DNA of 64,000 nt. It comes from an uncultured cyanobacterium (GTDB lineage: Bacteria; Cyanobacteriota; Cyanobacteriia; PCC-9006; JAAUQQ01). Under the pieces are notes generated by a model. The model was given only the letters and a program-made list of their open reading frames with translations. It did no database searches and was not told the origin of the DNA. The DNA lies in NCBI GenBank assembly GCA_963718615.1, contig OY970368.1:1664001-1728000 (forward strand). Reading direction: 5' to 3'. Made by a program: the position numbers and the translations under genes. Numbering within the stretch: position 1 is the first letter of the stretch; every line of letters starts with the position of its first letter. Positions 1-64,000 of the stretch are shown one piece after another.

Positions 1-339
1 ACCCCAGAAGAAGGCATCAACCCCTTTACCTTAAGTGGGGCCATAGAAGTTTGTTTTGATCTACCAAAGCTGCAACTCATGCCTGGTCCTTATCGACTGA
101 GTGTGTTTGTTTATCGTGCCAATGACCCAGGCGTTTACTTAGAAGCAGAAGATGCCTTAGCTTTTGAACTCTATCCAGCCATTGTTCGCGATGGTATGTG
201 GGCCTATCGTCCAGATCACGGTGTTGTTCGTATTGCGAATGGGGGACTAGTGCGAGCGATTTCTCCTGAATGTTCTGAGCCTAAAACTTCTGCACCTCCT
301 GTATCTGATACGAACCAGATGTTAAAAATGGCTCACTAG
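1..339 (+). CDS. wzt: C-terminal part of polysaccharide ABC transporter ATP-binding protein (Wzt C-terminal domain), 5'-truncated by window edge
   Basis: Frame 1 is open from base 1 (TPEEGINPFTLSGAIEVCFDLPKLQLMPGPYRLSVFV...DALAFEL), matching the Wzt_C 'LPLxPGxYxLS...DALxFEV' pattern; sits directly upstream of the GT cluster. Confidence 0.6.
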   Translation, partial: TPEEGINPFTLSGAIEVCFDLPKLQLMPGPYRLSVFVYRANDPGVYLEAEDALAFELYPAIVRDGMWAYRPDHGVVRIANGGLVRAISPECSEPKTSAPPVSDTNQMLKMAH

Positions 340-375
340 AGCTCCTATCATCTTTGCTTTGCTGATAATCTGCTT

Positions 376-1728
376 ATGCAACTTCTATACATTACTCCTG
401 AATATCCACCCTGCTCTGGGGGAGGGATTGCCACTTTTTATCATCACCTGCTACCCACCTTAGCTCGCCAGGGCCACGACGTGCGAGTTCTGGTTGCTAA
501 TGCGTTGATGGATCCTTTTCCGCCCTATAGGGACCAGGGAATCCAAGTAGATTGTATTGATCAACAAGAGATTGCCGCACTACTGCCTTATTTTAGTCAC
601 TATAGTGGGATGCCCTATCTTCAGCGCTATCTTGCAACAGCTTGGGCTGCCTGGGAACAAACCAGAGGAGGGCAAGGCTTTGATCGGGTGGAAACTACGG
701 ATTGGGGCTTATTGTTTATCCCTTGGGTTGTTGCGGCTGAGCGGCCCCCATCGGTCGTCCAATGTCACGCTAGCCTTGGACAAATTGACCGTTATGATCC
801 CCAATCAGGTCAAGAGTTGCAAGGTCATTTAATTCGTTTGATCGAAGCCGGTGGATTGGCGATCGCCGACGAAGTTCAAACCTACAGTCGCATGAATCAA
901 AGGGATTGGGAAGCTTTGCTCCATCGCCCAGTCAGCCTGATTTCTCCTGCGTTTTCTCCAGAGTCTTTCCCACCCTTGGCCTCAGTTCCTACAATGCCTC
1001 TGGGCCAGGGACTTGTTGTAGGTCGTATTCAGCAATGGAAGGGTCCTCTGGTACTTTGCGAAGCCCTACAACTCTTGGGTGACCAAGCACCAACCTTAAC
1101 TTGGGTTGGGCGAGATACTCCCTATCGTGTTGCTCATCAATCGATGTCAACTTACCTGAAAACCCATTATCCTCGTATCTGGGGAAAGCAGGTTCAAGCA
1201 ATAGGCCCCCAGCCCCCAGCCATTGTCGCCCAGATGCAGGCCCAAGCAGATTTTATTGTTGTTCCATCAACTTGGGATGTATTTAATTTAAGCGGCGTTG
1301 AAGGCATGGCCCAAGGAAAAGTGGTAATCTGCTCCAAAGGAGCTGGATTGGCCGATCTGATTGAACCGGATGTAAATGGATTCTTATTCGCACCGGGAGA
1401 CAGTTCAGCCTTGGCAGATTGTTTACGGTCCTATCAGCAACTCTCTGCGTCAGCGCGACAAAGGATGGGAAAGGCTGCACAAGAAACTATTTATACTCGA
1501 TTGAATCCAGAGATGATTGCTCAACGTCGTTATGAACTCTATGGCAAGCTTAGTCAGCACAATTCTCTGACTTCTGCAAAACCTCCGTCAGAATGGTTGA
1601 TTAATGCAGTGAGCCCAGCCCCATCCCTAACTCGATCCGACGCTTTTCTTGATAATTTTCCCCTACGTCAGTTAATTGGCTATTGTGGTCAGCGATTGCT
1701 ACAAAAAGGATTATCAAAGGTTCTATAG
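376..1728 (+). CDS. Glycosyltransferase family 4 (GT-B)
   Basis: N-terminal TPEYPP-GGGI motif, C-terminal VPSxWDVF...VEGMAQGKVVI. Confidence 0.9.
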   Translation: MQLLYITPEYPPCSGGGIATFYHHLLPTLARQGHDVRVLVANALMDPFPPYRDQGIQVDCIDQQEIAALLPYFSHYSGMPYLQRYLATAWAAWEQTRGGQGFDRVETTDWGLLFIPWVVAAERPPSVVQCHASLGQIDRYDPQSGQELQGHLIRLIEAGGLAIADEVQTYSRMNQRDWEALLHRPVSLISPAFSPESFPPLASVPTMPLGQGLVVGRIQQWKGPLVLCEALQLLGDQAPTLTWVGRDTPYRVAHQSMSTYLKTHYPRIWGKQVQAIGPQPPAIVAQMQAQADFIVVPSTWDVFNLSGVEGMAQGKVVICSKGAGLADLIEPDVNGFLFAPGDSSALADCLRSYQQLSASARQRMGKAAQETIYTRLNPEMIAQRRYELYGKLSQHNSLTSAKPPSEWLINAVSPAPSLTRSDAFLDNFPLRQLIGYCGQRLLQKGLSKVL

Positions 1729-1843
1729 AGACTGTAAAGAGTTAATTATTTGGCTTAGATTTTAACTTAAACTTAAACCTTAGATTTAAGTGATGTTGGA
1801 ATATATTCCTGTTGTTATCGTTTAGCTGTTGCCTCAACTCGTT

Positions 1844-2797
1844 ATGGCTATCCCTTCCCTTGCTTTGTGTATTCCGGCTTATAATGCTGCTGCTTTTTTG
1901 CCCCAGCTGTTGGCTTCTGCTCAAGCTCAAACCCGTCCCTTTACTGAAATTTGGGTCTACGACGATTGCAGTACAGACTCTACTTCGGAAGTGGCAGCCG
2001 CCTATGGGGCTCAGATTATTCGGGGCGAAAAAAACCGGGGCTGTTCTTGGGGTAAAAATGTGTTGGCTCAGCAAACCCAATGTGATTGGATTCACTTTCA
2101 TGATGCTGATGATGCGCTCTATCCTAACTTTGTTGAGGCAGCCCAAGATTGGATGGTACAGGCAGATGCTCCTGATGTAGTTCTATTTTCCTATGAGTAC
2201 CGAGAGCAAGAGAACTCGGTTTTGATTGATTTACAACAGTTTGATGATCAAGCGTTACGACGGGATGCGATCGCCTACTGTATCCGCACCCAGATTAATC
2301 CCTTTTGCGGTCTCTATCGTCGAGAATCTTTTTTAGATTGTGGGGGCTATGATATAGACCCACAAGTTCTTTACAACGAAGACGTAGCCTTTCACTGTCG
2401 GTTGGCCATTGCAGGGGCAAAATTTGCGGCTGATCCGCGAATTACAGTTATTAACTACCGTTGTGCGAACTCCATGTCGCAGGCCAATGCTGTGCGTTGT
2501 CTGCGAGCCCAGTATCAAGTCATGGCTAAGGTTGCGGCTGCATTACCAGGCCAGTATCAATCACCCGTTGCTCAACGACTTTGGGAAATTGCTGGAGTAT
2601 CAGCGGCTTGCTCGGATTGGCAAAATGCAGATGCCTGTGTCACCTTGGCTAGACAACTTGTCGCTAAGCCAAATGTTAGCCAGTATCAGTTCTTTAATCA
2701 ACTCTGTACTTTTCAGCCCTATTTGGCACTTCGCTTGCGTGAATATCTAATCCGTCAATTCAAACCTGATTTACGACTATCAGTTATCGCTGCCTGA
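1844..2797 (+). CDS. Glycosyltransferase family 2
   Basis: CIPAYNAA, VYDDCSTD, FHDADD (DxD); ATG 1844 preferred over TTG 1829. Confidence 0.9.
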   Translation: MAIPSLALCIPAYNAAAFLPQLLASAQAQTRPFTEIWVYDDCSTDSTSEVAAAYGAQIIRGEKNRGCSWGKNVLAQQTQCDWIHFHDADDALYPNFVEAAQDWMVQADAPDVVLFSYEYREQENSVLIDLQQFDDQALRRDAIAYCIRTQINPFCGLYRRESFLDCGGYDIDPQVLYNEDVAFHCRLAIAGAKFAADPRITVINYRCANSMSQANAVRCLRAQYQVMAKVAAALPGQYQSPVAQRLWEIAGVSAACSDWQNADACVTLARQLVAKPNVSQYQFFNQLCTFQPYLALRLREYLIRQFKPDLRLSVIAA

Positions 2798-2832
2798 TGT
2801 TAGTTACACTGGTGAACTGAAAGATTTATTTT

Positions 2833-3795
2833 ATGAATGCTCTTGTTTCAATTCTAGTTCCCTGTCATAACGCTGCAGATTGGTTACCACAGACACTAGA
2901 GTCTGCAATTGCCCAAACTTGGCGACACACCGAGATCATTGTCGTTGATGATGGTTCGACCGATGCTAGCTTGGCAATTGCTCAATTTTTTGCAAATCAG
3001 CATGCTCAAATTCAAGTTATTACCCAAGCAAAACAAGGGGCGAGTTCTGCACGTAATCGAGCCTATGAAGCTTGTCAGGGTGAATGGATTCAATATTTAG
3101 ATGCTGATGATTTGCTAGCGCCTGACAAGATTGAGCGACAGATGTGTCGCCTAGAGCATTGTGGAAATACTTTCCTGGCTGCAGGAGAATGGGCTAGGTT
3201 CTATGACTCACCCCATAATGCATGTTTCATCCCTGAACCTCTCTGGGCAGATTTGGCACCCGTAGATTGGTTAATATGTGCTTGGCAAGGCAACTGGATG
3301 ATGCATCCAGCGGCTTGGCTCGTACCTCGTTCGCTCGCAGAAAAGGCTGGTCCTTGGGATGAAGCGCTTTCTCTCAACGATGATGGTGAATATTTCTGCC
3401 GCGTGATTTTGGCAAGCCAAGGAATTCAGTTTTGTTGGGGTGCCCGTAGTTATTACCGTTCTGGTCTTCAGGGGAGTCTTAGCCGAACTCGATCAGATGC
3501 TGCTTGGTCCTCAGCATTGCGTTCGTTAGAGAGCTGTTATGAACATCTTCTTGCTGTCGAAACTAGCCCTCGAACTCGTGAGATCTGCGCTCTATTATTT
3601 CAGCGATTTGTCTATGAAGCATATCCCCACGTTCCCGCTTTACGACAGCGTGCCGAACTCTATCTCCGAGATCTGGGAACTATTTCCCTCGCTCCCCTAG
3701 GTGGACCTTGGTTTCAAATTGCTGCTGCAATATTAGGCTGGCAGCAGGCAAAGCGTATTCAGCAATGGACCCATTCTCTGAGCTTTATTGAATGA
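2833..3795 (+). CDS. Glycosyltransferase family 2
   Basis: VSILVPCHN, VVDDGSTD, GASSARN, YLDADD. Confidence 0.92.
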   Translation: MNALVSILVPCHNAADWLPQTLESAIAQTWRHTEIIVVDDGSTDASLAIAQFFANQHAQIQVITQAKQGASSARNRAYEACQGEWIQYLDADDLLAPDKIERQMCRLEHCGNTFLAAGEWARFYDSPHNACFIPEPLWADLAPVDWLICAWQGNWMMHPAAWLVPRSLAEKAGPWDEALSLNDDGEYFCRVILASQGIQFCWGARSYYRSGLQGSLSRTRSDAAWSSALRSLESCYEHLLAVETSPRTREICALLFQRFVYEAYPHVPALRQRAELYLRDLGTISLAPLGGPWFQIAAAILGWQQAKRIQQWTHSLSFIE

Positions 3796-3809
3796 GGCTA
3801 AGATCAATT

Positions 3810-5081
3810 ATGGCAAGAATTTTAATTTTGATTGGGGCGCATCTTTGCACTGCACCTCGACCTCAAAAAGAAGCAGACCTACTAGCTAAAGCGGGTCATG
3901 ATATAACAGTTTGTGGTGTTTGGTTTGATGAGGAACTTGTGGAACGCGATCGCCAAATCATCGCAAACAAAGCTTGGCTTTTTCAGCCTGTGCTTGACTT
4001 TCGCTCAAGTCGAGACAATCGCTGGCAACATTTAATGGTTCGGCTACAGGCTCGCATTGTACGTACTTTATTTCGTAGATTTGGGTGGTTTTCTCCTAGT
4101 TTATTAGGGTACGGGGTTAGAAAGTTACTGAAGGAAGCACGCACTAGAAAGGCTGATCTAACGATTGTTCATTCTGAGTCCGGGCTCTGGGTTGGTCGTT
4201 CTCTTCTCTCTCAGGGATTACAGGTAGGGGTAGATTTTGAGGATTGGTTTTCTCGTGATTTGTTGCCAGGAGCAATTCGTCCTGTTCGCCAATTAGAACA
4301 ATTGGAGAGATTTTTAGCGCAGCATTGTATCTATTGTTTAACCACATCTCAGGCTTTATCGGAATCGATTGCCTCTACTTATAATGTTCCTCGCCCAACA
4401 GTGATATACAATGCCTTCTCCCAATCTAATATTGCTGAAAATGATACGGCTGATAAACTCTATCAGCAATCTACGATTAAGCTACACTGGTTTTCTCAAA
4501 AAATTGGTCCAGGACGAGGATTGGAACTCTTGTTTCAAGCACTACATCAACTCGATTTAAATTCAGATTATTCCATAGAAATTTATCTTCGAGGCCAGCA
4601 CTCAGAGGAAACTAGATATTGGGTTAATTCTCAAGTTCCTAATGCTTGGCGATCGCACATCTTTCTCGAATCGACGGTATCCAATGAAAAGCTTCTTGCC
4701 TGTACTGCTCAATATGATATTGGGCTAGCCCTTGAACAATCGACTCCCCCTAGCCGTAATCTAACGATTACGAACAAACTGTTTCAATATTTGCAAGCGG
4801 GGCTTGCAGTCATTGCAACGCCCACGGCTGGTCAGCGTGAAATCCTGACACAGAATCCTCAAGTGGGAGCGTTAATGCTAGACTTTACACCCGAGGCTTT
4901 TGTCGCTGTGCTAGAGCCTTTGGTGCGATCGCCTCAACGTTTGATACAAGCAAAACGAGCTGCAAGACAAAAATTTGAGAAGCACTATGCTTGGGAACAT
5001 CAGCAGCATAAACTGCTGACCGCTGTTGATCGAGCTTTAGGGATTTCTTGTACGAACGCTATAAACTATACCTATGAATGA
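3810..5081 (+). CDS. Glycosyltransferase family 4-like
   Basis: GRGLE motif, DIGLALE, NKLFQYLQAGLAVI C-terminal GT-B motif. Confidence 0.8.
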   Translation: MARILILIGAHLCTAPRPQKEADLLAKAGHDITVCGVWFDEELVERDRQIIANKAWLFQPVLDFRSSRDNRWQHLMVRLQARIVRTLFRRFGWFSPSLLGYGVRKLLKEARTRKADLTIVHSESGLWVGRSLLSQGLQVGVDFEDWFSRDLLPGAIRPVRQLEQLERFLAQHCIYCLTTSQALSESIASTYNVPRPTVIYNAFSQSNIAENDTADKLYQQSTIKLHWFSQKIGPGRGLELLFQALHQLDLNSDYSIEIYLRGQHSEETRYWVNSQVPNAWRSHIFLESTVSNEKLLACTAQYDIGLALEQSTPPSRNLTITNKLFQYLQAGLAVIATPTAGQREILTQNPQVGALMLDFTPEAFVAVLEPLVRSPQRLIQAKRAARQKFEKHYAWEHQQHKLLTAVDRALGISCTNAINYTYE

Positions 5082-6156
5082 TATGAGAACTTGGAGTCAT
5101 TATCAAAGCCTAGATTTGTGGAGAGGATTTGCCGCCCTTTGGGTTATGGTTTTTCATGGATTTGGATCGCTTTATGATCAGCCTTTACATCCTTGGGTTG
5201 CTATTGTGAGTAACTTTGCTAAGCCTGGATGGATAGGAGTACATCTTTTCTTTGTTGTTAGTGGCTATTGTATCGCAGTGAGTGTTTACCGGCTTTTGCA
5301 GGGTCAGGAAAATGCCCTGATTTTTTTGAAGAAACGGGCTTGGCGTCTTCTTCCAACCTACTGGTCTGCGTTTCTTTTAACGCTTTTAATTAATTTAGGT
5401 ACTGCACCCCTAAATGGCACCTCATTTGCCAGTAATATGCCCTCCACTGGGCTCGCTTGGCTTGGAAATTTGTTTTTGATTCAACCCTATCTTCAGGTTC
5501 CCTTTTATGGTGTTGTTTATTGGTCTCTTGTGGTTGAAGTTGGTTTTTATGTAATCGTTGCTCTTTTGTTGCTACTCAATCAAATTGGCGGAATCAGGCT
5601 AACGCTATGGGTTGGCATTGCCTTGGCTTTCGCCTCATCCCAGTTGCCTAAAGATTTTGTCATCTATACTTTACCCTATTGGTGTGAGTTTTGTTGTGGA
5701 GTTTTACTCTTTTTAGCTTTGTTATTTAAGTTTGAAAAGAATCAGTCTGGTCGGGTTTTTATTGCGCTCTCGCTTATTTCAATTCTGGGAGGAATTAGCA
5801 TTTTTCAAAATTTACAAGACCAAGGAAATCAGCTTTGGTTTAGTAGCCTGTTTGCGTTGCTACTCTTTGTTTTGCATCGTTGGGATAAAGCAGTTAGTCA
5901 AGCTATTCTGCTGAAAATTTTCAAGAATCTAGGACTGATTTCCTATTCGCTTTATCTGATTCATGTTCCCATTGCAGGACGCGTGATTAATTTAGGCTTG
6001 CGGTATATTGGAACTCAAGATTTAGGATTGCTTGGCCTTGAGTTATTATCCTGGACGATTGCGATCGCAGCGAGCTATGTTTTTTATCTTGGATTTGAGC
6101 GTCCTTTTGCTAAAGGATTACCTCAAAAAACAACGGTCTCTGGCTTATCTGCTTAG
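5074..6156 (+). CDS. Acyltransferase family 3 (membrane O-acyltransferase)
   Basis: LDLWRGFAALWV..H, GVHLFFVVSGY, RAWRLLPTYW, WSLVVE..FY, GLISYSLYLIH; polytopic. Confidence 0.92.
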   Translation: MNDMRTWSHYQSLDLWRGFAALWVMVFHGFGSLYDQPLHPWVAIVSNFAKPGWIGVHLFFVVSGYCIAVSVYRLLQGQENALIFLKKRAWRLLPTYWSAFLLTLLINLGTAPLNGTSFASNMPSTGLAWLGNLFLIQPYLQVPFYGVVYWSLVVEVGFYVIVALLLLLNQIGGIRLTLWVGIALAFASSQLPKDFVIYTLPYWCEFCCGVLLFLALLFKFEKNQSGRVFIALSLISILGGISIFQNLQDQGNQLWFSSLFALLLFVLHRWDKAVSQAILLKIFKNLGLISYSLYLIHVPIAGRVINLGLRYIGTQDLGLLGLELLSWTIAIAASYVFYLGFERPFAKGLPQKTTVSGLSA

Positions 6157-6198
6157 CCCCCAGTTCTCAACCATTCATGTTTATTATCGATCTAAATT

Positions 6199-7284
6199 AT
6201 GCGTATTCTAATGACTGCGGATCCGGAACTGCCTGTCCCACCGCCTCTCTATGGTGGCATCGAACGGATCATTGATACTTTAGTCCGAGGTTTACAACAA
6301 CGTGGCCATACCGTGAACCTTCTAGCCCATCCTGATTCAACCTGTCCTTGCCCAACCATGCTTGCATGGCCTGGATTGCGATCGCAATACTTTAGGGATA
6401 CTTTCCGAAATACAAATTCACTAGTTGCGGCAACTCAGGACTACAAGCCTGACCTAGTTCATAGCTTTTCTCGACTTCAGTATCTGTTGCCGCTGTTACC
6501 GATGGCGCTGCCTAAAATCATGTCTTATCAGCGCCAACCAACGGGCCGAACAGTTGCCTGGGCGAATCGATTTGCTAAGCGATCGCTGACCTTTACCGGT
6601 TGTAGCGAACATATTTGTCAGCAGGGTCGAGCGTTTGGGGGAAATTGGGTTCCAATTCACAACTTTGTTGATCTCAAAGCCTATCAATTTCAGCCAAATG
6701 TTGCGGAGGATGCACCGCTTGTTTTTTTAAGCCGTATCGAGGAGATTAAAGGGGCTCACTGGGCAATTGCAGCCGCCCGACAAGCTAAACGTCGGCTGAT
6801 TATTGCTGGTAATCGAGTTCATTCTGAAGCAGGCGATCGCTATTGGCATGAACAGATTAAACCCTATGTGCAACTTGGCGAAGTTGAATATATCGGCCCC
6901 ATCAATGACGCGCAGAAAAACGAGCTTTTGGGGCAAGCTGCTGCGATGCTCGTTCCTATTCAATGGGATGAGCCATTTGGCATTGTTTTTGTAGAAGCTT
7001 TGGCCTGCGGAACACCCGTAATTGCCTGTCCACGAGGTGCATTACCTGAAATTGTGCGACCAGGAGTTGAGGGATTCCTGATACAGAGTATTGCCGAAGC
7101 TGTCGCAGCAATTCGCCAATTACCAAAGGTTAATCGTCAAGACTGCCGCAAACGAGTGGAGGCTCAGTTTTCTTCGGATGTGATTGTCTCACGCTACGAA
7201 CAACTGTATCAGCAGCGACTGGAGAAATCTAACATTCCTAATAAAGCTCACTACTTTACTTCCATTTCATGGCTACGATCGTAA
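6199..7284 (+). CDS. Glycosyltransferase family 4
   Basis: PVPPPLYGGIER, IKGAH, DEPFGIVFVEALACGTPVI. Confidence 0.93.
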   Translation: MRILMTADPELPVPPPLYGGIERIIDTLVRGLQQRGHTVNLLAHPDSTCPCPTMLAWPGLRSQYFRDTFRNTNSLVAATQDYKPDLVHSFSRLQYLLPLLPMALPKIMSYQRQPTGRTVAWANRFAKRSLTFTGCSEHICQQGRAFGGNWVPIHNFVDLKAYQFQPNVAEDAPLVFLSRIEEIKGAHWAIAAARQAKRRLIIAGNRVHSEAGDRYWHEQIKPYVQLGEVEYIGPINDAQKNELLGQAAAMLVPIQWDEPFGIVFVEALACGTPVIACPRGALPEIVRPGVEGFLIQSIAEAVAAIRQLPKVNRQDCRKRVEAQFSSDVIVSRYEQLYQQRLEKSNIPNKAHYFTSISWLRS

Positions 7285-7374
7285 TCTTGGGAACAATAGA
7301 AGAACAACGCGATCGCAAACAAGCTAAATCTATCATAAAACAGTTTAGATTTGATTTTTGTCAGGAAGTTACTC

Positions 7375-8091
7375 ATGCTGAACCTGCGCGCAAAGATTCG
7401 CGAATATTTAATTCAACGTTTAGATGTTCCCAATATTCCAAATGCGTTGTCTCGCCTTTCCCAAAGCGGTTTTCAACCCCAAATTATTTTTGATGTTGGT
7501 GCTTATCGAGGCGATTTTGCTCGTAGTTGTTTGACGGTTTGGCCCCAATCACAGATCTTTTGCTGTGAAGCCTTGCCCACTAAAATTCAAGAGCTTAAGC
7601 AGCTTTCATCCCAGAACTCAAATATTCATGTTGTTCCTGGTTTGGTAGGATCTTGTTATCAGTCCCAGGTTCCTTTACATGAAGTGGAAACAGCCTCTTC
7701 TGTATTAGTTGAACATATAAATCATGATTTTCCAGTCAATTACTATCCTATGTATCCTATCGATACACTAGTTAAGCGAGAAGCTAATGGATTAAAACTA
7801 GATTTTCTAAAAATTGACGTTCAGGGATACGAACTAGAAGTCTTAAAAGGAGCAGAACAAACACTGCCCCATTTACAGGCAATTCTTGCAGAGATTAATC
7901 TGCTTGATATTCATCAAAACACCCCTTTATTAGCTGAAATGATTGAGTGGCTGCATCAGCGCGGTTGGGTTGCCTTTGATATTTGCGGAATGACACGTCG
8001 TCCTTTGGATAAAGCACTTTGGCAAGCTGACTTCATTTTTGTGCCCAAGGAAAGCGTACTGCGGGCGGACAAGCGATACGCTAAGGCTTAA
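7375..8091 (+). CDS. FkbM-family SAM-dependent methyltransferase
   Basis: IFDVGAYRG and FLKIDVQGYELEVLKGA motifs. Confidence 0.9.
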   Translation: MLNLRAKIREYLIQRLDVPNIPNALSRLSQSGFQPQIIFDVGAYRGDFARSCLTVWPQSQIFCCEALPTKIQELKQLSSQNSNIHVVPGLVGSCYQSQVPLHEVETASSVLVEHINHDFPVNYYPMYPIDTLVKREANGLKLDFLKIDVQGYELEVLKGAEQTLPHLQAILAEINLLDIHQNTPLLAEMIEWLHQRGWVAFDICGMTRRPLDKALWQADFIFVPKESVLRADKRYAKA

Positions 8092-8152
8092 GTGAATCAG
8101 CGTTTGTCCCTACATCCATCGGAATGGGTAGATTCCTTTCCCATCTCGGTGG

Positions 8153-9247
8153 ATGGTTTTCTATGGAGATGAATTAAAAATGCTAATTTGTCCAGCTTTT
8201 TATGATGGTCAAACAAATGGAATTGGTCGAGTTGCTAATGGTTTCTATCAATCCTTGAAGTGTTTTTCCATTCCACCCTTTATCCTCAGTGCGAATGACT
8301 CGGTATCGGCTCCAAAATTAGAAATAGGAAAAGCCTATGGCGGCTCCTATGGTCGTATGTTTGTGGAGGCTTTTGGGTATCCTTTTCAGCGTCCCCCCTT
8401 CATTATTTGTATGCACCTTGCGCTATCCAGCGTAGCGCGAGTTTTGGCACAGCGCTATCGTGTTCCTTTATGGGTCTTTATTCATGGTGTTGAAGCTTGG
8501 AAGCCTTTAAAAATGCGCGACCGCTGGGGTCTTGAAGGTGCGACTCAACTGCTATTTAATTCTCATTTTACTCGTCGTCATTTTTATCAGTTCAACCCTG
8601 AATTTTCTGATTCTGCCTCTAGTGTTATTCCCCTAGGTATTGGAGAACTTCCTGAGCAAGACTTCCTGTGTTATTCAAGCTCTTTAGGCTCTAAACCGGA
8701 TCTACGTATTCTCATTGTTGGGCGTTTGTCTAAAGGTGAACGATACAAGGGCCATCAAGTCTTAATGAAAAGTCTAGGCTTAGTACAATCAGAGTTTCCC
8801 CAGGCTCGACTCACTATTGTGGGCGATGGAGATGGACGAGCTGAGTTGGAGGCGATCGCCCGCTCCTACTCCTACGCCCAGCAGATTGAATTTACAGGAC
8901 GGGTTAGCGATTCAGATTTAAGCCTACTTTATCAACGCAGTCAGGTATTTGCGATGCCATCTATGGGCGAAGGCTTTGGATTAGTTTACTTAGAAGCCAT
9001 GGCCCAAGGCTTACCTTGTCTTTGCTCTAATGTTGATGCTGCTCGTGAGGTCGTGGTTCATGGTGAAACGGGATTTGCCGTCGATCCTACTTCGGCAGAG
9101 GATGTGGCTGAACGAATTAGCCAATTGTTCCGCGATCGCCCCCTGGCCCAACGCCTTGGAGAAGCGGGACGGCGACGGTTTGCGGAACAGTTTACGCAAT
9201 CCCAGTTTCAAACTCGAATTCAACGATTGATTCAACCCTATTTGTGA
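8153..9247 (+). CDS. Glycosyltransferase family 4
   Basis: VGRL...YKGH, EGFGLVYLEAMAQGLP. Confidence 0.92.
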   Translation: MVFYGDELKMLICPAFYDGQTNGIGRVANGFYQSLKCFSIPPFILSANDSVSAPKLEIGKAYGGSYGRMFVEAFGYPFQRPPFIICMHLALSSVARVLAQRYRVPLWVFIHGVEAWKPLKMRDRWGLEGATQLLFNSHFTRRHFYQFNPEFSDSASSVIPLGIGELPEQDFLCYSSSLGSKPDLRILIVGRLSKGERYKGHQVLMKSLGLVQSEFPQARLTIVGDGDGRAELEAIARSYSYAQQIEFTGRVSDSDLSLLYQRSQVFAMPSMGEGFGLVYLEAMAQGLPCLCSNVDAAREVVVHGETGFAVDPTSAEDVAERISQLFRDRPLAQRLGEAGRRRFAEQFTQSQFQTRIQRLIQPYL

Positions 9248-9253
9248 AGCGAT

Positions 9254-11143
9254 ATGTGTGGTATTTTTGGTTATCTAGGTCCCGAAACAATTCAACCTGA
9301 ATCTATTTTAAGATCGCTCCATCATCGTGGTCCTGATGATTCTGGATGTTGGCAGTATCAGATTGAGAGCCAGCAGTTAATGCTGATCCAAACTCGCTTA
9401 GCTATTCTAGACCTTAGTCCCGGTGGGCATCAGCCGATGATCGACGAAAACAATGGAAATGTCATCGTTTTTAATGGTGAGATCTATAATTTCCGAGAGC
9501 TACGAGAACAGCTTCAAAGTCGAGGTGTAGTCTTTAAATCTCAAAGTGATACCGAGGTGCTACTCAAGGGCTATCGAGTTTGGGGGCGGCAATTACTCGA
9601 TCGCCTGGATGGGATGTTCACATTTGTTCTATATGATTGCCATCAGCAACAGCTTATGATTGCACGGGATCATATCGGAATCAAACCGCTTTACTATGCC
9701 CGTACTCAAGGAGGTGGCCTTGCCTTCGCCTCAGAAGTCCGAACGCTGATTGCCTCTGGCCGGGTCAGCTCAGCCTGGGATCAGCAAAGCTTGCGGGACT
9801 ATTTGGTTTATGGAGCTATTCAAGAGCCACGAACGATTTATCAGGAAATTTGTGCGTTTCCCCCAGCCCATTTTGCGACTCTCGATATTCAAAAGCCGCA
9901 GTTACTGCAACCTCAATGTTATTGGAATATGGTAGAAATTGCCTATGCAGCCCAATCTTCCCCAACTCCCCTGAATAGTCGTCTCATCCATCGTGAGATT
10001 CTTGATCGCACCTTAGAACAGCAAATTGCAGCGGACGTGCCTGTAGGCCTGTTTCTTTCGGGTGGCATTGATACAACGGCCTTAGCTTGTTTGTTAGCAC
10101 CACAATCATCAAACTACTTGCATGCATTCACATTTGGGTTACAAAATCACGAGGCAGACGAAGCTCCTTTGGCGGCAACAACGGCACTTAATTTAGGGTT
10201 CAAGCATTCGATTGCTAGGCTTGAAAAAAACGAATTAAATGATTGGTTGCTAGCAGGATTTGCGGCGATGGATCAGCCTTCCGCTGATGGTCTCAATACT
10301 TATCTGATTTCGCGAGCTTCAAAAGCCAAAGGTATGACAGTCGTCTTGAGCGGCTGCGGGGCCGATGAATTGCACGGAGGTTATTCCCATTTTCGCCAAT
10401 TGTCGCAGTTGTGGCGTTGGCAGCAGTGGGGACAGCAAGGTGGAAAGTTTGGCGATCGCCTGACCCAAAAACTTATCCATCAAGCTTTATCCTTAGTTCA
10501 TCGCCATCGTGGTCCTTTAGTTGAAGAGCGCTTGAATCTGATGATGCAACAGTGGCAATCTCCGTTGGGGCTATTATCAGAGAAACGACGATTTTTGACC
10601 CCTAGTCAAATTCAAGTGTTTTGGCCTCAGGGAGATTCCTTCCCAGGGCAGATGGCGATCGCCCCAATTCCGCCCAAATTGCTTGAACTAGAGATTGAAA
10701 CCCAGCTCTCGATTTATGAAATTCAAGGCTATTTGCGCAATACGCTGCTGCGGGACAGTGATTGGGCGACCATGGCCAATCAGCAGGAGCTACGGGTACC
10801 TTTCCTCGGTAAACGCTATTTAGAGATGGTTTTGCAACTTCCCTGGTCAGAGAAGCGAGCAGTGTCTGGCTTAAACAAACCCTTGATTGCACAGCAGATC
10901 ACTGCCGCCGGAGAGCATGTGCTTCAGCGGCGCAAGACAGGCTTTACCTTGGACTATGGGGCTTATCTGTGTGGAGCGTTGCGAGAACCGATGGAGATGG
11001 CCTTTAAGCAGCTCAATCAAAACTTTGGCTTTACGCTGAATGCAGCAGAAACTGTGCGATCGCTTCAATCGGATCAAGGTCGCAACCAAGTGAGTCGCTA
11101 CTGGGCTTTGACGAGCCTTGGGTTGTATTTAGGACGGTCCTAA
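9254..11143 (+). CDS. asnB: Asparagine synthase (glutamine-hydrolysing) family amidotransferase, probably a sugar amidotransferase
   Basis: N-terminal MCGIFG (Ntn Cys), HRGPD, FNGEIYN, SDTEV, ARDxxGIKPLY, LSGGID, SGxGADEL, ELRVPFL; lies inside the polysaccharide cluster. Confidence 0.9.
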   Translation: MCGIFGYLGPETIQPESILRSLHHRGPDDSGCWQYQIESQQLMLIQTRLAILDLSPGGHQPMIDENNGNVIVFNGEIYNFRELREQLQSRGVVFKSQSDTEVLLKGYRVWGRQLLDRLDGMFTFVLYDCHQQQLMIARDHIGIKPLYYARTQGGGLAFASEVRTLIASGRVSSAWDQQSLRDYLVYGAIQEPRTIYQEICAFPPAHFATLDIQKPQLLQPQCYWNMVEIAYAAQSSPTPLNSRLIHREILDRTLEQQIAADVPVGLFLSGGIDTTALACLLAPQSSNYLHAFTFGLQNHEADEAPLAATTALNLGFKHSIARLEKNELNDWLLAGFAAMDQPSADGLNTYLISRASKAKGMTVVLSGCGADELHGGYSHFRQLSQLWRWQQWGQQGGKFGDRLTQKLIHQALSLVHRHRGPLVEERLNLMMQQWQSPLGLLSEKRRFLTPSQIQVFWPQGDSFPGQMAIAPIPPKLLELEIETQLSIYEIQGYLRNTLLRDSDWATMANQQELRVPFLGKRYLEMVLQLPWSEKRAVSGLNKPLIAQQITAAGEHVLQRRKTGFTLDYGAYLCGALREPMEMAFKQLNQNFGFTLNAAETVRSLQSDQGRNQVSRYWALTSLGLYLGRS

Positions 11144-11288
11144 AATAGGTTCTCAAACTGCTCGTAAAACATACTAGAAAGCGATCGCGACCACAATACC
11201 CTAATGGGTCAACGCGATCGCAAACATAGTCTTGGCATAGTAAAGGCAACTGCTCTCTTTATATTGCTAGATATTGCTAGTTCTGCCC

Positions 11289-12188
11289 ATGCTACCAACC
11301 TTCATTGGAATTGGAACCCCCAAGTCGGGCACAACCTGGCTTTTTCGATGTCTTGCCGAACATCCAGAGGTATTTATTACGCCTGTTAAGGAAACAGCGT
11401 TCTTTGCCTCTTCCTTTGATCCGGAAGCCCTAGATACCTACCATCGCTATTTTGAAGGGGGTCAAGAGGCGATCGCGGTGGGGGAAATTTCTGTGGACTA
11501 TTTTGATTCTGAGCCAACTCCGGCCCGGATTGCCCAGGTTCTACCCGATGTCAAACTAGTTGTGGTCTTTCGTAATCCGATTGACCAAGTCTATTCCCAT
11601 TACTGGCATTTAGCACGACAGAATTTTCACTCCTGGGAAGAGGATCAACGCTTATCATTCGAGGCCGCTTTAGATAAATATTCGGTGCGTTTGATCGAGC
11701 CTGCTAGCTATGCTAAGTATCTTAAAAGCTGGCTGCGCTACTTTAATAGAGATCAAATCCATGTCATCTTCTATGAAGAAATTTGCCAACAGCCCCAAAC
11801 TGTTTTGCAAAGACTATTTGAATTTTTAGGGGTCGATCCAACTTTTCTACCCAGTGCTCTCGATCGCCAGGATGTTTCCGTACGCAAGGGAGTGTCCCCG
11901 AAAAGCCCACTGCTGGATCAAATCCACTCAATTCTGTACCAGCAACTCAATCAGCAATTTTATATGCCCCTAAAGCATTTACTTGGTTTTAATGTGGCGG
12001 CACAACTCAAGGAAACTCTCCGAATTCGTCAAATTATGCAGACCCTGTTCTATCGGGAGGGCTATCCCAAGATGGCCGCAACGACCCGAACGGCATTGTG
12101 CGATCGCTTTAGTCCCGATATCCAAGAACTTGCAACCTTGACGGGGCGCGATCTGAGTCATTGGTTGGGTCGTGCGGGAACTTATTAA
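11289..12188 (+). CDS. PAPS-dependent sulfotransferase
   Basis: IGIGTPKSGTTWL (5'-PSB), KETAFF, RNPIDQVYS (3'-PB). Confidence 0.9.
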   Translation: MLPTFIGIGTPKSGTTWLFRCLAEHPEVFITPVKETAFFASSFDPEALDTYHRYFEGGQEAIAVGEISVDYFDSEPTPARIAQVLPDVKLVVVFRNPIDQVYSHYWHLARQNFHSWEEDQRLSFEAALDKYSVRLIEPASYAKYLKSWLRYFNRDQIHVIFYEEICQQPQTVLQRLFEFLGVDPTFLPSALDRQDVSVRKGVSPKSPLLDQIHSILYQQLNQQFYMPLKHLLGFNVAAQLKETLRIRQIMQTLFYREGYPKMAATTRTALCDRFSPDIQELATLTGRDLSHWLGRAGTY

Positions 12189-12212
12189 ACCGACTGTATG
12201 AAGTGAGTTTTA

Positions 12213-13613
12213 ATGCTTATGAGTCATTCCCTACCACTGGCCCCCCACGCTCTGCGCCGGGTGCTAGTTGTTAGTCCTCATTTTCCACCAACCAACGCAC
12301 CAGACCACCAGCGGATTCGCACGGCGTTGCCCTATCTGGCGGCACAAGGTTGGTCTGCTCATATTTTGGCAGTTGAACCGGATGAGATTCCTCATCCTCA
12401 AGATCCGTTGCTGGCACAAGTTCTGTCTGCGGATCTGCCGATTACCCGTGTGGGTGCAATTCCGGCGCACTATACTCAAAAAATTGGGTTAGGCAACGTT
12501 GGTATTCGAGCCATGCAGTTCGTTCGACAAGCGGGCGATCGCTTACTGGCCCAAGAAAAGTTTGACCTAGTTTTCTTTTCAACTACTATTTTCCCGCTCA
12601 TGGCCTTGGGGCCTCACTGGTTGAAAAAATTTGGTGTTCCCTATATCCTAGATTTTCAAGACCCCTGGCGTAGTGACTATTATCGAGAGACGGGTCTTAC
12701 CCCTCCTGGAGGTCGAATGAAGCATGGCTTAAGTCAGTTGATTGCTCAATTACTAGAGCCAATTGCCTTACAATCGCCTGCCCATATTGTCAGTGTTTCC
12801 CCAGCTTATCCCTATATTTTGCAACAGCGCTATCCTGGGTTGCATTCCGAACAATTTACGGTTTTACCCTTTGGTGCTCCAGAAGCTGATTTCGCGATCT
12901 TGCCCCAGCTTAACCTCAGACAATCCATTTTTAATCCCCATGATGGCTTACGGCACTGGGTTTATGTGGGTCGTGGGGGAGGCGATATGGTCACTGCAAT
13001 TAAGGTGCTTTTCGAGGCGATTCGGCGCGATCGCCGAATCCATAGGGAACGATGGGCAGAGATTCGTATTCATTTTGTAGGCACCAGTTATGCTCCACCT
13101 GAGCGTGCTGAAAAAACTATCGAGCCTTTGGCTAAAGTCTATGGCTTAGACGATTTGATCGATGAACATCCAGGACGAATTGCTTATTTCGAAGCACAAC
13201 AGGTTTTAGTCGATAGCGAAGCAATTCTTTTAATTGGTTCTAACGATTCGAGTTATACAGCCTCTAAACTTTATCCAAGTATTTTGGCAAAGAAACCTAT
13301 TTTGGCAGTGTTTAATGAGCAAAGCTCTGTCGTCAAGATTCTCCAAACTTGTCAGGCTGGTCAAGTAGTAACCTTTGGTAAGAATATCAGCGAAGAGCAA
13401 ACTATCCAAACAATTCAGACATATTTGAGTCAAATGCTGTGCCCATCTCGATCCAGCCTAGTTCAAACGAATTGGGAAGCTTTCCAAGCTTATACTGCTC
13501 AGGCCATGACCCAAAAGCTGTGCCAACTATTTGATCAAGCCTTGGTTCCTCAACGGTCTCAATCTGTGAGTTTAGAGGCGATCGCTCCTCAGCAGACTTT
13601 CAACCATGCGTAA
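12213..13613 (+). CDS. Glycosyltransferase family 4-like
   Basis: VVSPHFPP, LDFQDPW, ASKLYPSILAKKPILA pattern. Confidence 0.75.
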   Translation: MLMSHSLPLAPHALRRVLVVSPHFPPTNAPDHQRIRTALPYLAAQGWSAHILAVEPDEIPHPQDPLLAQVLSADLPITRVGAIPAHYTQKIGLGNVGIRAMQFVRQAGDRLLAQEKFDLVFFSTTIFPLMALGPHWLKKFGVPYILDFQDPWRSDYYRETGLTPPGGRMKHGLSQLIAQLLEPIALQSPAHIVSVSPAYPYILQQRYPGLHSEQFTVLPFGAPEADFAILPQLNLRQSIFNPHDGLRHWVYVGRGGGDMVTAIKVLFEAIRRDRRIHRERWAEIRIHFVGTSYAPPERAEKTIEPLAKVYGLDDLIDEHPGRIAYFEAQQVLVDSEAILLIGSNDSSYTASKLYPSILAKKPILAVFNEQSSVVKILQTCQAGQVVTFGKNISEEQTIQTIQTYLSQMLCPSRSSLVQTNWEAFQAYTAQAMTQKLCQLFDQALVPQRSQSVSLEAIAPQQTFNHA

Positions 13614-13624
13614 TCAACGTATTT

Positions 13625-15103
13625 ATGGCAAAAGAATCTCATCAGGCAACGACCAATATGTTTTGGTGTCTGATTTCTCTTCTCGTGTATGGGAATTTTG
13701 GAGCATTTAGACATGCCGACCCGGCATCAGAGGCAGGGTGCCTTTTGATTGGATTTTTCTGCATGTTTCCTCTTTATCTGTGGTGTGCAGGTAAAGTTCA
13801 AGGGATGCCAGTTTTTCCGTTCTTTGCTTTAACTTATTTATGGACGTTTTGTCTGCCACTAGTGAGCGACAATCCAAATGTTTTAAAGTATTCGCCTAGC
13901 CAACACTTAATAGCTGGATTTAATACAAGCTTGTTTTTAGGCAGTGGCACTTTAGTCTGGTATCAGTTTGTCAAATCCAAAGTGAGTAAAAGCAAGCCTT
14001 ATCTTGCCTTAGATACAGAAAAAGCTGAATTGTTCTTTATTGTCATGGTGGGAGCTGGCGTTTTTATTAATATGTATGTTTTAGGGGGTTGGTCTGGCAT
14101 TCCACCTAAAATTTTTACAATTGTGCGAGGCATGGTTAAAGGGTTGAGTTTGCTCGGTTGTTTTATCCTTTGTTATCGTCTAGGACAAAAAGAAATTCCT
14201 AAATTAAGAGGTCAGGTATTTGTCCTTTTACAAACCCTATATATCATCACCTCAGGGGCAGGGATGGTCTTAAACTTTGCGTTAGTTCTATTTATGCTAT
14301 CTATTGTTGCTTATACGATTGGTGCTCGGCGATTTCCCATTGTAGCTACGCTTATAGGATTAATGTGCGTTATGCCATTACATTATGGCAAGCATCCTAT
14401 GCGTGAAAAGTATTGGTTTCATGTAGAAGAAACTACATACATTCAACCTTGGGATTACCCAGCTTGGTTTAGGGAATGGGCCGGTTATGCCTATGACTAC
14501 TTTACCTACGAACCCGCTCGATACGAAAAAGTTGAGGAAAGAGAATCTTTTGCTGAGCGATCGAGCGTGGTTCACATGCTCATGTTTGCTCAGACTCAAA
14601 TTCCTAAAAACTATCCCTTTCTCAATGGAGAAACCTATAAAGTCGTTCCACAGATTATCATGCCGAGAATTATAAATCCTAATAAACCTCGCAGCCATGA
14701 AGGTACTTATATGCTTTGTATTCATACCCGAATGCAAACCTATGAAGATACTTTAACAACGACAATTGCTTGGGGCCTTTTACCTGAAGCCTATGCAAAC
14801 TTCGGCACAGCTGGTTTACCAGCTATAGGAGGTCTATTGGGGGTATTCTATGGAACCGTTACTCGCTCAGCTCTAGGAACTTCTCGTTTTTCTTTTAGGT
14901 TTCTTTTTTCAGTTCTAATTTTTAGTTTATCCTTAGCTTCCATTGAATGGACGTCAGGTGTCTATGCTGCAACGCTCTTTCAGTCTTCAGTTCCTTTACT
15001 TGGCATTCGATTTACAGTGATGCGTCTGTATCGCAAAATGCCGCATTACAAACAGCTTAAGCTCAAGCGAAAACTTAAACAGATGACTGGTGCCAGAGTA
15101 TGA
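13625..15103 (+). CDS. Polytopic membrane protein, Wzy/O-antigen-polymerase-like
   Basis: About 10 hydrophobic segments, large periplasmic loop, IMPRIINPNKP and GLLPEAYANFGxxG motifs; cluster context. Confidence 0.6.
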   Translation: MAKESHQATTNMFWCLISLLVYGNFGAFRHADPASEAGCLLIGFFCMFPLYLWCAGKVQGMPVFPFFALTYLWTFCLPLVSDNPNVLKYSPSQHLIAGFNTSLFLGSGTLVWYQFVKSKVSKSKPYLALDTEKAELFFIVMVGAGVFINMYVLGGWSGIPPKIFTIVRGMVKGLSLLGCFILCYRLGQKEIPKLRGQVFVLLQTLYIITSGAGMVLNFALVLFMLSIVAYTIGARRFPIVATLIGLMCVMPLHYGKHPMREKYWFHVEETTYIQPWDYPAWFREWAGYAYDYFTYEPARYEKVEERESFAERSSVVHMLMFAQTQIPKNYPFLNGETYKVVPQIIMPRIINPNKPRSHEGTYMLCIHTRMQTYEDTLTTTIAWGLLPEAYANFGTAGLPAIGGLLGVFYGTVTRSALGTSRFSFRFLFSVLIFSLSLASIEWTSGVYAATLFQSSVPLLGIRFTVMRLYRKMPHYKQLKLKRKLKQMTGARV

Positions 15104-16332
15104 AAAATCTTGCAATTATTACCTCCCACCCGATACAATACTACGCTCCCTGGTTTAAACATCTTGCAGCCCAGATCCAGATTAATCTCAAGGTCTTTTA
15201 TCTTTGGGATTTTGGTGTGTCGACCCGAAATGACGAGGAATTTCAGCAGTCTTTGCAGTGGGATGTTCCTTTGTTAGAAGGTTACGATTATGCATTTGTT
15301 CCCAATCACAGCAATGCTCCTAGTGTTCACCATTTTTGGGGCTTAAACAATCCTGCTCTAACCGATCTTGTCAAGCAATTCCAGCCTGATGCAGTGTTAC
15401 TAATGTGTTATAATTATGCTACAATTTATAAGTTTCTTTGGCAGTGGCGTTATGAGAAAATTCCCCTTCTTTTTCGAGGAGATTCTCATCGATTGGTTTC
15501 GCTAAAGGGATTTAAGTCATGGGTAAAGAAAGTCTGGATTCAACAAATTTATTCTCAAATAGATGCCTGTTTGTATGTTGGGCAGGCTAACTACCAATAC
15601 TTCCGCCATCACAATATTCAGGCAGATCGTCTTTTTTATACTCCTCACGCTATTGACAATGCTCGCTTTTTTAAAGCAAAAAGCGAAGCTAATTATGCAT
15701 CGCAAATTTGGAAAAAAGAGCTTGGTATTCCTGAAAACTATCGAGTGATTCTATTTGCGGGAAAATTCGTGTCTAAAAAGCGACCTCAAGATCTGTTGCA
15801 AGCATTTGCCAAAGCTCATCTAGAGAATACTGCACTTGTATTTGTGGGTGCAGGCGAGCTAGAATCTATTCTGCGTCAGCAGGCTTCGGAGATTGAGCAG
15901 GTTTATTTTGCTCCTTTTCAGAATCAAAGTTTGATGCCCAGGACCTACGCTTTGGCTGATGTGTTGGTGCTACCTAGCTTTGGTCCAGGTGAGACCTGGG
16001 GGCTATCTGTGAACGAAGCAATGGCGATGGGAAAGGCTGTGATTGTCAGCAGTCATGTTGGTTGTGCTACTGACTTAGTTCAGCTACAGGAATCAACCTC
16101 GGAACAAAATGGTTTAGTCTTCCCTGCAGGAGATTGTGATGCGCTTAGTCGAGCTCTGGAAAGAGCTTTTTCTCAACCTGAACAATTACGTCGCTGGGGA
16201 GAGGCTGGCCAGCGACGCATTCGCAAGTTTAGCTATGAACGGATGACACAGGGATTGTTACGGGCTCTAGCGGCACTGTCTTCCCATTCCGATCAGCAGC
16301 CCTTGATTCAAGGAGACGTAACGCTAGGATGA
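15100..16332 (+). CDS. Glycosyltransferase family 4
   Basis: SHPIQY, FAGKFVSKKRP, ETWGLSVNEAMAMGKAVI. Confidence 0.92.
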   Translation: MKNLAIITSHPIQYYAPWFKHLAAQIQINLKVFYLWDFGVSTRNDEEFQQSLQWDVPLLEGYDYAFVPNHSNAPSVHHFWGLNNPALTDLVKQFQPDAVLLMCYNYATIYKFLWQWRYEKIPLLFRGDSHRLVSLKGFKSWVKKVWIQQIYSQIDACLYVGQANYQYFRHHNIQADRLFYTPHAIDNARFFKAKSEANYASQIWKKELGIPENYRVILFAGKFVSKKRPQDLLQAFAKAHLENTALVFVGAGELESILRQQASEIEQVYFAPFQNQSLMPRTYALADVLVLPSFGPGETWGLSVNEAMAMGKAVIVSSHVGCATDLVQLQESTSEQNGLVFPAGDCDALSRALERAFSQPEQLRRWGEAGQRRIRKFSYERMTQGLLRALAALSSHSDQQPLIQGDVTLG

Positions 16333-17053
16333 TTTCGGCAACGCAGCGCTGAAGTGCATAATACCAACCTCGGGGGCCATCCCAAAGGCCCCTCTTTAGA
16401 AGCAAACAATAAACTATAACGAGTAAAGGAGCTAGGGGGGTATATAGGCGAATGCGATCGCTCCAACCTAAGTCCTTAATAGAAGTATTTCTCAATTTTT
16501 TGACTTCTAATTCGGCATAGCAATCCTGAGCCCATAACCAGCGTTGAAGAGTCTTTTGATCATCATGCAAAAGTGGCATTTTTAAGGTTTTGCTCTCTCC
16601 TTCAGGCTGTAGTAGTTGTCGATGGCCATCATCAATATAATGGACAAATTGAGGTCTAAATAGGGCTCTTCTAGGGGGTAAAATTGTTCCCTTTAGAGGA
16701 CTACCGAAAACACAATATTTAAATGGAACCCAATAACTATTAACGTTCGTAGTAGGCGTTATTTGGCTAAGCTCTTTCTGTAGTTCTGGAGTTACTAAAT
16801 AATCTGCATCTAAAGAAAGTGCCCATTCTGTATTAACAAACGTTAGACCATAATTCCATTGTTGAGCAAGGCTATCAAAAGGGCGCTGTAGAACTCTTAC
16901 ATTTGGATATCGTTGTAATATTTCTAATGTTGAATCAGTACTAAAGCTGTCAATGACTAAGACTTGCTTTGCCCAGCTTAATCTAGACAAAGTTCGTCCT
17001 ATATTTGGGGCTTCGTTGTAGGTCAAAATGATAGGAGTAATGGAGTCAAGCAT
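16229..17053 (-). CDS. Glycosyltransferase family 2
   Basis: ILTYNE, IDSFSTD, WALSLDADY. Confidence 0.9.
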   Translation of the reverse strand: MLDSITPIILTYNEAPNIGRTLSRLSWAKQVLVIDSFSTDSTLEILQRYPNVRVLQRPFDSLAQQWNYGLTFVNTEWALSLDADYLVTPELQKELSQITPTTNVNSYWVPFKYCVFGSPLKGTILPPRRALFRPQFVHYIDDGHRQLLQPEGESKTLKMPLLHDDQKTLQRWLWAQDCYAELEVKKLRNTSIKDLGWSDRIRLYTPLAPLLVIVYCLLLKRGLWDGPRGWYYALQRCVAEIILALRLLESRAADRNGKTVPLEPVTIPVSSVHS

Positions 17054-18233
17054 AGATTTCTACATGGTTTTGATAATGTTGAATAAGTTTTTGGCTGATG
17101 GATGCCCAACCAAACTGTTGTTGTGAGATAATGCGACTTTGTGCTCTAATCCGTTGCCAATGCTGGGGAGATTGAATCGCCAGGTTAAGGGCTTCGCTGA
17201 GAGCCTCAGTCCAGCATTTTGGTTCTAAAGGGACTACCCAACCTAAATGATGCTGCTGGACAAAGTCTGATAGCGCGACATCCGGGCTCAACATTACAGG
17301 TAAGCCGGAGGCCATAGCTTCTAGGACCGAAATCCCAAAATTTTCTGAGTGAGACGGTAATACAAAAAGATCTGCACCTTCAAGTAAGGCTTGTTTCTCT
17401 GCTCCCGTTAAAAATCCTAACCAATGTACTTGAGGTTGTAGCGATAAATCTTTGACTTGTCGCTTGAGTGCTTGACAGTATTCAGAATCACCGCTGCCTG
17501 CGATCGCCAAGGTGAAATTACGATGAGGCAAATCGGCCAAGGCTGTCAAAAGAATTTCTAGCCCTTTCTTTGGATGTAAGCGCGATAAAAATGCAATTAC
17601 AGGTTGGTTAGAGTCAAGCTTGAGCTGTTGACGTAGCAGCGTACGAGCCTGATATAATGGACTGGCTACATTGAGTCCTAAAGGTAGCACGAAAGATTTT
17701 GTCTGAAGCGCTAACGATTGTACTTCTCGATATTCGGATTCACTGGTGAAATGCAATGCTTGACTATCTTCTAAAAGCATTCGACAGCCTTGCAAGTAAA
17801 GCTGTTTTTTACGGTAACCCTGCTGTAAAGACCAGTGACATAATGAGCCTAGAGGTCTGACAAAATAAGGAACTCCTTTTGTCCGAGCCCAGGCCATGCC
17901 CATGATGGAAGGATAGGAAAAAATAGCATGAATATGGACAAAGTCGTAGGTTTGAATTTCCTGACCTAGCCAGCGAGTTAAGGATGCTGAAATCGCAAAT
18001 TCTCGAAAACTTGAAGAACGAGGAGACCATCGATTAAAAAAACGAACAGGCACCTGTTCATAATTAATCCAAGCATTAAGGGGCACATCGAGTCGCTGAG
18101 GACCATTATCGTTGGTCGTGGCAATTTCAGCTTCAATCCCTTGTTTTCGTAGCTCTCTCACCATTTGCAAAACGGCCTGACTTGGTCCTCCTCGAATGGG
18201 AGCAATAGAAGGGATAATATGAAGAACTTTCAT
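17046..18233 (-). CDS. Glycosyltransferase family 4
   Basis: MKVLHIIPS...GGP, SRLHPKKG, SENFGISVLEAMASGLPV. Confidence 0.92.
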   Translation of the reverse strand: MKVLHIIPSIAPIRGGPSQAVLQMVRELRKQGIEAEIATTNDNGPQRLDVPLNAWINYEQVPVRFFNRWSPRSSSFREFAISASLTRWLGQEIQTYDFVHIHAIFSYPSIMGMAWARTKGVPYFVRPLGSLCHWSLQQGYRKKQLYLQGCRMLLEDSQALHFTSESEYREVQSLALQTKSFVLPLGLNVASPLYQARTLLRQQLKLDSNQPVIAFLSRLHPKKGLEILLTALADLPHRNFTLAIAGSGDSEYCQALKRQVKDLSLQPQVHWLGFLTGAEKQALLEGADLFVLPSHSENFGISVLEAMASGLPVMLSPDVALSDFVQQHHLGWVVPLEPKCWTEALSEALNLAIQSPQHWQRIRAQSRIISQQQFGWASISQKLIQHYQNHVEIYA

Positions 18234-18312
18234 GGTAGATGTCTGAAATACTTGCGGGTTCATGGAATAGAGCAAGTTTGCTCAGTTTCCAACTAAACTG
18301 TTTCGAATCATG

Positions 18313-19491
18313 TCAAATTGTTTCAGACTGAAGCTTGCGATTTTTCCTAAGCAATAGCATCTCTCTATAGCTCCATCGTAAAGCTGACTGAAATCCTAAT
18401 CGTAATAAACCACCCCATTGCAAGAGCATAAATAGGGTGCTTGCAAGTAACAGTAGGGGGCCGTTAGAAAGTCTGACGAGCGCAAAAGCTCCACTACTTA
18501 GCCATAGGCTTAAACCTGTGATTAAGGTCACGGTTTCACGTTGTGAAAAACCCTGATCAATTAACCAATGATGTAAATGTCCACGATCAGGATAAAAAGG
18601 AGAACGGCGTGCCCAAAGTCGTTGTATGATAACGCGACTCATGTCTAAAATGGGTAGGGCGAGAAGAACAAAAGGAATTATTGCCGTTGTAAAGCCGGGA
18701 ACTGCAGCTTTAACAAAAAGACTAGTACCCCCTAACATGAAGCCTAATAGATAAGACCCACCATCACCCATAAAAATCTTAGCTGGGTGGGTATTGTGAT
18801 AGAAAAATCCGAGCGTGGATCCAACTATGGTGAGACAAAGGAAGGCGATCGCTTCGCTTTGTTCGGTCATAACTAACAAGCTAAAGATGACTAGCTCAGT
18901 GACAACGACGATACTAGATGCAAGTCCATCTAACCCATCTAACCAGTTAATCGCATTGGCAACGCCAGCTAGCCAGACCAATGTGACGGGTAGGCTCAGG
19001 ACTCCTAAAGTAACACTGCCTAGACCCGGCAAGGGTAGCACGTCCATGCGAACGCCTAGATACCAGGAAAATGTCCCTATCAAGCTTTGTAACGCTAATC
19101 GATGAAACGGTGATAAGGAAAATAGATCATCAAGAAAACCAACGAAAAAGAAGCCTAAACCTCCAACGAGCAGACCGAAAAAGGGCATTTTTTGACCAAC
19201 GTCGAGAAAGAGGGTTTGGCGATCGCTTAGAAAATCAACAGAGGGTGATTGTCCAAAAATAAAAAAAGCCAGTGTCATTGTTATGGCTATTGATATCGCG
19301 ATCGCAACTCCCCCGACTCGAACAATCGGTTGATGATGAAGTTTTCGAGTATCCGGTATATCCGTCCATTTATACCGAAGACCAGTTTTTTGAATGAGGG
19401 GAGTAATTCCCAAGGCTAGTAAATAGGCAATTAGGGCAACGAGAGCTGCTTGCATACGGTTTATAGGATTAGATCGATTCCATCTTGACAT
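18313..19491 (-). CDS. MraY/WecA-family undecaprenyl-phosphate HexNAc-1-phosphate transferase
   Basis: RKLH..P.VRVGG, GFLDD, NAINWLDGLDGL, IFMGDGGS, DRGHLHH. Confidence 0.92.
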   Translation of the reverse strand: MSRWNRSNPINRMQAALVALIAYLLALGITPLIQKTGLRYKWTDIPDTRKLHHQPIVRVGGVAIAISIAITMTLAFFIFGQSPSVDFLSDRQTLFLDVGQKMPFFGLLVGGLGFFFVGFLDDLFSLSPFHRLALQSLIGTFSWYLGVRMDVLPLPGLGSVTLGVLSLPVTLVWLAGVANAINWLDGLDGLASSIVVVTELVIFSLLVMTEQSEAIAFLCLTIVGSTLGFFYHNTHPAKIFMGDGGSYLLGFMLGGTSLFVKAAVPGFTTAIIPFVLLALPILDMSRVIIQRLWARRSPFYPDRGHLHHWLIDQGFSQRETVTLITGLSLWLSSGAFALVRLSNGPLLLLASTLFMLLQWGGLLRLGFQSALRWSYREMLLLRKNRKLQSETI

Positions 19492-19722
19492 TGAAATGTT
19501 TTTGTTAAGGTTGGACTTTAAGTATTTATTAGGGGGTGTTTTTTAGAGTAAGCGAACAATTGAAAAACGTAGAGCTACACTGACATTAAAGAAATCTAGA
19601 TTCTTTCAAAATTCGATTCTAAAACCTGGTATTTTCTTCGATGACTGAAGTTTTATGGATGACTATGCTCGGTATGCCATGCTGTATTGCCTTGAAAATT
19701 TGAGAAAAGCTGGCGAAAATCT

Positions 19723-20133
19723 ATGAACTCCCAGATTGAAAATGATCCTATCCTTAAGAGAATCTTTATTCGTATCCCTTCAGATATGGTTGATACTTTT
19801 ACATCCGATCAGCTTAAGGTTCTTCGTAATGCTTTTGTTCAAAATCCAACCCGTAAACATGCGATAGATATTCGCTTATCTATTCCCTTGTTCCGGATTT
19901 ATCTTGTTATCCTTAGTGGTCAAGAAAAACGCTCTCAAGAACGGCTTAAGCAGGATAGGGTAATTTATCCTCTCTGGACGTTTTTTAATATCTTAGCGAT
20001 TTGCACTGTTTGTCTATCTGCCGTTTCGTTTTTAGTTGGCTTACTGCTTCTAAGTTATCCTGCTTCTAGAGAACATCTTTTGAAGGGGTATAGTCAAGAA
20101 TTGGGCTTAGTGACCCAAATCAAAATCATTTAG
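19723..20133 (+). CDS. Hypothetical membrane-anchored protein
   Basis: 136-aa ORF with ATG and a C-terminal TM helix; co-oriented with the downstream acetyltransferase. Confidence 0.7.
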   Translation: MNSQIENDPILKRIFIRIPSDMVDTFTSDQLKVLRNAFVQNPTRKHAIDIRLSIPLFRIYLVILSGQEKRSQERLKQDRVIYPLWTFFNILAICTVCLSAVSFLVGLLLLSYPASREHLLKGYSQELGLVTQIKII

Positions 20134-20178
20134 AGCAAATACTGTCGCTTTCATTAAAACTGAATTTTCTGAGTATGT

Positions 20179-20889
20179 ATGCGACTAGACCATTATCAAA
20201 CTAACCGTTATCACCCTGGTGCTTCTGTTCTCTGGCAAGTTCTATGGTATTTGGGGGGAGATCCAATCTTTCAAAGTAAAGTTCTTCCTTTCTCCACCCT
20301 GAAGGTTTGGATTTTACGCGTTTTTGGTGCTAAGATCGGCCAAGGTGTTCGTATTAAGCCTGGCGTTAAAGTGAAGTTTCCTTGGCGATTGACCGTTGGA
20401 GATTACGTTTGGATTGGCGAAAATGCCTGGCTTGATAATGTTGCCCCTATCGTGATTGAAAGCCATGTTTGTTTGTCACAAGGTGTATATCTCTGTACTG
20501 GAAATCATGATTGGTCTGTGGAAGGCTTTGATCTGATACCCGGAGAAATCTATCTTGCGCAGGGAAGCTGGATTGCAGCAAAAGCTGTCATTGGTCCTGG
20601 TGTTCGGGTCGGTACCGGTGCGGTACTTGCCTTGGGCAGCGTTACTGGGCGATCGCTCCAACCTCATACTATCTACGCAGGCAATCCTGCACAGCCCCTC
20701 AAACCACGACCGTTGACCAAGCTACGGCAGGACTTGCAGGAAGTTGCGGAGGAAAATACTGTTATGCAATCAGTAGAACTACGAGTGAAGTTGCCTTGTA
20801 CTGATGTTTGCTTGCAAGATTCTGACCTGGATGTATCTAGCGAAGAAACTGATGCGTTCAATAGTCTCAGCGCCCAAGGCTTTTCCTAG
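20179..20889 (+). CDS. wcaF: WcaF-family (hexapeptide-repeat) polysaccharide acetyltransferase
   Basis: LRVFGAKIG..VRIKPGVKVKFPWRL, SQGVYLCTGNHDW, AGNPA. Confidence 0.85.
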   Translation: MRLDHYQTNRYHPGASVLWQVLWYLGGDPIFQSKVLPFSTLKVWILRVFGAKIGQGVRIKPGVKVKFPWRLTVGDYVWIGENAWLDNVAPIVIESHVCLSQGVYLCTGNHDWSVEGFDLIPGEIYLAQGSWIAAKAVIGPGVRVGTGAVLALGSVTGRSLQPHTIYAGNPAQPLKPRPLTKLRQDLQEVAEENTVMQSVELRVKLPCTDVCLQDSDLDVSSEETDAFNSLSAQGFS

Positions 20890-21155
20890 GAACATTGATG
20901 TTTTTTTACTCAGTGTTCTTAACTGGATTCGCGATCGCAACCATCCGTAAAAACACCACTATCAGATTTGAGTCGATTACCCAAGCTGTTTTTTCCTCAG
21001 CCCTTAAAATTCAACTCACGACCTTTGAGTAAAGGTTTTAAAATCGTCAAGTTTTCCTTAACTTTGACTGTTTTATTTGACTCGAAGGTGTGCATTCTTT
21101 GCGATATGAATGCCAAAAATATATGGTTTTACAGGGTGTAAGGTGTAATAAGATT

Positions 21156-23462
21156 ATGGGCAGACGATCCCTCTCAGCATCAGAATCTGGTATCCGTAAG
21201 GCTAAGCAAGCCTTTCACCGTCGAGGCTGGACTCAGTCAGAACTTGCTATGGAGGTTGGACTAGCGACTCGTCAGCCGGTTTGGAAGTTCTTTAGTGGCC
21301 GACCTGTTGAGCGGGCCGTCTTTATTGATATTTGCTTTCGACTGGATTTAGACTGGGAGGAAATTGCCGGAATTGGTCCATCAGCGCCTGGACTGTTGTC
21401 ATCCTCTGATGTGTTACAGGCTGAATTGTGTGGAGGTTCTGATCGAGAGACCATAGCGTCTATTCGTCAACATCTCTGGCAAATGCTGCAGACGCAAGGA
21501 AACTGGCTTCCAGTCAGTCTTGATCTATCACAACCTTTGCCTTTGATGGCAGTCTATGTTAATCAACAAGTGTGGGAAATCCCTCGACAGAGTCATTATT
21601 GTCTAAAAAATGACACTTGGGATTCTATTGTCCAGATCTTGCCTCGATCCCCTTTAACAGAGATCGTGACCCAAAATTCTCAGATTTTTTTGAAAGGTGC
21701 CTTGGGATCTGGTAAAACGACAGCCTTGCGCTTTCTCTTCACAGAATGTCTCAGAAGTAATCTTTTAGCAAATCAGATTCCCATTTTGTGGATCTTATCC
21801 AATCAGGGTGATTTTGCAACTCAACTCCAGCAGCAGTGGCAACTTTATGGTTTACAGCTTGAGCAAATGCATCAGCTTGCTCGTCTGGGCAAGCTAGTTT
21901 TACTCTTAGACGGTTTTGATCAGCTTGCTGTTGAGCAAAGGGATCGCTTACGTGCTCAGATTTTGCAATGGACCCAAGTCAATCTTGGTAATTCAATTAT
22001 TATTACTAGCCGTACAGGATGTGATGAAGCCTATTTATCTGGCTTCCGATCAGTTGAACTAGCTGGTTTTGAAGAAGAACAAGTTAAAGACTTTGCCCAA
22101 AAGTGGTTTTCTACTGTTCAATGTTCTACCCAACAGCCATCATTTCAAGATTTCTTAATCGAATGTAATCAGAAAGAGGCAAGCGAGCTTAGAGCTCTCA
22201 TGGCTTCTCCTTTACTATTGCATGTGTGTTGTCTACACTTTGCTCATCACGGATCTTTGAAGCAATCCTTTAGCCAGTTGTACGAGGCAATTTTAGAGTT
22301 GCTACTGCGGCGTTGGAATCGAATTGCTGGCCATTCTCCTCTTCAAGAAGAAGAGCTTACGGAATATTGGCGATCGCTCATCACGACTGCGCTCTCTTCT
22401 ATTTCCATAGGACGAACTGCTCCACTAAAAACGACATATGCTTCAAAATTGTCTGAGCAGGAAATATGGCCTAATGCTTTATTCGAGTTATTAACACATC
22501 CCTATCAACAGACTGTCCTACAGACTTTGAGTTTGGATTACGGAATTTTAGAAAGAACGCCACAAGGTGATTATCAATTTGTTTCCCCAGGCTTATGTGC
22601 TTATCTAACTGCATTATCGTTAACTAACTTATCTAAAGGTAAAAATCAAGTCGAAGTTCTATTTCAATCGTTCGACGATCAAGACATCCTGCAAGGCTCG
22701 ATCCGCCTCAAATATTGCTTAGCTCTTGTTTCTGATTCCCAAGAGTACCTTACACAGCTTCTCCTGTGGGCCAATAAAGACCTAGAGAGTGAAGAAAGTT
22801 TGCAATCTTTTTTAGGCTGGATCAATCGTAAATCAGAATCAATCAATACTCATGGCCAGTATCCACTGAATGGGATTCGGTCCTTTTATTGGGGCATATG
22901 CGTCTCGAAAAATTTGGAGCTTGTTTCCCGTCTAGAGCCACAAATGCTAGAGGCACTTTCTCCAGAGCTTCATCTAGATTTGATGCTAATTCGGGCCTTA
23001 AACTTAGGCGAGAATTTAGAACCAAGACCGAATCAATCTCATTTGATTGAACTTCGGTTTGCGTTAGATTTAGAAGTCTATTGTCAGCATGAGCCTTCTA
23101 TTGCATCTGTGATTCAGCATCTTTGTTCACAATTTCCGCCACTTACTGCATCAGAGAGCCAATTACAAACTTGGTGGCAAGAAAAAGGTCAGCAATGGTT
23201 CACTGAGTTTCGACAAGTTTGCATTGAACATCGCGATATAGGTCATTTATGGAAATTTGGTGAAAGAGAAAAGGCAAGCTTACAGCGCCATGAAACTCTT
23301 TACCTATCGGTGCTTGACGCTATTCAGGATGAGTATTTATCTCAGCAGATCGATCCAGCCCTGATCCGTCGACTGATTTTCAGTCCTCAGAGTGAGCTTA
23401 ATCAAGAATTGATATTTTTCCCAGCAACAACTGTACATTCTCTTAGCCGAGCAAACTTTTAA
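21156..23462 (+). CDS. Cyanobacterial HTH-NACHT NTPase (STAND) with C-terminal helical domain
   Basis: N-terminal XRE-like HTH (GWTQSELA...RQPVWKFF), Walker A GALGSGKTT, Walker B LLLDGFD, IITSR, SPLLL, C-terminal WWQ...W...IGH.W.F. Confidence 0.85.
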   Translation: MGRRSLSASESGIRKAKQAFHRRGWTQSELAMEVGLATRQPVWKFFSGRPVERAVFIDICFRLDLDWEEIAGIGPSAPGLLSSSDVLQAELCGGSDRETIASIRQHLWQMLQTQGNWLPVSLDLSQPLPLMAVYVNQQVWEIPRQSHYCLKNDTWDSIVQILPRSPLTEIVTQNSQIFLKGALGSGKTTALRFLFTECLRSNLLANQIPILWILSNQGDFATQLQQQWQLYGLQLEQMHQLARLGKLVLLLDGFDQLAVEQRDRLRAQILQWTQVNLGNSIIITSRTGCDEAYLSGFRSVELAGFEEEQVKDFAQKWFSTVQCSTQQPSFQDFLIECNQKEASELRALMASPLLLHVCCLHFAHHGSLKQSFSQLYEAILELLLRRWNRIAGHSPLQEEELTEYWRSLITTALSSISIGRTAPLKTTYASKLSEQEIWPNALFELLTHPYQQTVLQTLSLDYGILERTPQGDYQFVSPGLCAYLTALSLTNLSKGKNQVEVLFQSFDDQDILQGSIRLKYCLALVSDSQEYLTQLLLWANKDLESEESLQSFLGWINRKSESINTHGQYPLNGIRSFYWGICVSKNLELVSRLEPQMLEALSPELHLDLMLIRALNLGENLEPRPNQSHLIELRFALDLEVYCQHEPSIASVIQHLCSQFPPLTASESQLQTWWQEKGQQWFTEFRQVCIEHRDIGHLWKFGEREKASLQRHETLYLSVLDAIQDEYLSQQIDPALIRRLIFSPQSELNQELIFFPATTVHSLSRANF

Positions 23463-23477
23463 TTGATTAAAATCACA

Positions 23478-24485
23478 ATGAACACCTTACTCCAAGCTAA
23501 ATCCGCTTATCATATTTTAGTCGTTGAGCCAGATAATTACCTTCGCGATGCTTTAATTCAAGCCATTGAGTATGAAGGCTATGGTACAACATCACTGACG
23601 ACTGCTAAAGACTGCATACAGCACTGCCTTAGGGATTTACCTAACTTGGTAATTTTAGCCTCAAAACTTCCTGATCAAGAGGCTTTAAAGGTTGTTGAAC
23701 AGCTTCAATCCAGACTCTCTCAAGATTGTCCACCGGTTCTGATGCTCGCATCGCAATATGATCTAAGCTTCATGGAAAAGGCTTTTGCCCTGGGGGTCCG
23801 TGACTATTTGCTTCGTCCAATCCACTGGTCAGTATTTCGTCAAAGAGTTCAGCAGTTGATTGAAATGCAGATTTGTCTGCATCAATTAGACGAAAAACTA
23901 TGGCAGGAAAAGGCCCTAATGGGACAACTGACTAAAACTAAATTGCGGATAGAAGGCCTGTCGCAATTAGATGAGGTTACTCAGCTTAAAAACCGTAAAT
24001 CTTTTGAAGAAGAACTACTTAAAACTTGGCGAGTTCAGGTGAGGGAGCGACAGCCGGTCAGCTTGATTTTGCTAGAGCTTAGCTATCTTCAGTCAGCCTG
24101 GGATGAAGTCACAAACTCGATTAATTTTGAGTATCTTAAGGTGACGAGTCATGCAATTACTAGTATTTTAAAGCGACCTAATGACATTGCAGCTCGTTAT
24201 CAAGAAAAGCAGTTTATCATTCTTCTTCCCAATACTCCTTTGGATGGAGCAATTCATTTGGCTAAGACATTGCAACAGGCTATACAGCTAGAAATTCAAA
24301 CTACAGTCGTACTAGAGAAATCAATGCTAGATCCCGTCTTTAATATTGGGATAGCTAGTCAATTGGCCGCTCCTCAGCAGGAGATTCAAGGTCTCATGGA
24401 AACTCTGCGACGATCGCTATCTCAGTCCAAGGATAAGGGAATCAACAGCATCGCCTATTTAGATGCCTCTCCATCTATCTCCTGA
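23478..24485 (+). CDS. PleD-like REC-GGDEF protein with both domains degenerate
   Basis: Receiver fold with PNLVILAS (phospho-Asp replaced); DEVTQLKNR; RPNDIAARYQEKQF in place of RxxDxxxRYGGEEF. Confidence 0.85.
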   Translation: MNTLLQAKSAYHILVVEPDNYLRDALIQAIEYEGYGTTSLTTAKDCIQHCLRDLPNLVILASKLPDQEALKVVEQLQSRLSQDCPPVLMLASQYDLSFMEKAFALGVRDYLLRPIHWSVFRQRVQQLIEMQICLHQLDEKLWQEKALMGQLTKTKLRIEGLSQLDEVTQLKNRKSFEEELLKTWRVQVRERQPVSLILLELSYLQSAWDEVTNSINFEYLKVTSHAITSILKRPNDIAARYQEKQFIILLPNTPLDGAIHLAKTLQQAIQLEIQTTVVLEKSMLDPVFNIGIASQLAAPQQEIQGLMETLRRSLSQSKDKGINSIAYLDASPSIS

Positions 24486-24534
24486 CCTTTAATTCACTGA
24501 AGTCTCGCAAACCGCAAAAACTAAACAACCCTCA

Positions 24535-25257
24535 CTAAAAGGCACCCCCACTTGGCATTACAATTACTTCTTCGACTACGGCTCCATCGGGCATTTGAAT
24601 GACATTCAAAATCGCTTGGGCAATCATCTCGGGTTTCATCATTTGGCTGCGATCGAAATCTGCATTCACGGTTTCTGTATCCCAAATTTCTGTGTTCACA
24701 GAACCGGGAGAAACGATGCTGACACGGATGCCATTGCTACTTTCTTCCGCTGACAACACCTTTGAAAGGGTTACTAATGCAGCTTTGCTCGCACAGTAGG
24801 CCCCCCAGTTCGGGAAGGCATTGTGCGCGGCGATGGAGGCAACATTAATGATTTTTCCATGGGCGCGCGATCGCATCTGGGGCAACACCGCCTGAATACA
24901 TTGAAAGACGCTAATCACATTCAAATCCATGACCTGTTTCCAGTCCGCCAAAGGCATGTCCGCTAGTGCACCGGTATAGCCAATACCTGCGTTGTTAATC
25001 AACACATCCACTGCTTGATTGGCTACCCAGGCTTGCAATTTAGATTGAATAATCTCCAGATTGAGTAAGTCTAGGGAGAGGATGTGGACTGCTGCGCCTT
25101 GCTGCTCCGCTGCAGCGGCAACCCTCTGGAGTTTATCGAGCGATCGCGCCACCAGCAAAAGATCAAATCCAGCAGCAGCAAGCCCAAGGGCTGTGGCGCG
25201 GCCAATGCCGCTGCTAGCCCCAGTAATCAGGGCTGTAGGGCGGGAAGAGACAGTCAT
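24535..25257 (-). CDS. Short-chain dehydrogenase/reductase
   Basis: TGASSGIG, NNAG, YCASK. Confidence 0.93.
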   Translation of the reverse strand: MTVSSRPTALITGASSGIGRATALGLAAAGFDLLLVARSLDKLQRVAAAAEQQGAAVHILSLDLLNLEIIQSKLQAWVANQAVDVLINNAGIGYTGALADMPLADWKQVMDLNVISVFQCIQAVLPQMRSRAHGKIINVASIAAHNAFPNWGAYCASKAALVTLSKVLSAEESSNGIRVSIVSPGSVNTEIWDTETVNADFDRSQMMKPEMIAQAILNVIQMPDGAVVEEVIVMPSGGAF

Positions 25258-25301
25258 AGTAAAAAATAGTAAAAATTGGAAAACCCTTGAAAAAAGTGGA
25301 C

Positions 25302-26276
25302 TTAAGCTTCAGTAAACATGCCAATCCGACGAAACTTTTGGTAGCGCAACTCTCGTAACTCATGGGGTGGTAGTTGGCTGAGCTCGTTGATATTGCGAAT
25401 CAGCGCTTGTTTAAGCGTTTCCGCTGCTTCCAGTGGCGCGCGGTGGGCCCCCCCTAGGGGTTCGGGCAGGGTTTCGTCGAGGATGCCCAACTCCGTCAAG
25501 TCAGTTGCCGTAATCTTCAGGGCTTCGGCGGCTTTTCCGGCTTTGCCCGCGTCTTTCCAGAGAATAGCAGCGCAGGCTTCAGGGCTAGCGACGGTATAGA
25601 CTGAATGTTCAAACATCATCAGGCGATCGCCCACGCCAATGCCCAAAGCTCCCCCCGATCCCCCTTCCCCAATAACAGTGCAAAGAATGGGCACATCTAG
25701 ACGGAACATTTCCCGCAGGTTGTAGGCGATCGCCTCCCCTTGTCCCAGTTCCTCGGCCTTCACCCCCGCATAGGCTCCAGGGGTATCAATAAACGTCACA
25801 ATCGGCATGCCAAACCGGTTAGCATGGTCCATCAAACGCATGGCCTTGCGATAGCCGCCGGGGGAAGCCATGCCAAAATTCCGGGCAACATTGTCCTTGG
25901 TGTCGCGACCCTTTTGGTGACCCAGCATGACGACGCTGCGGTTGCCCAATTGTGCAATCCCGCCAACGAGGGCGAGGTCATCGGAACCGGCGCGATCGCC
26001 ATGGAGTTCAATCCACTCATCGCTAATGGTTTGAATATAATCTAGGGTGCTTGGGCGACGGGGGTGACGGGCCACCTGAATGCGCTGTGCGGGGGACAGA
26101 CTGCTAAAAATTTCCTGACGCAACTGTGCAGCACGGGCTTCTAGCTGTTGGATCTGCCCCTTCACATCGACATCGCTCTCTTCCGCCAGCGAGCGAATCT
26201 GATCAATCCGGGCTTCGAGTTCTGCCAGGGGTTTTTCGAAGTCGAGTAGAACGGGTTTGCGCTGAGTGGTTGACAT
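25302..26276 (-). CDS. accA: Acetyl-CoA carboxylase carboxyltransferase alpha subunit
   Basis: [50 protein letters not shown]. Confidence 0.97.
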
Positions 26277-26454
26277 AGGGGTGCGACTCGCTAGATAGGA
26301 ACCCAAGGAGGTAGGCCGCTTCCTATCCTATCATTCAGTAAAAGCGAATCCGATCATCCGGGCTTGTCTCCGGCTCATCTTCGGTGCATCTCCTACAAAT
26401 TTATCAACGCCTTGCCCGTTTTGGCTACGCTACGAAGGCGATCGCCTCCGCCCT

Positions 26455-28260
26455 CTAACAGGTAACAACGGCCAACAGATCATCCCCCTTGAAAATCGTT
26501 GCCCCGTGAGCGCTATCTCCAAAGGACAAATCGCCTCCATCGCTAAACTTGAATTCGGTATAGCCCATTTGAAGGTTATTGACCGTCACGCAGCCCTCCT
26601 CTTTATTCAAAACTACAGTTGCAGGGCCACCGCTGAGCCAAACGATGTCCATCCCCGATCCGCTGTCCATTACATCGTCCATATCGCCCCCCATGTCGCT
26701 GGCCATAAGGGTTAATCCTTGGATATTGATCAGGGGGTCAGAGCCCAGCATGCCGATTTCCGTAGCGTTGCCCGAGTCTAGATCAATGGAGTAAAAGGTG
26801 TTATTGGAAACGGCAAAGGCGACATTACCTGCGTCTGGATCCGAGAGGATGTCAAACCCCCCGAGGGTGTCAAAGTCTAAACCGAGTTCGCCTACGGTTG
26901 TTAAAATACCGTCGTTGGGTGGGTTCTGTAGAACTAATGTGTTGAGCAGCGTATCAATGTTATAGAGCTGTGTACTGGTTGTGCCCTCAAAGGAATTGGT
27001 ATAGGCAGCGGCGGTAATATTGGGGTTGATGCCTGCATTGCGATCGCCCTCGGCAAAGGCCAGGGAGCCATCGACAATGACGGCACCGGTATCTACGTTA
27101 ATGCGGAAGTCTTGGTCATTGTCCCCCACAAGGCGGAGGCGATCGGCCACAGGATTGAAGTCAAACCCCGAAATCGTACCGCCCTCAAAAGGGGTATCCA
27201 AGGTACTCACGAAGGTGGCGATATTATCCGTGGTCATTAGGTTACGAAGAATCGGGCCGTTGGCATCGGCTGCACCGTTATGAATATGAATAGCGCTTTC
27301 GGGATTGCCCAGCGGATCCACACCGCCCACCGGCATTAGCGGACTGGTCAAGTTGCGAAAGCTGCCGTTCGTTGCCAGCTCATTCACCGAGTTGTCGTAA
27401 ACAATGTCAAACATACCGGTTGCAGGACCATCTGGCACCTCGTTGACCTGCTGGGTCTCTTCGAGGGCCAATCCTGACGCAACGACATCTCCCTCAACCT
27501 CGACATCAATTTGCCCCCGCAGTTCGCCACCGGCAAAGTTTTCGGTGTGCAGATTAATGTAGAGGTTATCGTTGAGTAATTCAGTTTCTTCCGCATCGGT
27601 GAGGGTAAAACTGCCGCTGAAGCGATCGCCATCCACCGTCAAATTCCGAATGATTGGGCCATTAGCTCCGGCAGCGCCATTGTGAATGTGAATGGCGCTC
27701 TCAGGATTGCCCAGGGGATCAACCCCGCCTACGGGCAGGAGCGGACTGGTGAGATTACTAAAGCTGCCGCTAATCTTGAGTTGATTGGTCGCATCGTCAT
27801 AGATGGCATCAAAGCTGCTAGTTGCAGGACCATCTGGTACATCGTTGACCTGTTGTGATTCCTCCAGCATGAGTCCTCGCTCAACGATGTCGTGTTCGAG
27901 ATTCACATGGATTTGACCCCGCAGTTCACCCCCTGCAAAGTCCTGGGTGTGGAGATTGACATAGAGATTATCGCTGAGCAGTGCCGCCTCTTCGCTCTCA
28001 GTCAGCGTCACGGTTCGGCCAAAGGTGCCGGAGGTCGCGCCCGCTGGATCGAGGGTGTAGATTTTGTTGGCGGTGGTCAGGCCATAGATTTTGCCATCGG
28101 CGGGACGCACATCAATTCCCAGTAGAGATCCTTCAAGGCCGGTGACAGGGATTTGGGTAACTGAACTTAGGTCGTCCGAGCTAAATGTCAGAAGTTCATT
28201 GTTGTCGGTTAGCGCCACAACGTTAGCGGTGACGGTAGTTTGTAGGGTTTCGCTTGTCAT
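26455..28260 (-). CDS. DUF4394-like protein with inserted CHRD domains
   Basis: LLGIDVRPADGKIYGL and GFDFNPVADRLRLV...AAAYTNS...LQNPPNDG.L (DUF4394); AIHIH.GAAG.NGPI and LY.NLHT..F.GGELRGQI (CHRD). Confidence 0.8.
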   Translation of the reverse strand: MTSETLQTTVTANVVALTDNNELLTFSSDDLSSVTQIPVTGLEGSLLGIDVRPADGKIYGLTTANKIYTLDPAGATSGTFGRTVTLTESEEAALLSDNLYVNLHTQDFAGGELRGQIHVNLEHDIVERGLMLEESQQVNDVPDGPATSSFDAIYDDATNQLKISGSFSNLTSPLLPVGGVDPLGNPESAIHIHNGAAGANGPIIRNLTVDGDRFSGSFTLTDAEETELLNDNLYINLHTENFAGGELRGQIDVEVEGDVVASGLALEETQQVNEVPDGPATGMFDIVYDNSVNELATNGSFRNLTSPLMPVGGVDPLGNPESAIHIHNGAADANGPILRNLMTTDNIATFVSTLDTPFEGGTISGFDFNPVADRLRLVGDNDQDFRINVDTGAVIVDGSLAFAEGDRNAGINPNITAAAYTNSFEGTTSTQLYNIDTLLNTLVLQNPPNDGILTTVGELGLDFDTLGGFDILSDPDAGNVAFAVSNNTFYSIDLDSGNATEIGMLGSDPLINIQGLTLMASDMGGDMDDVMDSGSGMDIVWLSGGPATVVLNKEEGCVTVNNLQMGYTEFKFSDGGDLSFGDSAHGATIFKGDDLLAVVTC

Positions 28261-28326
28261 AAAAACTAAATCCTCGATAAATGACGTATGTGGGCAGTAC
28301 GTCAAAAACTGCTCAATAGATGCAGC

Positions 28327-28346
28327 AGGATGATTTAAATCATCCT
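28327..28346. promoter_or_regulatory. Perfect 20-bp palindrome AGGATGATTT-AAATCATCCT upstream of the DUF4394/CHRD gene
   Basis: Read directly from the sequence; half-site AAATCATCCT recurs at 30270-30279. Confidence 0.5.
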
Positions 28347-28431
28347 AAAGGAATAAATTTTGAATATCGCTCGGCCTTTATTACCCTAGGCTAGGCTATG
28401 GGCTGTAGGCTATGGGCTAAAACCCTATGTT

Positions 28432-29283
28432 CTAGAGTTTCTGAATCAAAATCGGTGAGGTTTGATGACGTTGGGGGGCAGCTGCGTCTTCAACTGTAAT
28501 GGCAATGGCTTTGACCCAATAGGGGGCTGTCTGAAATGCCATCGGGAGTACCAGAGTTTGAGACTGTGTTTGAGACGGCTTCCCCTGGGTTTCTACCGTA
28601 AAGACATGGGTCAAAATTGCGCCTTTAGAATCCGTTGTAAACGGTGCCTCAGGATCTAAAACCGTCCACAAAACATAGACTTTTCCTGGGGCCAAGGGCG
28701 GCAGATGATCAATGCGCAACGTACCTTTCAAATCCGTTGGATCGAGTTGAACAATCGCTTGAACCGATTGGGGGTCTGTAACTGTACCCGTGAGTTGGCT
28801 AAAATCTGCCGTCGTTTGTAGTGCAACCGTTTGCAGTTGAGAGGGAGCATCGGGCTGATTGGCCTGTTGCTGCTTGAGCGTTTGGAGCGATCGCCACAAT
28901 CCATAATTACTCAGGGAAAGCGCCGCAATCAGTATCGCTGCCACAGCTCCCCCAGCCCTCACCCAGAGAGGCAGCATCACAACTGACTGGGATTGGGAGT
29001 TGGACCGTTGTGGTTCTGGAGCAGGTGCTTGCATGGCCGCAAAGGACGAGAGTACCGCTGCTCGGAGCTGAGTCGGTGGCTGCACTACATCAGGACAGTA
29101 AACCCGATCAAAAATGTTCTGGGTTTGTTCAATCAACTGCTTGACTGTGCTGGCTTGTTTAGGGGTTTGCTGCAACTCTTCTAGCAGGTTTGCTTCTGTG
29201 TCGTTGAGATCATTAAGGACGTATCCTGCCACCAGGGTTTGAAGGGTTTCCGGAGACGTATCAGGAGAGATAGGTGAGGTCAT
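28432..29283 (-). CDS. Anti-sigma factor, RskA-like
   Basis: LVAGYVLNDL...PPTQLRAAVL N-terminus, one TM helix, LPPLAPGKVYVLW...AITVE C-terminus; overlaps the sigma stop codon. Confidence 0.85.
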   Translation of the reverse strand: MTSPISPDTSPETLQTLVAGYVLNDLNDTEANLLEELQQTPKQASTVKQLIEQTQNIFDRVYCPDVVQPPTQLRAAVLSSFAAMQAPAPEPQRSNSQSQSVVMLPLWVRAGGAVAAILIAALSLSNYGLWRSLQTLKQQQANQPDAPSQLQTVALQTTADFSQLTGTVTDPQSVQAIVQLDPTDLKGTLRIDHLPPLAPGKVYVLWTVLDPEAPFTTDSKGAILTHVFTVETQGKPSQTQSQTLVLPMAFQTAPYWVKAIAITVEDAAAPQRHQTSPILIQKL

Positions 29284-29879
29284 TGCGACTCCTCCTCCAA
29301 GGCGGGCTGTAAAATCTGGCGGAGTTTGATCAAGCCGCGCCGAGCTAGGGACTTGACCGTACCCAGAGGGGTATTGAGCTGATTGGCGATCGCCCCATGA
29401 CTCAATCCTTCCCGATAGGCCAAATCCAAGACCTGCCGCTGGCTCTCAGAAAGTTGTGAAAGGGCAGCCGCAACGGCTTGAGTCATCTCTTCTCGGTCGG
29501 TCGGTTCTGGAGGAAGATGGGCCATTTCGGCAGACTGAGTGATTTGCCATTGCTTCAGGGAGACTTGGGCTCGCTGGGCAAAACGCAGACGATCGATGGC
29601 TCGCGATCGCGCCAATACAGCCAAAAAAGTTCTTAAGGAGCCCCTCCTTGGATCGTAGCGAGTATGGGCCAATTTGAGAAAAATTTCTTGGGTGAGGTCT
29701 TCTGCGTCCTGGGGGTGTTTCAGTAGTTTGAGGGCGATTCCGTACACTAAGCCGGCGTGGCGATCGTAGAGCAATCCTAAAGCCTCGGCCTGACCTTGGT
29801 TTAATGCGGCCCACAGTGTGGCATCTGACGCTTGGGTCTCTAAGGCTTGACTTTCCAGTGTGCGGCGATCCAACGTCAT
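29280..29879 (-). CDS. ECF sigma-70 factor (SigK-like)
   Basis: LYDRH, DAEDLTQEIF, RSRAIDRLR, LAYREGLSH..IA..L..PLGTVKS..RRGL; ATG 29879. Confidence 0.92.
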   Translation of the reverse strand: MTLDRRTLESQALETQASDATLWAALNQGQAEALGLLYDRHAGLVYGIALKLLKHPQDAEDLTQEIFLKLAHTRYDPRRGSLRTFLAVLARSRAIDRLRFAQRAQVSLKQWQITQSAEMAHLPPEPTDREEMTQAVAAALSQLSESQRQVLDLAYREGLSHGAIANQLNTPLGTVKSLARRGLIKLRQILQPALEEESQ

Positions 29880-29971
29880 AGGTTCTTTGGGAGCGGATTC
29901 CAAAAACTTAATGCAGTGACCCCTAGCCTGTTCAGCAACTTGTTCAGATTTTGCAGCAATTAGGTCTTTAG

Positions 29972-30041
29972 CATAGAGGGAATCACTTTGCCAAGGCAAG
30001 ACACTCTCCGGAATAACCCGAAAGGACTCATGATTAATCTC
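29972..30041 (+). repeat. Copy 1 of a degenerate 60-70-bp direct repeat
   Basis: CATAGAGGGAATCA...TCCGG.A.AACCCGAAAGGAC..ATGAT.AATCTC, shared with 31119-31179. Confidence 0.75.
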
Positions 30042-30390
30042 ATTTGTCTCGCCCAGCAAAAGTTACTCGGCAAACGCTAGGTTGCGTGACGTGTCGGCAG
30101 GTGATTGGCGCTTGCTCTGAATCTTTCTCTGAATTTTCTTCTGATGCTTTCTTGCAGTCTCTTAGCCCATGCCATGGTAGATTTTCGTGGCACTCATTTG
30201 GCCATCGCTATCATTGTCGTCTGGCTAAAGTTATAAATAGTCTAAGTTCATGGGAAAAACTTGAGCTTAAAATCATCCTTTGTGAAACACAAGTTGCAAC
30301 CAGAGTGCCATTCCCTCAAGGTCTAAATCAGAGAGAATTAAGTTATGCCATCTAGCCATGCTAGTTCAGTAACGTTCAGTAACGATTCCC

Positions 30391-31092
30391 ATGAATACCC
30401 ATCAATACCCAGCTCAAAGCCAAGCCTATTGCGATCCTCAGGGCGATCGCTTTCCTCTAATAACCCGTTTCCAACATCTTGCCAATCATCATCTACCTAA
30501 GGCTTTATTATCTGCCTCTCTTCTCCTACTTATCCCGCTTAGCGGTTGTCAAATCGAACGAGAACAAGCGGGGCGACTGCCTGAGGTCGATGTTGATCCA
30601 GGTCGTTTGCCTGAATATGACATTAATGGACCCGATGTGAATGTTGGGGTCACAGAACGAACCGTTACAGTACCTAAGCTTATTGTTATTCAAGAAGAAG
30701 AAACAGTTCAGGTTCCCTATATTGACGTTGATGTTCCTGGTGCGGAACGTCAAGAACGTACGATTACGGCAGAAGTTGAGGTTCCTTCCAATGGCTACGA
30801 TCTAAATATTCAAGAAATCTACTCAGTGGATGGCGAACTTTGGGTTATTTCTAGACTAGTTGAAGAAAATCCAAACGCGCCCGAGACCTCCATGCGCGTC
30901 TCCGATCGCATCGTTTTCAATGCACCTGACATGCCAGTTCGACATTATGTTATTGGCGATCGACCTGCCGGTACCTACAATGAACAATACACGTTTATCG
31001 ACAACCTTGAAGAAATCAATAGCCAGCTTGCGGCAGGACGGCAGCTTTATACTCAGCAAGCATTTCTACCGGGCACCCTCAAGCTTTCATAG
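30391..31092 (+). CDS. Hypothetical lipoprotein
   Basis: Hydrophobic stretch plus lipobox LSGC; duplicated GRLPE motif; start codon uncertain. Confidence 0.7.
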   Translation: MNTHQYPAQSQAYCDPQGDRFPLITRFQHLANHHLPKALLSASLLLLIPLSGCQIEREQAGRLPEVDVDPGRLPEYDINGPDVNVGVTERTVTVPKLIVIQEEETVQVPYIDVDVPGAERQERTITAEVEVPSNGYDLNIQEIYSVDGELWVISRLVEENPNAPETSMRVSDRIVFNAPDMPVRHYVIGDRPAGTYNEQYTFIDNLEEINSQLAAGRQLYTQQAFLPGTLKLS

Positions 31093-31118
31093 GTTCTTCG
31101 GGAATAATGGATTTTGAC

Positions 31119-31179
31119 CATAGAGGGAATCAATTTGACAACCCTCCGGCAGAACCCGAAAGGACCTATGATGAATCTC
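31119..31179 (+). repeat. Copy 2 of the degenerate direct repeat
   Basis: CATAGAGGGAATCAATTTGACAACCCTCCGGCAGAACCCGAAAGGACCTATGATGAATCTC. Confidence 0.75.
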
Positions 31180-31352
31180 GGTCAACAATTTTGACCAGTG
31201 ACACCAGACAAATATGAGTCTGGTGAATCTTGCCACTTGAAACGGTTAGACGAGCTTCTCTTACCTGTAATTGATACCTGTAACTGAATTCCTCGAAGTT
31301 TCTGGCCCTGCTTGGTTAACGGAACTGTTGAATACACCACGAGGAGACTGTT

Positions 31353-31661
31353 ATGTCGATTGCCCTTGGAATGATTGAGACCCTCGGTTTTCCGGCGGTT
31401 GTTGAAGCTGCGGATGCCATGGTCAAGGCTGCTGAGGTCACCCTCGTGGGCTATGAAAAAATCGGCAGCGGTCGTGTCACGGTGATGGTGCGGGGCAATG
31501 TGTCGGCAGTGCAGGCTTCCATGGCGGCGGGTCTGGCGGCGGTGAAACGGGTGGCTGGGGGAGAGCAGCTTTCTAACCACATCATTGCTCGTCCCCACGA
31601 AAATCTGGAGTATGTCTTGCCCATTCGCTACACGGAAGCGGTGGCTCAATTTAGATCCTAG
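31353..31661 (+). CDS. ccmK: Carboxysome shell hexamer (BMC-H), CcmK1/2-like, stand-alone
   Basis: [26 protein letters not shown] pore motif, [18 protein letters not shown]; GAGGAG RBS. Confidence 0.95.
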
Positions 31662-31714
31662 TCCCGATCACAGTCTGACTGGATTCAAGTTAAACAATTG
31701 AAGGCCAGCCTCAA

Positions 31715-31741
31715 AGCCGGGTCCCGATCTGAAACCCGGCT
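31715..31741. terminator. Hairpin between convergent ccmK and por
   Basis: AGCCGGGT / ACCCGGCT 8-bp stem. Confidence 0.45.
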
Positions 31742-31791
31742 CCTCAGACTGATCAGACGAAGACCTTGGAGTCATACAGGCTAGGCTAAAC

Positions 31792-32763
<972 letters not shown>

Positions 32764-32911
32764 TTAAAAAATAGTTAGTCATCGTTGGTTATCTTCAGAA
32801 TCCTATACCACTTCAGCGGCGACCTGAATCCCTTGCAAAATCTTGTATTGTAATCGTTTGGTCAATCGTTTGGATAGAGCGATCGCCAATCATACCCAAT
32901 GCCTAAACTCC

Positions 32912-34249
32912 TCAACCCCACCATTGCAGAAATTCATCCCACTGGGTGTTGGCCGCAAACTGAGAATTTGTGGGGGTATAGCTTGGATCCATGAACTCAC
33001 CCATGCCGGGTAGATAGATGCCTAAGCCCGTTGCATTAGATGTATTGCCTGCGAAGTTGTCGAAAACGGTGAGATTATAAACTGACAAAACGGTTTGGAC
33101 CGATGCTTTCACAGCGCTGCTCACCATGGGACTGTTGAGAAGATTGGAGAGAAAATTACCAAGATCAACGGAGTTGTAGTACCAGGCATCCTCCCCGCCA
33201 AAACGGGTGGATTGCGATCGCGCGATGTTCAATCCCATCAAATCAAGCCGTCCAGAACTCCCCATCATCACCGTAGCAAAATTGCTCAGGGCATTGCCCA
33301 AATTATCCAGTTGTGTTAAGTCGATGGCTGAGAGCGTCAGGTTATTATTAGCGGTATAAAAGTCAGCATAGGCATCCACAATTACAGAACCGAGAGCCCT
33401 GGCATCCATTTGGGGGTTGGCAGACAGGTCACTTAAAATCCTGGTGTAATCCCAACCGTCCCCTGGCTCTAACTCTTCGGAACCGACAAACACTGAAGCG
33501 GAATTACGAATTTGGTAGGCAAACTCGGTCATGCCCATGAGACAAGCATCGGCACCCACGAGATCAAGGTCAGAACTGCTGGCCAGGGCATTACTCACTT
33601 CGTTGGCACTGAGGAAATCATACCCACTCGAATCATCACCGGCGATCGTATTCCAGCCACCCCCATGGTTCCAGAGAACCACCGCATAGTTTTCAGCTTG
33701 GTAGTTCGTTGTGCCCCATTGGATAAAGTCCGTGAGCGTCGCCTGATCGCCCATGTTGACCTCGCCCAGATCCGTGCCCCAACCGGCGGTGGGTAAATCC
33801 CCAGCTTGGACCAATCCCCGACGGGTCCTAGTCCAGTTGTCATAGGAACTGTCGTAACCGTCGATGCGATCCATTTGCACCACGATGTTGAGGTCGGCAT
33901 TGGATCCGACCGCCGCCATTTCGAGAAAGTCATCGATCGCAGCAGTCTCCAAGTTGTTATCCCCATCGAGATAGATCAGGATTGTCCAATCCGCTAGGGA
34001 ATCGGTAACAAGAGATGCTGTTGGGATGTCTTCCGTGATGTCTGAGAGAGAACTGGGGGCGATCGCATGAGTCATCAAGCTGCTGCCCTGGATGCCGAAG
34101 GGTTTGCTCCCTAAGCCATAAACACCGAGATCAACCCCAAGGGAGGATAGCTGATCCAAATTCGAGGCAGCGCTATCCAAGGAGGAAAAGCCCAAAATCG
34201 AACGAAGTTCTAGTGCCATGAGCGGACATCCCTGTGGTGTAGATGACAT
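32912..34249 (-). CDS. Clostripain-like cysteine peptidase (C11)
   Basis: WTILIYLDGDNNLE, EVNMGD, LWNHGGGW (His), DACLMG (Cys), GSEELEPGDGWDY; start uncertain. Confidence 0.88.
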   Translation of the reverse strand: MSSTPQGCPLMALELRSILGFSSLDSAASNLDQLSSLGVDLGVYGLGSKPFGIQGSSLMTHAIAPSSLSDITEDIPTASLVTDSLADWTILIYLDGDNNLETAAIDDFLEMAAVGSNADLNIVVQMDRIDGYDSSYDNWTRTRRGLVQAGDLPTAGWGTDLGEVNMGDQATLTDFIQWGTTNYQAENYAVVLWNHGGGWNTIAGDDSSGYDFLSANEVSNALASSSDLDLVGADACLMGMTEFAYQIRNSASVFVGSEELEPGDGWDYTRILSDLSANPQMDARALGSVIVDAYADFYTANNNLTLSAIDLTQLDNLGNALSNFATVMMGSSGRLDLMGLNIARSQSTRFGGEDAWYYNSVDLGNFLSNLLNSPMVSSAVKASVQTVLSVYNLTVFDNFAGNTSNATGLGIYLPGMGEFMDPSYTPTNSQFAANTQWDEFLQWWG

Positions 34250-34304
34250 TGACTAGAGCGAGTCTCAATCGCCCCTAGTTGTCTATCCGTTAGAAAGCCG
34301 CTGA

Positions 34305-34469
34305 TTATTCAATGATCCGCTGTTCGGACCCGGTATGCAGCCGCTTCACCACGCAGCGCCGCCCGGAGGGCAAATGGGTATCTTCTTCTGCCAGAAAGGT
34401 TTCGCCAAAGCCCCCTTGGCTGAGGGGCTGGAGCAAACGATAGCGGTGGTTGAGCAACGTCTCGGCCAT
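34305..34469 (-). pseudogene. Truncated Ser/Thr protein kinase N-terminus (54 aa)
   Basis: Own translation MAETLLNHRYRLLQPLSQGGFGETFLAEEDTHLPSGRRCVVKRLHTGSEQRIIE*: glycine loop and subdomain II Lys only. Confidence 0.8.
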
Positions 34470-34562
34470 GGCAATCTGACAAAATGGTAGCCTTCAGACT
34501 ATTTGCCACTGGCCGAGCCAGCTATGATAAGCCTGTCGATGTTTTAGTTTAGCGCAGTAACA

Positions 34563-34973
34563 ATGACAACCCACAGCGAATTCTGGTCTCAGTATGCCAA
34601 GCTGTTTTGTTCCGATGCCTTAAATCAGTGGGGAGAGCTGTGGCAGCCCGACGGCCAGTTTACCGTAGCTTATCCATTGGGTGGGATGCCTGCAACGATT
34701 ACAGGGCGAGAGGAAATCGTCAAGGGAATGAAGTTATTGGCCAAACTGGTTAAGAGTATTGAAGTTCTCGACTCTGTTGTTTTTAGTACAACTGATTCCA
34801 GTGTCTTCTTTGTGGAATACAATTTGGTGATTAAAACCCGTGCCCGAGACCCCTACGAAAGCCCGATTGTGAGCAAGGTGACGCTTCAGGACGGCAAAAT
34901 TGCTGAACTTAAGGAATATTATGATTCCCAAGCCTATCAGCGATTTATGACCACCATGGGGTTTAGAGCCTAA
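34563..34973 (+). CDS. SnoaL/NTF2-like protein (PhzA/B-like)
   Basis: ITGREEI, FVEY, LQDGKIAELKEYYD. Confidence 0.85.
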   Translation: MTTHSEFWSQYAKLFCSDALNQWGELWQPDGQFTVAYPLGGMPATITGREEIVKGMKLLAKLVKSIEVLDSVVFSTTDSSVFFVEYNLVIKTRARDPYESPIVSKVTLQDGKIAELKEYYDSQAYQRFMTTMGFRA

Positions 34974-35378
34974 TTTAGCGCATCCAAGGATTGGAGGATA
35001 ATGGGTAATGGGTAGTAAAAGCATCTTATCTATGATGATCTATGACGACCTTTTACCTTTTACCTATTTCCTATGACCTATCTTTAAAAACTGAGCTGTC
35101 ATCTGCTAAGACCCATAGCACGACATCTCCTGGTTGATTAACGTCGGATGTGCACTGTGCTGGCTTTTAGCCCTTAAATTGCTTCTAGGGCTACTTTCGG
35201 CTTAAACTCAGGACTATACTGACGTCGTTTCTTACATCTCTTTTACTCCTATCATTTTCCGGAGATTCAGCCCTTAGCCTACTGTCCAGTTTTTGGAATC
35301 CATGATAGTAAGAGCATTTCGGCATCCTGAGGAGTGAATTATGATGAAAATATCTAAGCGGTGGTGTGAGATTCTCCC

Positions 35379-36104
35379 ATGCTGCTGTGGAAAGTTCCTG
35401 GCGAGCCGACTCCTGACATGTATGACGACGAATCATCTTTAATCCCGACGACGGCCAATCCTGAATTGCAGACGGCCCTACGTTGGTGGCAATCTCGCTG
35501 GTCTATGGTTGCGACCCAACAAGCAGAAGGGATTCGAGATGGCCTGTTACAAGAAGTATTCGCACTCAGACGGGAGCTAGAACTTAGCTCACTCGCGACC
35601 ACCCCTCCAGACTCAAACCGTCTCCAGGGCTGGATTCATACACTAGAAGACCTCCATCAACAACTCGATAATTTAGGCGATCAGCTCTCGCCACCCTATC
35701 AAACCGATGATCTGGCTCTTGCAATTCAGGATTTATTGGGGTATTGGCAAAAGAAGCATCCAGTGATCCACGTCAAGATGGGAGTCTTATCTCAAATTAA
35801 GATGAATAATTCTGAGTTCAACCGTGTTGTCTTATTCGCCATAGAGCAGCTATTGCTTTTAATCGTGCGCATTGAAGATGTGATCATGATACGGATTGAG
35901 TTGGTTGCAAAAAGCACGGATCTTGTGCTAAGTGTAATTGTGAACCGAAGCAGGTCAAAATCCCCACTCCCTGAGTCAGTCTTGGCTGAGCTGGGATGCT
36001 TGCAAGAGGTGTTGCCAATCTTGACCTGTGGACGGTTGATCTCCCGGCCAGGAGCCCAAGGCGTCAGCTATGAATTTTGTTGGGCCAACCTAGAGCCATA
36101 CTGA
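35379..36104 (+). CDS. Degenerate histidine-kinase-like protein (pseudo-HisKA_3 plus reduced HATPase)
   Basis: AEGIRDGLLQ..FALRR resembles the H-box IHDxxxQ without His; LSPPY linker; no DxGxG; lies upstream of a NarL-type regulator. Confidence 0.6.
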   Translation: MLLWKVPGEPTPDMYDDESSLIPTTANPELQTALRWWQSRWSMVATQQAEGIRDGLLQEVFALRRELELSSLATTPPDSNRLQGWIHTLEDLHQQLDNLGDQLSPPYQTDDLALAIQDLLGYWQKKHPVIHVKMGVLSQIKMNNSEFNRVVLFAIEQLLLLIVRIEDVIMIRIELVAKSTDLVLSVIVNRSRSKSPLPESVLAELGCLQEVLPILTCGRLISRPGAQGVSYEFCWANLEPY

Positions 36105-36145
36105 GGCCTACTGCAAAATCTCCTCCATCTATATCATAAAAAAAT

Positions 36146-36847
36146 ATGAATTCTCCTCGAAAAAGAACGTTTATTGTCGTTGATGATCATGAATCAGTAC
36201 TAAAGGGAACGATCGCTATTTTACAAACATACTACCCTGATGCTGAACTTCTAGAGGCACAACATGGTCAGCATGCACAAGAACTTGTACAAAGTCTACG
36301 ACCTGACTTAGTGTTAAGTGACCTTTCCATTCCTCTCAATTTTGGAACTGAGGCTCAACTGGAAAATGGCTTGAATTTCTTACGTTGGTTGATGGAAAAC
36401 TATCCAACGATTAACATTCTAGTGCAAAGCGCCCATGTCAGAACATTAGTTAGACTTAAATCGGCGATCGCTTCTCACCAAGGTGGTTTTGCCGTTGCAG
36501 ACAAAAGCTTACCCCTCAAAGATATGATGAGGCGTGTTGATTTGGTGCTGGATGGAGGGAGTTTTACACCTCCAGAAATCCGTTCTGGTATTGAAATTAA
36601 GTCCGAATGGCTAAAGGTTTTAACATTGGCTTTTCAAGAGGGTCTACAGGATAAGGCGATCGCGATCAGAATGAATGTAGCGGAACGAACCGTACGCCAC
36701 TACTGGACTAAAATTCAAGATGTTTTAGAAGTCTATCCTGCTGAGAAAGATGCAACGAAAGAAAAAGATCAAATACAAGAAAAAGATCTAAAAAATATTC
36801 GAATTCAAACTGAACTCAGAGCCCGCGAAGAAGGCTTGATTGATTAA
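36146..36847 (+). CDS. NarL/LuxR-type response regulator
   Basis: VVDDH, PDLVLSDLSIP (Asp present), GLQDKAIA..MNVAERTVRHY HTH. Confidence 0.9.
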   Translation: MNSPRKRTFIVVDDHESVLKGTIAILQTYYPDAELLEAQHGQHAQELVQSLRPDLVLSDLSIPLNFGTEAQLENGLNFLRWLMENYPTINILVQSAHVRTLVRLKSAIASHQGGFAVADKSLPLKDMMRRVDLVLDGGSFTPPEIRSGIEIKSEWLKVLTLAFQEGLQDKAIAIRMNVAERTVRHYWTKIQDVLEVYPAEKDATKEKDQIQEKDLKNIRIQTELRAREEGLID

Positions 36848-36909
36848 GAAGAATTCATTGACGAAGATTGATATCTTGTGGTCAAGATAGGTTGAGGAGA
36901 ATAAGTCTG

Positions 36910-38829
36910 ATGCGCTACCCGCAAGAGTCAAATCTATCAGCATTTCAGGGCAGGACTTTAGGGCTGATTCCAGGGGTCATGGCTATTTTAGCCGTTGCTG
37001 GGTTTCGATTGTTTGGAGGGCTACAACCATTAGAATGGAAGGCGTTGGATGTCTTGATGCGGTTACGGCCAACTGAAATCCGTGATGAGCGCATTACCAT
37101 TGTGGCGATCGACGAGACGGATATTGTTGAGCAGCTTAAGACATATCCCATTTCGGATGACCAATTGACAGCTCTTTTGAAGGCGATCGCATCCTACCGA
37201 CCTCGGGTGATTGGACTCGATATCTTTCGTGATTTACCCGTTGAACCAGGCCATGCTCAACTCACTCAGGTCTTTAAGCAAACCCCAAATATCATTGGCA
37301 TTGAACGCATTCTTTCACCCCCTGTAACAGGTCCTCCCTCCCTTCCCCAAGAGCAGATTGGATTTGCTGATGCCTTACTCGATGAGGATGGGTTTCTGCG
37401 CCGTAGCCTCCTTGGGGTATCTCATCTTAAGCAAGAGTACCGACTTTCGTTCACCATTCAAGTCGCCCAACATTATCTCAAATCTAAGGAGATTAGCCTG
37501 GAGAATGGCCTGCGAGATTCAGAGGCAATGCGGTTCGGAAATGTAGAACTGCATCGCTTCCGGCCAAATACGGGTGGATATGTCAATGCAGATTCGGAAG
37601 GGAATCAAATCTTAGTCAATGTCCGCAGTGGCAAGCAACCCTTTCGACGGGTCTCTCTAGGTCAGGTGATGGCGGGCAAGGTACAGCCAGAATGGCTCAA
37701 GGATCGTATTGTTCTTGTTGGGGTTGTGGCTCCTAGTGCTAAAGATTTTGTCAATTCTGGAGCCATTCAAAGCAGTAATTCAGGACTCATACCGGGGATC
37801 GAATTTCAAGCCCATGCAATTAGCCAATTAACGAGCGCAGTCCTGGACAAGCGACCGCTATTGCATTCCTTTCCAGATGTTTGGGAGTATCTGGCGATTG
37901 TGCTAGGAGGGGTGTTGGGGCTCGGATTTGTAAAGTGGAGGCGATCGCCCCTTCAGCAGCTTATTAATATAACTTTAGGCCTTTTAGGCTGCATAGGAAT
38001 TAGCTATATTTTCTTATGTTTTGGACTCTGGCTTCCGATTATTCCAGTGGGATTAGTTTTTTTATTGAATGGAACCATAGCCTATAGTTTTTATCTGTAT
38101 GAGCAGGGGATTCGTGCGCAGATTCGAGAGCGTCAAACCCTGATTGAACAGGTCTTTGGAGCAATTCACAATGGTCCTCTACAGTCGTTAGGCTCGATTC
38201 AGCGGCAGTTAGATGAGACAGACTGGTTACCTCAGGATTTTAAACGGGAAATAGCATCGGTAGATGATACTTTGCGAAAAATTTATGAAGATCTTCGTCA
38301 AAAAACTGTATCTCAGGGGACAAGTGTTTATTTAACTCGTAATTCTGGAGGTGATATCAATCTACTGCTCCACGAGCTGCTAGAAGAAATTTATTTTAAG
38401 ACGATGGAACGTAACTTTCCCTGTTTTAAATCCATTAAGATAAAAATCAAGGATTTAGGACCCTTGGCTGAGGAGAATCTGAGTCTTACCCACAAACAGG
38501 CGATCGCACATTGGTTTGAAGAAGCATTATGCAATGTTGGCAAATACGCAACTAATACCACCAGACTGACTGTAACGAGCCAGCAATGCGATGGGTACAA
38601 CATCATCCAAGTCATCGATAATGGAATGGGACTGCACGCAATTCAGGAGCCAAGGAGATTAAAATCGCTAGGGGGCTATGGAACAAAGCAAGCAGAGCAG
38701 CTAGCGTTCCAGCTTGGGGGTAAGTTTCAACGATGTTCAGCGAAGCCCAAGGGAACCCACTGTGAGCTTCGTTGGCCGATTCGGCCATCATTCTGGGTGA
38801 GACTTGGCCGTTTTCTGTCAGGGGCATAA
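36910..38829 (+). CDS. CHASE2-domain sensor histidine kinase
   Basis: TM, IVAIDETDI, PRVIGLDIFRDLPV, DEDGFLRR, IPGIEFQAH, further TMs, H-box AIHNGPLQ, N-box EEALCNVGKYA, DNGMG, GGYGT. Confidence 0.9.
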   Translation: MRYPQESNLSAFQGRTLGLIPGVMAILAVAGFRLFGGLQPLEWKALDVLMRLRPTEIRDERITIVAIDETDIVEQLKTYPISDDQLTALLKAIASYRPRVIGLDIFRDLPVEPGHAQLTQVFKQTPNIIGIERILSPPVTGPPSLPQEQIGFADALLDEDGFLRRSLLGVSHLKQEYRLSFTIQVAQHYLKSKEISLENGLRDSEAMRFGNVELHRFRPNTGGYVNADSEGNQILVNVRSGKQPFRRVSLGQVMAGKVQPEWLKDRIVLVGVVAPSAKDFVNSGAIQSSNSGLIPGIEFQAHAISQLTSAVLDKRPLLHSFPDVWEYLAIVLGGVLGLGFVKWRRSPLQQLINITLGLLGCIGISYIFLCFGLWLPIIPVGLVFLLNGTIAYSFYLYEQGIRAQIRERQTLIEQVFGAIHNGPLQSLGSIQRQLDETDWLPQDFKREIASVDDTLRKIYEDLRQKTVSQGTSVYLTRNSGGDINLLLHELLEEIYFKTMERNFPCFKSIKIKIKDLGPLAEENLSLTHKQAIAHWFEEALCNVGKYATNTTRLTVTSQQCDGYNIIQVIDNGMGLHAIQEPRRLKSLGGYGTKQAEQLAFQLGGKFQRCSAKPKGTHCELRWPIRPSFWVRLGRFLSGA

Positions 38830-39003
38830 CCAAATTTGGGCTCAGAGACGGCTAGTTTGAGCCTGAGGCTTGGTCAGGGAGGGAGGTGTAATATCCGGAG
38901 CGAGCTTCTAGGGTAGAGGAGTAGAAATTATGATGACAAGCATATTCAACTCAGGTTCTGTGTATTCGTATCTCGCAAGATGAGTTTTTAGAGGACTGTT
39001 CCA

Positions 39004-39708
39004 ATGATGCGGTGGACAAGGACGTCGGCTTCCCTTTTGTTAATCTCAGGTCTGTGGGCAGTTCTAGCGGCTCCCGGATGGGCTGGGTATAAGCCTCCTC
39101 GACAGGCCTCTCGCCCAAAGTCGCCCAGTACCACGACGGGAACGCGGGGCTGTTCCAGTCAATCGACAGCAATGTTGATGGCGATCGCCCCTCAACAACA
39201 TGTTGGACAAACCACTTCGGTCTATCCGACATTTGTCTGGTTTATGCCGGATGAAAAGCCGTATTTGATGGAATTCGAGCTGTATGAATTGACGACGACG
39301 GGCCGTAAGAACCTGATGCGTCAGTCTATGCAAAGTCAGTTTGGTTTGATGCAGCTAACGTTACCCAAGGATCAGGCGGCGCTTGTGCCTGGAAAGCAGT
39401 ATCTATGGCAGGCGATCGCCTATTGCAACAAGAATCGACCTTCTAGTGCCCTTGTGGCAAAGGCGGAGCTAACGGTTCAAAAGCCTGAAGCTGGATTAAC
39501 GAACATCCTGGCGGTAACGACGGATCCCCTAACTCGTGCTGAGCAATACGCCGAAGCAGGGTTTTGGTATGACGCGATGCGAGAGGCAATGCAAGATCAA
39601 GGATCTAAAGGTAAAGCAATGCAGAATGCATTGTTGCAGGATTTGATCCAATTTCAAGAATCAAAATCACAGCCTAATCTGAAACAAGTTCTCTTGCTTC
39701 TTAAGTAG
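39004..39708 (+). CDS. DUF928 domain secreted protein
   Basis: Signal peptide, GTRGC, GQTTS.YPTF.WF.P, L.PGK.Y.W, YAEAGFWYDA. Confidence 0.9.
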   Translation: MMRWTRTSASLLLISGLWAVLAAPGWAGYKPPRQASRPKSPSTTTGTRGCSSQSTAMLMAIAPQQHVGQTTSVYPTFVWFMPDEKPYLMEFELYELTTTGRKNLMRQSMQSQFGLMQLTLPKDQAALVPGKQYLWQAIAYCNKNRPSSALVAKAELTVQKPEAGLTNILAVTTDPLTRAEQYAEAGFWYDAMREAMQDQGSKGKAMQNALLQDLIQFQESKSQPNLKQVLLLLK

Positions 39709-39745
39709 TTTGCGTTAGCTCTGAACTGAATGGTTGCCGAACCTA

Positions 39746-39790
39746 AAAATAAGCACCAAGTGTAGATAAGTCTACTCTAGTGCTTATTTT
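39746..39790. terminator. Long imperfect hairpin after the DUF928 gene
   Basis: AAAATAAGCAC...GTAGA-TAAG-TCTAC...GTGCTTATTTT. Confidence 0.6.
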
Positions 39791-40029
39791 CTATGGCATT
39801 TATTTCCCAGACGACTTTGTCTCTATGCTTGATTTTTCGAGCTAACCAGTTGGCTTTGCTGTTTTCTGCAATTCATATCGCTGAAAATAATATTTTTGCT
39901 TCTACTTTTCGGACAAGAATACTATCTCCACCTCGTTTATCTTAAGGATATCGAAAGAGCACGATAGAGAGAATTCAACTGAAACAAAATACAAAGTTTT
40001 AGCCTAATTCTATCGATCTCTTAGATTCA

Positions 40030-41037
40030 ATGAAAACCACAATTCTTACTAAAGTCATGAACATCAAAAAAACTTCCTCTGGTATTGCTTCTGCGCTTGT
40101 AATTTTCAGTAGTGGTATCGGCCTCAGCGTTGTCGCGGCGATCGTTCCTTCTCTAAACTCTCCTGTCCAAGCTCAGACAGCAGGGCAGCCTGTCAGTACT
40201 CTACGCGGCTGTTTTCTCAATGTATCTTTCACGGGGAAGATCGCCTTTAACCCTACAAATATTCGCCAACAACCGAGTACCGGTTCATCGATTGTTGGGA
40301 AATTTACACAAGTGGGACAAGCCGTTAGCTTTTCTGGTATCACAACGGGAAATCCTGTCGCAGATGCTTGGGATGGTCAGCAAGACAACATGTGGTATCG
40401 ACTGGCAGATGGGCGCGGCTGGGTTGCTAGTGCAGTGGTGAGTGGCTATCCGCCTCGCGCCAATTGTATTATTGGTTTGCCCAAGACTACTGATCAAGCA
40501 AATAAATTTTTCAAGATGCAGTTTCGCGATGCAAACTATAATCCGACGGGACCGCTTTCCAGCGCAAATTGTGGCCCTGCAAGTCTAGCTATGGCTTTAG
40601 CCGCTCTAGGTCGTGAACCTTCTGGCCTCAATATTCAACAGAGCATTGATCGCGCAAGTGATTTGATGGGGAGAAATAGAAATGCAAGTTTCTCCAGTTG
40701 GGCACAACTCCAAACTGGTGTTAGAAAAGCAGGAGGAACTCCAGTTGACATTGGAAGTTGGTCCGCCTTAGATCAGTCTCTTTCTCAAGGTAAGCCTGTG
40801 ATTTTAAATGGTTTCTATGCTCAGAACTGGCGGAATCAATTTCCAGCACGCACGGGAAGTGGTACTGTTGCACATCTCAATGCAGTGCTCGGAAAAACAT
40901 CAGATGGTCGGTATATCATAGCTGACCCCATGCACACCGGTGGAACGGTCGCAATGAACCAAGCGCAACTTTCGGTTTTCTTTAGATTAAGTGGTCAAAA
41001 TGGTAATCCTTGGGGAATTGCAGTAACGGGCTTATAA
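40030..41037 (+). CDS. Secreted SH3-like plus papain-fold (C39-like) peptidase
   Basis: Signal peptide ending VQA-Q; NIRQQPST...WYRL..GRGWVAS (SH3b-like); NCGPASLAMAL, AHLNAV, IIADP. Confidence 0.75.
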   Translation: MKTTILTKVMNIKKTSSGIASALVIFSSGIGLSVVAAIVPSLNSPVQAQTAGQPVSTLRGCFLNVSFTGKIAFNPTNIRQQPSTGSSIVGKFTQVGQAVSFSGITTGNPVADAWDGQQDNMWYRLADGRGWVASAVVSGYPPRANCIIGLPKTTDQANKFFKMQFRDANYNPTGPLSSANCGPASLAMALAALGREPSGLNIQQSIDRASDLMGRNRNASFSSWAQLQTGVRKAGGTPVDIGSWSALDQSLSQGKPVILNGFYAQNWRNQFPARTGSGTVAHLNAVLGKTSDGRYIIADPMHTGGTVAMNQAQLSVFFRLSGQNGNPWGIAVTGL

Positions 41038-41133
41038 GCTTTAATCTTCACAGCTATCCGTTAAAGATTACAATCGTACTGAGATAATCTCTTACGATTG
41101 TATCTTTCCCATTCTTTATCCACTAATAAAAAA

Positions 41134-41523
41134 ATGAGAATCAATCAATCCTTCGAAAAAGAGTTAGCTGTTGCAACAATTTCTATTCTCATTCATGGTG
41201 CTTTTATTCCAGTTGCATTGAGTGCCTCAGTAACTACGATTGCAGGAGCAGTGTCTGCTGAGTCGCAAAATGTCCCAGCCTGTTATGTGAAGTTAGCAAA
41301 TGGTGAAATTCGAGATTTGACTAAATTCTGTGGCTTTATCAAGCCTCAAAGCTGCTCAGGTTCACTCGGTTCAGCAAGTCGCGATCTCGTTCTCCCAGAC
41401 TTTTGCAAACAACATAACCGCTGTGTTTTGACCAAAACCTGCAAAGAGACTCCACGGGGAATCTATACCCCACCTCCAGGTACCCCCATGGGTGTCATTC
41501 TTTCCAAATATATCTCTGCTTAA
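41134..41523 (+). CDS. Small Cys-rich secreted hypothetical protein
   Basis: Signal-like N-terminus; CYVKLANGEIRDLTKFC motif typical of cyanobacterial small exported proteins. Confidence 0.6.
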   Translation: MRINQSFEKELAVATISILIHGAFIPVALSASVTTIAGAVSAESQNVPACYVKLANGEIRDLTKFCGFIKPQSCSGSLGSASRDLVLPDFCKQHNRCVLTKTCKETPRGIYTPPPGTPMGVILSKYISA

Positions 41524-41563
41524 TCTGGACTCTTCTTCTTCCTTAGCATCCCCTGACCTCACT

Positions 41564-41649
41564 ATGATCTCCTACATTGCTCCACAGATCACCGCTCCAC
41601 AGCCCATTACTGCAGCCCCCATCTTATCCTCTGCTCAACAACAGCTTAA
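41564..41649 (+). pseudogene. Native 5' end (about 28 codons) of the IS-interrupted pilB/gspE gene
   Basis: MISYIAPQITAPQPITAAPILSSAQQQL joins in frame to KRQKISVKQAL at 43483 once the IS and one copy of the duplication are removed. Confidence 0.8.
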
Positions 41650-43479
41650 CCCGGATATCTCACCAGTGCCGAGGGATCGGGGTCACCAACCAGCGAGAAT
41701 GTAATAACCACAAGACATTCAGCGGTTTGCAAAGATGGCCCCGACCCAAACAGAGTGTAACTTGCCAAGCTACGAGTTTGGACGCCTGAATCAACGCAAG
41801 ATAGTAGCGAACTTTAGCGGTGGTGAGCTCAGCAGTGATGGAGGGCTGCTGCTAATTCGAGAAATCGACCAGCTATATCGAATCAGTGAGCGGCTGTCCG
41901 AGTGCTTTACGGATCACCGCGATGGCAGCCGGGTGCAACATGAATTGAAAACGCTGCTCGGGCAACGGCTTTATGGATTGGTGCAAGGCTACGAGGACGT
42001 GAATGACCATGACGACCTTCGGCATGAGCGATTATTTGGGGTAGTTCTGGGTCAGTTAGAAAGCCAGCATCCGCGCTGTGCACCGTTAGCGGGCAAGAGC
42101 ACCCTCAACCGATTGGAGCAAGCGATGCATGTCCCCCGCGACTTGTCAGATTCGCGCTACGTGAAACTGAGCCTGGACCCGGCTGCCATCGAGGCGCTCT
42201 TGGTGGAGCTATTCATCGAACAACTCGAAGGTGAACCGAAACAAATCATCCTGGACATGGATGTCACCGATGACCCCACCCATGGCACCCAGGAAGGTTC
42301 AGCGTTCAATGGGTATTACCGCCATGACTGCTACACCCCGTTGCTCATCTTCAGTGGTCGCCATTTGTTGAGTGCAAAACTGCGACCGGCCAATGTGGAC
42401 CCCGCAGCGGGAGCGTTAGAAGAACTCCAACGCATCGTGGCTCAGATTCGAGGTCATTGGCCGAAGGTGAAGATTCTGGTGCGCGGCGATAGTGCTTACA
42501 GCCGAGATGACATCATGCTGTGGTGTGAAGGTGAAGCCCAGGTGGACTTTGTTTTTGCCCACAGCAGCAATGAGCGCTTGCGCCAATTGACTTGGGGGTT
42601 AGAACAGCGAGCCAAAGCCGTTTATGAGGCCCAGCGCCAAACGGTTGCTGCCACCTTAGAACCTCTGTTAGAGCAGAGTGCAAGTGAACTAGAGGCTGAA
42701 CTCAACCGCTTGGTTCCGCCCCAGGTTTGGCATCAGTCCTTGAGCTATGCCACGCTTAAATCCTGGAGCTGTGAGCGTCGCGTCATTTGCAAGCTCACCT
42801 ACGATGGCAATGGCCCACGTCGCCATTTCGTTGTCACCTCTTTGACAGCACAGCAGGCCCATCCCGCTCACCTTCACCGCGATTATTACTGTCCGCGAGG
42901 AGAGATGGAAAATCGCATCAAGGAGCATCAGCTTGACCTCTTCAGCGACCGCACCTCCACCCATGACTTTGAAAGCAATCAGCTCAGACTCTGGTTTTCA
43001 TCCTTCGCCTATGTCTTGATGCAGGCCCTGCGCCTCAAGGCACTCGCCAAAACTGAACTCGCTGATGCGACTCTGGGCACCATTCGACGCAAGCTGCTCA
43101 AGCTTGGCGCACAGGTTCGCATCTCTGTCAGGCGCATTCTCGTCGCATTCACTTTCGCTTCGCCCATACAAACCCTCTTTGAAGCGGCAGCACAACAGTT
43201 GCGCAGACGACTCCCTAGGCCAGGATAGACCGATGAGTAGAACTCTAGCCTTTCGCTCCGACTTTAATTCAACGACTCTCCAAGGGTGAGATTACACACC
43301 CTTGCTTTGACCTGCTCAAAATCTGCCTGAAGCCCCATATCTAGAGCACAATGACTACCTTTACAGCATAGACAGCCTGAAAGATGCCTCAGGCATCCTC
43401 TATTGCTCGAGTCAACAGACTGCTCATCTCATTTCGGGCAAGCCTGATACTCTCTATCCGCCCTGGTGAGAAATCCGGG
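41650..43479 (+). mobile_element. IS1380-family insertion sequence (1830 bp)
   Basis: Terminal IRs CCCGGATATCTCACCAG / CTGGTGAGAAATCCGGG (1 mismatch in 17); 5-bp target duplication CTTAA at 41645-41649 and 43480-43484. Confidence 0.93.
41735..43228 (+). CDS. IS1380-family DDE transposase, intact ORF
   Basis: FSGGELSSDGGLLL, GYEDVND, LDMDVTDDP.HG.QE, VRGDS, Y..RGEMENRIKE, NQLRLW. Confidence 0.95.
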   Translation: MAPTQTECNLPSYEFGRLNQRKIVANFSGGELSSDGGLLLIREIDQLYRISERLSECFTDHRDGSRVQHELKTLLGQRLYGLVQGYEDVNDHDDLRHERLFGVVLGQLESQHPRCAPLAGKSTLNRLEQAMHVPRDLSDSRYVKLSLDPAAIEALLVELFIEQLEGEPKQIILDMDVTDDPTHGTQEGSAFNGYYRHDCYTPLLIFSGRHLLSAKLRPANVDPAAGALEELQRIVAQIRGHWPKVKILVRGDSAYSRDDIMLWCEGEAQVDFVFAHSSNERLRQLTWGLEQRAKAVYEAQRQTVAATLEPLLEQSASELEAELNRLVPPQVWHQSLSYATLKSWSCERRVICKLTYDGNGPRRHFVVTSLTAQQAHPAHLHRDYYCPRGEMENRIKEHQLDLFSDRTSTHDFESNQLRLWFSSFAYVLMQALRLKALAKTELADATLGTIRRKLLKLGAQVRISVRRILVAFTFASPIQTLFEAAAQQLRRRLPRPG

Positions 43480-45093
43480 CTTAAGCGTCAGAAAATTTCT
43501 GTCAAACAAGCTCTTAATTTATTGGTTAAGGATGATCGAATTGTAGACCTTCAGCAAGTCGATCGCGATCTATGCAATGACTTCTTTCGTCAATTAGGCG
43601 ATCGCCATAAACTCCCACCTGTCTTACCCCTACTACTTTGGCAAAATTGCTACTACCTAGGTTGCCCGACCCAAGTTTCTGAAGTGGAGCTTCAACATTT
43701 ACAAAACTATCTGAATGCAACAGTGAAAATTGTTGCGATCGACGAACTCAGTTATCGCAAATGGTATCGTCAGTTTAACCTCGATTTTCGAGATCCCAGC
43801 CAAGCTATCATGGTTAATCCATTAACCGGAGAGCTGGACACAGAAAACATTACAGAACTGACAGAATTATCGCTCGCCCAGACTGAAAATCAAATTGAGC
43901 GAGTTCGAGCCATTATCATTTCTGCCCTACGACACCGAGCCAGCGACATCCACCTTGAACCGACAGAGCAGGGACTACGAGTTCGTTATCGGATCGACGG
44001 TATCCTACGTCAGGTAACGACTCTACCCACTGAGGTTAGCCGCAAAGTTATTGTCGCGATCAAGGTCATGTGCGAGATGGATATTGCCGATAGCCGCCGT
44101 CCCCAAGATGGCCGGATGGCTGAAAAATATGCCACTGCTGAACAAAAAGATCAGGGTCTAGACCTACGGGTGAGCACCTTGCCCTGTGTCAGCTTGCCAG
44201 GGGAACAAAGCGAGAAGGTCGTCATGCGGCTCTTGCGCCAGCAGAACAGCTTCAACACAATTGACGATTTGGGTTTTGTTCCCAAGTCTCGCGCTATCTA
44301 CAAACGCTGGCTGTCTCAACCTCAAGGCATGATCATCCTCACCGGCCCCACGGGATCAGGTAAGACGAGCACGCTTTACACAAGTTTGCAGGCGATCGCC
44401 CATGAATCTGTAAATATTGTCACAGTTGAAGACCCGGTAGAATATGTTCTTCCTGGAATTACTCAAACCCAAGTGAACGAATTGGCAGGAATGACCTTTG
44501 CCTCAGGCTTACGGGCAATTCTACGTCAGGATCCAGATGTAATTATGCTGGGAGAAGTACGGGATCATGAGACAGCGGAAACGGCAATTCGAGCAGCTCT
44601 AACAGGTCATTTGGTTCTAACAACATTGCACACAAATGATGCAATCGGTGCTATTCCTCGCCTTAAAGATATCAGTCCTGATGCAGGGTTGGTGAGTGAT
44701 GCACTATTGGGGGTTGTTGCGCAGCGCCTAGTGCGTCGGGTTTGCCCTCATTGTTCAGAGCCCTATCAGCCCACATTCGCAGAGTTGAGATCTCTGGGCT
44801 TAGAAGCAGGGCTCGAAACAACCCATGCTCAAACTTGGCGTAAAGGACGGGGATGCGATCGCTGTTTTCAGTCCGGCTACTTGGGCAGAGAGGCGATCAT
44901 TGAGCTGCTAGATGTAGATGATACTGTTCGAGAAATTATCGCTGATGGCACAACCCCTCAGCTTCAACGCCATCTCCAGGATGCTGGTTTTGTCTCCTTT
45001 CGGCAAGCGGCTATCCAGAAGGTTGCAACAGGGATAACGACCTTAGAAGAAATTCGACGGGTTCTTCCATACAGTGCGCTCAGTCGGCAGTAG
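43480..45093 (+). CDS. pilB: PilB/GspE-family secretion or pilus ATPase, 3' part after the IS (possible IS-derived in-frame ATG at 43384)
   Basis: ASDIHLEP, RYRIDG, PQDGR, Walker A GPTGSGKTS, TVEDPVE, LRQDPD, LHTND, CPHC/CDRC zinc motif. Confidence 0.88.
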   Translation, partial: LKRQKISVKQALNLLVKDDRIVDLQQVDRDLCNDFFRQLGDRHKLPPVLPLLLWQNCYYLGCPTQVSEVELQHLQNYLNATVKIVAIDELSYRKWYRQFNLDFRDPSQAIMVNPLTGELDTENITELTELSLAQTENQIERVRAIIISALRHRASDIHLEPTEQGLRVRYRIDGILRQVTTLPTEVSRKVIVAIKVMCEMDIADSRRPQDGRMAEKYATAEQKDQGLDLRVSTLPCVSLPGEQSEKVVMRLLRQQNSFNTIDDLGFVPKSRAIYKRWLSQPQGMIILTGPTGSGKTSTLYTSLQAIAHESVNIVTVEDPVEYVLPGITQTQVNELAGMTFASGLRAILRQDPDVIMLGEVRDHETAETAIRAALTGHLVLTTLHTNDAIGAIPRLKDISPDAGLVSDALLGVVAQRLVRRVCPHCSEPYQPTFAELRSLGLEAGLETTHAQTWRKGRGCDRCFQSGYLGREAIIELLDVDDTVREIIADGTTPQLQRHLQDAGFVSFRQAAIQKVATGITTLEEIRRVLPYSALSRQ

Positions 45094-45172
45094 GAACTCC
45101 AAAGCCCAGAATCGAAGAAAACCAAGATTCGCAATACGATTCACAACGCGATCCAGAATTGGAGAAAAGACT

Positions 45173-45337
45173 ATGCCACTCATTGCTCTTATGGCTATCC
45201 TGTTTGGAGCTTATCTTGCAGAGCTAAGTATTCCACGGCCTAGCCAGGATAATGCACCCCAGGAAAAAACTGATATCGAAAATCTCGAGGTCGTCCTTAG
45301 AGACTACTTTGCGGCGCAACACCCCCCCAGATTTTGA
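45173..45337 (+). CDS. Small hypothetical protein with N-terminal hydrophobic helix
   Basis: GGAGA RBS plus ATG; MPLIALMAILFGAYLA. Confidence 0.45.
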   Translation: MPLIALMAILFGAYLAELSIPRPSQDNAPQEKTDIENLEVVLRDYFAAQHPPRF

Positions 45338-45435
45338 GTGCTCTGGCATCATCGAGCTATCTAGGCTTTTTCAACAAGCCCTAGCTAGTAGCTAGCGATA
45401 AGTACCTGTGCATGATTAGAGGCTAGACATGACGA

Positions 45436-45476
45436 CCTTAAAGAGCACCTGCTTTCCCCGCAGGTGCTCTTTAAGG
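45436..45476. terminator. Perfect 17-bp stem hairpin
   Basis: CCTTAAAGAGCACCTGC-TTTCCCC-GCAGGTGCTCTTTAAGG. Confidence 0.7.
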
Positions 45477-45681
45477 CGACTTAGAGGAGATTGGCCTTTT
45501 TCTGCAATGCAAATGACCTAAATCACTGTGTAAGACCGCCAAAAACTGACACAACTACCCCTTTGCCTTCTCTTATTGTAGATATATCGAGAGAAAAACA
45601 CTCGAACCAAGCAATTCAACTCAGGGCAAACCCAAGCATCCTCACTGAAATCAGTCTTGCCATTAATTGGAGTTTGTCCCC

Positions 45682-46302
45682 ATGAAATTCAACTACGTCC
45701 TTCAAAGTGTTCTCGCTGGATTTTGCGCTATCATTGCATCACCTCAAATTTCAACGGCCCAAGTCAGCTCAGTTTTTGAGCAACAGGAAATTAACCAAAG
45801 CCGAGTCGCATTGACAGCGACTCCCTATAATGGTGGATACGCTCATCAACTGTCAGTCCTTGAACAAGTTGGTAAGGAAAAAGCCTGTTGGAGTGAGCAG
45901 GGCAATTCTCCGACTGTTATCAATCCACTGCTCTTGAGCTTCGACTTCACTAATATATGTGCTCGTGGAGTGGATGGAAATGGCTACTCTATCCGGATTA
46001 ATGGGGAAGATATGTATCTACACTACACCCCTCGCATTGTTGAAAAAAATGGTGAGCTTCTTCTTATTGGTAAGCCGAATCGTAAAGGAAATGCACCTTT
46101 AGTCATTGCCCGTAGCCATGGTAGTGCCCAGTCTTTTTCTAAATTGATTCTTGAGCCAGGTTGGCGGATTACAAAGCGGGTTTATCAAGGCAAGGTTCTA
46201 GATCATTTTTACCTCACCAATGATCAGCTTTCAACTCGTTCTGTCGGCAAGTCATCTGGTGAAAACACAACCGAGATTGTCAAGTTATCGAATGAGTTTT
46301 AG
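45682..46302 (+). CDS. DUF3747 domain secreted protein
   Basis: Signal peptide; LEQ...CWSE.G..P...PLLL.FDFT.IC.R..D.NGYSIR; L.PGWR. Confidence 0.85.
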   Translation: MKFNYVLQSVLAGFCAIIASPQISTAQVSSVFEQQEINQSRVALTATPYNGGYAHQLSVLEQVGKEKACWSEQGNSPTVINPLLLSFDFTNICARGVDGNGYSIRINGEDMYLHYTPRIVEKNGELLLIGKPNRKGNAPLVIARSHGSAQSFSKLILEPGWRITKRVYQGKVLDHFYLTNDQLSTRSVGKSSGENTTEIVKLSNEF

Positions 46303-46372
46303 CTTGCTTGTCAGAATTATCAAAAAGTGCCTGCATCTACCAATTTTTCTTTATCTATGAGGCTTTAAGATT

Positions 46373-48391
46373 ATGTCAGTCGATTTTGTGGGAAACATCT
46401 TGAACCAAGCGCGCGATCTCGGTCAATTGTCCACAAGTTTTGATTCTCATGCGCGTTCTAATGATATTGAGGCAACAACTAACAATCTAGGTAGTATTGA
46501 CTCAGTACTACAGCAGGCAGTACGACAGTCCTATGAGACGATGGTGCGGTTTGGGCAGCGGGACGATTTTGCAGCTCAGATGGCGGTGGCGTTTGGGGAG
46601 GGCTTTGATAGGGTAGCGGCGGAGCAGTTTTTTGATTCGTTGGGGATGGGGGCTGGGGTGTTGCCTCGGGTGGAGGTGTTGGAGGATAGTGTTTTGGGTG
46701 GGGCGTTTGGGGCCTATGCTCAGGCGACGGATACGGTTTATCTATCGCAGCAGTTTTTGGCGTCGGGGAATGTTGATGCGATTACGGGGGTGCTTTTAGA
46801 GGAGTTTGGGCATGGGATTGATACGCGGGTGAATGCGATCGATGCGGCGGGAGATGAGGGGGATATTTTCTCGCTGATTGTGCGGGGGGAGGCGATCTCT
46901 GAAGAGGTTCTGATTGCTCTGTTAGCGGAAGATGACACAGGTTACACATTTATCAACGGCCACAATCTCAAGCTTGAGTTCCGTACTGGCCAGTCTAATA
47001 CTGATATCAATGGAGATGGAAAAGATGATGCAATCGTTGTTAACGATGCTGGAGTAACAATAAGACGATCGAATGGCTCATCTTTTGGTCCTAATGAAAA
47101 CTGGACTACTAATCCCTACTACGGAAGTAGAGGAACCTATTTTGCGGATGTAACAGGTGATGGCAGGGCTGATGCAGTCGTTGTTAATGATGCTGGAGTG
47201 ACAATAAGACGATCGAATGGCTCATCTTTTGGTCCTAATGAAAACTGGACTACTAATCCCTACTACGGAAGTAGAGGAACCTATTTTGCGGATGTAACAG
47301 GTGATGGCAGGGCTGATGCAGTCGTTGTTAATGATGCTGGAGTGACAATAAGACGATCGAATGGCTCATCTTTTGGTCCTAATGAAAACTGGACTACTAA
47401 TCTCTACTACGGAAGTAGAGGAACCTATTTTGCGGATGTAACAGGTGATGGCAGGGCTGATGCAGTCGTTGTTAATGATGCTGGAGTGACAATAAGACGA
47501 TCGAATGGCTCATCTTTTGGTCCTAATGAAAACTGGACTACTAATCCCTACTACGGAAGTAGAGGAACCTATTTTGCAGATGTAACAGGTGATGGCAGGG
47601 CTGATGCAGTCGTTGTTAATGATGCTGGAGTAACAATAAGACGATCGAATGGCTCATCTTTTGGTCCTAATGAAAACTGGACTACTAATCCCTACTACGG
47701 AGGTAGAGGAACCTATTTTGCGGATGTAACAGGTGATGGCAGGGCTGATGCAGTCGTTGTTAATGATGCTGGAGTGACAATAAGACGATCGAATGGCTCA
47801 TCTTTTGGTCCTAATGAAAACTGGACTACTAATCCCTACTACGGAAGTAGAGGAACGTTTTTTGGGAGTTCATTCTCGGATTTGGCAGGAGGAGGCTTTT
47901 CGCCATTGTTAACACGACAGGATGCAAGCTACTTTCAATCCCGTAGGCAGTTTTATGGGAAAGAAGGAAATCCTTTTGCCGCAAGCGGGCTTGGGTCAAG
48001 TCTTCTAGGTGAAAATAGTTCGGGAATGGAAGGAAACTGTACTTGGTACGTGTATGGTCGTCTCAAAGAACTGGGGTATCGCCCAGAAGATGCTGTTGCC
48101 TCATTGGGTCAGGCTAATGCCAAACAGTGGAGCGCGTTCCAGAACGGTGCTTCAATCGCTACACAACCCCAATCTGGAGATATTGCCCAATGGACTACTG
48201 GAGAATTTGGGCATGTAGCAATTGTCGAAAAAGTGGAAGGTGATTATATCTGGATTTCAGAGTCTAACTGGAGCATAGACAAAGATGGCGATCAAGATGG
48301 TGATGGTAAAACTAATGGTGATGGGACTCTTCACCATATAGTCAAGTATCACAAAAGTGCAGTAAATCGCTTTATTCGCTTGCGGAAATAG
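46373..48391 (+). CDS. Multidomain FG-GAP/VCBS-repeat protein with C-terminal CHAP amidase
   Basis: N-terminal GAYA...LLEEFGH..D...DA.GDEG domain; FADVTGDGRAD repeats; CHAP GNCTWYV...GHVAIVE...ISESNW. Confidence 0.85.
   Translation: MSVDFVGNILNQARDLGQLSTSFDSHARSNDIEATTNNLGSIDSVLQQAVRQSYETMVRFGQRDDFAAQMAVAFGEGFDRVAAEQFFDSLGMGAGVLPRVEVLEDSVLGGAFGAYAQATDTVYLSQQFLASGNVDAITGVLLEEFGHGIDTRVNAIDAAGDEGDIFSLIVRGEAISEEVLIALLAEDDTGYTFINGHNLKLEFRTGQSNTDINGDGKDDAIVVNDAGVTIRRSNGSSFGPNENWTTNPYYGSRGTYFADVTGDGRADAVVVNDAGVTIRRSNGSSFGPNENWTTNPYYGSRGTYFADVTGDGRADAVVVNDAGVTIRRSNGSSFGPNENWTTNLYYGSRGTYFADVTGDGRADAVVVNDAGVTIRRSNGSSFGPNENWTTNPYYGSRGTYFADVTGDGRADAVVVNDAGVTIRRSNGSSFGPNENWTTNPYYGGRGTYFADVTGDGRADAVVVNDAGVTIRRSNGSSFGPNENWTTNPYYGSRGTFFGSSFSDLAGGGFSPLLTRQDASYFQSRRQFYGKEGNPFAASGLGSSLLGENSSGMEGNCTWYVYGRLKELGYRPEDAVASLGQANAKQWSAFQNGASIATQPQSGDIAQWTTGEFGHVAIVEKVEGDYIWISESNWSIDKDGDQDGDGKTNGDGTLHHIVKYHKSAVNRFIRLRK
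47027..47862 (+). repeat. Intragenic tandem array of 144-bp units, about 5.8 copies
   Basis: Units start at 47027, 47171, 47315, 47459, 47603 and 47747; near-identical DNA encoding a 48-aa repeat. Confidence 0.95.
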
Positions 48392-48569
48392 TCTTTATGT
48401 TAGCGGATGTCAGTCGCTCAAAATTCATGGTCTGCTGTCATTCGCTACAGTTTCATCACTCATCTACACCATCATCATTACCTATCCATACAAGATCACC
48501 CCCCGGCGGATGCCATGCCCCCTCAACATCCGCCACCCACTCAACCCCCTCCGGCGAAACCACTTGTCC

Positions 48570-48758
48570 AAGCATCGCCCAAAGCAATCTCTCTTCCACC
48601 CGTTCCGGCAAATTGAACCGCAAAATCTTCACCGTTACCCGCCCCTCCGCCGTAAGCGGCAAAATCTCGCCCTGCTCCAACCGAAAATGCTCTGACCACA
48701 CCTGCACACGAGGATGATAAAAAGGCGTCAAAACTCACGCATCAGAAACATAGCTCAT
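48570..48758 (-). pseudogene. HNH endonuclease remnant (internal deletion plus premature stop)
   Basis: ATG overlapping the upstream TGA gives MSYVSDA* then VLTPFYHPR..W.EHF...PLTAEGRVT..L.FN...R..ER; the CxxC/HNH core is missing. Confidence 0.7.
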
Positions 48759-49108
48759 GCTACCAACTTAAGCTGCCGATAGGCATTCTCCTTCGCCAAT
48801 CTGACCAAATGCTTCAGCCAGAAATAGCGATCCAGCTCCGTTTGCTCATCTTGCGACAAATCCCGCTGCTTCTTCGCCGCCAACAGCTCAGATATCCGTG
48901 ACTGTAACTCTGACGAGGGTCGAGTCGCCAAAATCGTCTTGGGGTCAGGTTGACTTGCCAGCAGGTAGATAATATCCGCCTCCCTATGAAACAGACTGAC
49001 AGCCTCTGACTTCACCTCCAACAAACCCCGCTCCAAGATTTACGGGAGCCTCGCGGCGTGTGGCTTGAGCTGTTCTGCCAAGAATTCAGGGATATCGATA
49101 GTGACTTG
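48755..49108 (-). pseudogene. Small antitoxin-like gene with internal stop
   Basis: QVTIDIPEFLAEQLKPHAARLP*ILERGL...RPS.ELQ.R..ELL...E..ELD.Y...HLVRLAK; TAA at 49040-49042 and no ATG. Confidence 0.65.
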
Positions 49109-49237
49109 TGTGGTTAAGGGGGTGACGATCGCTCCTCAATATCCACCAACCCCACATTCAAAACCCACTCCCGCTTGAACCACAAAGCCTCAACCATTGC
49201 CCGCGCCACTGCCACACCTGTTACTGCTCAACCTCTC

Positions 49238-49873
49238 TCAAAAATCCTCATCCTCATCAACTGGTTCAAACACTTGCTGAGACAACTTATCCCACAATGC
49301 AATCATCTCCGATGTTGCCTGCGCAACCTCTAGTCGCTCCGTCACCAACGCTGGATTTTCCTGAAACTGCGGAAACGTCAACAACAGCATCACAATATCT
49401 CGCCAATCCGTACCCGCTTTCGGTTTCCCCCGCCGCCGATGATAGGCCATCACCTTGTAAGCCAACAGCTCCACCGGAGCCATCACCAAAACCTGCGCAA
49501 TCCGCTCCGACATCGGCAAGGCTTCAACCGCTCTGATATCTACCAAGTGGCGATTGCCCACCTTCTGAATCTGATAAACCCGATAGCCTAGCTTCGTTTT
49601 CACCTCCCGTACCCGCACTGCAATCTGAAATTTCTCATTCAGATGGGCACGGATCTCCTCCGCCAAATCACCCGCTTCCAAAGCTAAAAGATCAATATCC
49701 TGCGTCATTCGAGGCTCATTTACCCAAGCATTCACCGCTTGAGCTCCGAAAATGACGACATCGTTGCGATCGCGCAAAAACTCCAGCACCGCCTCCTGAA
49801 TCATCGCCAGAGGCACTTGCTCACCCATTGCAAACTCCCGAAAGCTTAAAACGCCAGCATTAACCATAAACAC
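49238..49873 (-). CDS. Nucleotidyltransferase-fold protein (AbiEii/MNT-like)
   Basis: IFGAQAV...PRMTQDIDLL, K...KAGTDWRDI. Confidence 0.75.
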   Translation of the reverse strand: MFMVNAGVLSFREFAMGEQVPLAMIQEAVLEFLRDRNDVVIFGAQAVNAWVNEPRMTQDIDLLALEAGDLAEEIRAHLNEKFQIAVRVREVKTKLGYRVYQIQKVGNRHLVDIRAVEALPMSERIAQVLVMAPVELLAYKVMAYHRRRGKPKAGTDWRDIVMLLLTFPQFQENPALVTERLEVAQATSEMIALWDKLSQQVFEPVDEDEDF

Positions 49874-49971
49874 ATTCTAATCGTTCATTCATCCGTGGCC
49901 TATATGGTAACTGCTCCTGGTGTGGGTAGGAGTTAGCGATACCAAGCACAGCATGGCCAACCTCGCATCGA

Positions 49972-52900
49972 TTAAATCGAACAAGTAGCTTGAGGCGGTA
50001 TCACGGATCGCCCAGCAACAAGCCTAACCCTACCATCTGGCGTGATTTGAATCTGCTGGGCTTCCAGACTAGAGGGAGCAGAGGCCATGGAGGGTGCGTG
50101 CGGGGGAGAGGAATGCTGGGCAATGTCGAGATCGAAACTATGAATATCCCCAGTCGTGTAAGGAATATTTGCTGGGTTGCCAGGGCGAACCGGTAGACCC
50201 CCTCGCCCGCTGGTTTGAAAAGAACCATTGCTTTGTTTTCCAGTGGTTTGAGCCGCGCAACGGCGATCGAGTCGTTCTGCCCCGCTGATAGGGGTAGTGG
50301 GCAGTTCTGCAAGGCCATTACTGGGATCTACATTGGGGGTATTGAGGCTGACATTGCCCTGAGCACCGCTTTCTGAACTCGCAGTGATATCGCTTTGGGA
50401 GGTCAGCTTAGGGCGAAACTCCAGGCCAAGAATGCCCTGGGAAAAAACATCTACTTTGCCGCCATTACCGGCCACTGCATTGGCCGTGATGTCACTACTT
50501 TCCTTAGGAACCGCAATGATAAAACCGTTCGTGTTATCAATTCTAATATCCCCTCCATTGCCACCTTGTCTTGCATTGGTTTCGATACGGCTGCCATCAC
50601 GAAGTATCAGGAAACCGTTGAGGTTATTGATGGTAATGTCACCGCCATCGCTTTCTCCTGCATTGGTTGCAATGCTACTCTTGTCGCGAAGGAGCAAGAG
50701 TTGAGCAATGTCCAGGTTGATATCGCCACCTTCGGCGCTGGTGGTGCTGGCGCTGAATTGGCTATTGTTAAGGCTCAGATTCCGGGCAGAAACGTTGATG
50801 TCTCCCCCTTGGCCACTCCTATTGCTTTCAACCGTGATGATGGCATGATCGAGGTTAATGTTCTCGCTGCTGAGGGCAATGCCACCCGCTTTACCGCTGC
50901 CGTTGGATTGGGCTGTAAGGCTAGCATTGCTGAGGTTAATTTGATCTGGTACCTTAATTCTTAAGGTACCGCCAATTCCAGATCCACTGGTAGAAGTAGA
51001 GATTTTTCCCTCATCTTGAATGTTCATCCGTTGAGCTTCAATGAGAACGTTGCCTGCACTCCCACTATCTTTTGCCTGAGCAAAGAAACCGCTAAAGGGG
51101 CCATCTACATCGACTTGTTCACTTCTGACTTGACGAATACGTTGCTCGAATTGGCTATCGAAACCTGAAATTTCTATTTCTCTAGCATCAATCACAATTG
51201 AGCCTGCTTGACCAGCACCTTCTGAAGTTGTGAGGATTTGCCCTCCACGGCTCAGGTTGATCTGTTCAGATTGAATATCAATTTTGCCTCCATCAGATGC
51301 ACTGAGGGTTCTAGAGCTTAAAGCCCCTCCATCAGAAATACTAAGAACTTTCGATTTTAAGACTATATTTCCTCCATCACCCGAGGAAGCTTGCCTGCTT
51401 CCTGAAAATAAACCGCTGGATATTCCACGAGATGCACTTCCGAATGTGAAGCGATCATTTGGAATATTACTAGTTCCTGAAATATCGACAATATTAGCCT
51501 CTATGCTAATGTCGCCAGCTTTTGCGTCTCCAGGACGAATTTCTCCAATTTCTTCAGGTGATAGGCCCTGACTTAATAAGCCTGCAACATAGTGTCTCTC
51601 AAAAGCTCTGAGATCATTTTCTGGGTCAAAGGATTCGATCTTATAAATTGCAACTTCATCAATACTGCCTTTAAAAGGTTGTGGATATTGTGGATGTTCC
51701 CAAGAACCAATGACAACGGTGGGTGGTTGCCCCTCAAAGGGTCCTTTTGTGCCCACCGCAGCCTCTAAACCATCAATTTCCAGTCGAGTGGTTTGCCTTG
51801 TTGCTCCAGGAGGACGACTGTGAATAACCTTTGCCACGACATGATGCCATTGATTATCAAAGGGCAACACACCGATGGGGGTGTCTAAATCATCTCCCCA
51901 CAAGCCAAGCCGAACTGCTCCATTGTCATTTAAGCGAAGATGAAAACTTGTTCTAGTCTGACTAGCATCATGTGCACCGAAGAAAACCTGCTCCTTGGGA
52001 GGGTTATTCGGATCAGGCTTGATCCAAGCCTCGACAATAAAGGATGTGTTTTTTAGGTCGAAATCATCATCTACTCTAACAACACCATAAGAATCACCAA
52101 ATCTGGCTGATGTACCGGAAATCCCTAGAGCAGATTGATCAATATTGCCAACATATTTACCCTCAAAATTTGCGCCTGAGCTATTAGGAGCAATGGTTCC
52201 AGTTGTTTCGTCAAACTTCCAATATGCGATCGGTCTATCACGATTAACAATGTCAAAATATATTTTATCTTGCATTGTTTCTGCCAGTTTTCTAAAGGTT
52301 ATTCCTTCTGTTTGTGTTTCAATTCTACCACCAGAAGCCAAAGTAAGCTGAGAAGTCCTTAAACTAATGTTCCCACCATTGCCCGTATTTTTCCTAGAAC
52401 CACTGTAAATAATACTATCTCCAAGAACAGAGATTTGCCTAGTTGAATTGATCTTAATATCACCAGCATTTCCCGTCCCTGTTGTATCAGTATTGATTTG
52501 AGCTTGATTATTCAATTTGATTGCTTGAGTATCAATAAAGATTGATCCGCCATTGACTGAAGACTGAGTAGAAGAGGTAATTTTACCGGAATCTAAATTG
52601 ATTTGACGAGCATAGATTTCTATATCTTTTGCCTCTCCTGAGGAACTTGGTCCTGCACCGTTAAGAATCCACCCATAATATTCAACCGTGAGTGTATCTC
52701 TAGCCGTTAAAGATATTTTTCCACCACCCGTTAAGCCAATCGAGCCAGCTTGAATACGCCCTTCCCCATCTTTTACTGTAATGTTTCTAGCATTTACTGT
52801 AATATTACCCGCACTTTCTCCGGGAGCTGTTCTTGCATCTTGTCTAGCGTCAGTGAATAGTCCAGCAGTGACTCTACCCGGTGCATCAATCAATAAATCT

Positions 52901-54990
52901 TCTTTTAAGTTGATAATAATTCCGTTGTTTCCACCTTTGCTATTCACCCGTGAAGTCATCGTTGAATTGATCATTGAGAGGGAGTTTGCAGCAATTGAAA
53001 TTGTTCCTGCTTCCCCTTTTTGAGAACTCCCATTGCTATCAATTCTGGATCCATTTTTCATTTCCATATGACCAGTCAACTGCACAATGACATTACCCGC
53101 ATTGCCCCTACCCAAAGAACTTGTATTAAGTCCAGCAGTAGAACTAGTGTTGATGAGATGCCTATCGATCGTTAACGTATCCGCAACAACTAAAATATCT
53201 CCTGCCCTCCCTTCACCATTCTCCCGCAACCGAGACCAAAGCTGGGTTCCACCTAAGAGCTTAATATCTCTGGCTCGCAGCGTAATTGAGCCTGCATCTC
53301 CTTTGCCTTTAGAATCTGCGTAAAAATCAGTGAAATTGTCAGCTTTCAATTGGTCTGCAACAATCAGCATATTGCCGGATCTGCCCAATCCATTCGTATC
53401 CAGTTCTAAAATTAATTCAACATCATCCAGCAATACAGAAGGGGCTTTCATCGTGATGTCCCCTGCACGACCAAACTTGGCTGTGGTGTCAACCCTTAAG
53501 AATAAAGCAGCGTCGTCTTTTCCCTCTTGCCCCGGTGGATGGGGACTGCTCAGGTTGATGGCTTGGCCTGCGAGGAGCGTGATATTGCCACCATTCCCCG
53601 CTGCGGGTAGCGCTGAGGTGTTGATTTGGCTGCGGGGGGCGATCGCAATACTCCCCCTCGCATCGATCGCCACCTCCCCCCCATTCCCCACAAAATTAGC
53701 CGTTGTCTGCCCGACATTCCCCGTGCGCTGATCCGTAAAAATCCCCTGCGCCCTGATATCCCCCGCCGCCAAGGTCAAATTCGGCTGATACTGATTCGTC
53801 AACAACACCAACCCATTAGGAGCCTTCACCTCCACCCGCCCCAACTGAATATTGCTCCCCGTCGCACCCGAAACCGTCGGGGCATTGTTAAATCCAGCGC
53901 CTCCACCCTGGCTCAAGGGCCTCGCCGTCGTCCCCGCCCGAATATCCAACACCGGACGATTCACCCCATCCACAGACACCGCCGTTCCATCGGACAACAC
54001 TACCGTCTCCTGCAACGCATTCCCCGATATGTCTGGCCCAGTAATCGTGATTTTCCCGGTGGCGGTCACACTACCCCCAGCGAAAAGATGCAACGACGCT
54101 CCGGTGTAACTATCAAACTGAATATCCCCCGCCGCCTGGATTATCGGATCCTCGGGACTCCAAAAGCTGTTTAGACTTCCATCGAGTTGTTCAATGCGGA
54201 AATTGCCACCACTGCGGACATGGGCGTCCGCTTGGATGGGGTTGGGCGATCGCAACACAACGTCTCCCCCAGCACTCAAGAGACTTTCCGAATGACTGAG
54301 CGTGTCGATCGCCACCTCCCCGCCTTCAATCACCAAATCCTTGCCCGCCTCCAACCGCACCGCCTGCTGCGCCGAATCTTGCACCCGCACCCCCGACTGC
54401 GCTGCCAATCTCAGCTCTCCCCCCACCTGTAACAACCCTTGGGTTTGAATCTGCCCCAACGACCCCGCCCCATACTGCAAACCCGGTGTCAAATTGATCT
54501 GAAGCAACGGCGCGGCCTGCGGATTCACCGCACTAAAACTCAATCCCTCACCAAACTCAACTCGCTCCGCAGTTGTGCCAACAAAACTGCCAGAAATATC
54601 CAATTGTGCATTCGGACCAAACAAAATGCCATGCGGATTCAACAGAAAGAGATCCGCCGTTCCTCGTACCCCCAACGTCCCCAAAATATCCGATCGATTC
54701 CCCCCCGTCACCCGCGCAAAAATCGTCTCAATCGACGAATTCGGCATCAGAAAATAAGCCGAGCGCCCCTCGGCCACTCCAAACTCCGAAAAACTATGAA
54801 ACAGATTGGGGGCACGCACCACCCCACCGCCAATCTCATCCACCGACCCCCAGGGCATCAGCTCAGACCCACCCGCCCCCAAGGTTGCATCGGGCACAAT
54901 CACGGGTTGCGCAACCGCATCACTCCCCGCCAGCACCATCATCGCCCCAGCCAAACTATTCACCAGACAAACAGACAAAATCCGTTGCAT
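49972..54990 (-). CDS. Filamentous haemagglutinin-family (TpsA-like) exoprotein with inserted LamG domain
   Basis: GAGGAG RBS; signal peptide; TPS domain NLFHSFSEF...RVTGG..S.I.G...LLNPHGILFG; beta-helix G.GG.I.I repeats; LamG PIAYWKFDE...WHHVV...FKGSIDEVAIY; C-terminal SDITASS...GRGGLP. Confidence 0.9.
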   Translation of the reverse strand: MQRILSVCLVNSLAGAMMVLAGSDAVAQPVIVPDATLGAGGSELMPWGSVDEIGGGVVRAPNLFHSFSEFGVAEGRSAYFLMPNSSIETIFARVTGGNRSDILGTLGVRGTADLFLLNPHGILFGPNAQLDISGSFVGTTAERVEFGEGLSFSAVNPQAAPLLQINLTPGLQYGAGSLGQIQTQGLLQVGGELRLAAQSGVRVQDSAQQAVRLEAGKDLVIEGGEVAIDTLSHSESLLSAGGDVVLRSPNPIQADAHVRSGGNFRIEQLDGSLNSFWSPEDPIIQAAGDIQFDSYTGASLHLFAGGSVTATGKITITGPDISGNALQETVVLSDGTAVSVDGVNRPVLDIRAGTTARPLSQGGGAGFNNAPTVSGATGSNIQLGRVEVKAPNGLVLLTNQYQPNLTLAAGDIRAQGIFTDQRTGNVGQTTANFVGNGGEVAIDARGSIAIAPRSQINTSALPAAGNGGNITLLAGQAINLSSPHPPGQEGKDDAALFLRVDTTAKFGRAGDITMKAPSVLLDDVELILELDTNGLGRSGNMLIVADQLKADNFTDFYADSKGKGDAGSITLRARDIKLLGGTQLWSRLRENGEGRAGDILVVADTLTIDRHLINTSSTAGLNTSSLGRGNAGNVIVQLTGHMEMKNGSRIDSNGSSQKGEAGTISIAANSLSMINSTMTSRVNSKGGNNGIIINLKEDLLIDAPGRVTAGLFTDARQDARTAPGESAGNITVNARNITVKDGEGRIQAGSIGLTGGGKISLTARDTLTVEYYGWILNGAGPSSSGEAKDIEIYARQINLDSGKITSSTQSSVNGGSIFIDTQAIKLNNQAQINTDTTGTGNAGDIKINSTRQISVLGDSIIYSGSRKNTGNGGNISLRTSQLTLASGGRIETQTEGITFRKLAETMQDKIYFDIVNRDRPIAYWKFDETTGTIAPNSSGANFEGKYVGNIDQSALGISGTSARFGDSYGVVRVDDDFDLKNTSFIVEAWIKPDPNNPPKEQVFFGAHDASQTRTSFHLRLNDNGAVRLGLWGDDLDTPIGVLPFDNQWHHVVAKVIHSRPPGATRQTTRLEIDGLEAAVGTKGPFEGQPPTVVIGSWEHPQYPQPFKGSIDEVAIYKIESFDPENDLRAFERHYVAGLLSQGLSPEEIGEIRPGDAKAGDISIEANIVDISGTSNIPNDRFTFGSASRGISSGLFSGSRQASSGDGGNIVLKSKVLSISDGGALSSRTLSASDGGKIDIQSEQINLSRGGQILTTSEGAGQAGSIVIDAREIEISGFDSQFEQRIRQVRSEQVDVDGPFSGFFAQAKDSGSAGNVLIEAQRMNIQDEGKISTSTSGSGIGGTLRIKVPDQINLSNASLTAQSNGSGKAGGIALSSENINLDHAIITVESNRSGQGGDINVSARNLSLNNSQFSASTTSAEGGDINLDIAQLLLLRDKSSIATNAGESDGGDITINNLNGFLILRDGSRIETNARQGGNGGDIRIDNTNGFIIAVPKESSDITANAVAGNGGKVDVFSQGILGLEFRPKLTSQSDITASSESGAQGNVSLNTPNVDPSNGLAELPTTPISGAERLDRRCAAQTTGKQSNGSFQTSGRGGLPVRPGNPANIPYTTGDIHSFDLDIAQHSSPPHAPSMASAPSSLEAQQIQITPDGRVRLVAGRSVIPPQATCSI

Positions 54991-55067
54991 GAGCTTACTC
55001 CTCAATTTAATGTTCTAACACCACCACAACCAACATCCAATCCCCAGAACGACTACCCAGAAATCAA

Positions 55068-57800
55068 CTACAGCCAATTGCCAATCAAAATCAACGGAGC
55101 CCAACGCGCTGGATGGGCCATCTCTCCACCCTGACGAATTAACGCCACTTGCGCCGCCTGCAAAGCCTGCGCCCGATTCAACTCTGGCTTCAGCAACCCG
55201 CCATAAAACCGCTCTACAATCTCTGCTGTTGCGGCATCATTAATGGACCAGAGAGAGGCCACAGCACTTCTGGCCCCAGCGCGAATCGCTACTCCCGCAA
55301 GCCCTAGCGTGGCCCGTTCATCTCCGATCGCCGTCTCACAGGCCGTCAGCGCCAGCAACTCAATCGGCTCCGTCGTCGGAGCGGCCCGTCGAATCAACCC
55401 ATCCAGTTCCTGAATGGTGATTTTGTTCTGATCCCCTGTCACAATAAAATTGTTCTCCGGTTCTGCCCCGAACTTTCCGTGGGTTGCAATATGGAGGATG
55501 GGATAGTACTTTTGGGCTAATGCCCGCTCTAAACGCGATCGACTAAACTCCTGATTCAGTAACGTTTGTGTTTCCGGCAGTTGCTCAGCCACCGCCATCA
55601 ATTCCTGAGCCACATGGGGCAATGGATCAAACAACTCAGTCCCCACCATGCTCTCCTCTGTTAACCCTAATGCTAGGGCAGAAAGCCCTGCCTTCAAGGG
55701 GTGAGGATCCGTAAGCTGCAAGCTAGGTGTCACCGCAATGGCGTAGTGTTCGATCAAAAAAACTTGACCATCATGCAGTGCTGCCATCGGCACCGTTCGA
55801 AAAATCCCATCATGAACAAACACCAGGGTTTGGGTTTCGCTCTTTTGTAATTGGAACTCAAAAGGTCGAATTAACCAGTGATAGATTTCTTGAGCCCCCT
55901 CAGGCTCAAAATCCCGAAAATAAGATTCTAAGCCGCGCCGAAACTCACTCACTTTCGCGCGTAACTGGACACTGTCCAACTCAATCCAGGCCACTTGAGT
56001 TTGCCCGTCAGGGAAGCTCGCAATCACCGCTGTGCGATCCGGAAAAATAATCGTATTGATAACCGCTGCGCGATCGCGACTGTTCTGGATCTCGGTCACT
56101 GCTAGATTTGGAGTCAGGTCACAATCGCCACCCAAGTAATTTTGCAACTCGGCTACCTTGAGGGAATCTATCGTTTTGAGCACAGCCATGACTGGCTTTT
56201 GGTTTGGCTTTTCACGAATTTGAGTGCCTCGACTTGGCTGGGATCGCAATTGCTTTAATGGCAGATCTTTCGTAGAACTCAACGATTGCATGGGTTGACC
56301 GAGGGGAGCGATCGACGCTAGCTGCAAAGCAGCTAGATCTCGATAAATGGGTTCGATAGTTTCTCGAAAGTCAAACTGAATCTCTGGATCGGTCGCCAGC
56401 AAATCACTCCGAATTGCATCCAGTGCAGCCACGGCCTCTTGATAGAACGCGATCGCCAGATCTCCCTTGCCCTGAGCCTTAAGAATTCGGCCCATCTGCC
56501 AATTCAAAAGATAAAGACTATCCAGGCTATCTGGCACAGCCATCATGGATTGAAGGGATGCTTGAGTTAGCTTTAACGCTTGTTTAGAGTTTCCTTGACA
56601 TTCGGCGAGATGCCCCAATTCACCTTTAACAAAAGCGATCGCTCGTTGATCTTGAAGCTTTTGAGCAATGGGTAAGGCTTGTTTCTCCAAGAGCAATGTG
56701 GCCTCTGTGATTCTTCCCGCTCCCAGGCACCGCGATGGAACTCGTCCCTCGGATATCATCGAAAGGTCAAGCGATCGCGCCAGATGAATCAAACCCAAAA
56801 CTTTACCTTGCGAAGGAGGAAGCTGTGGAAGCAATCGATGAGCCGCATGGTGCGTTGTCTGGGCCTGCGAGAAATTTTCCTGCTTGGCATAAATAGCAGC
56901 CAAGTGCAGTAGTATGCCAAATTCTTCAAGCACATGAGCAGAGGAATGCTCGGACTGTTGTACCAGGGCAAGCGCCTGCTCAAACGCAAACTGAGCCTGC
57001 TGATATTGTTCAGTCGCTCGCGCTTGCGGTGCTTTTGCGAACTCCTCATCTCCCATTTCTAAGGCAACCTTAGCGCGCTGGAAATTAACGCGACCAAGAT
57101 CCTCATAAACACTCCCCAATCCGACCCAAAGGGAAAGTTCATGGGGGTGAGCATTCTGGCTTTTGGCAAGTGCCTGGGCTGTTTTCAGCTGCTGAAGAGC
57201 GAATGAATACTCCCCGATCAGTCGATAGGTTTCACCCAGGGTTCCTAACGCGGCAATCTCCGTTGCGACAGAACCACTGCTACGAGCCAAGGCCAAAGCG
57301 CTTTCGGAGCGACAGGACGGATTACCTGCCGGGCCACAGAGCAAGTTGAAGGCACGGCGGTGATGTCCGAGCAGGTTGTAGGCTTGGGCCAGTTCGACCG
57401 ATAGACGGGCTTGTTCGGGGCGATCGCCCAAGGCTTGAGTACTCTGCACAGCCCGCTGCCAATAGTCCACAGCTTGGAAGGATTGCCCAAGTTGCTGAGC
57501 TGTCCTGGCAAGGTTTTCTAAAAGGAGAGCCCGCTCTTTACCATGTTCCTGAGCGGGGAGCACTTCCAAAGCGGCTTGCCAGATGGAAGCGGCAGATGCG
57601 TAATCACCCGCCCGGTAAGCATGCACCCCTTGATGCAGCAAACCCACCTCAAGCCCTGCCTCGGACAGGTATGTTGGCTCCGCTGACCGAGCCACTACTC
57701 TAGTTGCCCAAGGGTTTAACAAAAAACATAGCAGTAAACCCACACACCAAAATGCACCGAATTGTCGCCAACCAGAAGAACAAAAGCGCAATCTCACCAT
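55068..57800 (-). CDS. TPR-CHAT (caspase-like) domain protein with N-terminal signal/TM segment
   Basis: TPR helices; LHIATHGKF (His) and LTACETAIG (Cys); GLAGVA..AGARS..ASLW.I.D; HP..WAP..LIGNWL. Confidence 0.92.
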   Translation of the reverse strand: MVRLRFCSSGWRQFGAFWCVGLLLCFLLNPWATRVVARSAEPTYLSEAGLEVGLLHQGVHAYRAGDYASAASIWQAALEVLPAQEHGKERALLLENLARTAQQLGQSFQAVDYWQRAVQSTQALGDRPEQARLSVELAQAYNLLGHHRRAFNLLCGPAGNPSCRSESALALARSSGSVATEIAALGTLGETYRLIGEYSFALQQLKTAQALAKSQNAHPHELSLWVGLGSVYEDLGRVNFQRAKVALEMGDEEFAKAPQARATEQYQQAQFAFEQALALVQQSEHSSAHVLEEFGILLHLAAIYAKQENFSQAQTTHHAAHRLLPQLPPSQGKVLGLIHLARSLDLSMISEGRVPSRCLGAGRITEATLLLEKQALPIAQKLQDQRAIAFVKGELGHLAECQGNSKQALKLTQASLQSMMAVPDSLDSLYLLNWQMGRILKAQGKGDLAIAFYQEAVAALDAIRSDLLATDPEIQFDFRETIEPIYRDLAALQLASIAPLGQPMQSLSSTKDLPLKQLRSQPSRGTQIREKPNQKPVMAVLKTIDSLKVAELQNYLGGDCDLTPNLAVTEIQNSRDRAAVINTIIFPDRTAVIASFPDGQTQVAWIELDSVQLRAKVSEFRRGLESYFRDFEPEGAQEIYHWLIRPFEFQLQKSETQTLVFVHDGIFRTVPMAALHDGQVFLIEHYAIAVTPSLQLTDPHPLKAGLSALALGLTEESMVGTELFDPLPHVAQELMAVAEQLPETQTLLNQEFSRSRLERALAQKYYPILHIATHGKFGAEPENNFIVTGDQNKITIQELDGLIRRAAPTTEPIELLALTACETAIGDERATLGLAGVAIRAGARSAVASLWSINDAATAEIVERFYGGLLKPELNRAQALQAAQVALIRQGGEMAHPARWAPLILIGNWL

Positions 57801-58128
57801 AGGGGCAGATCAATCTCTCCGTACGAATTGCATGACCGTTATCGATTTCCTCTGAAGTCTGGAAACATGGCTCACGCACTAAATCTGCGTAAAGAATATA
57901 CTTAGAGGAAATACTGATTCTCGCTGCTTTGCTACTTTTATTCTACGAGATTACACTTATTTATCCGGGAAATGTCACAAAAACTGGACTTACAATAGCC
58001 AATCGATCGATGGAGCGACTAGGTCATGAGTTCTATATTTTAAAACGGTATCCCAGCAGAAAATGACTGTTCTATTTTCACCTAGAACACACAGGTCTAG
58101 AACAAAACCCCACGGGTTTGCCTTGAAC

Positions 58129-60195
58129 CTATCCATCTAGCTCTAGCAGCCCGAGGGGCGTATGGAGCAGCTCTAGGGAGTCTACGCAGCGTTGCTGATC
58201 CAACACTTGTAAATAGCGTCGCTCGTCATAAAACATCTTTTGAAACTCCAAAACCTCAGCATTCATCTGCCGATATAGGCGCTCAATTTGTTCTTCTGCA
58301 TCCTCGCCGTCATCCAATCCCTGGGCCAATAGCTTGCCAATGCAGGACTCGATCGTTTGCACCGATTGTCTGGCCCAGGAATCCAGCAAATGCCGACAGC
58401 GTTTTTCGCAGTTAATGCGCTCCAGGGTTGCCACCGCTGCTCGAATGACAATGGGCGATCGCGCAATATCCAAGCGACTCTTCTCATCCAGATATAAAAT
58501 ATTCATCACCATGGGCGTCGCCTCGCGGGGAATATCCGTAATACCATCGCGTAAGGGATTGAGCAGGTCGAGGCTGCTGAGCCTGTCCCGTTGATTGAGC
58601 AGTTGGTCCAAATCATCCACCAGATCCCCAAACGCCGATCGCTCCACCTGACGAATTGCTCCCCAAAGTAGCCGATGGGCTTGAAAGGTAAAATTGGCCA
58701 GATCCCGTTCCCGCATGGCTTGAAGCACCGCCAAGCGTTCCTTGGAGCAATGCAGATAGATTTGCAGCAGTTGAGCCTCCGCCAACTCGCGAATCGTGTA
58801 GTCGCCGGGACGTTCCCATTTTTGCGATCGCCCATGCCAGCGGTGTCCTCGCACTTGCGATCGCAAATCCTCTTCCAGTTGCAACGCCATCCGGGCTTCC
58901 CCTTGGCTCAGCAACTCGGCACAATGGTGAATATAATGGGTTCTTAGGGGCGTATTGGGCAGATTCCCGAGCAGCTTGACCAGACCCTGAAGCGTCCTTT
59001 GAAACTGATCCGCCTGCTTGAGATCGCGACCCAGCAAATGCCGCTGGATCTGCCAGTCAATCCAGAGGGGAGCCTTATCGAGTAAATTGCGATAAAACCC
59101 AGGGGATGATGCCCTCAGGAATTCATCTGCATCCTTGCCCTCCGGCAAATTCAAAACCCGCAGTTCCACCTGACCCTGATAGGCCAGATCTTCCACTTCG
59201 CCGATCGCCCGTTCCGCCGCCTTATTCCCCGCCCCATCGGCATCAAAATTGAGAATAATTCGCTTCGATTCCGTATAGCGCAGCAGTTGCTTCACCTGAT
59301 GCAAACTCAGGGCCGTCCCCAGGGCCGCCACCGCATTGGTGATCCCAGCGGCATGGAGCGCAATCACATCGAAATAGCCTTCGACGACGACCGCCCGATC
59401 GGCCTTGGCAATCTGGGCACGGGCTTTGTCCAGGCCAAACAGCATTTTGCCCTTGTCAAACAGCTCCGTCTCCGGGGAGTTCAGGTACTTGGGGGTATCG
59501 TCGGTGAGGGTGCGTCCCCCGAAGCCAATCACCCGGCTTTGGATGTCGTGGATGGGGATCATGAGGCGATCGCGAAACCGATCGTAATACCCCTCCCCTT
59601 GTTTGCGCGGAATAATCAGTCCCGCCTGCTCCACCAGGGACACGGGATAGCGCTTTTGCTCCGTCAGGTAACTAAACAGCGTCGCCCAGCCCGCCGGAGA
59701 ATACCCCAGTTGGAAGGTTTGAATCGTGCCATCGTCAAGCTGCCGTTTGGTTTTGAGATAGTCCAGCGCCGCCTCGCCCACAGGCTGGCGTAGGGCATGT
59801 TCATAAAATTTTGCCGTTACCGCCAAAATTTCGTAGAGCTGCTCCCGCAGGGTTAGCTTACGCTGGAGCTCCTGGCGCTGCTCGGGCTCTAAGGTTTGGA
59901 CCGGCACACTGTAGCGGTTGGCCAGATCCAAAACCACATCGGCAAAACTGGTCTTATTCAACTCCATCAAAAACTTAATGGAATTGCCCCCAGCTCCGCA
60001 GGCAAAACAGTAGTAAAACTGCTTTGCTGGGCTAACCGTAAAACTGGGATTATTTTTGTCATCGTGAAACGGACAAAGACCGGCAAAGTCCTTGCCGCGC
60101 TTTTTCAGGACAACATGCTCTGAGACGATATCGACGATATCCGCCCGCTGTTTGACCGCTTCGATGGTGTCAGGATGGAGGCGGGGGGTGGGCAT
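58129..60195 (-). CDS. dnaG: DNA primase
   Basis: CPFHDD...CFAC zinc finger, YDRFRDRL, FGGR, PKYLNSPET, VEGYFDV, GTAL, FDADGAG, KDADE. Confidence 0.97.
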   Translation of the reverse strand: MPTPRLHPDTIEAVKQRADIVDIVSEHVVLKKRGKDFAGLCPFHDDKNNPSFTVSPAKQFYYCFACGAGGNSIKFLMELNKTSFADVVLDLANRYSVPVQTLEPEQRQELQRKLTLREQLYEILAVTAKFYEHALRQPVGEAALDYLKTKRQLDDGTIQTFQLGYSPAGWATLFSYLTEQKRYPVSLVEQAGLIIPRKQGEGYYDRFRDRLMIPIHDIQSRVIGFGGRTLTDDTPKYLNSPETELFDKGKMLFGLDKARAQIAKADRAVVVEGYFDVIALHAAGITNAVAALGTALSLHQVKQLLRYTESKRIILNFDADGAGNKAAERAIGEVEDLAYQGQVELRVLNLPEGKDADEFLRASSPGFYRNLLDKAPLWIDWQIQRHLLGRDLKQADQFQRTLQGLVKLLGNLPNTPLRTHYIHHCAELLSQGEARMALQLEEDLRSQVRGHRWHGRSQKWERPGDYTIRELAEAQLLQIYLHCSKERLAVLQAMRERDLANFTFQAHRLLWGAIRQVERSAFGDLVDDLDQLLNQRDRLSSLDLLNPLRDGITDIPREATPMVMNILYLDEKSRLDIARSPIVIRAAVATLERINCEKRCRHLLDSWARQSVQTIESCIGKLLAQGLDDGEDAEEQIERLYRQMNAEVLEFQKMFYDERRYLQVLDQQRCVDSLELLHTPLGLLELDG

Positions 60196-60411
60196 AGGCC
60201 AGGGACGCTGTAATGTCTTTTATTGTACGGAGAAAGCCCGGTGGATCCAAGGCAGACCGAAAAGGGCGGAAAGTCAAGGGATGTCGGGCGCTATCATAGA
60301 CCTCACGCCCGCTCCGTACAAGTTTTTCTGCCAAGGGCACCGTTTGGCGTAAAGTTTCGTCACGAAGGTGTGGGTGTAAGAAAGTGTCTCAGATGTGCTT
60401 GGTGTGATGGT

Positions 60412-61893
60412 ATGAAACGTTCAAAACGAATTCAGCGACGCTTATTACCGCTGCTCTTTGGGATTGCCCTGGTCTTAACCACGGGGTTTCCAGGGGGGCT
60501 CTCGGCGGGGATGGCGATGACGTCTGATATGGGCTTTGATCCTGGGGCGATCGCCCAGGCCACATTGCCTGCGGATGTGAATCCCTACGAAATTGCCCCC
60601 CCTCTAGAATCTGAACCGACACCCCCGCCCCCGCCAGCGGTCCAGCCCATGCCTCAACCCGTTAGTCCTGCGGTAGGGCAAGCCGATGAGACGCTGGACC
60701 TGGAACCCTTGGTGATCCCCGATGCCTCTAGTTCCGAGGATGACCGCATCATTCCGGTTAAGCTGCCGCCCGCGTCGGTGAAGCCCACGGACCTGGAGCC
60801 CCCTCGACCGAAGTTTCCGCCCCTGCCCCGCCAGGAAATTCGCGGGGTTTGGATGACAACCAATGATATGGAGGTGTTGCTGGATCGCGATCGCCTCCGG
60901 TCCGCAGTCGATCAACTGGCCCGTCTCAATTTCAATACGATCTACCCCGTTGTCTGGAACTCCGGCTATGCGCTGCACCCTAGCCAAGTTGCCCGCCGAG
61001 TGGGGAGTCCCCAGATTTATCGCGGTCATCAAAATCAGGATCCCCTAGCAGATATTATCGACCAAGGCCATCGCGATGGACTATCGATTTTGCCCTGGTT
61101 CGAGTTTGGCTTCATGGCTCCGCCGACGTCGGAATTGGTCATGGCCCATCCCGATTGGATCACCCAAAAACGCAATGGTGAAACCACATCGGTGAGTGCT
61201 GGGGGCGAAGTGGTTTGGCTCAATCCTTTCCGACCCGAAGTGCAGAAGTTTCTCACGGATCTGGTGATGGAAGTGGTTAATCAATACGATGTCGATGGCA
61301 TTCAGTTTGATGACCATATGAGTTTGCCTCGCGATTTTGGGTATGACAGCTATACGCGATCGCTTTACAAAAAAGAAACTAATAAAGATGTCCCGGCAGA
61401 TTCCGCAGATCCAGCCTGGGTCAAGTGGCGAGCTGATAAGATTACCAACTTTATTGGCGATCTCCACGATGCGGTCAAAACCAAAAAGCCGAAGGCAATT
61501 TTATCTGTCTCCCCCAACTACCAGGATTTTGCCTATCGCTTTCACTTGCAGGATTGGTTAAATTGGGTACGTAAGGATTTTGTCGATGAAATTGTCATGC
61601 AGGTTTACCGGGCGGATTACAACAGCTTTGTGGAGATGCTAGAGCGGGCTGAAATTAAGGAGGTCAAGCAAAAGATTTCCACCGGCATTGGCATTTTGAC
61701 CGGACTACCTCGACGGCCCATTGCGATGGCGCAGATTCAGCAACAAACCCGAGCGGCCCAGCAGCGGGGACTCGGTGTGGCGTTCTTCTTCTACGAAAGT
61801 TTGTGGGAGGATTCTCCTGAATCGGTGGCTGAGCGTCAGGCGGGTTTTCAAGCGCTATTTCCGCGACCGGCTTCTCGGTTAGCGCAGCGGTAA
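60412..61893 (+). CDS. Glycoside hydrolase-like family 10 (DUF187/YddW-DigH-like) protein
   Basis: Signal peptide, Pro-rich linker, EIRGVW, PWFEFG, WLNPFRPEVQ, YDVDGIQFDDH, QDW..W. Confidence 0.88.
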   Translation: MKRSKRIQRRLLPLLFGIALVLTTGFPGGLSAGMAMTSDMGFDPGAIAQATLPADVNPYEIAPPLESEPTPPPPPAVQPMPQPVSPAVGQADETLDLEPLVIPDASSSEDDRIIPVKLPPASVKPTDLEPPRPKFPPLPRQEIRGVWMTTNDMEVLLDRDRLRSAVDQLARLNFNTIYPVVWNSGYALHPSQVARRVGSPQIYRGHQNQDPLADIIDQGHRDGLSILPWFEFGFMAPPTSELVMAHPDWITQKRNGETTSVSAGGEVVWLNPFRPEVQKFLTDLVMEVVNQYDVDGIQFDDHMSLPRDFGYDSYTRSLYKKETNKDVPADSADPAWVKWRADKITNFIGDLHDAVKTKKPKAILSVSPNYQDFAYRFHLQDWLNWVRKDFVDEIVMQVYRADYNSFVEMLERAEIKEVKQKISTGIGILTGLPRRPIAMAQIQQQTRAAQQRGLGVAFFFYESLWEDSPESVAERQAGFQALFPRPASRLAQR

Positions 61894-62511
61894 GCGTTAC
61901 AGTTATGTGAGAATGTGGCAATGCAAGAGTGAATTGCCACGCAGCTTTGGGTTGATGATGACACCTTATACTTCTTTTTGAATGTAGCTAAGAATACAAT
62001 AATCTTCTGGAGAGATGGGATGCTTGATGAGAATCGATATCAGTGCTAAACGCTCTCTGGCAAAGCTACTATGAATATTTTGCTCTAGCGGAGCCAATGT
62101 GATGGCGATCGCGCTAACATACTCATACGTATTATTTTAAGCTTTCTGGTACGGAGGTATTATGGTTGGCGATCGTTTGCTCCATTTACTGCATGAGTTG
62201 CCTATCGACTACGAGCAGCTGGCCAGAAAGGATCAAGCTCAGCAACTGGATCATCAAACACAAAACATTGATTCAAAGACAAATTTAGGAATTTTGGGCT
62301 GAAATGGGTCAGATGTACGAGAGAGTATAGGCAATATACTGATTGGCTGACGCTGCAGGATGACGATTGATGAAAATAAGAAAAAAAGTTTTATTGCCAC
62401 CAAAGTTAATAGATTGATTGTGCCAGAAGATATTTAGTCACTATCATTAGTGTTAAGTTATGGAAAAAACAATATAAATAGGGCAAATCTATCTTTGGAA
62501 GTAATTTAACT

Positions 62512-63396
62512 ATGGCAGACTCTATACTACACAAAATTTCTGGCTGTGAGAACAAATCACGCAGTGGCGATGTGGTTTTTGTTCATGGGCTAGGTGGGGA
62601 CGCTATTAAAACTTGGCATCATAATGAGAAAGCAATAGACAAAAAAGAGATACCTTCAGATTTTTGGTTAAGCTGGCTTGGTCGAGAACGCGATGATTTA
62701 GGAATTTGGTCATTGGGGTACGCATTGGCTCCCTTCGCTAGCCAAGGTGAAACAATGCCGCTAATCGACCGTGCCCGCAATGTGCTGAGTCGTTTTGGTA
62801 ATTATAAACTCGGGGAGCGCCCATTAATTTTTGTCGCTCATAGTATGGGTGGCCTACTTGTAAAACAAATGTTGCGCCAAGCAGCCGATCAACAAGAACA
62901 GAGTTGGCAACAGGTTCGCTTGAATACAAGAGGAATTATTTTTATTGCAACTCCTCATTTTGGATCACAATTAGCCAATTCTATCGAGAAGCTAGGGAAA
63001 ATTCTACCCTCTTCAGTTAGCGTAAACGAATTAATGCCCAATAATCCATATCTTCGTGATCTGAATGACTGGTATCGTGACAACTGTGAAAGTATACCAA
63101 TAAAGATTTACTTCGAAAAATACAAAACAACAAACAACAAACTTTCCTGGTTTAAGACTTTAGTGGTTGATGAAACAAGCTCTAATCCTGGAATTACAGG
63201 AGTTCGTCCTATACCTATTGATGCTGATCATTTGTCAATTTGCAGGCCTGAAAATGAAGAACGACAAATTTATATGGAAACAAGAGACTTTTTAGAAAAG
63301 CATCTCTCATCGTGTTCAAGTGTGCCACACTCAGCATCGACAGAGTTAAAGCATAACGGCCAGTTATTGAAATTGTTAACAAAAAACCCTTTCTAG
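62512..63396 (+). CDS. Alpha/beta hydrolase (PGAP1/SERAC1/SesB-like esterase), 0-frame product
   Basis: VVFVHGLGG, FVAHSMGGL (nucleophile Ser), ATPHFGS, VVD..S, DADHLSIC (His). Confidence 0.9.
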   Translation: MADSILHKISGCENKSRSGDVVFVHGLGGDAIKTWHHNEKAIDKKEIPSDFWLSWLGRERDDLGIWSLGYALAPFASQGETMPLIDRARNVLSRFGNYKLGERPLIFVAHSMGGLLVKQMLRQAADQQEQSWQQVRLNTRGIIFIATPHFGSQLANSIEKLGKILPSSVSVNELMPNNPYLRDLNDWYRDNCESIPIKIYFEKYKTTNNKLSWFKTLVVDETSSNPGITGVRPIPIDADHLSICRPENEERQIYMETRDFLEKHLSSCSSVPHSASTELKHNGQLLKLLTKNPF

Positions 63397-63437
63397 CCCC
63401 CTTAAAAAAGGCTTTTGATGAGTATTTAAGGGGGCTA
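63381..63437 (+). other. Candidate -1 programmed ribosomal frameshift cassette
   Basis: In-phase A_AAA_AAC (63381-63387), 6-nt spacer CCTTTC, 13-bp perfect stem TAGCCCCCTTAAA (63394-63406) / TTTAAGGGGGCTA (63425-63437). Confidence 0.75.
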
Positions 63438-64000
63438 CTAAAATTTCTTACAAGACCCAAAATAGTTAAATTTATCCTATTTTCCTCTATCTCTTGTGGT
63501 GGAGTATTCTTACTGCCTGACTGTGCTTTTCGTTTCGCTAACCATCTTGAACAGATGGGAGATCAGGCTGTGTTACAAAAGAATTTCCGAAAAGCACAGG
63601 AGCAATACGAGAGGGCTCAAGAAGCTTACAACTTTTCGGCAAATATGGGATTTTTGCCAGCGGCATCTCGGTGGGCATGGATTGAAGCTGAAAAAAAGCA
63701 ACCAAAATCTGCACTTAGTTATATTGAAAATTTTTCGACTAGAATAGGTAAATTAGCTAATACTAATAATTGGAAACAAGATTATTTCGAGATGAAAGTA
63801 TTTTTACTTATTGAAACTGATCAAATAAAAGAGGCAGAAGAAATCTTAGAGTTTAATATTTTAAGGCCACGAAAAAATCAAGCTGAAAAATCGAAAATCT
63901 GGTTTTTATCGGGAAAACAGTCTTATAGTTCAATTCATGCTTGTCTCACTCTGGAAATTAAAGAGAAGCAATCTAGAGAAAAAAGTGAAAATGAGATCAA
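63387..64000 (+). CDS. -1-frame continuation: hydrophobic segment plus TPR-like helical region, runs off the window
   Basis: Own translation PFLAPLKKAFDEYLRGLLKFLTRPKIVKFILFSSISCGGVFLLPDCAFRFANHLEQMGDQAVLQKNFRKAQEQYERAQ...; no stop from 63357 to 64000; first ATG only at 63555. Confidence 0.75.

What the first reader, a model, noticed from the sequence alone, without database searches (positions are those of the whole stretch)
62512..64000. Candidate programmed -1 frameshift joining an alpha/beta-hydrolase to a hydrophobic-segment plus TPR-like module
Seen: the hydrolase ORF ends ...ACA AAA AAC CCT TTC TAG (TKNPF*), so A_AAA_AAC is in the exact X_XXY_YYZ phase. Six nt later a perfect 13-bp stem with an 18-nt loop begins (63394-63406 / 63425-63437), and the 0-frame stop is its first triplet. 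The -1 frame opens just upstream (last stop 63354-63356) and has no stop for more than 200 codons of AT-rich DNA. It has no ATG, GTG or TTG until 63555, yet before that it encodes a hydrophobic stretch (IVKFILFSSISCGGVFLLP), followed by TPR-like helices (GDQAVLQKNFRKAQEQYERAQ). Known: a slippery heptamer plus a 5-9-nt spacer plus a hairpin is the -1 frameshift layout of IS1 (A_AAA_AAC) and dnaX (A_AAA_AAG), and PGAP1/SesB-like hydrolases serve as effector domains of TPR/STAND conflict proteins. Inference: one mRNA gives an abundant free 294-aa hydrolase plus a minor fusion of at least 496 aa. This would fix effector-to-sensor stoichiometry in a recoding-controlled signalling or defence module that annotation pipelines would split or call a pseudogene.
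Basis: partly seen in the sequence, partly recalled or inferred. Interest (0 to 1): 0.88.

Follow-up and report, generated by a model that had tools for sequence, protein, structure and literature searches.

The report
Conserved frameshift cassette after a hydrolase gene
The end of this hydrolase gene carries a slippery site and RNA hairpin that recur, in the same reading phase, at the joint between effector and sensor modules of bacterial immune-like proteins, so one message probably makes both a free hydrolase and a longer fusion protein.

Summary
The 294-aa hydrolase ORF ends ACA AAA AAC CCT TTC TAG. A perfect 13-bp stem starts at the stop. The -1 frame is open for 249 codons, to 64106 just past the window, with no ATG/GTG/TTG before 63555.

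Comparison supports a programmed -1 frameshift. Among 80 hydrolase loci, 30 have a long -1 ORF running through the stop, against 4 in +1. Twenty-two share one cassette: an in-phase C_CCY (mostly A_AAC_CCU), a 5-6-nt spacer, a hairpin, and a 0-frame stop 0-4 codons on. The stem covaries. A covariance model finds one site in this genome. It also finds 12 further conforming sites behind TIR, trypsin-like and CHAT modules; partners seen across the set are NB-ARC, NACHT, AAA_35, CHASE2, GUN4 or TRADD-N/CHAT.

The window's partner is an orphan with a hydrophobic segment and weak TPR likeness.

Nothing has been shown experimentally. My literature searches found no report.

The parts
62512..63396 (+). 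0-frame ORF: alpha/beta-hydrolase of 294 aa (DUF676/PGAP1-like, 'esterase/lipase family')
   Evidence: ORF; PF05057, E = 8.1e-08; 512 homologues; 87 of 119 listed homologues are 330 aa or shorter, median 305.
63381..63387 (+).
   Evidence: (not present at the other cassette junctions).
63384..63390 (+). A_AAC_CCT, the family-conserved X_XXY_YYZ heptamer (X=A, Y=C); proposed slip site, with tRNA-Pro moving from CCU to CCC in the A site
   Evidence: A_AAC_CCU in 16 of 34 cassette sites; C_CCU in 30 of 34; model R1 positions 1-7.
63391..63396 (+). 6-nt spacer TTCTAG holding the 0-frame stop TAG (63394-63396)
   Evidence: in 34 of 34 cassette sites the 0-frame stop lies 0, 1 or 4 codons after the CCN codon.
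63394..63437 (+). Stimulatory hairpin: 13-bp stem (63394-63406 / 63425-63437) with an 18-nt loop. The family-conserved core begins at G63396.
   Evidence: -22.2 kcal/mol; 91.5% of cells paired, 12 of 13 pairs with changes on both sides, 0 of 500 shuffles reach this; R1: 42.1 bits; the only + strand hit in the 6.1-Mb genome.
63357..64000 (+). -1-frame ORF, open from 63357 and continuing to 64106 beyond the window (249 codons); orphan protein
   Evidence: only itself found in the two large protein searches.
63459..63530 (+). Hydrophobic, TM-like segment of the -1 product (residues 35-58 of the -1 ORF)
   Evidence: KD at or above 1.6. Parallel case: the -1 partner in L072 is a TM segment plus GUN4.
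63555..63572 (+). First canonical starts in the -1 frame: ATG 63555 and GTG 63570. GGAG 63558-63561 lies 8 nt before the GTG. The gene caller's 178-aa product (P0002) starts at the GTG.
   Evidence: The TPR-like alignment begins 12-17 residues upstream of the ATG.

Best explanation
The 3' end of the hydrolase gene carries a conserved programmed -1 ribosomal frameshift cassette.

Proposed mechanism:
- Most ribosomes decode ...AAC CCU UUC and stop at UAG. This gives the free 294-aa hydrolase.
- A fraction stall at the hairpin (63394-63437) with CCU in the A site and slip one base back (CCU to CCC; AAC to AAA in the P site).
- Those ribosomes read on in the -1 frame. The result is a 531-aa fusion: hydrolase, then a hairpin-encoded linker (NPFLAPLKKAFDEYL...), then a hydrophobic segment, then a helical, weakly TPR-like domain.

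The same cassette sits at the joint between N-terminal effector modules (alpha/beta-hydrolase, TIR, trypsin-like, CHAT) and C-terminal sensor or NTPase modules (NB-ARC-TPR, NACHT, AAA_35, CHASE2, GUN4) in cyanobacteria and several other phyla.

Shown: the anatomy, phase conservation, stem covariation, and coding constraint in the -1 frame. Inferred: that slippage occurs, how efficient it is, and what the two-product ratio is for.
For: 1. Anatomy in the window.

2. Frame bias. Of 80 hydrolase loci, 30 have a -1 ORF of at least 150 codons running through the stop, against 4 in +1.

3. Motif association. An in-phase A_AAC_CCN occurs in 11 of 80 loci. All 11 are among those 30; none is among the other 50.

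4. Hairpin. Twenty-two junctions share C_CCN, a 5-6-nt spacer and a hairpin of -15 to -43 kcal/mol.

5. Covariation. 91.5% of cells are paired, against 33-49% when partners are slid. Twelve of 13 pairs change on both sides. No shuffle of 500 reaches this.

6. Specificity of model R1. It finds only these 22 sites on the + strand in 0.67 Mb of loci, with three weak hits on the palindromes' opposite strand. It finds one + strand site in the 6.1-Mb genome, with one weak opposite-strand hit.

7. Hits outside the training set.
- Genomes: L089, L091-L094, L100, L101.
- Metagenomes: 6 of 6 hits at 30 bits or more conform.
- All have the CCN codon in phase with a 0-frame reading frame open for 108-365 codons upstream, a stop 0-4 codons later, and a -1 ORF that is long or runs to the contig end.

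8. Placing the slip. In L093 the -1 frame opens at AAA_CCC and the 0-frame stop follows CCT directly. In L101 a -1-frame TGA directly precedes CCC. Together these put the slip on the CCU codon.

9. Coding constraint. In codons 16-60 after CCN, differences are mostly synonymous in the -1 frame. For L050 versus L083 it is 18 synonymous and 7 non-synonymous, against 3/19 and 3/21 in the other frames. This stretch lies upstream of the first canonical start in L051, L060 and L076.

10. Domains beginning before any start. NB-ARC or AAA_35 envelopes begin before the first canonical start in L063, L081, L085 and L071.

11. In-frame fusions exist. Hydrolase-GUN4 proteins P0004, P0005 and P0048 are single ORFs, homologous to the -1 partner in L072.

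12. Motif competence. C_CCU and C_CCC are frameshift-prone tetramers in E. coli when a stimulator is present (PMC4066793, passages read).
Against: - No expression, protein or reporter data exist for any of these sites.
- A_AAC_CCU is not among the high-efficiency E. coli motifs. A_AAC_CCA stayed below threshold even with the IS3 pseudoknot (PMC4066793).
- In at least 12 of 34 sites the P-site codon (CGC or GAC) cannot re-pair after the slip. There only A-site slippage is plausible.
- The window's partner has no homologue, so selection on it cannot be shown.
- A GGAG 8 nt before GTG 63570 would allow independent initiation.
- Decayed or non-conforming cassettes exist: L102, L116 and L095, plus short -1 ORFs in L051, L060, L074 and L080.
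- The structure and model R1 were derived from the same 22 sequences, which I picked by eye from 26 loci with an in-phase C_CCN. R1 E-values are rough.
Confidence: 0.72

Rival explanations
1. There are two ordinary, separately translated genes. The hairpin acts as a terminator or as an mRNA-stabilising or processing structure. The downstream gene starts at ATG 63555 or GTG 63570, and the open frame upstream of it is chance.
For: - The gene caller made a 178-aa protein from GTG 63570 (P0002), and GGAG lies 8 nt upstream.
- The hydrolase has the usual stand-alone length.
- The downstream ORF resembles none of 119 homologues' C-terminal extensions; the best E is 1.1.
Against: - The stretch is stop-free in only 357 of 20000 shuffles.
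- No run of T follows the stem, and the terminator scan does not call it.
- The site matches a phase-locked, covarying cassette whose other members have -1 ORFs lacking canonical starts.
- The TPR-like alignment begins upstream of the ATG.
Confidence: 0.1
2. The window holds a relic of the cassette. The locus descends from a frameshift-joined gene but no longer works as one, and the orphan partner is decaying or expressed only from its internal start.
For: - Decayed examples exist: L102 has a TGA in the -1 frame followed by NB-ARC remnants, and L116 and L095 do not conform.
- The partner is an orphan in an AT-rich island: 34-38% GC against 52% for the genome.
- The window's hydrolase sits on a long branch (quick tree only).
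Against: - The heptamer, spacer and perfect 13-bp stem are intact.
- The -1 frame has 0 stops in 238 codons at 34.5% GC, against 9-30 in the other five frames.
Confidence: 0.1
3. A one-base deletion, real or an assembly error, in the A6 or C3 run has split a gene that is a simple in-frame fusion.
For: - Reading one extra A would give the same fused protein.
- In-frame fusions exist in homologues.
- In the A-run class, L015 differs from in-frame L034 by 1 nt at the junction.
Against: - An indel does not explain a covarying hairpin at a fixed distance, or a 0-frame stop within 4 codons, in 34 of 34 sites from independent assemblies.
- Runs of 3 C or 6 A are short for systematic error.
Confidence: 0.03
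4. The downstream ORF starts on its own at a non-canonical codon. ATA 63462 would give MVKFILFSS..., a signal-anchor-like N-terminus. CTG 63513 lies 9 nt after a GGAG.
For: - Positive residues precede the hydrophobic stretch, which is the natural layout for an N-terminal membrane anchor.
- These codons are in frame.
Against: - It does not explain the conserved in-phase heptamer and hairpin.
- In relatives the constrained -1 coding begins right after the hairpin.
- That ATA and CTG starts are rare and weak is my recollection, not a call result.
Confidence: 0.02
5. The element works at the DNA level, for example as a recombination joint for swapping effector and sensor modules, and translation does not cross it.
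For: The same cassette lies between many different module pairs and is patchy on the hydrolase tree (quick tree).
Against: - A DNA site would not need the CCN codon in phase, a stop within 4 codons, or an open, selected -1 frame that lacks start codons.
- The two roles do not exclude each other.
Confidence: 0.03

Closest known systems
IS3/IS1-family transposase frameshifting (OrfA / OrfAB)
   Same: An in-phase X_XXY_YYZ heptamer, a short spacer and a downstream structure. The 0-frame stops soon after the site. A short 0-frame product and a longer trans-frame fusion share the N-terminus. (Recalled; the review PMC5009743 was read in passages only.)
   Different: There is no transposase: the upstream protein is an alpha/beta-hydrolase. 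The motif is A_AAC_CCU or C_CCY, not A_AAA_AAG or A_AAA_AAC. There is one copy per genome, not a repeated mobile element.
dnaX and phage tail-assembly chaperone (G/GT) -1 frameshifts
   Same: Programmed -1 slippage with a hairpin about 6 nt downstream sets a fixed ratio of two proteins from one mRNA. An SD-like GGAG lies 8 nt upstream of the heptamer in 11 of 34 cassette sites, which recalls the upstream dnaX stimulator (recalled).
   Different: In dnaX the shifted product is the shorter one. The motif and the protein families differ. The window itself has no upstream GGAG.
Bacterial NLR-like / STAND conflict proteins with N-terminal effector domains (Avs, bNACHT; effector-associated and Death-like domain systems)
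   Same: The cassette-joined products have that architecture: an effector (hydrolase, TIR, trypsin-like, CHAT) followed by NB-ARC or NACHT and then TPR or FGE-sulfatase repeats. Homologues carry bDLD, TIR, TPR or GUN4 tails in frame.
   Different: Known examples are single ORFs or separate interacting proteins. In the papers I searched or read in passages, none mentions recoding at the joint. The window's partner has no NTPase domain.
C_CCY tetramer frameshift motifs tested in E. coli (Sharma et al. 2014, PMC4066793)
   Same: C_CCU and C_CCC rank among the six tetramers clearly above background when a stimulator is present (passages). C_CCU or C_CCC occurs in 33 of 34 cassette sites.
   Different: Those were reporter constructs with the IS3 pseudoknot. 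No natural gene family using C_CCY with a hairpin appears in the passages I read.

Membership tests
Canonical programmed -1 ribosomal frameshift signal | Slippery X_XXY_YYZ heptamer in the 0-frame phase | tested here: met
   The window has A_AAA_AAC (63381-87) and A_AAC_CCT (63384-90), both in phase. A_AAC_CCN occurs in 18 of 34 cassette sites; C_CCN occurs in 34 of 34.
Canonical programmed -1 ribosomal frameshift signal | Stimulatory RNA structure 5-9 nt downstream, maintained by selection | tested here: met
   From A_AAC_CCT the spacer is 3 nt to the first pair and 5 nt to the conserved G-C pair. From A_AAA_AAC it is 6 nt. Covariation: 12 of 13 pairs change on both sides, and 91.5% of cells are paired against 33-49% when slid.
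Canonical programmed -1 ribosomal frameshift signal | -1 frame open from the site and coding, with no independent start | tested here: met
   Window: 238 codons with 0 stops, first canonical start at +158 nt. Relatives: synonymous excess in the -1 frame upstream of the first start.
Canonical programmed -1 ribosomal frameshift signal | Two protein products observed; frameshifting depends on the heptamer and the structure | not testable with these tools
   This needs reporter assays, a western blot, MS or ribosome profiling.
IS1/IS3 insertion-sequence frameshift | Transposase ORFs, terminal inverted repeats, multiple copies | tested here: not met
   Pfam gives a hydrolase only. The hairpin arm is unique in the genome. 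R1 gives one + strand site per genome.
STAND / NLR-like effector-NTPase protein | Central P-loop NTPase (NACHT, NB-ARC or AAA_35) downstream of the effector | tested here: not met
   The window's -1 ORF has no Pfam or NCBIfam hit. The feature is met in many relatives.
Esterase/lipase (DUF676 / PGAP1-like) alpha/beta-hydrolase family | Family HMM match and conserved GxSxG nucleophile region | tested here: met
   PF05057 scores E = 8.1e-08, 32.5 bits, against a cut-off of 20.3. H110, S111, G113 and G114 are invariant in 30 aligned sequences.
TPR repeat protein (downstream ORF) | Significant match to TPR profiles | tested here: inconclusive
   No Pfam hit at E up to 0.1. One hit to TPR_12 repeats at E = 3.2e-4. 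ESM Atlas neighbours are TPR clusters at 0.90-0.91, which the tool rates as weak. The AF2 model has pLDDT 40.8 and is unusable.

The most novel reading that the evidence does not exclude
A portable -1 frameshift linker (C_CCU, a 5-6-nt spacer and a covarying hairpin) is a general building block of modular bacterial NLR-like immune or conflict genes across phyla. It is kept or exchanged at the effector|sensor joint. It fixes the ratio of free effector to effector-sensor fusion. That could keep the dangerous full-length sensor scarce, or supply free effector subunits that are recruited into the activated oligomer.
Probability: 0.35. Interest if true: 0.92.

Novelty: new variant of a known kind. 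Interest (0 to 1): 0.85.

Why it matters
- **Recoding in cellular genes.** If frameshifting occurs here, bacterial NLR-like/STAND conflict systems would join the short list of cellular (non-mobile, non-phage) gene families that use programmed recoding. The signal would be conserved from cyanobacteria to proteobacteria, planctomycetes and verrucomicrobia.
- **Annotation.** Pipelines split these genes or call them pseudogenes. Here, P0002 and P0003 are separate entries. Effector-sensor architectures would therefore be under-counted.
- **A testable question.** The cassette offers a handle on how the dose of toxic effector relative to sensor is set.
- **A search tool.** It gives a compact, searchable RNA motif for finding such genes.

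Tried and rejected
**Steps that led nowhere**
- Protein searches for the downstream ORF. In 5.8 billion clusters the only hit was its own 178-aa entry. In 1.84 billion representatives the hits were itself plus one marginal TPR/STAND protein.
- No relative of that ORF among 60 related genomes. The hydrolase had one relative there.
- A BLAST of the orphan against 119 hydrolase homologues gave nothing; best E was 1.1.
- AF2 without an alignment gave pLDDT 40.8, which is unusable.
- ESM Atlas gave only weak TPR leads.
- Rfam gave no family; the best hit was a chance lncRNA match at E = 0.28.
- The promoter and terminator scan did not call the hairpin a terminator.
- The look-up of sequencing runs listed no run and no RNA holder. 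The A6 run therefore could not be checked in reads, and read laying was not used.
- The first related-loci run, with the single protein, found nothing. The alignment query worked.
- The loose pattern scan of 400 genomes gave 19 matches against 8 for the reversed control. Most were short-stem chance hits. Only 4 passed the ORF test, and 3 of those repeated known sites.
- Metagenome R1 hits below 27 bits: 0 of 7 conformed.
- The careful tree did not finish, so only the quick tree is used.
- Supplements of the papers were closed. The GeneTack cluster tables (PMC3711429) could list such genes, and I could not see them.

**Considered and rejected**
- A repeat or MITE: the arm is unique in the genome.
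- An IS element: there is no transposase.
- Transcriptional slippage for Class I: there is no long homopolymer.

**Selection of rows**
- Of the 26 loci with an in-phase C_CCN I aligned 22. I dropped L021, L031, L056 and L079, where the CCN lies 12-33 nt before the stop and I saw no hairpin. R1 later found no match in them.
- L058 runs off its contig.
- L145 was left out because it is near-identical to L163.
- L095, L102 and L116 were left out as non-conforming.

**Literature**
- Searches found no paper linking ribosomal frameshifting with NACHT, NB-ARC, STAND or NLR-like bacterial genes.
- Papers read in passages only: PMC3711429, PMC5009743 (first 300,000 characters held), PMC4066793, 10.1101/2022.07.19.500537 and PMC13581612.
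Full report
**1. The observation**

The ORF 62512..63396 encodes a 294-aa protein ending ...ACA AAA AAC CCT TTC TAG. A_AAA_AAC (63381-63387) is in X_XXY_YYZ phase.

Arms 63394-63406 and 63425-63437 form a perfect 13-bp stem with an 18-nt loop. MFE is -22.2 kcal/mol, z = -2.69, and 2 of 200 shuffles fold as well.

In the -1 frame the last stop is at 63354-63356. The frame then runs 249 codons to 64106, just beyond the window. Its first ATG/GTG/TTG is ATG 63555. A gene caller used GTG 63570, giving the 178-aa P0002.

**2. Is it more than chance?**

- The 53 codons between the stop and the ATG are stop-free in that frame in 357 of 20000 dinucleotide shuffles.
- The 238 codons after the slip site have 0 stops, against 9-30 in each of the other five frames, at 34.5% GC.
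- The genome holds 16 sites in 14 loci with an in-phase heptamer (Y = A or T), a 0-frame stop within 30 codons and a -1 ORF of at least 200 codons. In the other 13 loci, a canonical start lies between -1669 and +62 nt of the stop. Here it lies at +158.
- The hairpin arm is unique in the genome.
- The locus is AT-rich: 32-43% GC in 400-nt windows, against 52.3% for the genome.

**3. The two proteins**

The upstream protein is a DUF676/PGAP1-like alpha/beta-hydrolase (PF05057, E = 8.1e-08). It has 512 homologues at E up to 1e-3.
- Of the 119 homologues listed, 87 are 330 aa or shorter, with a median of 305. So 294 aa is a normal stand-alone length.
- Others carry in-frame C-terminal GUN4, TIR, Death-like or TPR domains.

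The -1 ORF is an orphan. It found only itself in two very large searches, plus one marginal hit (E = 3.2e-4) to the TPR_12 repeats of a STAND NTPase.
- That alignment starts 12-17 residues upstream of the ATG.
- Pfam and NCBIfam find nothing.
- ESM Atlas neighbours are TPR clusters at 0.90-0.91, a weak lead.
- The AF2 model is unusable.

**4.

I fetched 80 loci with hydrolase relatives, the best of 284. One runs off its contig. With the window added, that makes 80 junctions.

- Thirty have a -1 ORF of at least 150 codons running through the hydrolase stop. Four have such an ORF in +1.
- An in-phase A_AAC_CCN lies within the last 12 codons in 11 of 80. All 11 are among those 30, and none is among the other 50.
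- With the variants A_GAC_CCT, C_CGC_CCY and C_CCC_CCT, 22 junctions share one layout, which I call Class I: C_CCN, a 5-6-nt spacer, a hairpin of -15.2 to -43.3 kcal/mol, and a 0-frame stop 0-4 codons after CCN.

In the window this motif is A_AAC_CCT at 63384-63390. The spacer is TTCTAG and the stem core is CCCCCTTAAA / TTTAAGGGGG. Both heptamers give the same peptide...TKNPFLAPLK.

**5. Is the hairpin selected?**

On the 22-sequence alignment A2, the 13 pairs are formed in 91.5% of cells. With partners slid by 1-3 columns the figure is 33-49%. Twelve of 13 pairs show changes on both sides, and none of 500 shuffles reaches the observed values.

Stems differ by lineage:
- GCCCCTCT / AGAGGGGC
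- GCCTCTTTA / TAAAGAGGC
- GACCCACTG / CAGTGGGTC
- GGCCCGTCGG / CCGGCGGGCC

Caveat: I chose the 22 and derived the structure from the same sequences.

**6. Specificity and generalisation**

I built covariance model R1 from A2.
- On the + strand it finds only the 22 training sites in 0.67 Mb of loci, with three weak hits on the palindromes' opposite strand.
- In the 6.1-Mb genome it finds one + strand site (42.1 bits, E = 5e-6) and one weak opposite-strand hit.
- It finds one site in each of four other host genomes.

Scan of 150 same-class genomes: 8 sites in 7 genomes.
- Two repeat training sites.
- Four have the CCN in phase with a 143-317-codon upstream ORF, a stop 0-1 codons later, and a -1 ORF open to the locus end (at least 518 codons).
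- One conforms but is cut by its contig end.
- One weak hit has no ORF.

Further conforming sites came from an order-level scan (L100) and a pattern scan (L101).

Metagenome contigs: 6 of 6 R1 hits at 30 bits or more conform, and 0 of 7 below 27 bits do.

Over the 34 sites tabulated (22 training plus 12 new):
- The tetramer is C_CCU in 30, C_CCC in 3 and C_CCG in 1.
- The 0-frame stop is 0, 1 or 4 codons after CCN in 6, 21 and 7 sites.

**7. Which modules the cassette joins**

Pfam results:

| Side | Modules (example loci) |
|---|---|
| Upstream (0 frame) | alpha/beta-hydrolase; TIR_2 (L089, L091, L093); hydrolase plus TIR (L068, L100); Trypsin_2 (L094); CHAT (L130, L163) |
| Downstream (-1 frame) | NB-ARC, mostly with TPR_12 (L040, L063, L081, L085, L089, L092, L094, L101, L130); NACHT, some with FGE-sulfatase (L050, L065, L100, L163); AAA_35 (L071, L149); CHASE2 (L027); TM plus GUN4 (L072); TRADD-like_N plus CHAT (L162); no family (window, L061, L068, L074, L078) |

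In-frame hydrolase-GUN4 proteins (P0004, P0005, P0048) are homologous to the -1 partner in L072. So the fused architecture exists elsewhere as a single ORF. L072 also resembles the window in having a TM segment just after the hairpin-encoded linker.

**8. Is the -1 frame translated from the cassette?**

- In six proteobacterial loci, codons 16-60 after CCN differ mostly by synonymous changes in the -1 frame. For L050 versus L083 the count is 18 synonymous to 7 non-synonymous. Read in the other two frames the same differences give 3/19 and 3/21.
- This stretch lies wholly upstream of the first canonical start in L051, L060 and L076.
- NB-ARC or AAA_35 envelopes begin before the first canonical start in L063, L071, L081 and L085. 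In L085 the P-loop itself precedes it.
- In L093 and L081 a -1-frame stop directly precedes AAA_CCC. In L101 a -1-frame TGA directly precedes CCC. In L093 the 0-frame TAG directly follows CCT. If one mechanism is shared, the slip occurs with CCU being decoded.

**9. Mechanism**

The geometry is that of a classical -1 frameshift: an A-site codon, a 5-6-nt spacer and a hairpin.

In E. coli reporters, C_CCU and C_CCC are among the six tetramers clearly above background when a stimulator is present (A_AAG >> U_UUC > U_UUU > C_CCU = C_CCC > A_AAA). A_AAC_CCA was one of three heptamers below threshold (PMC4066793, passages).

I therefore expect low-percent efficiency: mostly free hydrolase and a minor 531-aa fusion. 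This is inference; no efficiency has been measured.

**10. A second junction type**

Six relatives instead have A8-A10 runs or A_AAA_AAG directly before the stop, followed by a long -1 ORF: L009, L011, L015, L016, L053 and L077. The partner is a NACHT protein in five of them; the L015 partner has no Pfam hit. L026 has an A10 run with a +1 ORF.

For L015 a plain indel cannot be excluded. It differs by 1 nt from the in-frame orthologue L034, and its -1 ORF is 71% identical to the C-terminal half of that 498-aa protein.

**11. Evidence against, and limits**

- There are no expression data.
- The window's partner is an orphan.
- GTG 63570 has a GGAG 8 nt upstream, so independent initiation is possible.
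- Decayed cassettes exist: L102 has a TGA in the -1 frame, and L116 and L095 do not conform. L051, L060, L074 and L080 have -1 ORFs of only 66-138 codons.
- P-site re-pairing is impossible in the CGC and GAC variants.
- The tree is only the quick version. It shows Class I in at least five places and puts the window on a long branch.

**12. Prior knowledge**

Rfam has no matching family. My full-text searches found no paper linking ribosomal frameshifting with NACHT, NB-ARC, STAND or NLR-like bacterial genes. The passages I read did not mention it either.

**13. Verdict**

The window holds one member of a conserved, phase-locked, covarying -1 frameshift cassette. That cassette sits at effector|sensor joints of modular conflict genes in several phyla.

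- Confidence that the window's site belongs to this cassette: high.
- Confidence that it frameshifts in vivo: about 0.7.

Noticed in passing
L009, L011, L016, L053, L015, L077, L026 (hydrolase-homologue loci): This is a second junction type. A8-A10 runs or A_AAA_AAG lie directly before the hydrolase stop, followed by a long -1 ORF (NACHT by Pfam in five of six; +1 in L026). That suggests frameshifting or transcriptional slippage at the same domain joint. For L015 a plain 1-nt indel relative to in-frame L034 cannot be excluded.
   Followed up: partly
Cassette loci L051, L057, L061, L063, L066, L068, L071, L072, L074, L082, L149: GGAG lies exactly 8 nt upstream of the heptamer in 11 of 34 cassette sites, from at least five separate clades. 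This could be an upstream SD-like stimulator, as I recall for dnaX. It is absent in the window.
   Followed up: partly
L102 (G136) and L116 (G451): Both hold cassette-like sites that look decayed. In L102 a TIR ORF and an intact heptamer and hairpin are followed by a TGA 11 codons into the -1 frame, then broken NB-ARC remnants. In L116 the -1 ORF is only 35 codons.
   Followed up: partly
Genome G000:C1:3700618 (outside the window; L120 406..3953): An A10 run sits 7 codons before the stop of a 578-aa ORF. A 588-aa ORF follows in the -1 frame, with its first start 44 nt after the stop. Neither has a Pfam family. This may be another recoding site or a split gene.
   Followed up: partly
Genome G000:C1:2141384 (minus strand, outside the window): An in-phase A_AAA_AAG lies 3 codons before the stop of a 610-aa ORF. 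An 803-aa -1 ORF overlaps it by 244 nt, and a -20.9 kcal/mol structure follows.
   Followed up: no
Window ~61900-64000 and beyond (L002 1-6600): This is an AT-rich island (32-43% GC against 52.3% for the genome). It holds the hydrolase, the orphan -1 ORF, a 409-aa ORF with a weak DUF928 match (E = 5e-4, below cut-off), and a convergent 1572-aa ORF. I did not run that ORF against Pfam; by eye its C-terminal part looks CHAT-like. Its 5' part is GC-rich (52-57%) and its 3' part AT-rich, which suggests a mosaic.
   Followed up: no
L027/L033 and L050/L056 (sister pairs on the quick tree): Close hydrolase relatives differ in whether they have the cassette and a -1 partner. This points to recent gain or loss of the joined module.
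   Followed up: no
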